A DNA stretch of 64,000 nucleotides from Mobula hypostoma (Eukaryota): NCBI RefSeq assembly GCF_963921235.1, contig NC_086108.1, positions 37,140,001 through 37,204,000 of the forward strand, read 5' to 3'. A program made the position numbers and the translations under genes. Position 1 is the first letter of the stretch; the number at the start of each line of letters is the position of its first letter. The notes beneath the pieces are model-generated. The model was not told the DNA's origin. It searched no databases and saw nothing but the letters and a program-made list of their open reading frames with translations. Below, piece by piece: positions 1 to 64,000 of this stretch.

Positions 1-2540
1 AGGTGTGGTCTCACCAAGGCCTTGTACAACTGCAGTAGTACCTCCCTGCTCCTGTACTCGAATCCTCTCGCTATAAATGCCAGCATACCGTTCGCCTTTT
101 TCACCGCCTGCTGTACCTGCATGCCCACTTTCAATGACTGGTGTATAATGACACCCAGGTCTCGTTGCACCTCGCCTTTTCCTAATCGGCCACCATTCAG
201 ATAATAATCTGTTTTCCTATTTTTGCCACCAAAGTGGATAACTTCACATTTATCCACATTAAATTGCATCTGCCATGAGTTTGCCCACTCACCCAACCTA
301 TCCAAGTCACCCTGCATCCTCTTAGCATCCTCCTCACTGCTAACACTGCCACCCAGCTTCGTGTCATCCGCAAACTTGGAGATGCTGCATTTAATTCCCT
401 CATCCAAGTCATTAATATATATTGTAAACAACTGGGGTCCCAGCACTGAGCCTTGCGGTACCCCACTAGTCACCGCCTGCCATTCTGAAAAGGTCCCGTT
501 TATTCCCACTCTTTGCTTCCTGTCTGCTAACCAATTCTCCACCCACACCAATACCTTACCCCCAATACCGTGTGCTTTAAGTTTGCACACTAATCTCCTG
601 TGTGGGACCTTGTCAAAAGCCTTTTGAAAATCCAAATATACCACATCCACTGGTTCTCCCCTATCCACTCTACTAGTTACATCTTCAAAAAATTCTATGA
701 GATTCGTCAGACATGATTTTCCTTTCACAAATCCATGCTGACTTTGTCCGATCATTTCACCGCTTTCCAAATGTCCTGTTATCACATCCTTGATAACTGA
801 CTCCAGCAGTTTCCCCACCACCGACGTTAGGCTAACCGGCCTATAATTCCCTGGTTTCTCTCTCCCTCCTTTTTTAAAAAGTGGGGTTACATTAGCCACC
901 CTCCAATCCTCAGGAACTAGTCCAGAATCTAACGAGTTTTGAAAAATTATCACTAATGCATCCACTATTTCTTGGGCTACTTCCTTAAGTACTCTGGGAT
1001 GCAGACCATCTGGCCCTGGGGATTTATCTGCCTTCAATCCCTTCAATTTACCTAACACCACTTCCCTACTAACATGTATTTCACTCAGTTCCTCCATCTC
1101 ACTGGACCCTCTGTCCCTTACTATTTCTGGAAGATTATTTATGTCCTCCTTAGTGAAGACAGAACCAAAGTAATTATTCAATTGGTCTGCCATGTCCTTG
1201 CTCCCCATAATCAATTCACCTGTTTCTGTCTGCAGGGGACCTACATTTGTCTTTATCAGTCTTTTCCTTTTTACATATCTATAAAAGCTTTTACAGTCCG
1301 TTTTTATGTTCTCTGCCAGTTTTCTCTCATAATCTTTTTTCCCCTTCCTAATTAAGCCCTTTGTCCTCCTCTGCTGAACTCTGAATTTCTCCCAGTCCTC
1401 AGGTGAGCCACTTTCTCTGGCTAATTTGTATGCTACTTCTTTGGAATTGATACTATCCCTAATTTCTCTTGTCAGCCACGGGTGCACTACCTTCCTTGAT
1501 TTATTCTTTTGCCAAACTGGGATGAACAATTGTTGTAGTTCATCCATGCAACCTTTAAATGCCTGCCATTGCATATCCACCGTCAATCCTTTAAGTGTCA
1601 TTTGCCAGTCTATCTTAGCTAATTCACGACTCATACCTTCAAAGTTACCCCTCTTTAAGTTCAGAACCTTTGTTTCTGAATTAACTATGTCACTCTCCAT
1701 CTTAATGAAGAATTCCACCATATTATGGTCACTCTTACCCAAGGGGCCTCTCACGACAAGATCGCTAATTAACCCTTCCTCATTGCTCAAAACCCAGTCC
1801 AGAATAGCCTGCTCTCTAGTCGGTTCCTCGACATGTTGGTTCAAAAAACCATCCCACATACATTCCAAGAAATCCTCTTCCTCAGCACCTTTACCAATTT
1901 GGTTCACCCAGTCTACATGTAGATTGAAGTCACCCATTATAACTGCTGTTCCTTTATTGCACACATTTCTAATTTCCTGTTTAATACCATCTCCGACCTC
2001 ACTACTACTGTTAGGTGGCCTGTACACAACTCCCACCAGCGTCTTCTGCCCCTTAGTGTTACGCAGCTCTACCCATATCGATTCCACATCTTCCCGGCTT
2101 ATGTCCTTCCTTTCTATTGCGTTAATCTCTTTTTTAACCAGCAACGCCACCCCACCTCCCCTTCCTTCATGTCTATCCCTCCTGAATATTGAATATCCCT
2201 GAATGTTGAGCTCCCATCCCTGGTCACCCTGGAGCCATGTCTCTGTGATCCCAACTATATCATAATCATTAATAACAATCTGCACTTTCAATTCATCCAC
2301 CTTATTACGAATGCTCCTTGCATTGACACATTAAGCCTTCAGGCGCTCTTTTACAACTCTCTTAGTCCTTTTTAATGCTTGCCCTGGATTTGTCGGCCTG
2401 CCACTTTTACTTTTCCCCTTTGTACTTTTTGCTTCTACGCTCACTTTACACCCCTCTGTCTCTCTGCACTGGTTCCCATCCCTCTGTTGTGAACTAACCT
2501 CCTCACACCTAGCCTCTTTAATTTGATTCCCACCCCCCAA
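1..2540 (-). CDS. CR1 ORF2 (APE endonuclease + reverse transcriptase), partial; one in-frame TAA at 2331-2333
   Basis: From 2330 downward it reads CVNARSIRNKVDEL..GITETWL..GGGVALLV..VYRPP. The same frame at the window edge reads EYRSREVLLQLYKALVRPHL. The ORF track shows no terminated ORF in this frame, consistent with it being open from 2330 to 1. Confidence 0.88.
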
Positions 2541-2545
2541 CCATT

Positions 2546-3482
2546 CTAGTTTAAAGTCACCTCAGTAGCCCGCGCTAATCTCCCTGCCAGGATATTGGTC
2601 CCCCTAGGATTTAAGTGTAACCCGTCCTTTTTGTACAGGTCACGCCTGCACCAATAGAGGTCCCAATGATCCAAAAACTTGAATCCCTGCCCCCTGCTCC
2701 AATCCCTCAGCCACGCATTTATCCTCCACCTCATCGCATTCCTACTCTCACTGTCGCGTGGCACAGGCAGTAATCCCGAGATTACTACCTTTGCGGTCCT
2801 TTTTCTCAACTCCCTTCCTAGCTCCCTATATTCTTCTTTCAGGACCTCATCCCTTTTCCTACCTATGTCATTGGTACCTATATGTACCAGGACCTCTGGC
2901 TCCTCACCCTCCCACTTCAGGATATCTTGGACACGATCAGAAATATCCCGGACCCTGGCACCAGGGAGGCAAACTACCATCCGAGTCTCTGGACTGCGTC
3001 CACAGAATCGCCTATCTGACCCCCTTACTATCGAGTCCCCTATCACAACTGCCCTCCTCTTCCTTGCCCTACCCTTCTGAGCTACAGGGCCAGACTCTGT
3101 GCCAGAGGCAGGGCCACTGTCGCTTCCCCCGGGTAAGCTGTCCCCCCCCAACAGTACTTAAACAGGAGTACCTGTTGTTAAGGGCCACAGCCACCGGGGT
3201 ACTCCCCATCACCTGCCTTTTCCCCTTCCCCCTCCTAACCGTGACCCACTTGTCTGCCTCCCGTGGCCCCGGCGTGACCACCTGCCTTCCACTCCTCTCT
3301 ATCACCTCCTCGCTCTCCCTGACCAGACGAAGGTCATCGAGCTGCAGCTCCAGTTCCGTAACGCGGTCCCTTAGGAGCTGCATCTCGATGCACTTGGCGC
3401 AGATGTAGACGTCCGGGAGGCTTGGAGACTCCAGGGCCTTCCACATCCGACACCGAGAACAGCAAACTGCCCTCACAGTCAT
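2546..3482 (-). pseudogene. CR1 ORF1 (zinc finger/leucine zipper + SGNH esterase) with one frameshift
   Basis: MTVRAVCCSRCRMW..YICAKCIEMQLLRDRVTELELQLDDLRLVRE, then GDSIVRG, HIGTND and DGLHLN (SGNH blocks). The frame changes at the C8 run 3142-3149. Confidence 0.9.
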
Positions 3483-3556
3483 AATGCCCCTCTCCTCAAA
3501 TAGCAACAGAAAATGAATGTCAAACCTTCCTCGCCTCGCCCGCTTCCGCCTAAGCC

Positions 3557-3980
3557 TGTTTGTCAGCTTTGGGCCTGTACTCACTGGGATTTAGAAGAAT
3601 GCATGGGGACCCTATTGGAACCTACTGAAAAGACTACATAAGGTGGATGTGAAAAGGATGTTTTCTCTAGTGGAGGTATCCAGAACTAGAGGCACAGCCT
3701 GAAAATTGAGGAGAAACCCTTTAGAACAGAGGTAAGGAGGAATTTTTTTAGCCAGAGAGTAATGAATCTGTGGAATGCCCTGCCACAGACTGTGGTGGAG
3801 GTCAAGTCTGTGCATGTTTAAGGCGGAAGTTGATCGCTTGTTGATCAGTCAGGGCATCGAAGGATATGCCAAGAAGGCAGGAGTATGGGGTTGAACGGGA
3901 TCCCGGATCAGCCATGATGGAATGGTGGAGCAGACTGAATGGCCTAATTCTGGTCCTATGTCTGATGGTCTTATAGTCTA
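3557..3980 (+). mobile_element. CR1 3' fragment
   Basis: RT C-terminal remnant (RTRGHSLK, RNFFSQRVMNLWN) followed by the tail TTCTGGTCCTATGTCTGATGGTCTT. Confidence 0.85.
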
Positions 3981-4854
3981 ACTCCTTTAGCTGCGCGCTT
4001 GTGCCTGGACAGTTCTCTAAAGGGAGGTCAGGATCGCAAAGAGTATCAACTTCCTTGACACAGGATATTTCCACATAAAGCAGGTTTCTGCCATGTTTCA
4101 CAATTTGCTGCTAATGCAGCATCAGAAAACATCACTTGGCCCTGTGTTTTTAAAGACATTATTTCATCTCTTGTGATTTTATTGAGAAATAGATCACAAT
4201 TTGAGATTGGAAATTGTCAGTCATTTATGGGACAGACAGCCTTTGACCATATTCATAATTTGGTAAGTTTTCTTTGCAGTAGTCTGGATATTTCTGTGAA
4301 TAGGAAGATTTTAAACTTCCTCAGAGTGAGGGTCATTGTGGATGAAATTCTTCATGGTGAAAGCCATGCTTCCAGGAATCAGTAATGGCTTTTTCATTTC
4401 CAACAGATGGACCCTGGGAGTTTAGAATTATCTCCACCTTCCTTGGTTCCCTACCTGTCAGCACTCTACTGTTGTCAGAAGTAGACTGAGAACTGTGAAA
4501 GTACAAGGTGGTGGAAAACATTGTTGGTCTACCTTTATCATATTCTCTTTATCACATCAGATGTGCTGACAATGCATATTAGGCAGATGTGGATCCTTCT
4601 TCATCAGTGACTGCATGTTACACAATCTAGAAGACTATATTTTGCATCTTGTACCGTAAGAAGAACAGCAAAGTCACGTAAAGCTTGTGGGCCGTATGAC
4701 AAAAAGCTTGAAAAGCAGCAAAAGCCAGAGGAACAGGACAAAGGTACCAAAGGAAGTCCCTGCACAGAATCCAATATCCCATCTTCTGGATGGGTACTGC
4801 AGGCAGGCATTGGCCACCTGGGATAGAACAGACTCAATATAATATAGTAAGTAT

Positions 4855-6490
4855 AATAGGGAAGTGCATGGTGATGTACTTTGACTGAAGGATTAAGGGC
4901 AGAGACTATTTTGTAAATGGGGAGAAAATTCAAAAATCAGAGGTGTAGAGAGACTTGTGAATCATTATGCAGGATTCCCAAAAGGTTAACTTTCAGGTTG
5001 AGTCAGTGGTAAGGAAGGCAAATGCAATGTCAGTATTCATTGTGAGAGGACTAGAATGTGTCACGTACCCCATGACAGGAATAAAGAGCCAGCAGAAATG
5101 GAAAACACTTTGGAGTCCAGTATTGCTATTAACTAATACTATTTATTAGTAACTACACAATACAGTGATATAAATGTAGATAAATCAAATAGGTTGGCAA
5201 TGATTATGTATATAAGTAAGTATATCAGTAAGTGTGGAAATATATATGATAAAGAACCAAGCTTCTTTAAGTCTAGGGTTAAAAAGATACAGTCTTACGA
5301 TGATGAGTATACTTCAGTTCAGCTCAGTTCGTGATATTGAGTTGAGTAGTGATGGAGAGAGAGAGAGGGAGAAATTTGAGTCTTCAGGTGAGCTGACGCA
5401 GTCGATCTTCTCGTTGTCCTCCGAAATCCTTTAAAAAGTCACGGACTGTGACCACAACTAAGGAGACCGGTTTTCTGTGGTGGAGCTATCACCCAGGCAA
5501 GGGTGGGCACATGGACAACTCCCCACCGGTCACTGCCTTTTCTTTTCACTGCAAGAGCCACTGATCAATCTGCCTGATCGATCCTCCAAAAAGCCACTTT
5601 TTCTGCGGGCAGAACAAAGCTCGTTCAGTGTCCCAAAGCATGTGTTTGAGGTCTATATCTGACCTTCTATTTTATCTTCCCATGCTGAGCAGCAGCTGTC
5701 ACTCAAATAACTCCTCCTTCCTTTTTCTGTGTAAGAAATGTACTAGCAGGCGAGGTCCTTGAAGAAATTATAAACAACCTGTGAGCAGTCTTCGTCTCCC
5801 TCTCTCTCTTTCAAAACAACATGTCGGTGTTAAATAACTCTCTCTCTCTCTTTCTTTTCAAAAGCACAGTTCATAGGGGTAATCGAGAACAATTTATAGG
5901 GGTAATTCAGGACCCCTTCACAAATGAAAAATGCAAAAGATCGCACTTGAAGTATTGTGAGCAGTTTTGGTCCCCCTTATTTAAGAAAGGATGTGATGGC
6001 ATTGAAGGAAGTCCAGTGAAGGCTCATGAGAATGATCCCAGGGATGAAAGGGTTAACTTATGATGAACATTTAATTGCTCTGGGCCTGTACTCACTGAAG
6101 TTAAGCAGAATAGGAAGGATCTCATTGAAAACAATTGAATATTCAGAAGCCTAGGTCGAGTGGATGTGGAGGATATTCCAATATAGGGGAGTCTAGAACC
6201 AGAGGGCATAGCCTCAGAATTGATGCACGTCCATTTAGGACAGAAATGAGGAAAAAGTTCTTTAGCCAGAGGGTGGTGAATCTATGGAATTCTTTGCCAC
6301 AGAAGCTGTGCAGGCCAAGTCATTTGGAATATTTAAGGTGGAGGTTGATATGTTCTTAATTAATCAGGGCACCAATGGTTGTGAGGAGAAAGGAGGAAAG
6401 TGGAGTTGAGAGGGATAACAAATCAGCCATAATGGAATGGTGGAGCAGACTCAACGGACCAAATGGCCTAATTCTGCTCCTAGGTCTTAC
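4855..6490 (+). mobile_element. Degenerate CR1 3' portion interrupted by a solo LTR
   Basis: DSQKVNFQVESVVRKANAM lies before the insert and HLKYCEQFWSP..TRGHSL..FFSQRVVNLWNSLP after it; CR1 tail at about 6470-6490. Confidence 0.85.
5059..5922. mobile_element. Solo LTR (864 bp)
   Basis: Starts TGTCAC and ends TTCACA; perfect 4-bp TSD AATG at 5055-5058 and 5923-5926; interrupts a CR1. Confidence 0.85.
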
Positions 6491-7299
6491 AATTTTATGA
6501 TCAATGCGGAGATTTATTTCGCAAGGGTTTTACAAAGTAAAATGCCCCACTACAAAACAATTTCCACCCCTTCCACAATACCATCATTAATACTAACATA
6601 ATACATCAATATCACCACATCTAGCAAGGCCAGATCACTCACTCATAGTCCTCTGACAGTTCTGCCTGCGTTGAAAATAATTCATATTAATGAAGGAGTG
6701 AATCTCCAATGATTTTAGTATCTTGCTGTAATATCTCAGATGTGTGGCATTTCACTTTAAAGACTTAAAGCAATGAGAAATACCTAGGATACAGGAGGAT
6801 TTACCTTCTGGATGTAAACTGTGGTGTGTAATTCACTCCATCATATCTTGTGAGATCATGAAATTTCTGACATTGTTGCATTGTGTGGGCATTTTCAAGA
6901 TGAGGTGACTGTATTCACCTCCTGCTAAGTCTGTCGTCTCCTGGGCTTTAATGGGTGGAAAATTTTCTCCTCACATTTATCTGACTAACTGTGACTTGCT
7001 TAGAGTGAATGGGGGAGCTGTTTCCATCTTTGCTATAACTCTGATTCATGGCAGTAATGTTTGTGTTGCAGCTCCTTGGTTGTTCTGGCGAGGTATCTTT
7101 ACAAGGTTGGTGCCCTTCTCTAAAGTCTAAAGTTGAGAAATGCACTGAATTGACTGAGGTTCCACCTCAACATTTTGTAAGGCAGAAAGCACCTTAAGAT
7201 CATTTCAAACTGGATTTTCATTATTTTGTCCTTCATATTGAGTACCCAGTTGAATGTAGGATGAAATCCAGCCTATTTTGGTGCATAAAAATGGATGCA

Positions 7300-7575
7300 A
7301 ACTCAACTTCACTCACCCCATCACTGAACTGTTCCTACAACCTATGGACTGACTTTCAAGGATTCTTCATCCCATGTTCTCATATTTATTGCTTATATAT
7401 TATATATTTTTACCTTTTTTGTATTTGCAGAGTTTGTTGTCTTTTGTACATTGGTTGTTAGTCCATCCTGTTGGGTTTAGTCTTTTATTGATTCTATTGT
7501 GTTTCTTGGATTTATTGTCTGTGCCCACAAGAAAACAAATCTCAGGGTTGTACATCATTACATATATATACTTTC
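7300..7575 (+). mobile_element. Rex1-like LINE 3' UTR fragment
   Basis: Matches the reverse complement of the 3' UTR at about 34740-35075 (AACCTATGGACT..CTTTCAAGGA..CCCACAAGAAAA..AATCT). Confidence 0.7.
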
Positions 7576-8587
7576 TATTGGTGTTCTAAACATCAATAAG
7601 AATAAGAATGAGATGCTGTGTAAGTGGACGCCCAGGTTTATTTGGGGATAACAGCAGCAAAAAGGTACATATACATAGCATTGCTGAGTGCGCTAAGATT
7701 TAATTTTGCAATTATACCATGCAAGATGTGTTGAAACTTAAAAAAAATTAAGGACAACATGCTTGGGTAATATATGTATTTATCACCATCCCCTACGCTT
7801 CCCAATCCATACTGCCTAACTCTATAGTTTTACGTATTCCTCACCCATTCATCTAAGTGAGTGTTCTGCCCATGCACATACTACATTCTTGCCACCATTA
7901 ACACGCATGCCTTTGAATAATTAAATCTCAAATTCTGCCTTTCTTTTCAACCTCTAAATACTCATCAAAAACACCTCTTTGACTTAGTTTTTGTGAGCCA
8001 TCAGTAGCTGCTATTTTGTTCCAGTTATCTTAGTTATCTGATTGTTTCTTAAACTTAGAATGTCATTTTAAATTAAAATTCATATATGAACGCAAATATT
8101 TACTGTTACCATAAAATGTTGAAGATCCAATTCCAGGACAGAACTTGAAAACTCGAGGAAAGGAAAGCAACCCCAATTCTGGCTAGTTCACTGTTGGGGA
8201 TTGACTGCTAATGGTCAGCTGTGCATTTAACTAAAATAAGTCTTTCTCAGTGGGAGCAAGTTCTCTTTTTCTTTAGTAGATTGGGTCAGTGAGATGTGAA
8301 TTGGATGTTACCCATGCAAGGATCTTGAGTGTGGTATATTAGCATGGGCTCTGCAACTTTTAGACACTCTTGGCACAGATAATAATTGAGCGGCTGAGAT
8401 TGGTTTGTTTCACAATTTTACACCTGGCTTAGAGCCTGCAAACTCCAAAAAAAAAAATCAGTAATTTTTCAACAACATGTGACCACTGATGAGCTGTTTA
8501 AAAAGCAATAGAAAGTTAGCAAATTATTTATCCCAAAAACCTATTACTTGGAGCCTGACCATCAAAAGGAATACCTAGGGTTTTATG

Positions 8588-8795
8588 AAACATATGTAAA
8601 ATGCTGGAGAAACCCAGCAAATCTGGCAGCATTTAAGGAGAGGAAGAAACATTTAACAATTTGGGCTGAGACCCTTCATCATCACTGGAAAGGAAGGGCA
8701 CAGAAGAAGGTGGGGAGGGGAAGAAGTGCAGGGTGGCAGTTGATATGTGAGACTATGTGAGATGTAACACAAGTGGGTAGGAGTGGGGAGAGAAA
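8588..8795 (-). mobile_element. Penelope-like terminal repeat fragment
   Basis: AAATGCTGGAG..CAGCA..GGCAGCAT..GGGCTGAGACCCTTCATCA, the same repeat that ends the GIY-YIG-bearing copies at 12535 and about 41400. Confidence 0.7.
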
Positions 8796-8804
8796 TCAGA
8801 AGGA

Positions 8805-9767
8805 AATATTCTAAAGGGGAGAAAATCCAAAAATCAGTGGCGCAAAGGGACTAGACTCCTTGTTGCAGGATTTCCTAAAAGTTAACTTGCAGTTGGATCG
8901 GTGGCAAGGTAGGCAATTGCAATGTTAGCATTTGTTTTGAGAGGACTAGAACATAGAGTAAGGATGTGATCTTGAGGCTTTCTAAGGCTTTGGTCAGACC
9001 ACACTTGGTGTAGCGCAAGCAGTTTTGGGCCCTTTATCTAAGAAAAGAAGTGCTGTTATTGGAGAGGATCTCAAGCCTGTTCTTAAGGATTATTCCAGAA
9101 ATAAAAGGGTTAATATATGGACAAGAGAAAATCTGCAGATGCTGGAAATCTGAGCAACACACACAAAATGCTGGAGGAATTCAGCAGGCTAGGCAGCATC
9201 CATGGAAAAGCGTATTGTTGACTTTGGTCCTGCCGAAGTGTTTTGGCCTGAAACGTCGACAGTACTGTTTTCCATAAATGCTGCCTGGCCTGCTGAATTT
9301 CTCCAGCATCTTGTGCGAGTTAATATATGAGGAACATTTGATGGCTCTGGGGTTGTACTTGCTGGAGTTTAGAAGAATGAAGAGGGATAAGAAACCTATC
9401 AAACATTGAAAGGCCTAAACAGAGTGGATGTGGAGAGAATTTTTCCTATCATGGGGGAGTCTAGGACCAGAATGCATGGCCTCAGAATAGATGGACTCCA
9501 TTTAGAACAAAGATGAGGAGGAATTTCTTAGCCAAAGGGTGGTGAATCTGTGGAATTCATTGTCATAGACAGCTGTGGAGGCCAAGTCCTTGAGCGTGTT
9601 TAAAGTGGAGTTTGACAGGCTCTTGTTCAGTCAGGGCATCAAAGGTTACAGGGAGAAGGCAGGAGAACGGAGTTGAGAGGGATACTAAATTAGCCATGAT
9701 AGCCGAACAGACTGGAAGAGCTGAGTGGCCTAATTCTGCTCTTATGTCTAATGGTCTTATGGTCTAG
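8805..9767 (+). mobile_element. CR1 3' portion interrupted by a fold-back PLE mini-element
   Basis: RT C-terminal remnant and the tail TTCTGCTCTTATGTCTAATGGTCTTATGGTCT. Confidence 0.85.
9120..9318. mobile_element. Fold-back PLE-derived mini-element (about 200 bp) with hammerhead-like motif
   Basis: Two inverted copies of the PLE terminal repeat; 11-bp TSD GTTAATATATG at 9109-9119 and 9319-9329. Confidence 0.8.
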
Positions 9768-11119
9768 GTAAAGAGCTGAAGAAGAATAAATCTGATAGGC
9801 GACAATAATGGACCCAGAATAGAGGAGGAGGTTTTGAAGGCAGTCAGGGATCTAACAAAGAATAGGAGCATACAATTTGTACATTTTATGGCCATTATAA
9901 TGGCTAGTGAAGGGATCAATATTGGTTGCAATACCTGGAAGAAGTCCAGAACTTTCCTTCAAAAACATACAACGAACAGATAGTTTATGCTTCTTCAACA
10001 GGAAAAATTACCTTTACAGTTGTGACAGCCAAAAGAAACAAGTAGTCAACCATTAGATTTAAAAACTAATTATTTTTCCCCAAGGAATATTTTGACTGGT
10101 TCTGTTTATGTGCATGTTCAGTTTTTGGAAATGGTACTGTTGCTCTCGGTATATATTTGCGTTTATCAAAATGACGGATGACATTATTGGAGAACAGAGC
10201 ATTTTTTTCATCCCTACAGATCAACAACATCAAGCATTCCTCAGTTAGGTATTATAAAAGTCGGAAACAATTTAGAATTCTTTCAACATTGCCCTGAAAA
10301 TCCATTCCCTTTTTGAGTGGAATTCTGTTTTGGTGTGACTCTGTTGTTTTCCACTCATATATTCTCTGCATGAACTAAATGTCCAATGTCCGGGTAAAGA
10401 TGAAGCATTGGGTTATTTCAGTTTTGAGAATAATTTGATCACCGCAAACTGTGACACAAGTAGAAGTCCTGAATTCATTTGATTCTAACCTTGTTTCCCT
10501 TCTGTCAGCAAAAAAAACCTCAGTAACTGTATTTAAAATAGAATCATTGTCCTGTGTTTTAAACTCCTTGTCTACTTGGAAAAGAATGGTGATGAAGAAG
10601 ATTGCAACAGGTTGGGTGAAAAGGGATAGGGAATAAAAAGTGGAGGGTTAGGCTATTTTTACCAAATGGGTAACCAAGTTTTACAGGCCTATATGTAGGT
10701 TTTTAACCTTATCACTGCATTGTCATTTAATTTCGGTATCTCCTGACAAATTAGACTGCACACACACGGTGATAAGACACGAATCCACTTCAAGTGGAGA
10801 ATATAAAGGAAATCGGTAAACATGAAATTTGATAATTCAACACTATGAGGCTGCTCTTTATTTTAGTGCCAGCTCATCGGGTGTAGTACAACTGGCTGTA
10901 ATGCCCTGAAGGAGGATATTTCTCCCTTACTTTGTGACAGTGAGAAGCGGAATATTCAACCACGTGCATTATATGTGCTACGCCCCAAATCTTTCAAAAC
11001 GCGTTAAACCTACTACAGAATATCAGTCTTCACTAAAATGTATCTAGCAGCTACTCACATTCTCCACCTGCCTACTCTCCAATCTTCTGTCCCTACTTTT
11101 CCCACATTCTCAGATATCC

Positions 11120-11480
11120 AGTCTTCTGGGAAAACATTGAAATGTTTACTAAAGAAGGTAACAACAGAAGACCTTGAAAGGAATAATAGGAATGAGCAGA
11201 CTCAAAATGGGTTTACGGAATGTAGTTCACATTTGACTAATATGCTGGAGTTCCTTGAGAATGTGAACGGTGAATAGCTGCTGAGGAACCAGTGGCACAT
11301 TGGATTTTCACAAGTTCTTCACAGGAAGTTAGTTAACAAAGATAGAGCAACTGAAATTGGGGTGATATACTGACATGGAATGAGAATTAGTTATAGACAG
11401 AAAGCAAGAGGTTGGAATAAAGGGATCATTCCTTGGCTGGCAGGTAGTGATTAGTGATGTACCACATGGATTAGTGTCCC
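11120..11480 (+). mobile_element. Old CR1 RT remnant
   Basis: QNGFTECSSHLTNMLEFLENV, a degenerate form of QHGF..SCLTNLLEFFE, followed by LDFHK. Confidence 0.6.
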
Positions 11481-11899
11481 CAGCTTTAAACAATCCATTA
11501 TAGCAATTTGGAATATAATGTGGAAAAAATACAAGGAGATAGCAAATGCACACTGCATGGGCTATATAGCTATCAGGTAATTTGCAATTTTTTTGAGTTA
11601 ATTGTGAGTTTCCATCAAGGCTTGACACTTAGCATAGCCAGGGTAATGTCACTATAGCAGGGCTCCATGTGAAGGACAGGAGCTTGGCACCATCGTACCA
11701 CCTGACATCTTAGATCGGAAGACCATCAGGCAGGAAATCGACACTGTTGGTTAAAGGAAGGCCAGGTTCCAACTTGCCACAAGTGCAAACTGATCATCGC
11801 TGGCAGCAATTCTGCCCCATGGAATCAGAAAAACCTGATTATTGCATCACGACATAGCAAACTATAAGGTCCAAATTCAGGAAAATCAGTTTTTTAAGA

Positions 11900-12195
11900 A
11901 CATCGGAACATAAGAAATAGGAGCAGGAGTATGCCATCTGGCCCATCAAGCCACCTCAGCCTTTTAATAAGATCATGGCTGATCTGGCCACTGATTCATC
12001 TCTATCTACCTGCCTTTTCCTCATAACCCTTAATTCCCCTACTATGCAAAAATCAATCGAACCCTGTCTTAAATATATTTACTCCATTGTTTCATTGGGC
12101 AGAGATTTCCACAGATTCACCACTCTCTGAGAAAAGCAGTTCCTCTTCATCTCTGTCTTAAATCTAATCCCACGAATCTTGAGGCTATTTCCCCC
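11900..12195 (-). mobile_element. CR1 3' end fragment
   Basis: GAACATAAGAAATAGGAGCAGGAGT tail and TTCCACAGATTCACCACTCTCTGAGAAAAG (antisense of FSQRVVNLWK). Confidence 0.8.
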
Positions 12196-12534
12196 AAATC
12201 ATTGAAATGAGAGCTTGCCTGTTGGACCTGCTATGGTTAAACACCAATCAAATCTTCTTTAATAGTTCAGATTACCTGCTGGAAAAGGCAATTAGATCCA
12301 ACTCTGTCCTTCTGATTACCTACTACAAAAGGTTAGCTCAGAGAGGACAGCAGTTAACACTTCATATCAAACATCTTAATGCACAGAAAATGTATTCTAA
12401 AGATTTGCAACAGCAAATAGAAAGATTTATTCCTCTGTGTTACAGGATATTTTGTTGCCTTAGGTTATATTGTTATCAGTGACGGACTTTATCTGGAACT
12501 CTATTGCAAGTTCATTTACAACCATTTTATTCAG

Positions 12535-13950
12535 CAACACAAGAAATTCTACAGATGCTGGAAATTCAAAGCAGCACACACAAATTGCTGGAGGAACTCA
12601 GCAGGTCATGCAGCATCCATGGAAATGAATAAACAGTCGACATTTCGGACCAAAACCCTTCTTTGAGACTGGAAAGACGGGGGGAGATGACAGAATAAAA
12701 AGGTGGGGGTAGGGGAAGAAGGATAGCTCGAAGGTGATAGGTGAAATCCGGTGAGTAAGAAAGGTGAAGGGCTGGAGAGGACGGAATCTGATAGGAGAGA
12801 AGAGTGGACCATAGCAGAAGGGGAAGGAGTAGGAAATCCAGGGGGAGGTGATAGATAGGTAAGAAGATGCAAGAGGCCAGAGTAGGGAATAGAAGAAGAG
12901 GGAGGAGGAGGGAGTTATTTTTTAACAGAAGCAGAAATCGATAATCATGCCATCAGGTTGGAAGCTACCCAGATATAGTATAAGGTGTTGCTCCTCCATG
13001 CTGGGAGTGGCCTCATTCTGGCACAAGAGGAGTCCATTGACTGACATGTCAGAACGGGATTGGGAATTGGATTTAAAATGTTTGGCAACCAGAAAGTTCT
13101 GCTTCTGGCAGATGGAATAGAGGTGCTTGACAGTGCGATCCCCCAATTTATGGCAGTCTCACTAATGTAGAGGAGGCCACATTGGGAACACCAGACACAA
13201 TAGACGACCCCAACAGATCTGCAGGTGAAATGCTGCCTCACCTGGAAGGATTGTTTAGAGCCCTGAATGGAGGTAAAAGAGGAGGTAAATGAATAAATGT
13301 AGCACTTTGGCCAATTGCAGGGTTAAGTGCTGGGAGGGAGATTAGTGGGGAGGAACAAATGGACATGGGAATCAATCAATGGGGGAGTTATCTCTGTGGA
13401 AAGCAGCTGGAGGTGTGGTAAGTGTATGTTTTGTGGTAGGATCTGTTTGGAGGTATTGCCGAGGATGATATGTTGGATATGAAGGCTTGTGTGGTGGTAG
13501 GTAAAGATAAGAGGAACTTTATCACTGTTAAGATGGCGGGAAGATGGAATGAGCGCAGATGTTTGGGAATTGGAGAAGATGCACATCAATAATGGAGGAA
13601 GAGAAACCCCTTTCTTTGAAGAAGGAGGACATCTCTGGTGTCCTGAAAACAGTGGCCTCATTCTGGGAACAGGTGTGGCAAAGACAAAGGAACTGAGAAA
13701 AGGGAATGGCATTTTTACAGGGGACTGGGCGTGAAGAGGTATAGTCAAAATAATTGTGTGACTTGGTAGGTTTATAAAAGACATCAGTTGACAGTTTGGC
13801 TCCAGAGATGGAGACAGAGAGATCAAGGAAGGGGAGGGAGGAATCAGAAATGGGCCAAGTGAATTTAAGGGTAGGGTGGAGGTTAGAGGCAAAGTTGAAG
13901 AAATTGACAAGTTGAGCATGGGTGGATGAAGCAGCACCAATGTAGTCGTC
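12535..13950 (-). mobile_element. Penelope-like element, 5'-truncated (RT C-terminus, GIY-YIG endonuclease, terminal repeat)
   Basis: QHFTCRSVGVVYCVWCSQCGLLYISET and AKHF..EEQHLILYLGSFQPDGMIIDF are PLE GIY-YIG motifs; frameshifted. Confidence 0.88.
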
Positions 13951-14714
13951 AATTTTATTCGTACTGTGTTACAAGTCAATGCCACCAAATAGTGGGAATG
14001 GAGTATGATGGGCAACCAATATTCAGACAACCAAAAGCAGCTTTGTATATGTCTGAGGATAAAAATGCTTAATAACATTACTCCTAAAGTATAATACATC
14101 AAAGGAGGGTGGGGAATTGGGACTTGAGTGAAGATTCAAATAAAGATAGTAATAATGGAAATAGTTAGCTGGCTAGACAGCGTCTGTGGAGAGAGAAATA
14201 CAGTTAATACCTTGGGGTCAATGACTTATCATGGCAATAGTTTGGGATTAAAAAAACGTTTAAAGTACATGAAGTGTGGAAATAGAGGAGTAAACAAAAG
14301 TCCTGTGAGCAGGTGAGAAATAGGGGAGGTTAAATGACAGATGGGATGATAGTGTATGTTGTTAGAGTTTAGTAACAGCAGAAGGTAAAGTAGTAATATA
14401 GTCAAGAGCAGTGATTCCCAAACTTTTTTTGGTTACCACCTCTTTGGCTCCCAGACCACATTCCCAGAGCACCTCTCTCCCTTTCTGGCCATTACATAAA
14501 AACTATAAGAAATTTTGATCAATGGTGCACAGTGAAAGAAAATGGAATCTGCAAATTCAAGGTAGTGACAAATAATTGCAAAAATTATTTAAATCTACAA
14601 ATAGAACTATTTCTGAATTTAACTACAGGAAAAAAACATTTTCTTCAACAGTATATTAGAGCTTACGGTATATTAGTAGTCCAACTATTCACTACTTTAT
14701 TATATTTTCAACCT

Positions 14715-16837
14715 TCACTGAGATGAATGGGCTTGGTGCAGTGATATCAGGTTCTCAACATCGGGCTGAGTGTCACTCAGAAGGAGTCTCAGATCCCCAC
14801 ATTCACTAATTTGCAGTCTGTTTCATTGCTTGGAGAGAAATTGGGTGACTGCACTGAAACTGCACTCCACTAAGTAGGATGGTGGAAAGGCAATAAAATC
14901 ACCTTGACCTTTTTCCACAGTGCAGATAGTGTTCAAAGGTTTCTTTCTACAACCAAAAATCTTGACATAATTTTCTGAACCTTAGCTTCAGCTCAAAGTC
15001 AGTTTGTAGCAAGATCACTTCTTATAAGACCATAAGGTATAGGAGCAGAAGTAGGCCATTCGGTCCATCAAGTCTGCTCTGCCATTCAATCATGTGCGGA
15101 TCCAATTCTTCCAGTCATCCCCACTTCCCTGCCTTCACCCCATACCCTTTGATGCCCTGGCTAATCATGAACCTATCTTTCTCTGCCTTAAATACACCCA
15201 GTGACTTGGCCTCCACAGCTGCTCATGGCAACAAATTCCACAGATTTACCACCCTCTGACTAAAGTAATTTCTCCGCATCTCAGTTCTAAAAGGATGTCC
15301 TTCAATCCTGAAGTCATGCCCTCTTGTCCTAAAGCCTTCATCCTCCAGCCTTCCTGTTAATTCTTCATGACAATAGTTTGCCATGGATGAGATGGGCCTG
15401 AGGACTTGTTTCTGTGCAGTCTTTTCAATGACTCTATGACTCTAAGTGTTCAGGAATGGATTTATTACTCAATCCGGAATTTGGATCGAGAACAGATCCT
15501 GAAATCCCTCTGACATGTCTGTATGCAGCTCATCCAGTTGGGCACAGTATAAAAGATCATCATCTGGTATTCTTGCTTTCTCTTCCATCTCAGGGAGAAT
15601 TAGAAATTGGAAAAGATTACACTCAAATAGGGTTAACTTTGACAGAAATGTGGAGATGAGTAATTTGACTTAGATAAGGCTCTCATAAATTATTTGCAAT
15701 TCAAGGATGATTTCATTAATCTTTGTGAATCATTCTGACAAATAAGCAATGTCATGCCAAGCATTCTTGAGTTGATCTCTGAATGAAGCATTTGACTCTT
15801 CAAAGAATTTTATCACAGTTTCAAAAAGCACATGAAATTTTCTCAGGCAGTTTTACATTTGAGAGCCATCTGATTTCTGTGTGCAACAGCAAGTATTCAG
15901 ACTGTTCACCATTCGCAATACAAGGCTCTTGAAATAGTCGAGAACTGAGAGCATGGGACTTGATTTTATTTATTGCTGTCATAGCAGTATTTAATGATTT
16001 GCGCAGCTGATCATTGAGGTTTTTTATGACAAAATGTTGACTGTGAATTACACAGTGAGTGGTAAATATGTTAGGTACAGCTTTTTTCAAGAATATAATG
16101 ACTCCATGATGGGGCCTGTCATTGATGGTGCCCAAGCAAGAATGTTAGTAAGTGAAATGTCATTCTCTTTGAAAAATTGCTCAACAACCCAAATTCTTGA
16201 CCTCCCTTTCATATCTGTGTCTTGTCCACTTACAAATAACAACTCTTCAACCATACTTTCATCTTTTATGAAGCGAAGATTCATTGCCTGCCAAAGTTGA
16301 CTCATCCAACTGCAGAGCAAATTTTGTTGTCTTAAAAATGTTGCACAATGTGTCTTCACACATTCTCAGATATTTCATCTATTCATCTTTGAACAGAGTT
16401 AACATTGAGCAGAATCACTTTAATTATTTGATCAGGTGATTTATGCAAAATCATACTCAGAACCTCCCTTACGCTGGCAGAATCAGTTCTCCAATTGTAT
16501 GGGGCTTTCCAGATTCAGCAATGAGCAGTTAACTGTTGTATGAAGCATGCAAACTGTTTTGTTATGAAGTGCTAGCAAAAGCATTTTGAATTGTGTTTCA
16601 TTTCTGAAAGTTTTCTCGGAGACAGAGAATAAGCCAAGTTATTTCTTGCTTTATCAGAGTGTATTCTGTTTAAATGTTCAAGGACCTGGATGGTTTCATA
16701 GCCTCATTTGAGAAGAAAAAATTACGCAATAGACACATTGGCTGCGGTTGGTTGCTTGGTGCTGATAGACATCTATATTGTAGATACTCCGCACTATACT
16801 GTCTACGCTTCTTTTTCATTTGGTCTGTGTTTGCCAT
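14715..16837 (-). pseudogene. Disrupted hAT transposase (SCAND3/ZBED8/FAM200-like family)
   Basis: MANTDQMKKKRRQYSAEYL..PMCLL..SNEAMKPS (BED finger region), THCVIHSQH, LLLHTEIRWLS, C-terminal HQAHSSQ*. Many stops and frameshifts, plus nested inserts. Confidence 0.85.
15023..15330 (-). mobile_element. CR1 3' fragment nested in the hAT element
   Basis: AAGACCATAAGGTATAGGAGCAGAA tail and TTCCACAGATTTACCACCCTCTG. Confidence 0.8.
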
Positions 16838-18309
16838 TTTTGTTATGGATTAATGACAATGATCAATCAACCATTGTTTGAGGCTAATCTTAAGTACTGC
16901 AATCACTAAAGGGGAGAATTATGACACAATTATAGCTCAGGCAAAATCTGACTCTCTGTTTGAAGGAACATAAAGGGGGAAGCAATATCTTGGTTGGACT
17001 GTGGGCTAGAGAAGTGCAATTAAGACCATTTGAAAGGGCAGGTTCTGAACTTCACCCCATTAAATGCCATACCCTAATTCACAGGAATTGCATTACTGTG
17101 GGATTAAAGTATGGAAATCATACTAGCTAGCAAGAGGTGAGGTAATTACATGACCATTGTAATTAATTATGAGGGACTGAGGATCAACTTATTACCATAA
17201 GTCATTCATTTCTTAAATTAAACCTCTAATCCCTCAGCTGCCTCCCTTGCTACTGATCAAACCCCCCCCCCCAACTGCTCCTTTTATCTTCATTGCCCCT
17301 TTGGAAACTCCACCACCCCCATTGGGGTTGGGTAATATCACCCATTTTGGGAACCACTGGTCTAGAGGAATTGTAAATGAGGAGAACAAAAGCCTTCAGG
17401 CAGATCCAATGGCCTTATACAAGCACTTATAATAGGCGTTCTTGTGGAACTCCCCACTTACATAAAAACATAAGTAGGCCATCAGGCCTGTCAAGCTTGC
17501 TCCACCATTAATTAAGATCATGGCCATAGACCTGCTCTATCTACGTGCCTTTTCATAGCAGTGAGTTGGCCTAAGCTGGCAGTAACACCTTTTGCCCCTG
17601 TTGTCACCACCTGTTTACCAGAGCAGCATGAAATTCACAGGAACCTAGCTCCATGTAACCCATCTGCTGAGACTGTGCCTGATTAAATCTAATATGAACA
17701 CAGTTCTTAAAATAAGCAACAGGCATCAGCTGCTGAAAGAAAGGTGTACAGCCTCTCTTATTATTTATTTACGTAAGTTTCATTGTTTTTAATTAACTTT
17801 TGGTGTATGACATTCACTTTTAGTGCTTTCAATGCAAGAGAAAATTATATTTTTAACCTCAGTTTAAAAAAAACAGGTCCCATATGTTACAGGCTGTTAC
17901 TGTCAAAGGCATTTGCAACATTTAATGATTTTGAAAACACTAAAAGCTTTGGAAGTTCTTTGCCCTGGGGGATAGGGTGCCACTGTCTGTCAAAGCTGCA
18001 CTGAGAGTACAGATGACCAGCTCTGTTGTAACAGACCACAGTGATCGATGATGATGTGCTGGAAGCCAAACTCGCAGCAGGAGTCTGTATCCTTGGAACA
18101 AACGGTGAACTTTAAGGCAATGGAATGCATTCCCCATAATCTGAAATTGCAAAAAGACAGTGGAGAGAAATTGAGGAGAGGAAAGGACGAGCAAGAGCTG
18201 AACCATAGGAAAGAAGTGCAGGGTGGGACTGGCAGCAATGTTAATGAAATCTTTAACTTAGTGTTCAAACAGAAGGGGCTTTGATACAACCATTTGTCAA
18301 CTCAAAAGA

Positions 18310-18725
18310 GAACATAGAACATAGAAATCTACAGCACATTATAGGCCCTTTGGCCCACAATGTTGTGTTGACCATGTAACATACTCTCGAAACTAACTGG
18401 AATTACCTTATCACATAGCCTTCTATTTTTCTAAGCTCCACATACCTACCTAAAAGTCTCTGAAAAGACCTTATTGTAGCCACCTCCACCACCATCACTG
18501 GCAGTGCAGTCCATACACCCACCACCCTCTGTGTGAAAAACCTATCCCTGACATCCTCTCTGTACCTACTTCCAAGCACCTTAAAACTATGCCCCCTCGT
18601 GTTAACCATTTCAGCCCTGGGAAAAAGCCTTTGGCTATCCACACATTCAATGTCTCTCATCATCTTATACCTCTCTAACAGGTCACCTCTCATCTTTCAT
18701 TGCTCCAAGGAGAATAGGCCAAGTT
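18310..18725 (-). mobile_element. CR1 3' fragment (second tail subfamily)
   Basis: ORF 18403-18693 reads RGDLLERYKMMR..TRGHSFKV..FFTQRVVGVW; (AACATAG)n tail. Confidence 0.88.
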
Positions 18726-19000
18726 AGATTAGATTAGCTTTATTCATCACATGTACATTAAAATATTGAAAAATGAACTGAACTGTATTGTTTGCATCAA
18801 CGATTAACACCGTCTGGATATACGTTGGTGGTCGTCCTTTAGTAATGCGATGCTTCCAGTGCCTAAGAAGCATGCCCACACTTACTCATCCATACATGTT
18901 TGAAATATGGGAGGAAATTGGAGCTCCTGGAAGTAAACCACATGTTCACGGGGGAGAACATGCAAACTCATTACAGACAGTGGTGGAAATTGAACACCCT
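18726..19000 (-). mobile_element. V-domain SINE remnant
   Basis: Minus strand GAGTTTGCATGTTCTCCCCCGTG..TCCAGGAGCTCCAATTTCCTCCCA resembles the V-SINE central domain. Confidence 0.6.
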
Positions 19001-20732
19001 CCCCCCACCTTGAGGGAGGAAACTTGGGTGGATCCAAAATGCTGGAAGTGGATATCATGAACATAAATGGATATCAGAGGTTTTGAAGGTTATAATTTGC
19101 CTAGTTGGAAGATGAAGTGCAATTTCTCAAGTTATGCCCAGCTTCACTGAAATAATATAGGAGGGCGAGGACAGATAAGTCAAAGTGGGATGAATAATGA
19201 AAGTGATAGGCAACTGGATGTTTGGCACACTGCTTGGGGAGTGAATAGAGGTATTCCACAACTAGAAGCTCCTATTGCAATACCTTTTACTTGGAGGAAG
19301 AGAACGGAATCAAAAATTGAGGAACTCTTCACTCCACAAGTCTGGGTTACAGGACATTCCCAATATTTCTGAAACTCCAACAACTCAGAAGCAAAGCTTT
19401 GGTAAATATACACATTTAACTTTCCTTCCAATCATTTGTGAAATTGCAGAATGATGCTGAGGACCTCTTGAATTAGTGCGGGTTGCAGATGAGCTCTGTG
19501 AGCCCTGGATCTGCTTAACACAAGACATCAGCTCCATCATGGCACAGTGTGGTATCACTGGTGTCAAATCACGATTACAGAAGAGCAGCTGATGTGATTT
19601 ACATATTCTACAAATTTCTGGCATCTGCTAATGATGCACAAAATACATACACTAACCAATTTGCTGGGTGACAAAGTTTCATTAAAAATGGATGTTCACA
19701 TCTTTTGCGAAGAATTGGAAGGAAATCGGCAGCAGTAGTGTCGACATAACAACTGCTATTGAGCTCATCTCTTGACAGAGGTGACTAATTGTAGGTAAAA
19801 ATTCCAAGTGACAGGCTTTGTGAAATACTCTTCAGATTCCCTTTGGTGATCTAGCAAACACAAAACATCAGTATAGCCTAGCGACCTACTTTGCTGAAAT
19901 CCACCAATGACATTTTGATGGTCCCAGCACTTATAACACTTTGTTAATCTATTGCTGCATTGATGCTAGTTACTACAAATTTTTGTAGTTACTTGTTCTG
20001 GTACTGAGATTCATTAAACCTGTTTTAATTATGGCTCTTTATAGCTTCAGGGACAAAGCCTTGAAGGCTGAGTTTAATCCTGGGACTCACAGTTAAAGGT
20101 GCATAAGCTAAAATTCAATTACAAGTGCATATGCTCTATATATTACACCATTGTACTGCAGTAAAACTTCAATCCCTGAATATAACCTGTTCTAAATAGG
20201 CAACATAAGAAAAACTGAAAATTTTTAGCTTCATAGTTTTAGGGGTAAAGAGTGCAAGGGTGATGCTGTGCAGTGTCCAAAAGATACCTGGCTGCAAAAG
20301 TTGTTCACATCAACGCAATTAATAGTCAGTGTGCCATACATCTAAAGGCGCAGGTCTTTTCTGCCAGAATAAGACTTAATGTGCACTATTTAAAGAGATT
20401 ATCAGTAAGTGACAATCAGCTAGACCTGAGGTGATATTGATTCCATGAAGGCCACTGTTGCAAGTCTTGCTGAATTCTGAGATGCAGCTTGCCATTTGTT
20501 TGTTGAAATGGTGGGGGTGTGGGTTGGCTTGGTATTCAAGTCATAGATTGTTCGTCTTTACTTGGAAAATAACACAGCTTCTGGGTGTAACTGTGCCCCT
20601 CCAGCCTACTGCTGTATACAAAGGGATGATGACCAAGGGGTTGAGAGTTTACTAGTTTGAGAAATTGCAAAGTTGAGGTTAAAATTAGAGTAGCTGTGAT
20701 CTCACTGAATGGCAAGTGGCCTAGCCCTGCTT

Positions 20733-23700
20733 AGAACATGGAACATAGAACAGTACAGCACAGGAACAGGCCTTCAGCCCACAGTGTTGTGCCAAACTAA
20801 ATAAATTAGTCGTGAAATGGTTAACCAAACTACACAATGTCCACATCCTTCCACTTTCCTCACATTCATGTGCCTAAGTGCTTCTTTAATGTCTCTGTTG
20901 TATTTGTCTTCAGCACCACCACTGGAAGTGCTTTCCAGATACCAAACACTACACTCTGCTTAAAAAAAACTACCCCTGTGTATCTCCTTAGAATTTGCCT
21001 GCCTCAGCTTAAGTGCCTGCCTTTTGGTATTAGACATATCAATCTTGCACAAAAGGTGCTACTGCCTACTCTATCTATGCCCCTCCCAATTCTATAAACT
21101 TTTATCAGATCTCCACTCAACTTCTACAACTCCAGAAAAAAGCATCACAAGTCTGTGCAATCTTTTGTTAGAGCACATGGCCTCTAATCTAGGCAGCATC
21201 CTGGTAAATCTCTTCTGCACCTTCTTCAGAACCTCAACATTCTTTCTATAGTAGGGTGACCAGAATTGAATGCAATATTCCAAAAGTGACCTAACTAGAA
21301 TTTTATAAAACTACAGCATAACTTCATGACTCTTGAACTCATTCCTGTGACTAATAAAGTTAAGTATGCCACATGTCCTCTTTACCATCCTATCAACCTG
21401 TTTAGCCATTTTCAGGGAACCATGGACATACATGCCAAATTCCATCTTCACACCAACATGGTATTATGGGTCTTGCCGTTAACAATGTTTTCTTCCTTTA
21501 CATTTGATCTTGCAAAATGCAATACTTCACATTTGGCTGGTTTAAGCTCCATCTGCTATTTCTGTACCCATACCTGCTATATCCTGCTGTATCCTTTGGC
21601 AGACTTCTACATTATCCTCAACACCACTATTCTTACAACAAACTTACTAACCCTTCCATATATGCTTACTGTATATCTAGGTCATTTATGTATTTGACAA
21701 ATAGTAGAACTCTCAGTACGGATCCCTGGAACACCACTAGTCACAGATCTCCAGCAAACACTACCTTCTGTCTTCTATGGGGAAGACAATTCTAAATCAA
21801 AAAGGCCAATTCACTGCATATCCCATACATCTTAATCTTCTAGATGAACCTCCATGGGGGATCTTGTCTAATGCCACACCGGTCCATGTGGACAGCATCG
21901 ACAACTCTATCTTCATCAGTCAGCTTTGACAGCTTGAAAAACTCTATCAATTTAGTAAGACATGACTTGCCCCACAAAACCATGGTGGTTACCTTTAAAT
22001 AAGCCATGATTTTCTAATGCTCATAAATCCTATCCCTAAGAATACTTTTCAGTAACTTCACTACCACTGATCTGAAACTCACTGGTCTAGTTTCCAGGAC
22101 TTTTGCTTTTATATTATAGTATTCTTGAAATAAATGCTAATATTGTATCTGCCTCCTTACAACCGGCTCAACCTGCAAATTAACCTTCAGGGAATCCTCC
22201 ACGAGGACTCCCAATTCCCTTTGCACCAATGATTTCTGAAATTTCTCCTGGTTTATAAAATAGTCTATGCTTTTATTTCTTCTACTAAATTGAATGACCA
22301 TACACATCCCCACACTGTATTCCATCTGCAACATCTTTGCCTATTCTCCTAATCTGGCTAAATCCTTCTGCAAACTCCCTGCTTCCTCACTACTACATGC
22401 CTCTTCAACTATCTTTGTATTGTCTGCAAACCTGGCCACAAAGCCATCAATACCATCATCCAAATCATTAACACGATGACGAGCGTGAAAAGAAACGACT
22501 TCAACACCAACCCCTGCTGAACACCACTAATCACTATTAGGCTTCCAGAAAAGGTCTCTTTGTTCTCACTCTTTGCCTCCTGCCAGTCATCCATTCTAGT
22601 ATGTTTCCTGTAATGCTACGAGCTCTTATCTTATTTAGCAACGTTATATGTGTCACCTTGTCAAAGGCCTTCTGAAAATCCAAGTAAGCAACATTCTCTG
22701 ATTCTTCTCCTTTGTCTCTTCTGCCTGTTATTTCCTCAAATAATTTCAACAGATTTGTCAGGTAGGTTTTCCCCTTAAGGAAACCATGCTGGCTACAGAA
22801 TATTTTATCACGTACTTTCAAGCACCTTGAAAACTTATCCTTAATAATGGACCCCAACTTCTCAACCACTGAAGTCAGGCTAACTGGTCTATAATGTTCT
22901 GTCTTTTGCCTCGTTCCCTTCTTAAAGAGTGGAGTGACATTTGTAATTTTCCAGGCCTCCAGAACCATTCCAGGACCAAATGATTCTTGAAAGATCACTA
23001 TTAGTGCTATTACAATCTCTTCAGATACCTCTTTCAGATTCCTGGAGTGCAGTCCATCTGGTCCAGGTAACTTATTTACCTTCAGATATTTCAGCTTCCC
23101 AAGCACATCTCCTTTGTAATATCAACTACAGATACTTCTGCCTTCAGACTCTCTCAAATTTCTGGCATGGTGCTTGTGTCTTCCACATAGAAGACTGATG
23201 TAATGTAGTTAATAGGTTCATCTTCCATTTCTTTGTCCCCCATTACTACCTCTCCAGCATCATATTCCTGCAGTCCAATATCCACTCTCACCTCTCTTTA
23301 CTCTTCACATATCTGAAAAAAATAACTTCTAGTATTCTCTTTTACAGTATTGGCTAGCTTATATTTTTCATCTTTTCTCTCCTTATGCCTTTTTTATTTG
23401 CCTTCTGTTGTTTTTTAAAAGCTTCCCAATCCTCTAGTTTCACTCTAATTTTTGATATGTTATATGCCCTTTCTTTTACTTTTATGTTGTTTTTGACATC
23501 CCCTGTCAGATACAGCTGTCTTATCCACCCATCAGAATACTTCTTCTGTTGGAAGTACTGTACCTTCCAAATTGCTCCCAGAAATTCAAGCCATTGTTGT
23601 TCTGGCATCATCCCTGCTAGCGTTTCCTTCCAATCAACTTTGGCTAACTCTTTTCTCATGCCTCTATAGTTTCCTTTAATCCATGGTAATACTGATACAT

Positions 23701-26160
23701 CTTATTTTAGCTTCTCCCTCTCAAATTGAAGGGTGCATTCTATCATATTATGATTACTGTCTCCTAAAGATTCCATTACCTAAAGCTCCCTAATCAAATC
23801 TGGTCTATTACATAACACCCAATTCAGAGTTGTGTTTTCCTTCATGGGCTCAACAACAAGCTGCTCTAAAAAGCATTCTACAAATGGAGGAGTCCCATTG
23901 ACCGCTACCCTCTGTCTTCTATAGGTAATATCCCTTGCATCGTAATGTTTATGGACCTTGTCAAATGCCTTACTAAAATCCATGTAGACAACATCCAGAG
24001 CTCTACTGTCATCAACTACTTTCGTCAGCTCCTCAAAAATCTCATTCAAGTTGGTAGGCCATGAATTTCTTTGCACTGCAGCATGCTGACTGTCCTTAAT
24101 TAGGTTATGGTTTTCGAAATGGTCATAAGTCATGTCCCTAAGAATCATCTCCAATAACTTCCCTACGCAGTCATGAGACTCACCAGTCTGTAGCTTCCAG
24201 GATTATCTCCATTTCCCTTCTAGAATAATCCAACAACATTTGCTACTTGCCAGTACTCTGGAACCTTGCCTGTGGTTAAAAAGTCCACAAAGACATTGCT
24301 CAAGGCCTGATAAAAGGAGGGAGGAGAAGATGGCGACGCGACGCAGCATGCGCAGCCGTTCCGAATGAATATCGATATGTGTAACTAGGGGGCCGTGCAT
24401 CAATCCAGATTTGATGGGGACAGCCGGGAGAAAGCGCAGAGGAACATCTGGAGAAATTTATGAAATGCCTGCTTGGCTGCCGCTGCTACTGTGCGATCGA
24501 GAATCTCCAGAGACGAAGGTCCCAAATCCTCAGCTTTGCGTATCGCCTGTTGCCGGGGCCAGGGTTGAAACGCTCGGCAGAGATGGTGCTCAGTGCTCGG
24601 TGTCAAATAGGTGGTCGGAGGCTCAGAGTTTTTCGGACGGACTCAGAGTCGGACTGTGGTCGGATGCTTCCGGGATGCTGCATCGGCAAGTTGGCGGCGC
24701 TGGAGGTTTACCGTCTGCATGAGCTGATGGGACTTTTGAGTGACTCTGAGACTTTTACTGTGCCATTGTCTGTTCTTATCAAATTATGGTATTGTTTTGC
24801 ACTGTTGTAACTATATGTTATAATTATGTGGCTTTTGTTAGTTTATAAGTTGGTTTGTCATGCATTTTCATGATATAATTCTGGAAAAACATTTTTATCA
24901 TTTCTTAATGCATGCATTACTAAATGACAATAAAAGGGGACTGCATATCCTCATAATCATAATCATAATCATAATTCTTATCTCCTGCCTTTCTCTATAA
25001 CCTCAGTTTATCCCATCAGTCCCTGTTCACTTCTCCACCTTAATGTTCTTTAAGAGATCCAATACTACATCCTTCAGATTCTTGAAATGGCCTAACAAAT
25101 TAGCACACTCCACACTAATCTCCACATCCTCCCACACTCTTCTCCTTGGTAAATACTGATGTAATGTACTCATTTAGAACCTCACCCACATCCTCCACCT
25201 CCAAGCGCATGTTTCCTCCTTTATTCTTAAGTGGTCCTACCCACTTCCTTGTTATCCTCTTGCCCTTGATACTGTATATGTGTAGAATGGCTTGAGATTC
25301 TCTTTAATTCTTCTTGGTCAGACTTTTCATGACCTTCCCTGCCTTTTCTAATTGTATTCTTGAGTTCTTTTCTGGCTTCTTTATAATCCTTAAAGGCTCT
25401 GTTTGAGTTCAGCTTCCTGAAACTTACATATATTTCTCTTTCCTTCTTGACTAAATCTACCACCTCTTGCGACATATGATTCCCTTAACTTGTCTCCATT
25501 TCCTTCCTTTTTACTGGAACATAATACACCTGCCCTGTACTCAGAATGTTCGGTCTTTAAACACCCTCCACAGCTGTTTTTGGACTTGCCCAAAAACAAC
25601 TGTTCCCAATTACCTTTCCCTAGTTTCTATCTAATATTGTATAATTTGCCCTGCTCCAATTTAATACTCGCTTGCAAAGTCCATACTTACCCTTATCCAT
25701 AGCTGCCTTAAAACTTAAGAAGTTGTGGTCATTGTTCCCTAACTGTTCTCCTACAGAAATCAGTCACCTGGCCAGGCTCAATACCCAACACCAGGTCTAG
25801 TAGGCCTCTCTGGCTCTCCTCCTGTTGTGCTATCTGCATATTTATTAATGGAATATTCTTGGATATACCTAACATACATATCTAAACCTCTTGCTCTAAG
25901 GAGGTGCCAATCAATATTAGTGAGGTTGAAGTCACCAACTACAATGACCCTGTAACTTTTACATCTTTCCCAAATCCACTAGCACATCTGTTCTTCAATT
26001 TCCTGGTGGCTGTTTGGGATTCAGTTGTGTATTCACATCAGAGTGATTACACCTTAGTTGTGTTTAATTTCTACTCTATAAACTAAGTGGATGAGCCCTC
26101 TATAATGTCCCTTCTAAGCATAGTTGTGATATTGTCCCTCATTAATAGTGCAACACCCTC
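20733..26160 (-). mobile_element. Cluster of at least three degenerate CR1 copies (about 20733-22115, 22135-23890, 23890-26160)
   Basis: EYCIQFWSPYYRK; KLPGPDGLHSR..NVTPLFKKG..YRPVSLTSVV..QHGFLKGK..YLDFQKAFDKV; YMDFSKAFDKV; APE remnants near 25900-26160. Confidence 0.88.
24313..24975 (+). mobile_element. Non-autonomous retroelement inserted in CR1
   Basis: CpG-rich head GGAGAAGATGGCGACG (YY1-like AAGATGGCG), T-rich body, GACAATAAA, then a (TCATAA)n tail; CR1 sequence resumes on both sides. Confidence 0.7.
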
Positions 26161-27779
26161 CCCCTTTCACTGTTCCACTATTACTGCCTTTGCTATAACA
26201 ACCAAAAAAAAATGGAAAATTAAGCATCCACTTCTGGTTCTTTCTCAACTAAATCTTTATTGTAGTCTTCAGAGTTGTCCTCATTTTGAGAAAGGCACAT
26301 TAACTTCAGTTGGTGCTTGGAATTCCTTAAACTATTCCAACTTAACATGAGCATTATGGTCTTATCAATTTTCAAGTACCTACAAAATAAGTTTTGTACC
26401 ATCTACAGCTGTACAATCCATCATACACCTTCCTTAAGGTGTGATTTCGACTTACACTTGTATGTACAACTGAAATTCTAGGCCACAATGTTTAATGAGA
26501 GAAACTTAGTTTTAAAAGGGTTCCTTATTGTGAACATCATCAGTTCTTGATGTTCTGAATGAGTTGTTAAAATTTAGTTTTTATCATTGATTTAAATAAT
26601 ATTGAACTCAAATCGTAAACATTTTTTCGTATTATAGTCACTACATGGCTGTGTACTACACACAATCCTTTGATTTCCATCGAATATTTGAACAATGCCA
26701 AATACAAATTCCTTTGGCACTGTGAGTTTGTTAATGTGATATTTATAAAAGGTCAATTGACTACATTTCTTTTTTGTTTCCCCTTTTGTTCCCTGTTTTA
26801 TGAAGGCATATTCAGAATTACCATTTAAACTTGTTAAATCATGCATGACATTTTGCTTTGTTTCCTCGTTGACAGTCACATAGCTTATCTTCCTAATTTG
26901 ATGTTAGTATTGATTAAGAAAGCAATGATATTGGCTGATAAATATCAGAATAGATCCTTGTTCCCATATAATTTGAAGTATTTTCATTTAAGTCCTTTTC
27001 AGACTGTCACAATTCTCCAACATTTGAACAAGAAAATTAAATTTTACATTAGTAGTGAATATTACCAACTTTTTTGTATATATACTTTTTGAATGAAATG
27101 TGCTCTTAATAGATTTAGCCTGAAGTTTTTCTGTGATGGATGTCTGTGAATTATTGTGCAGGTAAGTGCACATAAACCGAAGATCAGAAACTTATTTCTT
27201 CAAATCTATAAACCCATACAAAATATTATATGGAAAAATTTCATAATTTCACAGAAGCCTGAATACAAAACTTTTCAATAAACACTGAGTAGACATTGAT
27301 TTGATTTCAACTTGTTATTAAAAACTGGTGACCTTGGATCTGTAAAAATCCTCACATAATATTCCTTCAATCATGCCTGAAAGGGATCTGTTGAAACTTG
27401 GAATCTTGTCTAATCAGCTTTTAGTTTTCAACATTGTTTGGCTGAATAACATTGCAGCTCCCACGAATTGGCAGATGAGTGATGCAAGCCACAGTTCACT
27501 CGTGACTGTCCCATGAATTAGTTGGCTGATCAGAAGCTCCAGCATATATCAGCTAATGTTTCAGACTACATCTAAGAGAGAGTCTCTCCATTTGAGACAC
27601 TGGGCTGGAAAACATTCTCACTTACAAGTTTTAATGATGGAACTGAATATCAGGAAGTAAGTTCCTTTGATAATCAATGTTTATTTCTTTTTTTTTGAAT
27701 GAAAGATATTGAACGAGGGCTCAAAATACTTATACACAAGGAAGTTAAAGTTTGCTGTCACTAATTTAAAAGATCCTCA

Positions 27780-28335
27780 GGAACTCTTCCCCAAAAGTGA
27801 GGAATGAGTCGATGTTTGACTGATTCAAGTGTTGGGCCAGATTGGGAAGTTGGGTATGGCTGAACTGAGGTGGCAGGACCCAGGCCCGAGAGCATATTGA
27901 AGCGGCAGGGCCTGAGTCCGGGAGTGAGGAACAAGCTGATGTTTGGCTGATTTAAGTGCCGGGCCAGATTGAAAAGGTCAGGGTTTGGGGCTGGAAGCGA
28001 GGTACAGGCCAGTGTTCAGCTTGCTGCTTGGCGAGGTTTACTCGCCTATGCGCTGAACTGAGGCAGTGGCCTGCAACTAACGGGCTCCTGGATCAGTTGT
28101 GACTGGCCTTGTGGCTGTGAACTCACTTTCACGAACTTTAGTTCTGAGTGTTATTTGCTTACCTTTCATTGTTTGCACAATTTGTTCTTTTTTTTTGCAC
28201 AGTGGGTGTTTAATGGTTTCATTTTTTCATGGGTTCTATTGAGTTTCTTTGTTTTGTGGCTGCCCGTAAGAAGATGAATCTCAAAGATGTATACTGTATA
28301 TACAGTCTGATAACAAATTTACTTCGAACTTTGAT
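27780..28335 (+). mobile_element. Non-autonomous retroelement with Rex1-type 3' tail
   Basis: Internal repeat GATGTTTGRCTGATTYAAGTGYYGGGCCAGATTG present twice; the tail AAGAAGATGAATCTCAAAGATGTATA..GATAACAAATTTACTT resembles the Rex1-like 3' end at 34730-34800 (reverse). Confidence 0.55.
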
Positions 28336-29374
28336 GCCCAGCCCAATTAAAATTAATTGGGAAAAACACAATTGCAGATGCTGGAAATATGAAATAAAAA
28401 CACAAAACTACTGAAGATGTTCAGCAGGTCAGGCAGCATTAGTGGCAGGAGAGACAGAGTTCATGCTTCAGAAGCAGAAAAGTGAGTAAACATGCTTGCT
28501 TTAGGTTGAAGAAAACAAAGGAAATGTCTGCAATAGGATAGAGATCAAGGATGTCCAGATGAGACAGTGATCTGAGGGTTGCAACAAGCCTTACTGTTCC
28601 TCAAACTTGTGTTGAGTTTTGTTGGAACAGAACAGGAGTTCAAAGATGGAGGGGTCAGATTGGGAGCAATTTGAAAACTAAACAGATAGGCAAATGGAAG
28701 CTTGGGGTCACTCTAGAGAACGGAATGGACGTGCCAATCCGTGTTTGGTCTTCCAAAGTAAGCAGACCATATTGTGAGCACTGTATGCAATGCTAGGGAG
28801 GCTACGGAGATCTTGACCCACAGCTACCCTCTCACTTTATCCCTTACCACCATTCAGGGACCCAAACTAGGAGCAATTCACTTGCATTTTTTCCTATGCA
28901 GCATGTTCCATTTAGAGCTCATCATGTGGTGTTCTTATAGACTGGGTAACTGTTTTGCAAACTGCCCCAGTTCAGTCTGCAAAGGTGCCTCTGACTTTCC
29001 AGATGGTTGTCATCATAATTTTCCAACTATTTCCTGTCTTTGACCTCTTATACTCTTCCAATGATTCCAATGTAAGCTCAAGGAACAGAACCTCATCTGC
29101 TTCCTGGAACTTGATATTGAATTTAATAATTTCAGATAGCTATCTTTCCTGTTTATATAAACACTGTCCTTTTCTGATACATGGCCATCCATCTGTAACA
29201 ATAATGCAGTTTTTCTCCCTCTTCACCTCCTATCTGACCTGCCAGCTCTTTTTGGCATCCTATTTTTCTTCAAATTTCCATCCATTACTATATTCGATAC
29301 CTCAAGGTCTCATGCGTTTGTTTGTTTCTTTCCTCCATCTAATCATATCCATCAATAAACCAGATGGTATCAAA

Positions 29375-30970
29375 ACCACTGGGTGGCGGGGTGGTGATAT
29401 ATCTCTACCAAAGGAGGTGTAAGACACTCCTTCCTTCCGCTTGCCTGCAGGTCACGCTTGGAAATGTTTTAGTCCCCTAATCACAGCATGTGAAGCCCTG
29501 GGAGCAGGTTGTGGATGGTCATATGACATCTGGTGCATATCACAAGTCCTGGTTATGTGACCACTAACGCCAAGTAGACACTCCCTGAAAAGTACTGATA
29601 ATGGCTGGGGTCCCTCATCTTTTAAAGACATCACCCAGAAGAAGGCAATGGCAAACCACTTCTTTGGAAAAATTTGCCAAGAACAATCATGGTCATGACT
29701 GCCTACGTCAGTGGTCCCCAACCACCGGGCCGCGGACCGGTACCGGGCTGCAGAGCATGCGCTACTGGGCCGTGAGGAAACGATATGATTTGGCGATATG
29801 AGTCAGCTGCACCTTTCCTCATTCCCTGTCACGCACCGTTGAGCTTGAACGCACACGAGGTCATTACGCACACATCATCCATGTCAGCGCGGGAAGGAGA
29901 TCAACTCCTTGAGCTTGCAAATGACGGTGGGCTGAAAAGTATGTTTGACATAACATCTCTGCCGGCATTCTGGATCAAAGTCAAGGCTAAATATCCTGAG
30001 GTAGCCACGAAAGCACTGAAAACGTTGCTTCCATTTCCAACGTATCTCTGCAATGAATGCAACGAAAACTAAATTGCAGAATAGACTGGACATAAGGAAC
30101 CCCCTTCGAGTATCGCTGTCTCCCATCACCCCTCGATAAGACCGCCTTGTTGCAGGGAACAAGTATGCGGCCCAGGGCTCCCACTGATTCAGCAATATTG
30201 GTGTGTTACAATTATTTTATATGTTCATACGGGGAAAATATGTGCTGTGTGTTTGATATCCAAACATTACTTAAAATGTTATGATGCTATTGACTTATAT
30301 AACCATATAACAATTACAGCACGGAAACAGGCGATCTCGGCCCTTCTAGTTCATGCCGAACGTTACTCTCACCTAGTCCCACCGACCTGCACTCAGCCCA
30401 CAACCCTCTATTCCTTTCCTGTCTATATAGCTATTCAATTTTTCTTTAAATGATAATATCGAACCTGCCTCTACCACTTCTACTGAAAGTTTGTTCAACA
30501 CTTACTTCAAGCTCCCCTGTCCTCCCCTGATAATTGACTTATCACTAGATGCATGCGAGGAAAATATGCGCTGTGTGTTTAATGTTAATTTCGTTAGCTA
30601 AACCCTTTTAGAAATGAAACTGAGTGTATTAGCCACTTATCATCTATATTCCAGTCGTGATAACACCCCCACCCCCGAACAGAATTTTCCAAAAATGATT
30701 TGTGGATAAAAAAAATCGGCACGTACACACATGCGCAGGTTACACATGCGCACTGGTGCCGCGCAAGGATTCATGGTCATGGTAGCCTTTCTCGGGGTAA
30801 ACACAACATATTTGACTGCTATTCTTGTCTGTAGGCAACCCTCCCCCCCCCACCCCCCGGTCGGCCGGTCTGCAAGAATATTGTCAATATTAAACCGGTC
30901 CGTAGTGTGAAAAAGGTTGGGGACCCCTGGCCTACGTCATACGACATGGAACATAAGGATGTTGATGATG
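29375..30970 (+). mobile_element. SINE-like element with RTE-like tail, split by a hAT insertion
   Basis: GAAGAAGGCAATGGCAAACCACTTC..TGCCAAGAACA motif; the sequence continues across the GCCTACGT duplication to a GAT-repeat tail. Confidence 0.55.
29709..30929 (+). mobile_element. Non-autonomous hAT (Charlie-like) element, 1221 bp
   Basis: TIRs CAGTGGTCCCCAACC and GGTTGGGGACCCCTG; perfect 8-bp TSD GCCTACGT at 29701-29708 and 30930-30937; transposase C-terminal remnant SLPAFWIKVKAKYPEVATKALKTLLPFPTYLC. Confidence 0.93.
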
Positions 30971-31465
30971 AACAAAATTAGTTTAAGCTAATCTGCACCC
31001 TACCAAAGACATGCCCTTTGGTTGTTCTACTCCATCTACCCCTCTAAAACTTAATATACACTGTTTTTTCACATTTCTAATTCTGATGGAAAATCATAGA
31101 TCTAAAATCTTAACTCGGATTTGCTCTCCACAGATCTGCCAAACCCTCTGAGTATTTCCCTCTCTGTTTTATTTACCTCACCTAGCACAGCACCTTCTGA
31201 GTCTATGACTCCATTATTTCATTGTGTTTGTGGGAACCTGCAGTGGGCAGGTTAGTTGAAGTATTTCCATTAATATAACAGTGACTACAATTTCACAAGT
31301 TTTAATTAACAATAAAATGATATAATGGATATCCTGAAGCCATATAAATTAAAGTTGATTTTATTTTGAAATAATACTGCAAAAAGCATACAAAATAATT
31401 GCGACCTTTCCTTTTTTTAAAAAAATAGGGCCCAGGGTTAGTATTGACAAAAGCTCCTTATACAG

Positions 31466-31678
31466 GTGTGAGGAAATCTGCAGATGCTGGAAATTCAAGC
31501 AACACACACAAAAAATGCTGGTGGAACGCAGCAGACCATGCAGCACCTATAGGAAGAGGTACAGTCGACGTTTCAGTTAGCCCTGATGAAGGGTCCCGGC
31601 CCGAAATGTCAACTGTACCTCTTTCTATAGATGCTGCCTGGCCTGCTGCATTCCACCAGCATTTTTTTGTGTGTGTTG
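31466..31678. mobile_element. Fold-back PLE-derived mini-element with hammerhead motif
   Basis: Long inverted arms; 8-bp TSD TTATACAG at 31458-31465 and 31679-31686. Confidence 0.82.
31578..31615 (+). ncRNA. Minimal type I hammerhead ribozyme-like motif (degenerate)
   Basis: CTGATGA (31583-31589), A, GGGTCCCGGCCC stem II, GAAA (31603-31606), T, GTC, AACTG. Confidence 0.6.
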
Positions 31679-31687
31679 TTATACAGA

Positions 31688-32242
31688 TGTAACACCCTGG
31701 GAAAGGGTTCACTGCTGATGTAATGGCTTCTCTGTAGCTGCAGTGTTTGGGTTATGACTAGTGATAATGGAGGCTGAGGAATGTGCGCTGGCCAATGATG
31801 GGAGGCGTTTTTCTTTCTTATGTGCCCAAGAGAAGGGATTTTGTGGTCTTTTGTTGGCGAGAGATGAAGAAAGTGGAGGGAGTTGGTAGACTGCAGAATG
31901 GAGTGGACTTGGAGTGAGGGCCTGGGAGTCAAAGGCGCTCGGAGGAGGTCGATGGGAACGAAGGGACAGAAAACCATGAGCTCCAACGTGCACATTAGAC
32001 TGTTTCATTTACATGGGCCCTTTTTTCTTTTTGCTTTCTTAGCTAACCCTATAGTAAAATTAAGAATTATAAAGCTCAATCGTATAATTGCTTATGGTGT
32101 ACTGTTTGATATTTTGTGATATGAATTTTTAACTGGGCAACGCATCATGCAGCATCCACACAGACAAGATTTCTCAAGTTAGGTGGGGCCGGAGGCTGTC
32201 TTCTCCGAGACAAACGCAGGTTGGCCAAACCTGAGGGTTACA
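31688..32242. mobile_element. Solo LTR (555 bp)
   Basis: TGTAAC...GTTACA inverted termini; flanks CAGA / TAGA (3 of 4 match). Confidence 0.75.
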
Positions 32243-33129
32243 TAGACAACTGCCGGGTGTTGGAGTCACCACGTGAACCTCCTCAGGTTTATTAAATTGA
32301 CTCTGAATGGTAGTATTACTGCTGTGGAGATGCCTTTTAAGAACACTTATCCATGTGGTGTGCATGAGGTAGGCCAAGAAGGAATAATACTAATCACAGA
32401 TGAGGAAATGTTTTTCATTAAAAAGAAAGGTAAATATTTTATTCAATAACTAATAACATTTCCTTCAGGATTATCCTCCTGCCAAAGTTCTCCTGTTTAG
32501 CTCAGTTAGAAACATAATCCTATTCCTTACGGCACAATTAAGACCAGTCTTGAGGACACTGTGAAATGAAAGCATCACATAATATTTATACAGAAACTCA
32601 TTTACATAATATTTATCTGTATAAAATTAACCTTTAATATGACATTGCTTATTAAACTTATTATCCTTTCATAATCTCCTCGTGTTTTTCCATCTTGCAA
32701 AAATATGGATTTTCTTTAATTTATGTGCATCAGGATGTTTTATTTCAAATATAATCCAACAATTTTGATGGATTTACTAAATTAGAAGGTTCCTATCTAA
32801 GCACCTGTGGACTTGCCCATGGCTTATTATCTGAGATAAATTAAAAGTTGACTCTGGTTTGCTAAGGAGAAGTGGGTAGGTTATCCACAAAGTAATCTGT
32901 TTGCTGAAAGTTGCACTTCATTCTATGCATTGGCGGTGATGCACTGAATTACAGTTAATGCCTAATTGAAGAGCCACTTACATGTACCACACAATAATAT
33001 GCTGAGATACTCAGAGCAACAGAGATGCTCAGCAGAAGTCTGTGCCCAACATTAACTTCCTATCTGCACTAAGCCTAAATTAATTCTATTTAATTCTCCC
33101 CACTATCATCAATGTCCCCTTATTTTCTA

Positions 33130-33335
33130 CGGTTCACTTACACTCTGGGGGGGGGGGGCTGGGCTATTTACAATGGTCAATTAACTTATAAACCTGCACA
33201 TCTGTAGGAATCAAGAGGAAACTGGAGCACCTGGAGGAAACCCACATGGTCACAGCTGTAAACACGGAAAATCCACTCTGTGGTCAGGATTGAATGTCGG
33301 TCACTGGAGCTGTTAGACAGCAGCTCTACCAACTT
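33130..33335 (-). mobile_element. V-domain SINE remnant
   Basis: GAGGAAACTGGAGCACCTGGAGGAAACCCACATGGTCACAG plus a B-box-like GGATTGAA on the reverse strand. Confidence 0.6.
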
Positions 33336-33514
33336 CACCATGAGCAAATAACCAGGACTGGAAAAGTTGGAACAGCCTGCTATTCTATGAGTACACCTTC
33401 CCCCCAAACCTCCACCTCCCCTCCCCCTCCACACACCCCTCCCCAGTATAATTAAATGTTCTGCAAAGCACTGTGTTAACATTTTGCAGCCCATGTTAGA
33501 ACATTAACATGTTT

Positions 33515-33745
33515 GTGTTGGGCACGTGGCCAAGTGGTTAAGGCGTTCACCTAGTTACCTCAAGATCGCTAGTTTGAGCCTCAACTGTGGCAGCGTGTTT
33601 GTGTCCTTGAGCAAGGCTCTTAATCACACATTACTCTTGTCTGTGCGAGGAGTGGCGCCGCACATAGGCTTCCAATCTGCGCCTTGTAAGGCATGAAAAT
33701 GCCCGGCACAGGCCTCTCATGGTCTGAGTTGACGTTCCCTCCTCC
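33515..33745 (+). mobile_element. tRNA-derived SINE
   Basis: A box TGGCCAAGTGG, B-box-like GTTTGAGCC, CORE-like GTGTCCTTGAGCAAGGC; second copy at 56200-56435. Confidence 0.85.
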
Positions 33746-34729
33746 TTAGAACAATAAGACTCCCTGTTTCCCTGTTATACTTTTTATTAGCTGGGCATCA
33801 CTTGTGAAGTATATGCACATTGATTATAGGAACAGGACAATAATTTTGAAAGAGTTTGCCAAAAAAGTAAAATGCTACATTCCAATGTAGGTTGTGCAAT
33901 TATTTAGTGGCTTTTTGCTACAAATATGACCCGCCAACCATAATTTTGTACTTACAGCAACACATGTACATCAACCTGAGCAGTTCACTAGGAGTGAAGA
34001 AGAAATATTATGACTAAGACAAACATTTGAAATGCAATGCTATTTATAAAATGTATTTGTGTGGTGCTAAAGGCATGCTGAATGTCAGCAAACATAGGTT
34101 TCCTTACCGCTGCCTGCTCTGGTCATTATTCAATTCTGTAGGTGGGGTCTCATTGTTTGAAAATTGGCCAATGCGTTTCCACGCCTTTTTCTTTTTCTCC
34201 TAGGCTTCTCACATTCGTACATTACTACCACAAAAGCATTTCAAAAGTATTTACCTTATCTCCATCAGACCACCTGGTCATTTCACTTCCTTTGCCGCAC
34301 AAGTTTGTGCATTTATTTTAGCTCCCTACTTCTCTGCATACTGGCTTTATCCAAAATATTTCACTTCATTACCTTTTCCTTCCAGTTTTCCAAAGCACAG
34401 TCTAAGCATATGTTTTTTCCATTAACTTTTAACTCTAATTAGAGAAAAGTCTTCAATTACTAATTGGACAACTTTGTTAATTTTGTTAACATTGTTAATT
34501 TTGGACCTTTCAGCTATTTTGAAGGTAGGGAAAAGGGACAAATTCTTTGACAGTGTACCAAATTGATAAACTTCAATGCAACTTTAATACATCATGATTC
34601 AGAGGATTTTCCATTCAATTTCCATTTTATTACAATGTCTGGAGGATTATTAGCTCCCCTGGAAGTTTGAATGGTTGACATTTTTAGCATACTAATTAAT
34701 GCGCTTGTGTTAATTTTTTATTCAGGGTT

Positions 34730-34933
34730 CACAGTTCAAAGTAAATTTATTGTCAAACTACATATATGTCACTATATACAACCCAAAGATTGATCTCGTT
34801 GTGGGTGGGCAGACTCAATAAATCTACGGAATAATAATCAGAAAAGGATCAGTGAAAGGCTGTCCAACTTGGGCATTCAACAGAGTGCAAAAGGCAACAA
34901 ACTGTGCAAATACAAAAGAAGAAATAATAATAA

Positions 34934-34976
<43 letters not shown>

Positions 34977-35810
34977 GCAATACATATCAAGAACATGAGA
35001 TGAAGAGTCCTTGAAAGCGAGTCCATAGGTTGTGGTGACATTTCAATGATGGGTCAAGTGAAGTTGAGCGAAGTTATCCCCTCTGGCTCAAGAGCCTGAT
35101 GGTTGAGGGTAATAAATGTTCCTGAACCTGTGGTGTGAGTCCTGAGGCTTCTGTACCTTCTTCCTGATGGCAGCAGTAAGAAGAGAGGATGTCCTGGATC
35201 GTGAGGGTCCCTGACGATGGATGGTCCTTTCCTGTGACAATGATCTGTGTAGGTGTGCTCAATGATGGGGAGCACATTGCCCGTGATGGACTGGGCCATA
35301 AACACTACTTTTTTGTAGGATTTTCTGTCAAGTGCATTGGTGTTTCCATACTATGCCGTGACGCAGCCAGTCAATATATTCTCCACTACACAGCTATTGA
35401 AGTTTGTCAAAGTTTTAATTGCCATGCCGAATCTCGCAACCTCCTAAGGTATTAGAGGCACTCTTTGTAATTACACTTATGTGGTGGGCCCAGGGCAGAT
35501 CCTCCGAAAAGTTAACACTGAAGAATTTAAAGTTGCCAATCCTCTCCACCTCCGACAAGGACTGGCTGATGGCCCTCTGGATTCCTTCACCTGAAGTCTA
35601 TAGTCAGTTCCTTGATCTTTCAGATATTGGGTAAGAGGTTGTTGTTCTGGCACCACACAGCCCGATTTTCAATTTCCCTCCTATAGGCTGATTCATCACC
35701 ACCTTTGATTCTGCCTACAGCAATGGTGTGGGCAGCAAACTTGAATACGGCATTGGAGCTGTGCTTAGCCACACAGTCATAAGTATAGAGTGAGAATAGC
35801 TGGGCACTGC
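34730..35810 (-). mobile_element. Rex1/Babar-like LINE 3' portion
   Basis: LFSLYTYDCVAKHSSNAVFKFAAHT..GDESAYRREIE..WCQNNNLLPN; HPLFLLLPSGRRYRSLRTHT; 3' UTR. Confidence 0.85.
34922..34976. repeat. (AAT)n/(AAAT)n microsatellite inside the Rex1-like 3' UTR
   Basis: Read directly from the sequence. Confidence 0.95.
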
Positions 35811-36649
35811 AGCTGTACAAGCTCCAAGGCTCCCAAAAGACCTCTGGAGTCTCCACACCCCTGAAAATAAGCAGTTTGTGATGTTATCAGATATAAATGA
35901 GGATTGGGTGTGATTTTACCAAGTGTGACTAAGCAGGCCTTCCTCAAAAGGTTTGGGAACCAATGATCTAATACATTATCTGTAGGGTCATAAAGTGCTT
36001 TCCCTGTGAATCTTCTCTGAAAACCACAACTTTGAAATTCAAGCTTCACAGTTCCGAATTATTGCAACTTGATTTACCCCAGTTTCGTTCCTATTTTCTT
36101 TTCTTTTTTTAGCATTCTGCATGTTTCCTCAGCACGGAGAGGTATTCATGTATAAGATTTATATAATGGTGAATTAACTTTAATTACAAAACACATACTT
36201 AAAAGACTTATCACAGTTATCCACTCATTCCTGCTTATCTGTAAATATAATGAGATAATTTGAGTATGCAAATACCCTGCAACCTTCAACACCTGACTGA
36301 AACATATTGAAGTGTTTTTGAAGTAAAGCAGCACTGTATGGTGTATCAGGAGTCTAATGAACTATTCTTTTAATGGTCCTATTCATTTAAGCACATCAAA
36401 TGATAGTTTCCAGGTGACGTACTCAAGGGATAATTTAATTGGTTATCTATTGGTAGGGCCAGTGAGACAGGGAAGACCATCAGTATTTAAGCTCCTGGTT
36501 TCCTGTCTAATTAAGAAAAGCAAAAGCTTTTTTTTCTGGCTAATTCAGAACACTTTCTTGAGGATCAAGGAGTAAGATGCTTTAACATGGAATTATCCAG
36601 CTGAAAGGAAATGGAAATTTTAAAAGTCATTTTAACTGCAACTTGCTTT

Positions 36650-37165
36650 ATTACTGTCTGGTATGGAGGGGCTACTACACAGGACTGAAAGAAGCTGCAA
36701 AAGGTTGTAAATCTAGTCAGCTCCATCTTGGGTACGAGCCTACAAAGGACCCAGGACATCTTCAGGCAACGGTGTCTCAGAAAGGCAGTGTCCATTATTA
36801 AGGACCTCCAGCACCTAGGGCATGTCCTTTTCTCACTGTTACCATCAGGTAGGAGGTACAGAAGCCTGAAGGCACACACTCAGTGATTCAGGAACAGCTT
36901 CTTTCCCTCTGCCATCTGATTCCTAAATGGAAATTGAATCTTCGGACACTAGCACACTTTTTAAAAAATATATATAGTATTTCTGTTTTTGTGTGTTTTT
37001 TTTAATCTACTCAATATATGTAATTGATTTACTTGTTTATTTATTATTATTATTTTTATTTTACTTATTTTTTTCTCTGCTAGATTATGTATTGCATTGA
37101 ACTGCTGCTGCTAAGTTAACAAATTTCACGTCACATGCCAGTGATAATAAACCTGATTCTGATAC
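36650..37165 (+). mobile_element. Rex1-like LINE 3' fragment
   Basis: ITVWYGG..KKLQKVVNL..SIIKDLQH..LFSLLPSGRRYRSLKAHT..FRNSFFP; tail GATAATAAACCTGATTCTGAT. Confidence 0.85.
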
Positions 37166-37249
37166 TGAGCACTGAAGGAGATTTCCTCCTGTCACATTTG
37201 AATGTTGTTTGGGAATGGTGTCTTTTGTTTTGTGGTTTAGTTTTACAGC

Positions 37250-37512
37250 ATGGAGTAGGGCCTTTGAGTTACACTGCCTCAGCACCCCTACGACCGTGAT
37301 TAAACTTAACCTAATTGTGGGATAATTTACGATGACTAATGAACCTATCTGGTACGTATTTGGACTGTGGGAAGAAACCGGAGCACCCAGGGAAAACCCA
37401 TGCATTCCACGGGGAGAATGTACAGAGGCTCCTTACAGAACAGCACTGGAACTGAACTCCAGAACACTGCGAGCTGTAACGGCATTGTGCCAACTGCTAT
37501 GCTACTTTAGCC
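37250..37512 (-). mobile_element. V-domain SINE
   Basis: GTGGGAAGAAACCGGAGCACCCAGGGAAAACCCATGCATTCCACGGGGAGAATGTACAGA. Confidence 0.65.
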
Positions 37513-37694
37513 ATGTGCCATCTGGGTCCAGCAGCCTTAACAAATATTGCCCATGTTAAAACTGTGTCAATGCAGTATATATTGACAGGCACTTTGAGTT
37601 TGGTGTCCTTTTGGTTATCAATAATGCAGCCTTTAGTGGTGATACAGCCTTTTGCTCTTATGCACCAAAAATCTGGGATGCTCTACCAACTCAA

Positions 37695-38432
37695 AGCTAA
37701 TCAATACGCTCCAAGACCTTGACCTCAATACTTGTGCAATTGGGTGCTTGATTTCCTCACTTGCAGACCCCAGTCAGTTCAGATTGGCAATATTTCCTCC
37801 ACAATCACTGTCGGTACAGGTGCACCACAAGTCTGTGTGCTTAGCCCCCTGCGCTACTCACTTTACACTTATGTCTGTGTGGCTAAGCACAGCTCCAGTG
37901 CCACATTCAAGTTTGCTGACAACACCAATGTCATATGCTGAATCAAAGGTATTAATGAATCAGCACATAGTAGGGTGATTGAAAATCTGGCTGAGTGGTG
38001 CCATAACAACAAACTCTTACTCAATGTCACCAAGACCAAGAAGCTGATTATTGACTTCAGGAGAAGGAAAGCAGAGATCCACGAGCCAGAGATGAAGAAG
38101 GTTGGCAACTTTAAATTCCTCAGTGTTACTATTTCAGAGAACCTATCCCTGTCCCCATAACCTAATCTGACCCCTAATCCTCTGCCTGTCTCCAAAACCA
38201 TCCCACTGAATCTACAAACACAACTAAGTCGGAACCACGACCTCAATGGAGATCACAGCTCAGCAGCATCCTAACCGGACTAGATCTGAAAGGCCCATGA
38301 ACACTACCTCGTTATATGTCTTGTAAGCTATTTACTTATAGTTCACAGTAATTTTTATGCCTGGCACTGTGCTGCCGCTGGAAAGCAACAAATTTTGCAA
38401 CATATATCATTGATAATAAACCTGATTCTGAT
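37695..38432 (+). mobile_element. Rex1-like LINE RT fragment with tail
   Basis: [65 protein letters not shown]. Confidence 0.85.
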
Positions 38433-40449
38433 ATCACCATTAATGTTACCAGTCATCAAGGCAGTCCCAACAAATAGATTTATAACTTTGACCAATGAAA
38501 AGCTTCAGAAAATCCAGCATAAAATGAAGTCCAAGGTACATACAAAGTCCTTAATTCTGAAGAATTTTGGTAAAGCTTGAAACTAATACTCCTGCCTTTG
38601 CCTGATCAAGGGCTTGAATTTGAATTATTTTTGTTTAAATGAAATCTACCCTATTACACAAGAGAAGCAAGAGCTATCTCTGTTTTGAAGATCACGTTGG
38701 ACTATTATAGCCATTTGTCTTAAAAACAATGTCAAAGAGGTGGGTATCCCATGTTTTACTTTTATTCATGGACACATTGCATGTTAGCTTCTAAAATCAT
38801 CAGAATATCTTCAGAATATTTTCATCATTGCTAAGGTAATTGGTGGAAAATACCTCTGTCGATGAATATTCTGCTGATTTCGTTCATATGTGGTGTTATT
38901 TTATTATTCCACTCATGATATTTGCAATATCTTTGTTTATCTTTTCTATTTCTTTTTTACGGCTTTGAAATTGATTTATCTGCCCAGATGTTTTATATTA
39001 GAACATTTCCCTTCTCTCCAGGGTGAATTATATTAAACACTAGGCTCTATTAAATTGGATTTGGACAATTGGTTATATGAATCTCTCTCCATGGATGAAA
39101 AACATTGAAATAGTCTTGCAATTTCTTTGGTATTTGCTGTCATATTGACATTTTATGTCTTTGTCAAACTTTTCCTTTCCATTTTTCTAAAATGTTTCTT
39201 CAATCCCATAACTAACTCGATTTCAGCAGTTCGCTCCAGATAGGTTTATTGTGTTAGTAATTTTCTAGATGAAATGGAAACCATAACAAGCTAAAGTATA
39301 TATTAAATATAGTTATATTTCACTGATCATTGTAAACTCTGGGCAAAATTTAAATACTTATGCTCTTGTATAGACTATATGAATGAAATGAAGCTTCTTA
39401 TTCTAATAAAGCTCAAAACAGCATTTCAATCACAGCAGTAACTTTGCACTGCATGAGAAAGCATTGCATGTTCTCCAAACCACTGCTGTGAGCTGCTAAT
39501 TAATGATGTTTCTGCTGCCTCCTAGTTGACACATAGTCTAGTCTTTGATCCAATGACCATCAAAAGGGAATCTCTCTACACAGAATTTGTTCTCAATCTC
39601 TTTAGAGAACTGGTGGGGAGAAGAAAAGAGAAAGACTGATAGCTCTCGGATAAACTATCACTGAGTATGTGATAGTTTGCTTGAGAGCTGGTGGGCTGGA
39701 AAGAGGTGAACTATACTTTGCTTGAGGAAAAACATTTGTCAAACTTGTACACCTCTGTCCACTCTCACAATGGGCTTTCAGTCCAGTGAATATTACTTAA
39801 TGAGTGAGTAACCAATGCAATTAATTAAGCATCCCCAGTTTTATGTTATAGAAATAGTGCAACATTGATACAGTCATGCATCTGTAGAAAAAAATCCAGT
39901 GCTATGGAACTGCTAGTATCAATAATGCATCTTTAATGTGTAAATATGCAGCAGTAGCATGACTTGTCACTGCAGAGTTGTTTCTGCACCATAACAATTC
40001 AGACATTTGGCAATAACAGTGCAGATATGATGCTGGATTCAATGCCATGGCATTCAAATATGTCCCTCATTGCATGGGTTTGACAAGAGTATACCTCCTG
40101 GGTCATTTCAAAACTTAAACAGGCTATTTCAGAAAAAGAAAGTGCAGACACCCTTTTATTTCCCCAAACATATTTGCAGCCAAGCCCACTGAGAGATGTA
40201 TAAACTAGTCACAGTATTATTTGGGTACTGCAAGCTGATTATTGTGCTCTATAGACATAGTTTTCACACACATTCATTCGCTGCTACATTTGAGCAACAC
40301 CCAAAGGTAGTGAGTCTTTGGAATTCCCCACTTAAGAGGGCCGTAGAGGATCTCTTATCAAGTATTGTCAAAACAGGGATTGGTATATTTTATATTCAAG
40401 GGGAATTCGGGATTTGGTTTAAGATCAAATAAAATTGAAGCATGCATCA

Positions 40450-41400
40450 GCCATAGAGCTCCTCAATCCTGGTCCACTATTCAGAAAGGCCATGATGGGA
40501 TTTGGACCATAATACCACTTATGCCCACTCCCTACATGATTTCCCAGTGGCCACCCATTTCAATTTTACTTCCAATTCACATTCCGACATATCAGTCAAT
40601 GGTCTCCGGTACTGCCAGGATGAGGCCACACTCAGGCTGGAGGAGCAACACCTTATATTCCATCTGAATAGCCTCCAACCTGATGGCATGAACATTGATT
40701 TTTCAAATTTCCAGTAATTGCCCCCCCTTCACCATTCCCCATTCTTGTTTCCCAACTCACACCTTCCCTTCTTACCTGCCCATCACCTCCCTCTGATGCT
40801 CTTTCCCCCTTCTCTTTCTTCCATGGTCTTCTGTCCTCTCCTATCAGGTTCCCCCTTCTCCAGTGCTGTACCATTTTACCAATCGACTTCCCAGCCCTTC
40901 ACTTCACCCCCCCCCCCCGGTCTCGCCTATCACCTATTGCTTGTACTTCTTCCTCCCCTCCCCACACCTTCCTATTCTGACTTCTCTCCTCCCTTTCCAG
41001 TACTGATGAAGGGTCTCAGCCTGAAATGTCAACTGTTTACTCTTTTCTGAATCAGGTTTAATATCACTGGCAAATGTCGTAAAATTTGTTAACTTTGTGA
41101 CAGCAGTACAATGCAATACACGATAAATATATAAAAACTGAATTACAGTAAGTATACATATGTATATTAAGTAATTAAATCAAAAATAAGTAGAGCAAGA
41201 ACTGAACTTAGGCCTGAAATAGTGTTCAAGAGTTCAACATCCATTTAGAAATCAGATGGCAGAGGGGAAGAAGCTGGTCCTGAATCGCTGAGTGAGTGCC
41301 GTCTGGTTTCTGTATCTTTACCATAGATGCAGCCTGGCCTGCTGAGTTCCTCCAGCATTTTGTATGTGTTGCTTTGGATTTTCAGCATCTGCAGATTTGC
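40450..41400 (+). mobile_element. PLE 3' end (GIY-YIG C-terminus + terminal repeat), interrupted by a Rex1-like tail (minus, about 41048-41305)
   Basis: PVATHFNFTSNSHSDISVNGL..EATLRLEEQHLIFHLNSLQPDGMNIDFSNF; the terminal repeat resumes at about 41315. Confidence 0.85.
40998..41035 (+). ncRNA. Minimal type I hammerhead ribozyme-like motif (degenerate)
   Basis: CAGTA, CTGATGA (41003-41009), A, GGGTCTCAGCCT, GAAA, T, GTC, AACTG; CAGT/ACTG can form stem I. Confidence 0.6.
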
Positions 41401-41899
41401 TTGAGCTTCTGATTTAGTACCCCACATCTTTTGCTTCCCATTATTTCCAAAAATCTCTTTTGGACAGTCTTGAATCTATTTAGTGACAAAGCATCTACCG
41501 CATTTCAGTGAGGAAAATTCCAAAGGTTAATAGCTGCCAGATAAAGAAATGCTTCCTCTGCTTTGTTCTGTTGACTGACAGCTTATCAAACAATTGGGAT
41601 GCAATTTTGGAGCTGGTAGACTGAGCCACAAGGATAACATTTCAGCTGTGTCAATTTTGGCTAATTTACGTTGGACACTAAACTTTGGCAAGGATATAGT
41701 AGTTAATGTGAAGTTACCTTTATCTGAGAGAAAATAAATCTCTCAGCCACTGCCTGGTCAATCCTCCCTGAATCTTACTTGCCTCAGTGAGATTACTTCT
41801 TTTGCTTCTAAGCTTCAGTAAGTATAGATAAATCTTAGTATTTGCTTGGTACGTGGCAGATCTATGCAGAACCATCAGACGCCATAACACTACCAAGCG

Positions 41900-42100
41900 T
41901 ACATATCTGCTGGAGAAATAGCAGATCAAGCCATATCTATGAGGAAAAAGGAGTTGTCGAGGATTCAGATCACAACACTGCATCCGATTCAACCTGAAGC
42001 ACAGGGATTCCTTCCGTCCTAGCTGCTGCACAACTCACTGACGTCCTCCAGCAGGTAGTATGTGGAATCAGATTCCAGCATCTGCAATCTCTTACATCTC
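41900..42100. mobile_element. Older fold-back PLE-derived mini-element
   Basis: CTGCTGGAG..AGCAGATCAAG on one arm and CTCCAGCAG..TTCCAGCATCTGCAATCTCTT on the other; heavily diverged. Confidence 0.5.
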
Positions 42101-42320
42101 ATTGAAGCACTCGGCACTGCTAAAACCAAAAGGCCAATCTGGTGGTATTACAACACTGTACTGTTTTTGTGTTAAACAGCAAAAGCATTGTGTAACAAAA
42201 TTGAGCAATCCGATACCAAATGAACCAACAGCAAAGCTGAGTGCTTGCAGCCATCTTCATCTAGTGGAGCTGAGAGTATGATTCATGTTAGCCTTCTTGA
42301 GGGCACAATATTATTTGCAG

Positions 42321-42530
42321 TGTATTTAAGATTTCAGTGATATTTGAGTAATATTGTAAATGTGTTGTTTGATTAAGCATTGTTTGCTTACAAAATTCAT
42401 TATGGATTATATAATGAAGTATGTGAATGGCATACATCATCATATCACCACATCATATATGTAAGTAACCCTATATCCCCAGCTCAGATGTTTTTCTTTC
42501 GATTAGTACTTCGAGTTACAAAACATAACA
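42321..42530. mobile_element. Probable short solo LTR
   Basis: TGTATT...CATAACA termini; flanks GCAG / GAAG (3 of 4 match). Confidence 0.45.
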
Positions 42531-43626
42531 GAAGACAGCATAAAGTCTTTTGTTCTTTCCACATTTTATCGATGAATGTCTGAGAGCACTGCAGTGCTGA
42601 ACATTTAGCTGCACTCTTAGCCGAGCTTTTCCATCACAACTGCAATATTGGCATTTACATAACTGTGGAAATTGTTTCAGGAAACCAACCCAATCCAAAT
42701 AATTACCATCCCATCACGGTCCCCTGATTAGTTTACTGAATAGTGTTAATTCAATTGTCATTTTTTAATTAATTTTTTTCCTGTCAGATCACAATTTGTG
42801 TGATTGGTAATTCTCGAGTTAGTTAAATGTGCCATTTTTGGAATTGAATTTATTTTTTGTGTATGTGCATGTTCCATACTCAGTCATGTGCATTAGTGAG
42901 TGAGTAGAGAATTGGGCAGCACTTGGAATCTTCTTACAGGCTTGATCGTATTATGAGCTACAATTGTTAACATGTTACATTGAAACAAAGGCAAAATTAA
43001 CAGAAGAAATGAATTCTTTTTACGTCTTAAACTATCATAAGAGCTGAACCTACTTGTTGGCTAATATGAACAGAATATCAATGATGTGTAGATATTTTCA
43101 GCTTGATTTGAACTCTTGATTTGAACAAAATTTCCAGTGTTTTTATTTTATCTCAAGGCAGTGCACCTTCATGCTGTGTCCAGGTCTAATTTTTACCATA
43201 ATGTAACTTCACATCATTTTCAATTTGTTCTCTGCAGATAAGTATTTTTATAATTTTAATGAATTTTTAATGTATCTTGTATGTGAGACCGCACAACTTT
43301 ACAGAAATTTTATTCCTTGAATGAAGGGACAAAAGGTAAAATTGAACCAAACTGAAGTAAACCACATGCTGTGCTTATCTGCATAAAAAGTGAGGAAAAT
43401 GTCTACAAACATTCAGCTGTATTGATACATGAAAATAAAGAGTTATCACTGTGAATATTAAGAATTGTTTTTCTTGGCTTTCTCATTACACTATATAAAT
43501 TCAATTCATTATTAACCTTTAGCTGCAGTAAATTCATAAAATATGTAGTTTTAATTTCTAACATATGTTCTCAGGCTTCAATCATCGCAAGCACTAGCTT
43601 GTTGGAGAGGCGGTGCAAAGTTTAAA

Positions 43627-46600
43627 GAACAAAGAATAGTACAGCACAGTACAGGCCCTACGGCCCACAATGTTGTGCTGACCCTTAAACTCTGCCTCCC
43701 ATATAAGTCCCCACCTTAAATCCTCCATATACCTGTCTAGTAGTCTCTTAAATTTCACTAGTGTATCTGCCTACATCACTGACTCAGGCAGTGTATTCCA
43801 CGCACCAACCACTCCCTGAGTAAAAAACCTTCCTCTAATATCCCCCTTGAACTTCCCACCCCTTACCTGAAAGCCATGTCCTCTTGTATTGAGCAGTGGT
43901 GCCCTGGGGAAGAGGAGCTGGCTGTCCACTCTATCTATTCCTCTTAATATCTTGTATACCACTATCATGTCTCCTCTCATCCTCATTCTCTCCAAAGAGT
44001 AAAGCCCTAGCTTCCTTAGTCTCTGATCATAATACATACTCTTTAAACCAGGCAGTATCCTGGTAAATCTCCTCTGTACCCTTTCCAATGCTTCCACATC
44101 CTACCTATAGTGAGGTGACCAGAACTGGACACAGTACTCCAAGTGTGACCTAACCAGAGTTTTATAGAGCTGCATCATTACCTCACGACCCTTAAACTCT
44201 ATCCTTCGACTTATGAAAGCTAACACCCCATAAGCTTTGTTAACTACCCTATCTACCTGCGAGGCAACTTTCAGGGATCTGTGGACATGTCCACCCAGAT
44301 CCCTCTGCCCCTCCACACTACCAAGTATCCTGCCATTTACTTTGTACTCTGCCTTGGAGTTTGTCCTTCCAAAGTGTACTACCTTACACTTCTCCAGGTT
44401 GAACTCCATCTGCCACTTCTCAGCCCACTTCTGCGTCCTATCAATGTCTCTCTGCAACCTTCAACAATCCTCTACCCTATCCACAACACCACCAACCTCT
44501 GTGTCATCTGCAAACTTGCCAACCCATCCTTCTATCCCCACATCCAGGTCGTTAATAAAATACATGAAAAGTAGAGGTCCCAGAACAGATCCTTAAGGGA
44601 CACCACTAGTCACAATCCTCCAATCTGAATGTACTCCCTCCACCACGACCCTCTGCCTTCTGCAGGCATGCCAATTCTGAATCCACCTAGCTAAACTTCC
44701 CTGGATCCCATGCCTTCTGACTTTCTGAATAAGCCTACCGTCTGGAAACTTGTCAAATGCCTTACTAAAATCCATGTAGATCACATCCACTGCACTACCC
44801 TCATCTATGTGTCTGGTCACCTCCTCAAAGAACTCTATCAGGCTTGTTAGACATGATCTGCCCTTCACAAAGCCATGCTGACTGTCCCTGATCAGACCAT
44901 GATTCTCTAAATGCCCATAGATCCTATCTCTAAGAATCTTTTCCAACAGCTTTCCCACCACAGACGTAAGGCTCACTGGTCTATAATTACCCGGACTATC
45001 CTTACTAACTTTTTTGAACAAGGGGACAACATTCGCCTCCCTCCAATCCTCTGGTACCATTCCCGTGGACAGCAAGGACATAAAGATCCTAGCCAGAGGC
45101 TCAGCAATCTTTTCCCTCACCTCGTGGAGCAGCCTGGAGAATATTCCGTCAGGCCCTGGGGACTTATCCATCCTAATGTATTTTAGCAACTCCAACACCT
45201 CCTCTCCCTTAATATCAACACGCTAAAGAACATCAACCTCACTCATATTGTCCTCACCGTCATCAAGCTCCCTCTCATTGGTGAATACCGAAGAGTATTC
45301 ATTAAGGACCTCGCTCACTTCCACAGCTTCCAGGCACATCTTCCCACCTTTATCTCTAATTGGTCCTACCTTCACTCCTGTCATCTTTTTGTTCTTCACA
45401 TAATTGAAGAATGCCTTGGGGTCATCCTTTACCCTACTCACCAAGGCCTTCTCATGCCCCCTTCTTGCTCTCCTCAGCCCCTTCTTAAGCTCCTTTCTTG
45501 CTCAATAGGCCCATCTGATCCTTGCTTCCTAAACCTCATTTTTGCTGCCTTCTTCCAGCTGACTAGATTTTCCACCTCACTTGTCACCCATGGTTCCTTC
45601 ACCCTACCATTCTTTATCTTTCTCACCGGGACAAATTTATCCCTAACATCTTGCAAGAGATCCCTAAACATCGACCACATGTCCATAGTACATTTCCCTG
45701 CAAAAACATCATCCCAATTCACACCCGCAAGGTTAGCCTTATAGCCTCATAATTTGCCCTTCCCCAATTAAAAATTTTCCTGTCCTCTCTGTTTCTATCC
45801 TTTCCCATGATAATGCTAAAGGCCAGGGAGCAGTGGTCACCATCCCCCAGATGCTCACCCACTGAGAGATCTGTGACCTGACCTGGTTCATTACCTAATA
45901 CTAGATCTAGTATGGCATTCCCCCTAGTCGGCCTGTCAACATACTGTGACAGGAATCCATCCTGGACACACTTAACAAACTCTGCCCCATCTAAACCATT
46001 GGAACTAATCAGGTGCCAATCAATATTAGGGAAGTTAAAGTCACCCATGATAATAACCCTGTTATTTTTGCACCTTTCCAAAATCTACCTCCCAATCTGC
46101 TCCTCGGTATCTCTACTGCTACCAGGGGGCCTATAGAATACCCCCAACAGAGTAACTGCTCCCTTCCTGTTCCTGACTTCCACCCATACTGACTCAAAAG
46201 AGGATCCTGCTACATTACCCACCCTTTCTGTTGCTATAATAGTATCCCTGACCAGTAATGCCACCCCGCCTCCCCTTTCCCCCCTCTCTATCCCTTTTAA
46301 AGTACTGAAATCCAGGAATATTGAGAATCCATTCCTGCCCTGATGCCAGCCAAGTCTCTGTAATGGCCACAGCATCATAATTCCATGTATGTATCCAAGC
46401 TCTCAGTTCATCACCTTTGTTCCTGATGCTTCTTGCATTGAAGTACACGCACTTTAGCCCTTCTACCTTTACACCCTTTATTCTGCTTCCCTTTCCTCAA
46501 AGCCTCTTTATATGTTAGATCTGGCTTTACTCCATGCACTATACTTGCAGTTCTCGCATGAACTTTATCCTCCTCCACCTCACTATCTGCTCCGACACTC

Positions 46601-46709
46601 TGGTTCCCCTACTCCTGCAAATCTAGTTTAAACCCCCCAGAGCAGCACTAGCAAACCTTCCAGCAAGGATGTTAGTCCCCCTCCAGTTCAGGTGCAACCC
46701 GTCCCATCT
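43627..46709 (-). mobile_element. CR1 LINE, complete ORF2 region with several lesions, 5'-truncated at the end of ORF1
   Basis: YFNARSIRNK, ITETWL, MGDFNFPNIDW, KSPGPDG, YRPVSLTSVVGK, DFSKAFDK, EYCVQFWSP in successive short ORFs; candidate TSD GTTTAAA at 43620-43626 and 46710-46716. Confidence 0.93.
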
Positions 46710-46799
46710 GTTTAAAAAGAGCTGAGGCCTTTAGGAATCTTCGCCAGGCTTCAATCTTCATGATTAATTAGGCACCTGGCAAAGGCAATAAAGAAGAAT

Positions 46800-49700
46800 G
46801 AGGTATCAGCGGAGTGGCCGCTGTGAGAGCAGCCACAGTGTGAGTGGCCAGTGTTAGAGTGGTCAGGCTTTGGTACAAAAGGCTTGGGTGGGATGAGTAG
46901 AATGCTCTAAATAACTTTCCAGTAAGTTTCTTTTTCTTGTTTTGTCTATTAGTTAATAGATAGTATGGTGAAGATGCAGCCAGGAGTAGTGGCGTATTCT
47001 TTATGTGAGATGTGGGATCGCCAGAAGACCTCAGGCCTCATCATATCTAAGCCTGCACAAGCTACAGCTGGATGACCTTCAGTACATATGGGACACTAAG
47101 GAGGTGATAAATAGGACTACGAGGAGATGGTCACCCTAAGTTGCAGGAGGCACGTTGCTCAGATAACTGCCAGGAGAAGGAAAGGGAATAGGCAGCTGGT
47201 GTAGAGCCTCAGTGACTGGGTCTCTGGCACTGAGTCTGGCTCTGTGGCTTAGAAAGGAAGGGGGAGAAGAGGAGTGCAGTAGTTATAGGAGATTCCATAG
47301 TTCGAGGAGCAGACAGGAGATTCTGTGGGTGTGAAAGAGACACCAAGAAAGTATGTTGTCTCCCAGGTCAAGGATACCTTGGATCAGGTCCATAGTATTC
47401 TAAAGGGGAATGGTGAACAGGCAGAATTTGTGGCACATATTGGTACCAATGACATAGGTAGGAGAAGGGAGGGGTCCTGAAGAGAGAATATAAGGAGTCA
47501 AGTAGAAAGTTGAAAAGCAGGACCTCTGGATTAACCTCTGGATTGCTGCCTGTGTCCCGTGCCAGTGAAGGTAAGAATAGGATGACTTAGCGGGTGAGTG
47601 CATGGTTGAGGAATTGCTGCAGGAGGCAGTGTTTTCGATTTCTGGATCATTGGGATGTCTTCTGGGGAAGGCATGACCTGTATAAAAAGGATATGTTACA
47701 CCTGAACTTGAGCAGGACAAATGTACTTGCAGGTAGGTATGCTAGAGCTGGAAAGGGTTTAAGCTAATTTGGCTGGGGAATGGGAACCAGAATGATAGAG
47801 TTAAGAATGCGGCTGCTTAACTCTCTGTAATGTAGATGCAGTGAGACTGTGAGGGAGGGTAGGCAGATGGTAGGACAAAATTGCGGTCAGTGGGAAGAGA
47901 TTAAGTGGAATGTGGGGACAAAATCAAAAGGGGTGATGAAGGGGCACAATTAAGAGCATCCCGACTGGCTGTATTACTGCCTGCTATGGGACCTGTACTT
48001 CCTCCAATCGCAGGACTCTGCAGAGAGTGGTGCGGACAGCCCAGCACATCTGTAGATGTGAACTTCACACTATTCAGGACATTTACAAAGACAGGTGTGT
48101 AAAAGGGGCCCAAAGGATCATTGGGGACCTGAGTCACTCCAACCACAAGCTGTTCTAGCTGCTACCATCTGGGAAACGGTACCACAGCATAAAAGCTAGG
48201 ACCAACAGGCTCTGGGACAACTTCTTCCACCAGGCCATCATACTGATTAATTCATGCTGGCACAACTGTATTTCTGTTACATTGACAGTCCTGTTGTACA
48301 TACAATTTATTATAAATTACTATAAATTGCAAATTGTACATTTCGATGGAAGCACAATGTAATAAAGTCAATTCAATTCAATTCAATACAGGACTGAAGG
48401 TGTTATATTTGTAGAATGCCTATAAAATGGCTTTTAAAAGTAGCTTGTGGTTAAGCCTGATGGGGAAAAGGCAATTCTAGATTGAGTGTTGTGTGATGAA
48501 CCAGATTTGATGAGGGAGTTTAAGGAATATATGGAATTTTGTATAAGATCCTGTATGCAGTTAGAGATTGGCAGCTATGATGTTGTGGACATATCTGGGT
48601 CATGGGTGAAATAAGAACATAGTTGAGAGAGTAATGTCCATGGATACACATTGTTTCAAAAGGACAGATAGGTAGACAGAGGGAGTTGTGTGGCTCCATT
48701 GGTTAAAAAATGAAACCAAATCCTTAAGAAGAGGTGGGATAGGAACAGAAGGTGTAGATCCTTGTAGGTAGAGTTAAGAAACTGCAAGGGTAAAAATTCC
48801 CTGATGGGAGTTATATACAGGCATCCGACAATAGCCAGGATATGGGGTACAATTACAAGGGAGATAGAAAAATCATGTAAAAAGTGCAATGTCATGGAGA
48901 ATTTCAATATGCAAATAGATTGGGAAAATTGGTGCTGGATGCCAATAAACAGAATTTGTAGCTTAAGGTAAAGGAACCTTTAAGTGACAGTGATCATAAT
49001 CTGATAGAATTCATCCTGCAATTTAAAAGGAAGAAGCAAAAATCATATGAATCACTATTACAGTGGAGTAAAGGGAATTAAGTTCAAGTTTAATTATCAT
49101 TCAACCATTCAAAACAGCATTCTTCCAAGGCCCAGGTGTAAAACATATTACCAGTAACACAGAGTGCATAGTACATATGGTTATGATAGCAGAAAACATG
49201 CAGTCACAAAAACATGATATAACTTAATACCCTAAAAGAAATGGGCTGTAGAATGATGGCGCATGGGATTTTGTTCTTGGCCAACTTGTTGTACCACCAA
49301 GCAAATAATGGGTGGGACAGCATCCAACCCAGCAGGGAGAGGAACTGGCCAAAGTTGATTGCAAGGGGACACCAACAGGGATGATGACAGAACAGCAATG
49401 GCTGGAGTTTCTGGGAGCAATTCAGAAGGTGAAGAATAAATACATTCCAAAGAAGAAAAAGCATTTTAATGAGGGGATGAGGCAACTGTAGCTGAGAAGG
49501 GTAATCAAAGACAGCATAAAAGCAAAAGAGAAGGCACATAATATAGCAAAAAATTGTGGAAAGCAAGAAGATTGAGAAGCTTTTAAAAACCAACAGAATA
49601 CAACTAAAAGGCAATAAGGATAGAAAAGAAGAAATATAAAGGTAAGCTATCAAATGTAATATAAACAAGGGTACCAAAAGTACTTTTTCAGATATATAAA

Positions 49701-51155
49701 GAATAGAAAAGAAGCGAGAGTGGATATTGGACCAGTGGAAAATGACCATGGAGAGGAAGCAATAGGGGATAAAGAAATGACAAATAAATGTAATAAGTAT
49801 TTTGCATTGGTCTTCATTATGGAAGACACCAGCAGTATGCCAGAAATTCAAGTGTCAGAGTGCAGAAGTGAGTGTAGTTGCTACTACTAAGGAGAAGGTG
49901 CTTGGAAAGCTGAAAGGTCAGAAGGTAAATAAGTCACTCGGACCAGATGGACTATACCCCAGGATTCTGAAAGAGATGGTTGAAGAGATTGTGGGGGCAT
50001 TAGTACTGATAGTATAAGTACTACTAGCTTCTGAAATGGTTCTGGAGAACTGGAAAACAGCAAATGTCACTCCATTCTTTAAGCAGGGAGGGAGACAAAA
50101 GGAAGGAAACTATAGGTCAGTTAGCCTGACATCAGTGGTTGGGAAGTATGGAGTCCATTATTAGGAATGAGATTTCCGGTTACTTGGAGGCACATAATCA
50201 AATAAGGCCGTAGTCTGCATAATTACCTCAAGAGGAAATTTTGCCTGATAAATCTATTGGAATCCTTTGCAGAAAAAGCAGGCAAAATAGTCAAAAGGGA
50301 GTCAGCGGACGCTACTTACTTGGATTTTCAGAAGGACTTCGACAAGGAGCTGCACATGAGGCTGCTAAACAATGAGAGCCCATGGTATTACATGAGAGAT
50401 ACCTACATGGGTAGAAAGTTGGCTGACTAGCAGGAGGCAAAGAGTGGGAATAAAGGGGGCTTTTTCAGGTCAGCTGCCAGTGACTAGCAGTGTTCTGCAG
50501 GGACCACCGTTTTCATGTTATGCTGTAAGGCAACAATTTGATCGTGGAATTGATGGCTTTGTGGCTAAGTCTGTGGATGATACAAAGATAAGTAGAGAGG
50601 CAGGTACTGTTGAGGAAGCAGGGAGTCTGCAGAAGAACTTAGCTTAGTGAGTGGTCAAAGTAGTGGCAGATGGAATATAGTGTAGGGAAGTGTATGGGCA
50701 TGCAATTTTGTAGAAGGAATAAAGGCAAAGGCTATTTTCTACAGTAAATGGGGAGAAAATTCAAAAATCAGAGGTTCAATAGGACTTGGGAGTCCTTTGG
50801 TGTATGGATTCTCTAAAAATTAACTTGCAGGTCAGTAAGGAAGGCAAGTGCAATGTTAAGCAACACACATCAAAGTTGCTGGTGAACGCAGCAGGCCAGG
50901 CAGCATCTCTAGGAAGAGGTACAGTCGTCATTTTGGGCCGAGATCCCCATTGCCACAGATGGCTGTGAGAGCAAGTCACTGAGTATATTTAAAGTGGAGG
51001 TTGACAGATTCTTGATTAGTAAAGGTGTCAATGGTTACAGACAGAAGGCAGGAAAATGGGATTCAGAGAAATTAAAAAATCAGCAATGATGGAATGGCAG
51101 AGCAGACTAGGTGGAATGAATGGCCTATTTCAGCTCCTATGTCTTATGGTCTTGT
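46800..51155 (+). mobile_element. Older near full-length CR1 (5' UTR, decayed esterase ORF1, ORF2, tail) with inserts at about 47950-48385, 49081-49336 and 50860-50948
   Basis: VIGDSIVRGADRRFCG and HIGTND near 47280-47455; KSLGPDGLYPRILKE; tail CTCCTATGTCTTATGGTCTT. Confidence 0.85.
47950..48385 (+). mobile_element. Rex1-like 3' fragment nested in CR1
   Basis: LTGCITACYG..LQRVVRTAQHI..LLPSGKRYHSIKART; (ATTCA)n tail. Confidence 0.8.
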
Positions 51156-53005
51156 ATAAGTATGTATTATTTTTGAGAAAAAAAATCATTATTTTGATGA
51201 AACTATTATTAGAAGATCAACTGTAAACTCATTGAATTACCCGGAATGGGGTTAATTAATCAAAAAAGGGAGGCAGTTAAAATCCTAAAGCAAATGTTCA
51301 AGCCATAAGATGTCTTCTCCGATTATGCTCTCTCCTTGTCTCTGCTCTTGTTTCCCTGCACTGTTTATTCAATATTTACTGCCACTTAATGATCACAAGC
51401 TCATTTTACCAATTATTTGTGTTCATAAAAATCACGCTCCTGGCAGAGGACTGTGGCTGGCAGCTGTTACTCGGCCAGACAAATATACTTTTCAGTAATT
51501 TCCTCCAATTGCCTTTACTGCTGTGTATATGCATTCTATGGTTAGCAACAGACTAATATCCCCATTGTAAACTTTGTTTTTGACAGATAGTCACCGATGC
51601 TGTCTTTCATGAAGGCACCAAGGGGTTCTTTGGTTTTTGTAAGCAACAATTGCAAATAAAATATTTGTTTAATGTATCTGTTGCTGTGTAACATAACTAA
51701 ATTATAATACCATGAAATTTTAGGGAAATAAGGCTGGTCCTCCAATTTGTTCTCCAGAGAATGTGATTTAAGTAAATTATACTGAAAATATTTCAGTTAT
51801 AAATAACAATGGTCGGAAAGAATTTCTTTAAATGTTTTTGATCAGTTGGTTGCAATGAAAGGAGGTATTTATATTACCTAAGATGAAAGATACTGAACTG
51901 TGCAGTAACTCGTCAGACTTGCTAATATGTGCATTCAGTATATCTCAAATACCAAAATGCTACCAAGTTGCATTGAATACAGCAGAATGCACAATGAGCA
52001 TTGCACAGATATGTTAAATGCTGGCTTGCATCAACTCCAAAATGCTCAAGCAGAAAAATCCAAACTGGGATGCTTCAAACTTCCATAAAACCTTTGATAT
52101 TTGATAGATCCTCTCTCCACTATCCTTTGTACAAATTTGTGTTTTTACAAAATGACAGTACAGGGAAGAACACACATAAAATGCTGGAGAATTTTGCAGG
52201 TCAGGTGGCATCTATGGAAATAAGTAAATTGTCGATGTTTCAGGCTGAGTAGCTTCCTCATGACTGGAAAGGAAGGTGAGACGATGCCAGAAGAAAAATA
52301 TTGGGGACGGCGAAAGGAAGGAGGATAGCTGGAGGGTGATGGGTGATTAGGAAAGGTCAAGGATTGGAGAGGAAGGAATCTGATTGAAGAGGAGATTGTA
52401 CCAAGGGAGAAAGGGAAGAAGGAGGGGCCACTGGAGAAGGCAGTAGGCAGGGAAGTAGAGGTAAGAGGCCCAAGTGGGGAATAGAAGAAGAGGGAAAGGG
52501 GTGGACAGGAAATTTTTTTTTAACCAGAAGGAGGAAAAAATCTTCATGCCATCAGATTGGGGCTACCAGCCAGAATCTAAGGTGCTGCTCTTCCACCTGG
52601 AGAGTGGCTTCATCTTGGCACAAGAGGAGGCCATAGACCCAACATGTCAGAATAGGAATTCAAATGATTGGCTACCAGAAATTCCACTTTTGGCAGATGG
52701 AGTGGAGCTGCTTGACAAAGCAGACCCCAAATTACGACGAGTCACACTAATGAAGCCACTTTGGGAGAACTGAATACAATAGGCGACCCCAATAGATTCA
52801 TAGATGAAGTGTGACCTCAGACAGAAGGACATTTAGGGAGTTGAATGGAAGTGAAAGCGAGAGTGAATGGGCTCGAAAGGTGTCACACTTTAGCCAATTG
52901 CAGAGATAAGTGCCAAGAGGGAGATCAGTGGGGAGGGATGAATAGATAAGGGAATCAAGAGGGAGTAATCACAGCAGAGAGCACAGAGTTGGAGGGGGGT
53001 GAGGT

Positions 53006-55901
53006 AGAACATAGAAACACAGAAAACCTACAGAACAATACCGGACCTTCAGCCCACAATGCTGTGCCGAACATGTTCTTAGTTTAGAAATTACCTCGGG
53101 CTACCGAAGTCCTCTATTTTTCTAAGTTCCATGTACCTATCCAGGAGTCTCTTAAAAGATCCTATTGTGTCCACCTCCACCACAGTCACCAACAGCCCAT
53201 TCCACTCACTCACCATTCAACTTAACTGTGACATCGCCTCTGTACCTGTTTCCAAGCACCTTAGAACTGTGCCCTCTCATGTTAGCCATTTCAGCCCTGG
53301 GAAAAAGCCTCTGACTATCCACACGATCAATGCCTTTCATCATCTTATACACATCTATCAGGTCACCTCTCGTCCTCTGCTGCTCCAGGGAGAAAAGGCC
53401 GAGTTCACTCAACCTATTCTCATAAGGCATACTCCCCAATCCAGGCAACATCCTTGTAAATCTCCTCTGCTCACTTTCTATAGTTTCCACATCCTTCCTA
53501 TAGTGAGGTGACCAGAACTGAGCACAGTACTCCAAGTGGGGCCTGAGCAGGGTCCTATATAGCTGTAACATTACCTCTTGGCTCTTAAACTCAATCCCAG
53601 GGTTGATGAAGGCAAATGCACCATATGCTTTCTTAGCTACACAGTCAACCTGCACAGCAGCTTTGAGTGTCCTATGGACTCAGACTCCAAGATCCCTCTG
53701 ATTCAACACACTGCCAAGAGTCTTATCATTAATACTATATTCTGCCATCATATTTGACCTACCAAAATGAACCACTTCACACTTACCTGGGTTGAACTCC
53801 ATCTGCCACTTCTCAGCCCAGTTTTGCATCCTATCAATGTCCCGCTGTAACCTCTGACAGCCCTCCAAACTATCCACAACACCCCCAACCTTTGTGTCAT
53901 CAGTAAATTTACTAACCCATCCCTCTACTTCGTCATCCACGTCATTTATAAAAATCACAAAGAGAAGGGGTCCCAGAACAGACCCCTGAGGCACACCACT
54001 GGTCACCAACCTCCATGCAGAATATGACACACCTACAAGCACTCTTTGTCTTCTGTGGGCAAGCCAGTTCTGGATCCACAAAGCAATGTCCCCTTGGATC
54101 CCATGCCTCCTTACTTTCTCAATAAGCCTTGCATAGGGTACCTTGTAAAATGCCTTGCTGAAATCCATACACATCATATCTACTGCTCTACCTTCATCAA
54201 TGTGTTTAGTCACACCTTCAAAAAATTCAATCAGGCTCGTAAGGCACAACCTGGCCTTTGACAAAACCATGCTGACTATTCCTAATTATATGTTTTACGA
54301 AGAAACAGCATTTCAAGATGTATACTATATACATTTTTCTAAATTGAACCTTTGACCCTTGATTATGCCTCTCCAAATGTTCATAAATCCTGCCTCTCAA
54401 GATCTTCACCATCAACTTACCAACCACTGAATTAAGACTCACTGGTCTATAATTTCCTGGGCTATCTCTCTTTCTTGAACAAGGGAACAACATCTATAAC
54501 CCTCCAATCCTCTGGAACCTCTCCCGAACCCATTGATGATGCAAAGATCATTGCCAGAGGCTCAGCAATCTCCTCCCTTGCCTCCCACAGTAGCCTGGAG
54601 TATATCTCATCTGGTCCCAGTGACTTATTCAACTTGATGTTTTCCAAAAGCTCCAGCATATCCTCTTTCTTAATATCTATATGCTCAAGCTTTGCAGTCA
54701 GCTGTAAGTCATCCCTACAATCACCAAGGTCCTTTGCCGTAGTGAATACTGAAGCAATGTATTCGTTATGTACCTCTGCTATCCCCTCTGGTTCCATACA
54801 CACTTTTTCACTGTCACAATTGATTGGTCCTATTCTCTCACATCTTATCCTCTTGCTCTTCACATACTTCTATAATGCCTTTGGGTTTTCCTTAATCCTG
54901 CTCGCCAAGGCCTTCTCATGACCCCCTCTGGCTCTCCTAATTTCATTCTTAAGCTTGTTTCTCCTAGCCTTATAATCTTCTAGATCTCAATCATTACCTG
55001 GTTTCTTGAACCTTTTGTAAGCTTTTTCCTTCTTGACTAGATTTTCAACAACCTTTGTACACCATGGTTCCTCTACTCTACCATCCTTTCCCTGTCTCAT
55101 TGAAACGTACCTACACAAATATCCCCTGAACATTTGCCACATTTCTGCTGTACATTTCCCTGAGATCATCTGTTCCCAATTTATGCTTCCAAGTTCCAGC
55201 CTGATAGCTTCATATTTCCCCTTACTCCAATTAAACGCTTTCCTAACTTGTCTGTTCGTAACCCTCTCCAATGCTAAGGTAAAGGAGATAGAATTGTGAT
55301 CACTATCTTCAAAGAGATCTCTGAGAGATCTGACACCTGACCAGGTTCATTTCCCAATTCCAGCTCAAGTACAGCCTCTCCTCTTGTAGGCTTATCTACA
55401 TATTGTGTCAAGAAACCTTCCTGAACACACCTAACAAACTCTACCCCTACCAAACCCCTCACTCTAGGGAGATGCCAATCAATATTGGGGTAATCAAAAT
55501 TTCCCACCATGGTTAAAATAGACACAACTCAAACCATCTGTCTGAGCATATCCCTTCTCTATCTTCTGTTTATCCTTCCTCTCACACAGTCTACAAGCTT
55601 TCTCTATTTGTGAGCCAACTGCCCCTTCCTCCATCCCTTCAGTTTGGTTCCCACCCCCCAGCAATCCTAGTTTAAACTCTCCCCAATAGCCTTAGCAAAC
55701 CTCCCTGCCAGGATATTGGGCCCCCTCGGATTCAAGTGCAACCCCTCAGTTTTGTGCAGGTCACACCTGCTCCAATAGAGGTCCCAAAGATCCAGAAATC
55801 TGAATCCCTGCCCCTTGCTCCAATCCCTCAGCCACACATTTATCCTCCACCTCACTCTATTCCTATACTCACTGTCGTGTGACACAGGCAGAAATCCTGA
55901 G
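53006..55901 (-). mobile_element. CR1 LINE nested in the PLE
   Basis: GLHLNPRG (end of ORF1), GNFDYPNIDW, YRPVSL, GVPQGSVLGPLLFVIFIND, KFTDDTK, EYCAQFWSP; small insert at about 54288-54360. Confidence 0.92.
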
Positions 55902-56199
55902 ATGTGTGGTAAAGATGTGTTTGGTGGTAGGATCCATTTGGAGATGGCGGAGGTTGTGGAGAATGATGTATTGGATGCAGAGGTTCATGGTTTGAACAAA
56001 AGGAACTCTATCCTTGTTAAGGTGGTGAAAGTTGAGTGAGCATGGATGTCTGGGAAATGGAGGTGATGCAGGCAAGTGCAGCATCAATGGTGGAAGAAAA
56101 GAAAGAATCTCTGATATCCTGGAATTGAAAGCTTCATCCTGGATGCAGTGGAGATGAGGGAACTGAGAAAAGAAAAATAACATTTTTATTTTACAGGAG

Positions 56200-56435
56200 G
56201 GAGGGAGGGAACGTCGACTCAGACCATGAGAGGCCTGCTTCCGGCATTTTCATGCCTTACAAGGCGCAGATTGGAAGTCTGTGTGGGGCACCACTTCTCG
56301 CACAGACACTAAAGCAATGTGTGATTAAGTGCCTTGCTCAAGGGCACCAACACGCTGCCACAGCTGAGGCTCAAACTAGCGATCTTGAGGTAACTAGACA
56401 AACGCCTTAACCACTTGGCCACGTGCCCAACACCC
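56200..56435 (-). mobile_element. tRNA-derived SINE (same family as 33515-33745)
   Basis: 11-bp TSD TTTTACAGGAG at 56189-56199 and 56436-56446; A and B boxes on the minus strand. Confidence 0.9.
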
Positions 56436-57978
56436 TTTTACAGGAGACAGGGTGGGAAGAGGTATAATCAATATAGCTGTGGAAATTGGTAGGTTTATAA
56501 TAAGATGTTGCTCATCAGATTGTCTGCAGAAAAATCAAAAAAGAGGAAGGAGGTTTCAGAAATGGACCGAGTGAATTTAAAGGTAGGGTGGAAGTTGGAG
56601 TTGATGAAATAGATGAACTCCACATGGGTGCATGAAACAGCACCAATGCAGTCATTAAAGTACTGGAGGAAGATTTAGGGAGCATTTCCAATGAGGGCTT
56701 GGAACATAGACTCATCTACGCAGCCAACGAAAAGTCAGCCATACCTGGGGCCCATGCAGGTGCCCATGGCTACCCCTTGAGTCTGAAGAAAGTGGAAGAA
56801 GCCAAAGGAGAAATTTTTGAAGGAGAACACTAGTTCTGCCAGGTGGAGGAGGGTAGCGGTGGAGTGGAACTAGTTGGTTCTTTTGTGAAGAAAGAGGCTG
56901 AGAGTTTTAAAGCCTTCTTGATGGGGCATAGAGATGTACAGGGACTGGACATTTAAGCTGAAAATGATGCAGTCAGGGCCAGGGAATTGAAAGTTGTTGA
57001 GGAGATTGAGAACACGTGAAGTGTCATGGATGTAGGTGGAAAGGGACTGAACCAAAGGCGTTAGATTGGAGTAGGGGTATAAGGACACATGTTTTATGTC
57101 TTCTGATTGACCTTTTTGTCTTGATTTTATTTCGGAAGCTGTTGAAGCCTGTGATGTGTAGTTTGGAACTCTATCGGATGATCTATTACTCTGCTGTCCC
57201 TGAAGAGGACCATGAGCACAAGCTGCCTCAGGCAGAAGACCAGAGACGAGGCCATGATCGACTCCATTTCGAAGTGTTGAGGAAGATTGAAGCATTGATG
57301 TGAATGTGGAGGAGGTCAAAAGTAGCTCTCTATGGAGGCCACGGTTGATGGTGGTTGGCAGCCGAGCCAGCGTCAGTCGGAAAGCCGCAGACTAGCAGCT
57401 CAGCGGCTGCTCCTCACGGGAGGACTGTGTTCAAGTGGGCGCTCTCCTCGATTCTGATGGGAGGAGGTTTTCGAAATTCTAAGACTGATGTGATTATTTG
57501 GCTGTAGTTTATATTGCTCTCCTTCCATTTCCTGTGTTTTCCTTCTTGCTGCCAACCGGGGGGTTGGGGTTCCAGGTGAGCGATATGTTAGTTCTTGTGT
57601 GATGGAGGGGTTGAGGATTTGGGGTCTGGTGTTCTTATTGGTTTTTCTGTGTGGGTGGCCTGTTTGTTTTTGTGTGTGAGAGGGGGGTTGGGGGATCAAT
57701 ACAATTGTCGATGTCTTATTTGCAAGGGAGGTGGTTGGGGGTTAGGGGTTTGACGTTATAGCTGCCATTTTCCATGTGGGTGATCTGTTAAGTTTCTGTA
57801 TGAGGGAAGGGTCGGGAGGTTTGCGGTTTGATGTTCTAGTTGCCGTTTCTCGCGCGGGCAATCTATTAATTTTTTGAGCAAGGGAGAGGGTGGGGGTTGT
57901 GGTTGGTGAGTTTAGTTTTTCCTTTTTTTTGGGGGGGGGGTTTGATGTCTTTATTTCAATGATTCCATGGTTTCTCTG

Positions 57979-58196
57979 TGTACTGTATGGCCTACAGTAT
58001 AATAAGGGACTACTTTATGTTGTAGGAACACATCATTGCATGTGCTATTATGCACGTATTGACCATACGCTATTAGGTGCATATTGATCTGTACTTGTGT
58101 GCTGAGTTCGGTTTCTGCCAGTAGAGAACCATGTCGCTCCCGTCTCCAGCGTTTTTATTAATAGCATTGTTGTGTAACCAGGCCACATACACAACA
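57979..58196 (+). repeat. 5' LTR (218 bp)
   Basis: TGTACTGTATGGCC...ACACAACA; direct repeat of 62130-62326. Confidence 0.95.
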
Positions 58197-58199
58197 AAT

Positions 58200-58210
58200 T
58201 GGCGACGAGG
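58200..58210 (+). promoter_or_regulatory. Primer binding site complementary to the 3' end of tRNA-Ser(GCT)
   Basis: TGGCGACGAGG, 3 nt after the LTR; the vertebrate tRNA-Ser(GCT) 3' end is CCTCGTCGCCA. Confidence 0.85.
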
Positions 58211-58578
58211 TTAACCTATATCGTATCGGAACGCTGTGTTTTAACGAAAACGAAACTCAGAAGAAGAGTTCAAGGAACGAGCCAAGGAGCAGGAGAAGGA
58301 GGTAGAGTGAGGCTACGAGTCTGAAAGGAAGCGGGAGCACAGCTGGGGTCGGGAACGTCGGTAGACCAAGAGACACAGTTGGAGCTGCAGCACGTCCAGC
58401 TGAGATCACAGCCAGTGCTAACCCACAGGGGCTGAGGGTCTGCCTGCCCCAGAAGGGAGAGAAAAAGGAGGAACACACACACATCTAGACATCTAGTGTG
58501 TTCGTGGCACTAGCAAAATGGACACGTGAGTCAAAAAGGAAAATAAGAGGAGAACGGGGCTAAATTAACATAACAAAA

Positions 58579-59760
58579 ATGGTGATGATTGGAACCATTG
58601 CAGCATTTGATAGTGGCATTGAAGACTGGGCAACTTACATTGAAAGAGTGAAGTTATATTGTAAGGCTAACGGTGTTAATGATGAAAAGAAAGCCAGCAT
58701 CTTAGTACTATGGGAGCAAAAACATACCAGCTGCTATGGAGCTTGTTAACCTTTGAAAAGCCAGCTAACAAAACATACAAGCAAATAGTAGACACTCTCC
58801 AACAGCATTTAAACCCCAAACCACTGGTCATTGCTGGAAGATTTAAATTTCTCAAACAGAATCAGAGCAAAAATGAAAGCATTTCTGAATATTGTGCTGA
58901 ATTGCATAAATTATCAGAACATTGTCAATTTGGAACTGGTCTATCGGATGCATTGAGGGACAGATTTATGTGTGACATGCACTGTGAAACCACACAGAAG
59001 AAGCTCCTGTGTGAAAAGACCTCACATTAGAGATGGTGCTGAACATTGCAATATCAACAGAAATAGCAACACGGGGTGCTTCAGAGATACAACAAAAATC
59101 TCTGGAATATGCTACGAATGAAATGTCACTGAACAGGAATGAAGGATAGAAATGTTACTGTTGTGGGAACATGTCACATGACCCTGATGAATGTTGGTTT
59201 AAAGACAAAAAATGCAGAAACTATGGCAAATAGGGCCACATTGGCAGAGTATGCAAAGCTAGTAAACAGCAGAAAAAGGAGAAAATACAGAGAAACAAGA
59301 AACCCCAGAAAGGAAAACACAACAATGTACACAAAATGGAAGAAAGTAGTTCTGATGAAAACGACTCAGATGAAAGTGAATTGCCTTGTCGGCAACTTCA
59401 CAGCATGAAAGAGACAGATGATCAAAGAGTAATAAGGATCACTCCACAAGTGGCAGGTATGAGACTGAAAATGGAGTTGGACACAGGTTCAGCTTTAACA
59501 GCGATGTCTGTACGTGATTACAAATGAGTGCTTTCTCACATACCTCTGAAATGAACTAAACTGCTGCTAAAGACTTACACAGGACAGAAAGAGTATCCCA
59601 AAGATAAAATTAAAGTGACAGTGACCTATGGAGACAAAACACAGCAGCTGAACCTCTATATACTGAGAAATGGAGGAGCACTGTTGCTGGGACATGAATG
59701 GCTCAGGAAAATCCAGTTGGATTAGCACACCATTAAGGCACGAGATATGTCAACAAAGGA
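58579..59760 (+). pseudogene. Gypsy gag + aspartic protease, decayed
   Basis: MVMIGTIAAFDSGIEDWATYIER; MGAKTYQLL..PKPLVIAGRFKF..Q..ESISEY..LRDRF; CYCCGNMSHDPDEC..CRNYGK*GHIGRVC; MELDTGSA..LLGHEWLRKI. Two frameshifts in gag and several stops. Confidence 0.92.
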
Positions 59761-59779
59761 GGGCAGCTCAGCGGGGAAG

Positions 59780-60711
59780 ATGTCCGCAGCTCTCCTCTCA
59801 CCCATTGTCAACTATTACAATGATGAGGAGGAGCTAGACAGCATCGACGACGAGGACGAACACAGTATCTGTGGCCGCAACTCAGATGAAGATACAAAGG
59901 ATGCAAGAGAGACAGATATTGCCAATCAGCACATGAAGACTACCTGGAAGTAAAAGTGCAGATGCGCCAGGAGAAATTGACATCTCTCAAAAGACAGCTA
60001 CAGCAGTTACAGGAAGTCACTTTGCAGGAGTATCAGAAAAGGATGAAGAAACTAGATCAACAATACAAGGAAAGAATACGAAATGCAGGGCTTTTTCTGC
60101 AACTGGAGACAGAACAAGTGGAAAGGAATTATATTAAAGAGACGAAAGAAGCAGTGAAGGAATTTGTGGATAAAAAGATTGAGTTAGAAGAAAAGAAAAA
60201 GATGATTGAGAATGAGAGTCTAACAATGGAACTCACAGGGGATTCTATGGAGGTAAAGCCAATAATGACTAGGAAACTAAGGAGGAGATCTAATAACCCT
60301 GTTCCAATTACAAACAAAAGACGAAAACCTGCACCTGTGCAGTTGAATTACTTGTTAACAGATGAACAGATAATGGAAGATCTGCGAACTCTCAATAAGC
60401 TTAAATCTCCAAAAAGACCAGCATCTCCATCTTCTCCTGAGTATCTTCCCAGCTCTCCTGCTGAATCACCAGCACAAACATATGAAGCACGAATAGAAGG
60501 TAGAAAGTTATATTACGATAAGAAATGGTATCATACAAGTCAGGCTATCTATTTGGAATCTAAGGAAAATACGAAGATTGGCTGTGTAATTAGCTCAGCT
60601 GGAACAAATTAGATATGCGTAAGGAAGACAAGTGATAGCACAAAGATGCGTATATTTCTAGGACAGCTGCACAGAGGAGTCTTCATTATACGGAGGCGAT
60701 CTGCTATCTAG
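59780..60711 (+). pseudogene. SUDS3: Intronless retrocopy of Sin3 histone deacetylase corepressor complex component SDS3
   Basis: [135 protein letters not shown]. Frameshift at about 59925-59935, premature TAG at 60610-60612, apparent 8-codon deletion at about 60185. Confidence 0.95.
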
Positions 60712-60724
60712 AACTCTTAGCAAG

Positions 60725-61795
60725 TTTTGTAATTTATTTTTTACTGAAGTTCATCATCGAACAAAACTTTCCAGAAGACGTATTTCAGATACTGTACATA
60801 TATATCATATAGTCATATTTGTCACAAATCTCCACATAATATTTATCTGCGGTAAACACTTATAGAAAGGAGAGGAAAGAAAGAACAATCAAAAGAAGAA
60901 AACTATGTACAAAGTAGGGAGTGATCTTTTTTTTTACAACATAATCATTGACTTGTGAGAATAAAATCAGGCCTATGAGGTGTTATGTATTTAAACCATT
61001 TTTCCCCAGTATGAATCAAAGCGAAGTGTCTTGGCCCGAAATGTCGACTGTACATCTTCCTAAAGATGCTGCCTGGCCTGCTGCATTCACCAACAAATTT
61101 GATGTGTGTTACTATTGAGCACGGCTTACTTTCTGTGTCTCCGGAGGGCTGTGGGACGAGCACATGATGCGCCCTCTCATTTTCAATCTCCATAGTCAGG
61201 GGAATCTCCAGTGCTTCCCACAGCAACTTTTCTACAAACTCCGTCATTGACAATCCCTCCGCTCCTTTGGGAACATTATAAATCCTGATATTTTTCTGTC
61301 GCAATCTTCCCTCCTGGTCAAGCAATTTACTTCCCTGTTGATTTAATATTTTTATCATCTTACTTAGTATCCGTTGCACGTTTTGCACGTGATCTTCCAC
61401 CTTTTCAATTCGAGTCTCTGCTACCACCACTTTCTGATTGACGTTGGCGAGCTCTGACTTGATATCATTGAGTTGCTGTTTTATATCTTTTTGGACTTCC
61501 CTTATCTCTTCTAGAATCTTTATCATGTTTGCCGCTTCACCTGAACAAGGCCCAGCGTCAGCTTTGCCACCACGTGCACGTGTAGGAGAGCTGTGCGTTG
61601 CACATCTCTCTTCCATAGGCTCCGCAGTGGTGCTTTTTTTATCTCCATTCTTTTTCACCATTCTTGTCTCCCTTATCAATTCAGATATTTTCGAAAGATC
61701 TTATATTTGGTGGATTCACGGGGCAAAATGCATTTTTCCGGAGGAGCTGTTGATTTAAGCTGCCATTCCGGATGATGATGTCACCAGAATCAGCG
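60725..61795 (-). mobile_element. Internally deleted L1-clade LINE (5' UTR, ORF1 N-terminal part, ORF2 extreme C-terminus, 3' UTR) nested in the Gypsy element
   Basis: Coiled coil followed by EGRLRQKNIRIYNVPKG..EIENERAH (L1 ORF1p RRM-like); 3' UTR ending AATAAATTACAAAA at about 60725. Confidence 0.82.
61021..61110 (+). mobile_element. PLE terminal-repeat fragment at the L1 deletion junction
   Basis: GGCCCGAAATGTCGACTGTAC..GATGCTGCCTGGCCTGCTGCATTCACCAAC. Confidence 0.8.
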
Positions 61796-61882
61796 CACAT
61801 CTTCTTAACTCCTTATGCTCAGAGGTCAACTTTTCATGACTTTCATATGGAAATCTGTATTAAAACAAGCAAGTTTATTGAT

Positions 61883-61935
61883 AGACGTTACCCAGAGAGG
61901 CAGAGAAGACCCTCCCACAGAGACTTGAGTTATAA
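61883..61935 (+). pseudogene. Extreme C-terminus of Gypsy pol (integrase tail)
   Basis: RRYPERQRRP..QRLEL* with a frameshift in a C run; typical RRYPxRxRRPPxRL end of Gypsy pol. Confidence 0.7.
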
Positions 61936-62111
61936 ATGGGTCTTAGACCAAAAGTAAAAAAAGACTTGTTATAATTTGATATTATTGTGTTACTTTGTTA
62001 TGATTTGATATTATTAAGTTACTAAGTAAACAAATGGTAGGCATTTGTATATTAAGGGTAGACATATTTGTTTAGCATAGTGTCCCAGTAAAAAAAAGTT
62101 GATACACTATT

Positions 62112-62129
62112 AAAATAAAAGGGAAGGAG
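62112..62129 (+). promoter_or_regulatory. Polypurine tract
   Basis: AAAATAAAAGGGAAGGAG immediately before the 3' LTR. Confidence 0.88.
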
Positions 62130-62326
62130 TGTACTGTATGGCCTACAGTATAATAAGGGACTACTTTATGTTGTAGGGACACGTCGTTGCATGCGCAATA
62201 GGCATGTATTGATCTGTATGTGTGTGCCAAGTTTGGTTTCTGCCAGTAAAGAACCATGAACCTTAGCTCCCATCTCCAGTGTTTTTATTAATAGCATTGT
62301 TGTGTAACCAGGCCACGTACACAACA
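62130..62326 (+). repeat. 3' LTR (197 bp)
   Basis: First ~48 nt identical to the 5' LTR; elsewhere it differs mainly by CpG-type transitions and two indels. Confidence 0.95.
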
Positions 62327-63239
62327 CTCTGTATTTCTTGGCTATCTGGAGAAGACAAATATCGGAGTTGTGTTGTACATGTATACCTTGACAATAATAT
62401 AAACCTTAGAATCTTTTTCAGTGGAGCAGGAGTAGGCAGAGCAGAGACTCCTGGACACGACTACCTGGACAGTCAGGTTTGTGGATCTTGGGTAGGTGGC
62501 AGAAGGGCAGAGTACAAAGTACAGTGCGGGGTAAGGGAACTATGAGGTTGATGGTAGCAGATGGGAGTTATCCAGGGTTGATGAGGTCAGTGATCGTGTT
62601 GGAGACAATATTCTGATGGCCTGGAGTAGGGTCCTCTTCAACGGGTAAGTAAGAGGAGGTATCTGAGTATTGGTACCTGGCTTCAGCAAGGTAGAGTTCA
62701 GTTTGCTACACTACAACAGCTCCCCCTTTGTCTATGGGTTTGATAATAAGGTTGGGATCAGTGCTGAGCGAGTAGAGGGCAGTACATTCACAGGGGGTAA
62801 TGTTTAAGGAGTAAGGAATACTAAATTTGAACCAGTTGACATACTAGACACCTTCTCTGTATCTCATTGGAAATCAGCCATAAATGCTGGCATGTTTTTA
62901 AATGATCCAAAAAATGCTGAACAGTACATAATAATGTTTGCTACGCTTGGGTGCAATGATATATTCAAGGAAAGACTGATGTTGCATTTGGCCCTGTTTT
63001 ATTGCCGTGTTTCCCGTCCTCTAGGCTTTTTGCTTCAATGTTATATTCTGCTTACGATCATTTTTTTTTTGTAAATTGATGTTCCTATCATCACTACAAT
63101 AATCACTATAGGAGCATTATATTTGGTTAAATAATCTCCACCCGGCAGAAGCCAAACACCAGTTGTGAAATAGCAAGCTTCTCTCCTCTAGACCATTATC
63201 TCAATGTAACAGATTCATTCTCCGTTTCTTTATTCTACA

Positions 63240-63815
63240 AGAGACACAAGGGATTGCAGATGTTGGAATCTGGTTCAACATGCAATCTGCTGGAGAAACT
63301 CTGCAAATTGATTAGCATCTGTGGGGGAAAAGGAATTGTCAGTATCTCAGGTTAAAATGCTGCACTGGGAATGGAGAGGGGAAAGAGCAGTAGAAAGAGG
63401 AGCAGAGGAGGGGTGAGAGCTGGCAGGTATGTTGCAGTAGGCAGGGGAGAGTAAAGCGGTTGGAATTGGGAGTCAGTGGCAGGTGGGTGATAGATCAGAG
63501 TCACGTATAATATCACTGGCATATTTTGTGAACTTTGTGGCAGCAGTACAATGCAATACATGATAAATATAGAAAAAAACTGAATAACAGTAAGCAGGTA
63601 TATGTGTATTAAATGCTTAAATTAAGTAAGTAGTGCAAAAGCAGAATTAGAAAGTAGTGAGGTAATGTTCCTAAGTTCAATCTCCATTTAGAACTCTGAT
63701 GACAGAGAGGAAGAAGATGTTCCTGAATTACTGAGTGTGTTTCTTCAGCCTTCTGTACCTCCTTCCTGATGATAATGATGTGAAGGGCGCATGTCCTGTG
63801 TGGTGAGGTTGCTTG
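63240..63815 (-). mobile_element. PLE terminal fragment (about 63240-63493) followed by a Rex1-like 3' fragment (about 63494-63815)
   Basis: TGCAGATGTTGGAATCTGG..CTGCTGGAGAAACTC; HTGHAPFTSLSSGRRYRRLKKHTQ. Confidence 0.7.
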
Positions 63816-64000
63816 GTTACATAACCGACCACAATGAATACCAATCGAGGCAGGTTATATAAAAACAACCAAACATTTCTTAAGCACGGATAAACAATAA
63901 AAGAAAACAAACGAAAACCTTAACCAGAAGTTAACCGCTATGCGGCCGTTCAACAAATCGTCACTCGGTACTGGTTCTTAAAGCGATAAATGCGAAAACA

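Follow-up and report, generated by a model that had tools for sequence, protein, structure and literature searches.

Architecture of the element copy

The window, a 64,000-nt stretch of a Mobula hypostoma contig (NC_086108.1), contains a Gypsy LTR element (57979-62326) with a CTCTG duplication on both outer sides, in which the host gene SUDS3, in spliced form, lies between gag-protease and the last codons of the pol frame. Its parts, all on the forward strand except one, are as follows.

57974..57978, +, left target-site duplication (TSD), CTCTG
57979..58196, +, 5´ LTR, 218 nt, long variant with a 25-nt unit present twice
58200..58210, +, primer-binding site (PBS), 11 nt, TGGCGACGAGG, complementary to the tRNA-Ser(GCT) 3´ end with CCA
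58579..59767, +, gag (two CCHC-type knuckles) and aspartic protease, decayed; in the family, one frame with SUDS3
59758..59767, +, 5´ junction, 10 nt common to the element and the SUDS3 5´UTR
59768..59779, +, remainder of the captured SUDS3 5´UTR
59780..60711, +, SUDS3 CDS, spliced, 12 exons joined; family-wide 24-nt deletion, private frameshift and private stop
60712..60726, +, first part of the SUDS3 3´UTR
60727..61792, -, later insertion, private to the window copy, putatively LINE-like by motif; short common repeat at 61022-61114
61793..61886, +, second part of the SUDS3 3´UTR, ending in a 7-nt overlap with the element (61880-61886)
61883..61935, +, integrase tail, last codons of the pol frame
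62117..62129, +, polypurine tract (PPT)
62130..62326, +, 3´ LTR, 197 nt, short variant
62327..62331, +, right TSD, CTCTG

The architecture LTR-PBS-gag-protease-spliced SUDS3-integrase tail-PPT-LTR is confirmed, and all parts were located in the order that the first-pass annotation had given, from the left TSD and the tRNA-Ser PBS to the right TSD. Both LTRs have TG...CA ends and differ at 16 of 192 aligned columns. Their lengths correspond to one versus two copies of the 25-nt unit, and recombination as the cause of the mixed lengths was rejected. The PBS partner is CCA plus the 3´ end of the genomic tRNA-Ser(GCT). Gag begins at 58579 and the protease DTGS motif lies at 59480; this region carries five in-frame stops and two indels. 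An aspartyl-protease Pfam match (E 3.7e-5, below the curated cut-off) was obtained for a sister copy. The claimed absence of RT, RNase H and the integrase core holds: none was found in the window element, and the alignment with pol-bearing relatives stops at 59767 and resumes at ~61880.

The insertion at 60727-61792 is absent from 29 of 29 sister loci compared, has no TSD of its own, and is accompanied by the loss of 4 host nt at the site. It had been described as an L1 inside the SUDS3 segment. It is a later insertion, and its identity, presumably L1 from an ORF1 motif, found no support in Pfam or PDB. LINE-like sequence is abundant in the genome, and insertions of this type also occur within chimeric copies.

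The cargo is a spliced host mRNA

As expected for a multi-exon parent, the host SUDS3 gene spans 59 kb and is divided into 12 exons by ten GT-AG introns and one of the AT-AC class. None of the 11 introns remains in the element copy, in which every host exon junction is crossed gap-free, each with 16-20 matches in 20 nt. The intronless CDS runs from start to stop at 59780-60711, as reported. The frame is not open in the window copy, which has a 4-nt deletion after 59931 and a nonsense codon at 60610 in addition to a 24-nt deletion after 60179. The captured segment is also larger than this CDS, reaching from the 5´UTR at 59758 through 113 nt of 3´UTR to 61886, interrupted by the insertion. The 24-nt deletion is present at 30 of 30 loci (L001-L030), which argues for one origin of the chimeric family. 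Annotated proteins of two species of Mobula show this derived deletion as well; the host SUDS3 protein is identical to that of M. birostris at 319/319 aligned residues. Among 40 sampled copies, the WLRKI motif was found in 26, and in 24 of these SUDS3 is fused in frame to gag-protease 81 nt behind the motif (chance of an in-frame fusion, 1 in 3).

A pol-bearing parent family

The genome also holds a pol-bearing family, termed here the helper, with the same LTRs as the chimera. The gag-protease is common to the window and 30/30 RT matches (helper loci). A single-ORF polyprotein of 1311 aa (Pfam: protease-RT-RNase H-integrase) is collinear with the helper loci, which end in an LTR and lack env; exact helper-junction matches number 104. 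The TG...CA LTRs, PBS, PPT and short TSD, together with the pol order protease-RT-RNase H-integrase and no env, place the element in Ty3/Gypsy, and the nearest proteins to the helper are K02A2.6-like, at 60-63% to fish elements.

Breakpoints and probable capture mechanism

Comparison with an intact-type element bearing the same LTR, as proposed in the first-pass annotation, identified overlaps between element and mRNA of 10 nt and 7 nt at the two breakpoints. The 5´ overlap, GG(A/C)GGGCAGC, occurs in the host SUDS3 5´UTR and, among 30 helper loci examined, in 23 of the 28 that yielded the junction motif. The 3´ overlap of the window copy, GACAGAC, occurs in the host SUDS3 UTR and the helper tail. 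An overlap of at least 7 nt is expected by chance with a probability of ~4e-4 per junction. Template switching predicts such overlaps, so the 10 nt (5´) and 7 nt (3´, window copy) shared by cargo and parent fit this mechanism.

Two 3´ junction types exist in the chimeric family, the window copy being type A. Junction B shows short similarity only and may be the original 3´ junction, which counts against a capture by template switching; type A could be the product of a further switch, involving a helper and a chimera of type B, rather than of the original capture. At ~21 nt upstream of junction A stands an ATTAAA that would suit the end of a short mRNA; this is a further point against that mechanism, although no poly(A) is left.

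No poly(A) or TSD was found at the start or end of SUDS3 in the loci examined, and none of the signs that the first-pass annotation had named as speaking against its reading appeared. What is found is the pattern of an LTR-mediated retrocopy, namely an intronless mRNA between the halves of one LTR element, with short switch-point overlaps and without poly(A) or TSD, and not the poly(A) and TSD round a cDNA that mark a LINE-made processed pseudogene. A different origin would have a LINE place a SUDS3 retrocopy into the element with separate pol deletions, or an existing processed pseudogene recombine into it as DNA, with the LTR machinery active only in later copying. The abundance of LINE-like sequence, the LINE-like insertions in these copies, and the ATTAAA near junction A agree with such an origin, as does, for the second cargo described below, an antisense piece with a repeated SUDS3 flank. 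It is nevertheless disfavoured for SUDS3, and we consider it improbable: besides the missing poly(A) and TSD and the 10-nt overlap at the 5´ end, pol loss and cargo gain have identical breakpoints, and no SUDS3 retrocopy free of the element was present among 40 sampled.

Under the template-switch model, a mature SUDS3 mRNA would have been co-packaged by a single-ORF Gypsy element. Within the integrase tail, the reverse transcriptase would have switched from the element RNA to the SUDS3 mRNA, proceeded along it from the 3´UTR as far as 22 nt before the start codon, and then switched back to the element directly after the protease, at the 10-nt overlap. The product as seen in the family keeps LTRs, PBS, PPT and gag-protease, carries SUDS3 in frame, and has lost RT, RNase H and integrase. 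The double template switch proposed earlier is thus supported by the spliced cargo and the overlaps, with the refinement that the window locus is a later copy and not the product of the capture event itself.

Amplification at several hundred sites

The chimeric SUDS3 family comprises roughly 370-480 copies in the genome. Exact matches to the chimeric junction number 117, against 0 for the control; 40/40 scored matches span both protease and SUDS3, and element sequence lies upstream of the SUDS3 junction in 40/40 sampled matches. The TSD of chimeric copies is 5 bp long. Of 40 copies, 18 had both ends in view; their TSDs all differ from one another, 12 being perfect and 4 having a single mismatch, and the two copies without a TSD count against the favoured scenario. 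In a second sample, both ends were visible in 16 of 20 copies (11 perfect, 4 one-mismatch). Many loci with one junction and different TSDs had been proposed as the sign of a mobilised chimeric family, and this is what was found.

An assembly chimera, or segmental duplication of a single locus, has next to no probability and is refuted by the distinct TSDs. The copies are spread over >30 contigs with differing flanks and are 6-11% apart, the window flanks match no other locus compared (no empty site of the window copy was found), and the derived deletion is shared by the annotated proteins of two Mobula species. Nothing was found in favour of such an artefact.

The two families are of the same age: LTR pairs differ by 9.4% in the chimera (15 pairs) and 9.3% in the helper (7 pairs). 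Shared switch points, different TSDs and an equal-age helper are the features of a Bs1-type non-autonomous LTR family. The enzymes of the pol-bearing parent were probably supplied in trans during one common burst, as the first-pass annotation had supposed for a mobilised family, and recombination with helpers and sisters during amplification would account for the two 3´ junctions and shuffled haplotypes. With regard to chimera monophyly, a gag-protease tree of 85 rows is star-like, with 11/82 inner branches supported and a bootstrap that had not settled. All chimeric copies examined are now decaying.

A second cargo, RNF213

Spliced RNF213 exons in antisense orientation are present in 8 of 40 sampled chimeric copies, probably acquired later than SUDS3. 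In the RNF213-bearing subfamilies, which have spread to at least 29 and at least 39 loci, the SUDS3 frame is cut near codon 226-233. The piece is flanked by a repeated SUDS3 stretch, and SUDS3 resumes after it at nt 668. The antisense orientation is at odds with a simple template switch to mRNA during minus-strand synthesis, a point against the favoured scenario; a DNA-level insertion suits both the orientation and the repeated flank. Circular RNA as the source was rejected, since most copies continue into a further upstream exon-like coding stretch.

Selection tests on the cargo

Non-CpG changes found in <10 of 57 copies comprise 1010 nonsynonymous, 444 synonymous and 63 stop changes, versus 641, 246 and 40 sites. 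Among variants at ≥15%, synonymous changes account for 13/29 in chimeric gag-protease, 25/55 in helpers and 0/4 in SUDS3, where four shared variants give the test little power. These shared variants show purifying selection on gag-protease and none on SUDS3, so that the cargo looks like a passenger. Capture of a SUDS3 mRNA by template switching, helper-driven amplification and a passenger SUDS3 together form the scenario that we favour, with a probability of about 0.85.

The same origin and spread could instead have been aided by the cargo. A coiled-coil-deleted SUDS3 freed from the Gag-protease-SUDS3 polyprotein would poison Sin3-HDAC silencing, or element small RNAs would act against host SUDS3, later joined by antisense sequence aimed at RNF213, a ligase of innate defence. 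SUDS3 belongs to the core subunits of Sin3L/Rpd3L and is connected with heterochromatin in the available text of PMC8800102, and TART-A/nxf2 offers a precedent (available text of PMC7785250). The in-frame fusion in 24/26 copies points the same way, as does the number of chimeras, at least that of helpers (117 vs 104 exact matches). The commonest two shared SUDS3 deletions (24 and 57 nt) keep the frame, versus 25/85 private deletions, a weak hint that the SUDS3 frame mattered. Twelve of 15 near-fixed SUDS3 differences are synonymous, but these may reflect host drift since capture; a synonymous excess is absent among the shared SUDS3 variants (n = 4), an in-frame fusion has a 1-in-3 probability by chance, and the RNF213-bearing subfamilies spread despite a cut SUDS3 frame. 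A spread owing to the cargo is thus unlikely, though less so than a LINE origin. When a sister copy was compared with four sequencing runs that are presumably RNA and may hold DNA, at least one contig (run X2, 1955-2216) bridged protease and SUDS3 among the 32 of 945 pieces listed; this contig is not counted as evidence of expression.

Relation to known systems and implications

In replication-defective transducing retroviruses (gag-onc fusions), a host mRNA stands in place of pol, is fused to gag, and spreads with a helper. Here, in contrast, the helper lacks env, the element is a germline retrotransposon, and there is no sign of a selected cargo protein.

The mechanism, LTR-mediated retroposition with Bs1-type re-mobilisation, is already known; the copy number and the later uptake of a second gene are unusual. 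The LTR-mediated retrocopies described in the available text of Tan et al. 2016 (PMC5131818) consist of spliced mRNA in a discontinuous LTR element with short switch-point overlaps, and share with the present family a truncated 3´ end that lacks poly(A) and TSD, the presence of more than one parent gene per unit, and possible non-autonomous re-mobilisation. Those cases are single or few loci, often with partial mRNAs, whereas here a whole CDS replaced pol in frame with gag-protease and hundreds of copies form structural subfamilies. Maize Bs1, in the same text, is likewise an LTR element with host exons of several genes and common switch points among copies, but it is a plant element with 1-5 copies per genome; the vertebrate SUDS3 family is ~100 times larger. 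Drosophila TART-A/nxf2 (available text of PMC7785250 and PMC13534243) also carries host silencing-gene sequence. TART-A, however, is non-LTR, holds gene fragments and has small-RNA evidence.

In the main text of a VGP survey (bioRxiv 10.64898/2026.06.26.734816), SUDS3 is among the five commonest retrocopy parents in cartilaginous fishes, retrocopies are tied to non-LTR elements, and the lists are read as formation bias and selective filtering; that text does not contain 'Gypsy', 'Mobula' or 'RNF213'. In the present genome, by contrast, a single capture, multiplied by an LTR family, gave rise to the SUDS3 copies. Two other parents on the survey list were rejected as similar families in this genome: SLU7 (5 exon matches, one locus) and the SDF2L1 family (MIR domain; 18 exon matches at 7 loci). 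No published description of a SUDS3-Gypsy family was found, subscription journals, Repbase and Dfam lying outside the search.

A single amplified capture re-explains the rank of SUDS3 as a top retrocopy parent in cartilaginous fishes, and warns that per-gene retrocopy counts in this group can reflect one LTR-amplified capture rather than selective retention or the activity of LINEs. Among the gene models of Mobula, several that are labelled 'SDS3-like' are in fact copies of the element. If the cargo did help the element, the family would represent counter-silencing via gene capture in a vertebrate. Hundreds of junction-sharing copies provide near-neutral markers for ray phylogeny. A helper-dependent transduction cycle can here be followed through an entire repeat family of a vertebrate germline, in which the parent gene, the helper, the breakpoints and the successive captures can all be read.

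Structure of the window copy

The Gypsy element at 57979-62326 of the window carries the LTRs, TSD, PBS and SUDS3 segment that the first-pass annotation had assigned to it:

57979-58196, 5´ LTR, begins with TG and ends with CA
58200-58210, PBS, pairs with the final 8 nt of genomic tRNA-Ser(GCT) genes followed by CCA
62130-62326, 3´ LTR, begins with TG and ends with CA

CTCTG is present on either outer side of the LTRs, which show 16 mismatches in 192 aligned columns. The PBS pattern has 14 matches in the genome, and both of the two scanned are tRNA-Ser GCT. The frame at 59890-60609 shares 82-88% identity with SUDS3 of rays and chimaeras, and the 'SDS3-like' proteins closest to it are from Mobula. 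SUDS3 in this copy has lost 4 nt at one place and 24 nt at another and has acquired a nonsense codon; gag-protease contains five stops and two indels. The stretch 60727-61792 is missing in 29/29 sister loci, and the basic chimeric unit is therefore ~3.25-3.5 kb. This stretch is a minus-strand insertion private to the window copy, with a coiled-coil frame, a short common repeat (61022-61114) and no TSD; its motif is presumably L1-ORF1-like. Long minus-strand frames at 3-2330, 22540-23121, 44596-45222 and 53683-54285 resemble CR1/L2-type LINE ORF2 pieces by their motifs, and the long frames of the window, on which alone this is judged, reveal no evident host gene.

The captured mRNA and its breakpoints

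The host SUDS3 gene was located using eight residues missing from the copies, as the only full match among 149 (G000:C78:8439661-8380525, contig:position). Its 12 exons extend over 59 kb and are separated by 11 introns, 10 of them GT-AG and one AT-AC; the 319-residue product is the same as the M. birostris protein over the aligned part. A multi-exon parent of an intronless cargo had been given as established at first pass, and the window copy spans 11/11 exon junctions gap-free; judged by its sequence, the cargo is mature SUDS3 mRNA. The AT-AC (U12-type) intron is intron 7 (G000:C78:8398853-8395737, in the fetched loci L057-L064) and is also removed in the element. The captured piece includes 22 nt of 5´UTR and, past the stop, 113 nt in type A, the 3´ junction form of the window copy, or about 340 nt in the other form, type B. 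No poly(A) is present at the SUDS3 3´ end of either type.

At 60-63% identity, the gag-protease of one sister copy matches Gypsy polyproteins that are encoded as a single ORF of about 1310 residues, and searching with the RT start of such a polyprotein retrieved pol-bearing helpers. Gag-protease is common to the window copy and all 30 of these loci (83-89%), 29 of which diverge from it exactly at 59767. In longer stretches, the helpers prove to be elements of 4.7-4.9 kb whose LTR, PBS and tail are those of the chimera. With this intact-type element found, both SUDS3 junctions of the window copy could be mapped to short overlaps, in keeping with the template switching proposed in the first-pass annotation: the 10 nt that precede the parting point are found in the SUDS3 5´UTR as well (9 or 10 of 10 match), and in type A the last 7 nt of the UTR also occur in the integrase tail.

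SUDS3 starts 81 nt after the codon opening WLRKI in 24 of the 26 copies where this motif was found, and in one copy the frame that opens at the gag start runs stop-free into SUDS3 for 485 codons, suggesting that the ancestral chimera encoded Gag-protease-SUDS3, with SUDS3 in the place of RT. This in-frame fusion is an addition to the earlier reading, which did not mention it.

Copy number and spread

A query spanning protease and SUDS3 returned 816 candidates, with the junction covered at ≥90% in 40/40 scored. An exact 23-nt junction pattern, which the host SUDS3 gene also fits, has 117 matches in the genome (control, 0). Since this pattern was found in 9/29 and 13/54 copies obtained by other routes, the family would number ~370-480 copies, a figure that is only rough because both calibration sets are top-scoring matches. 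Forty junction matches were sampled at even steps from the 100 listed. Element sequence precedes the junction in every one of them, and 18 have both ends visible, with TSDs that are perfect (12), one-mismatch (4) or missing (2), and all different. The junction thus recurs at many loci with different TSDs, the pattern named beforehand as the mark of a mobilised family. LTR length varies from ~198 to 223 nt across copies, depending on whether a 25-nt unit is present once or twice, and 7/15 LTR pairs combine a one-unit with a two-unit LTR.

The helper junction has 104 exact matches in the genome. Divergence between paired LTRs is 9.4% for 15 chimeric copies and 9.3% for seven helpers, and in a gag-protease tree 85 copies form a star-like pattern, with terminal branches near 0.06 for both. 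Joint spread of helper and chimera in one burst fits best.

Among 120 listed SUDS3 proteins, the same eight residues are missing from five (P0003, P0006, P0010, P0050 and P0055), of which M. hypostoma contributes three and M. birostris two; these 'SDS3-like' proteins are probably element copies. P0003 starts with element-derived residues. As the deletion is common to both species, the capture would predate their split.

Junction forms and further cargo

The 3´ ends of the 40 sampled copies are of type A in 15, type B in 15 and otherwise in 10. Type A has a longer element tail and type B a longer UTR, so neither can have arisen from the other simply by deletion. By the simplest route, type A would have arisen through a second switch, involving a type-B RNA and a helper RNA, at GACAGAC. 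Both types are scattered across the gag-protease tree, with 18 changes each, as expected from RNA recombination in shared particles.

A second cargo, in 8/40 sampled copies (six of the 10 'otherwise' and two of type A), matches RNF213 on the reverse strand (E 1e-33 and 2e-12). It is a spliced, antisense piece of at least six host exons from the RING region (donor G000:C68:48816892-48833773), located inside or after SUDS3 (L112:2637-3500, L065:4597-5355, L150-L179, L186-L205). SUDS3 precedes it in 30/30 loci fetched with that piece. One form exits SUDS3 near nt 690 at a 7-nt overlap and continues in the element tail; the other exits at nt 677 and re-enters at nt 668. Near-full matches number at least 29 for one or other of these forms and at least 39 for the remaining one. 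Insertion of the cDNA at the DNA level into one copy that stayed mobile and a switch onto an antisense transcript are equally likely accounts of its entry.

An in-frame 57-nt deletion (SUDS3 nt 70-126) marks a sub-lineage that is mostly RNF213-bearing (L112, L121, L123, L135 and others). A sense RPS8 coding piece (L136:3679-4137; Pfam Ribosomal_S8e, E 2.5e-15) lies behind the 5´ LTR of an RNF213-bearing copy, the one locus with it among those examined. A second RZ-finger match on the donor contig (G000:C68:41296529) is possibly an RNF213 paralogue.

Testing for selection on the cargo

SUDS3 decay was scored against the host coding sequence in 57 copies; of the 40 sampled copies, 13 in which SUDS3 is incomplete or interrupted were excluded. 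Non-CpG events in fewer than 10 copies comprise 1010 non-synonymous, 444 synonymous and 63 nonsense changes (641, 246 and 40 sites, respectively); this decay is near-neutral. SUDS3 is free of stops and frameshifts in 3/57 copies. Near-fixed differences from the host comprise 12 synonymous and three non-synonymous changes plus the deletion, and the 12 would roughly equal the host gene's own gain over the same time. Variants in ≥15% of copies were taken as tracing replicating lineages. Among them, synonymous changes (expected 0.28) make up 25/55 in the gag-protease of 28 helpers (p 0.004) and 13/29 in that of 82 chimeras (p 0.04), a signal that the chimeras could have imported from helpers; shared SUDS3 variants show no such enrichment (0/4). 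The SUDS3 cargo is probably inert; nothing speaks against its being a passenger except the junction, which is in frame, and two in-frame deletions shared among copies.

Relation to known cases

Literature searches found no published account of a SUDS3-carrying Gypsy family. A VGP retrocopy preprint lists SUDS3 among the top retrocopy parents in cartilaginous fishes and ties retrocopies to non-LTR elements. Tan et al. (PMC5131818) describe the same mechanism as in the SUDS3 chimera, together with multi-gene chimeras and re-mobilisation, and place Bs1 at 1-5 copies, compared with roughly 370-480 here. The SUDS3 chimera family is real, clean and large, and its mechanism is already known.
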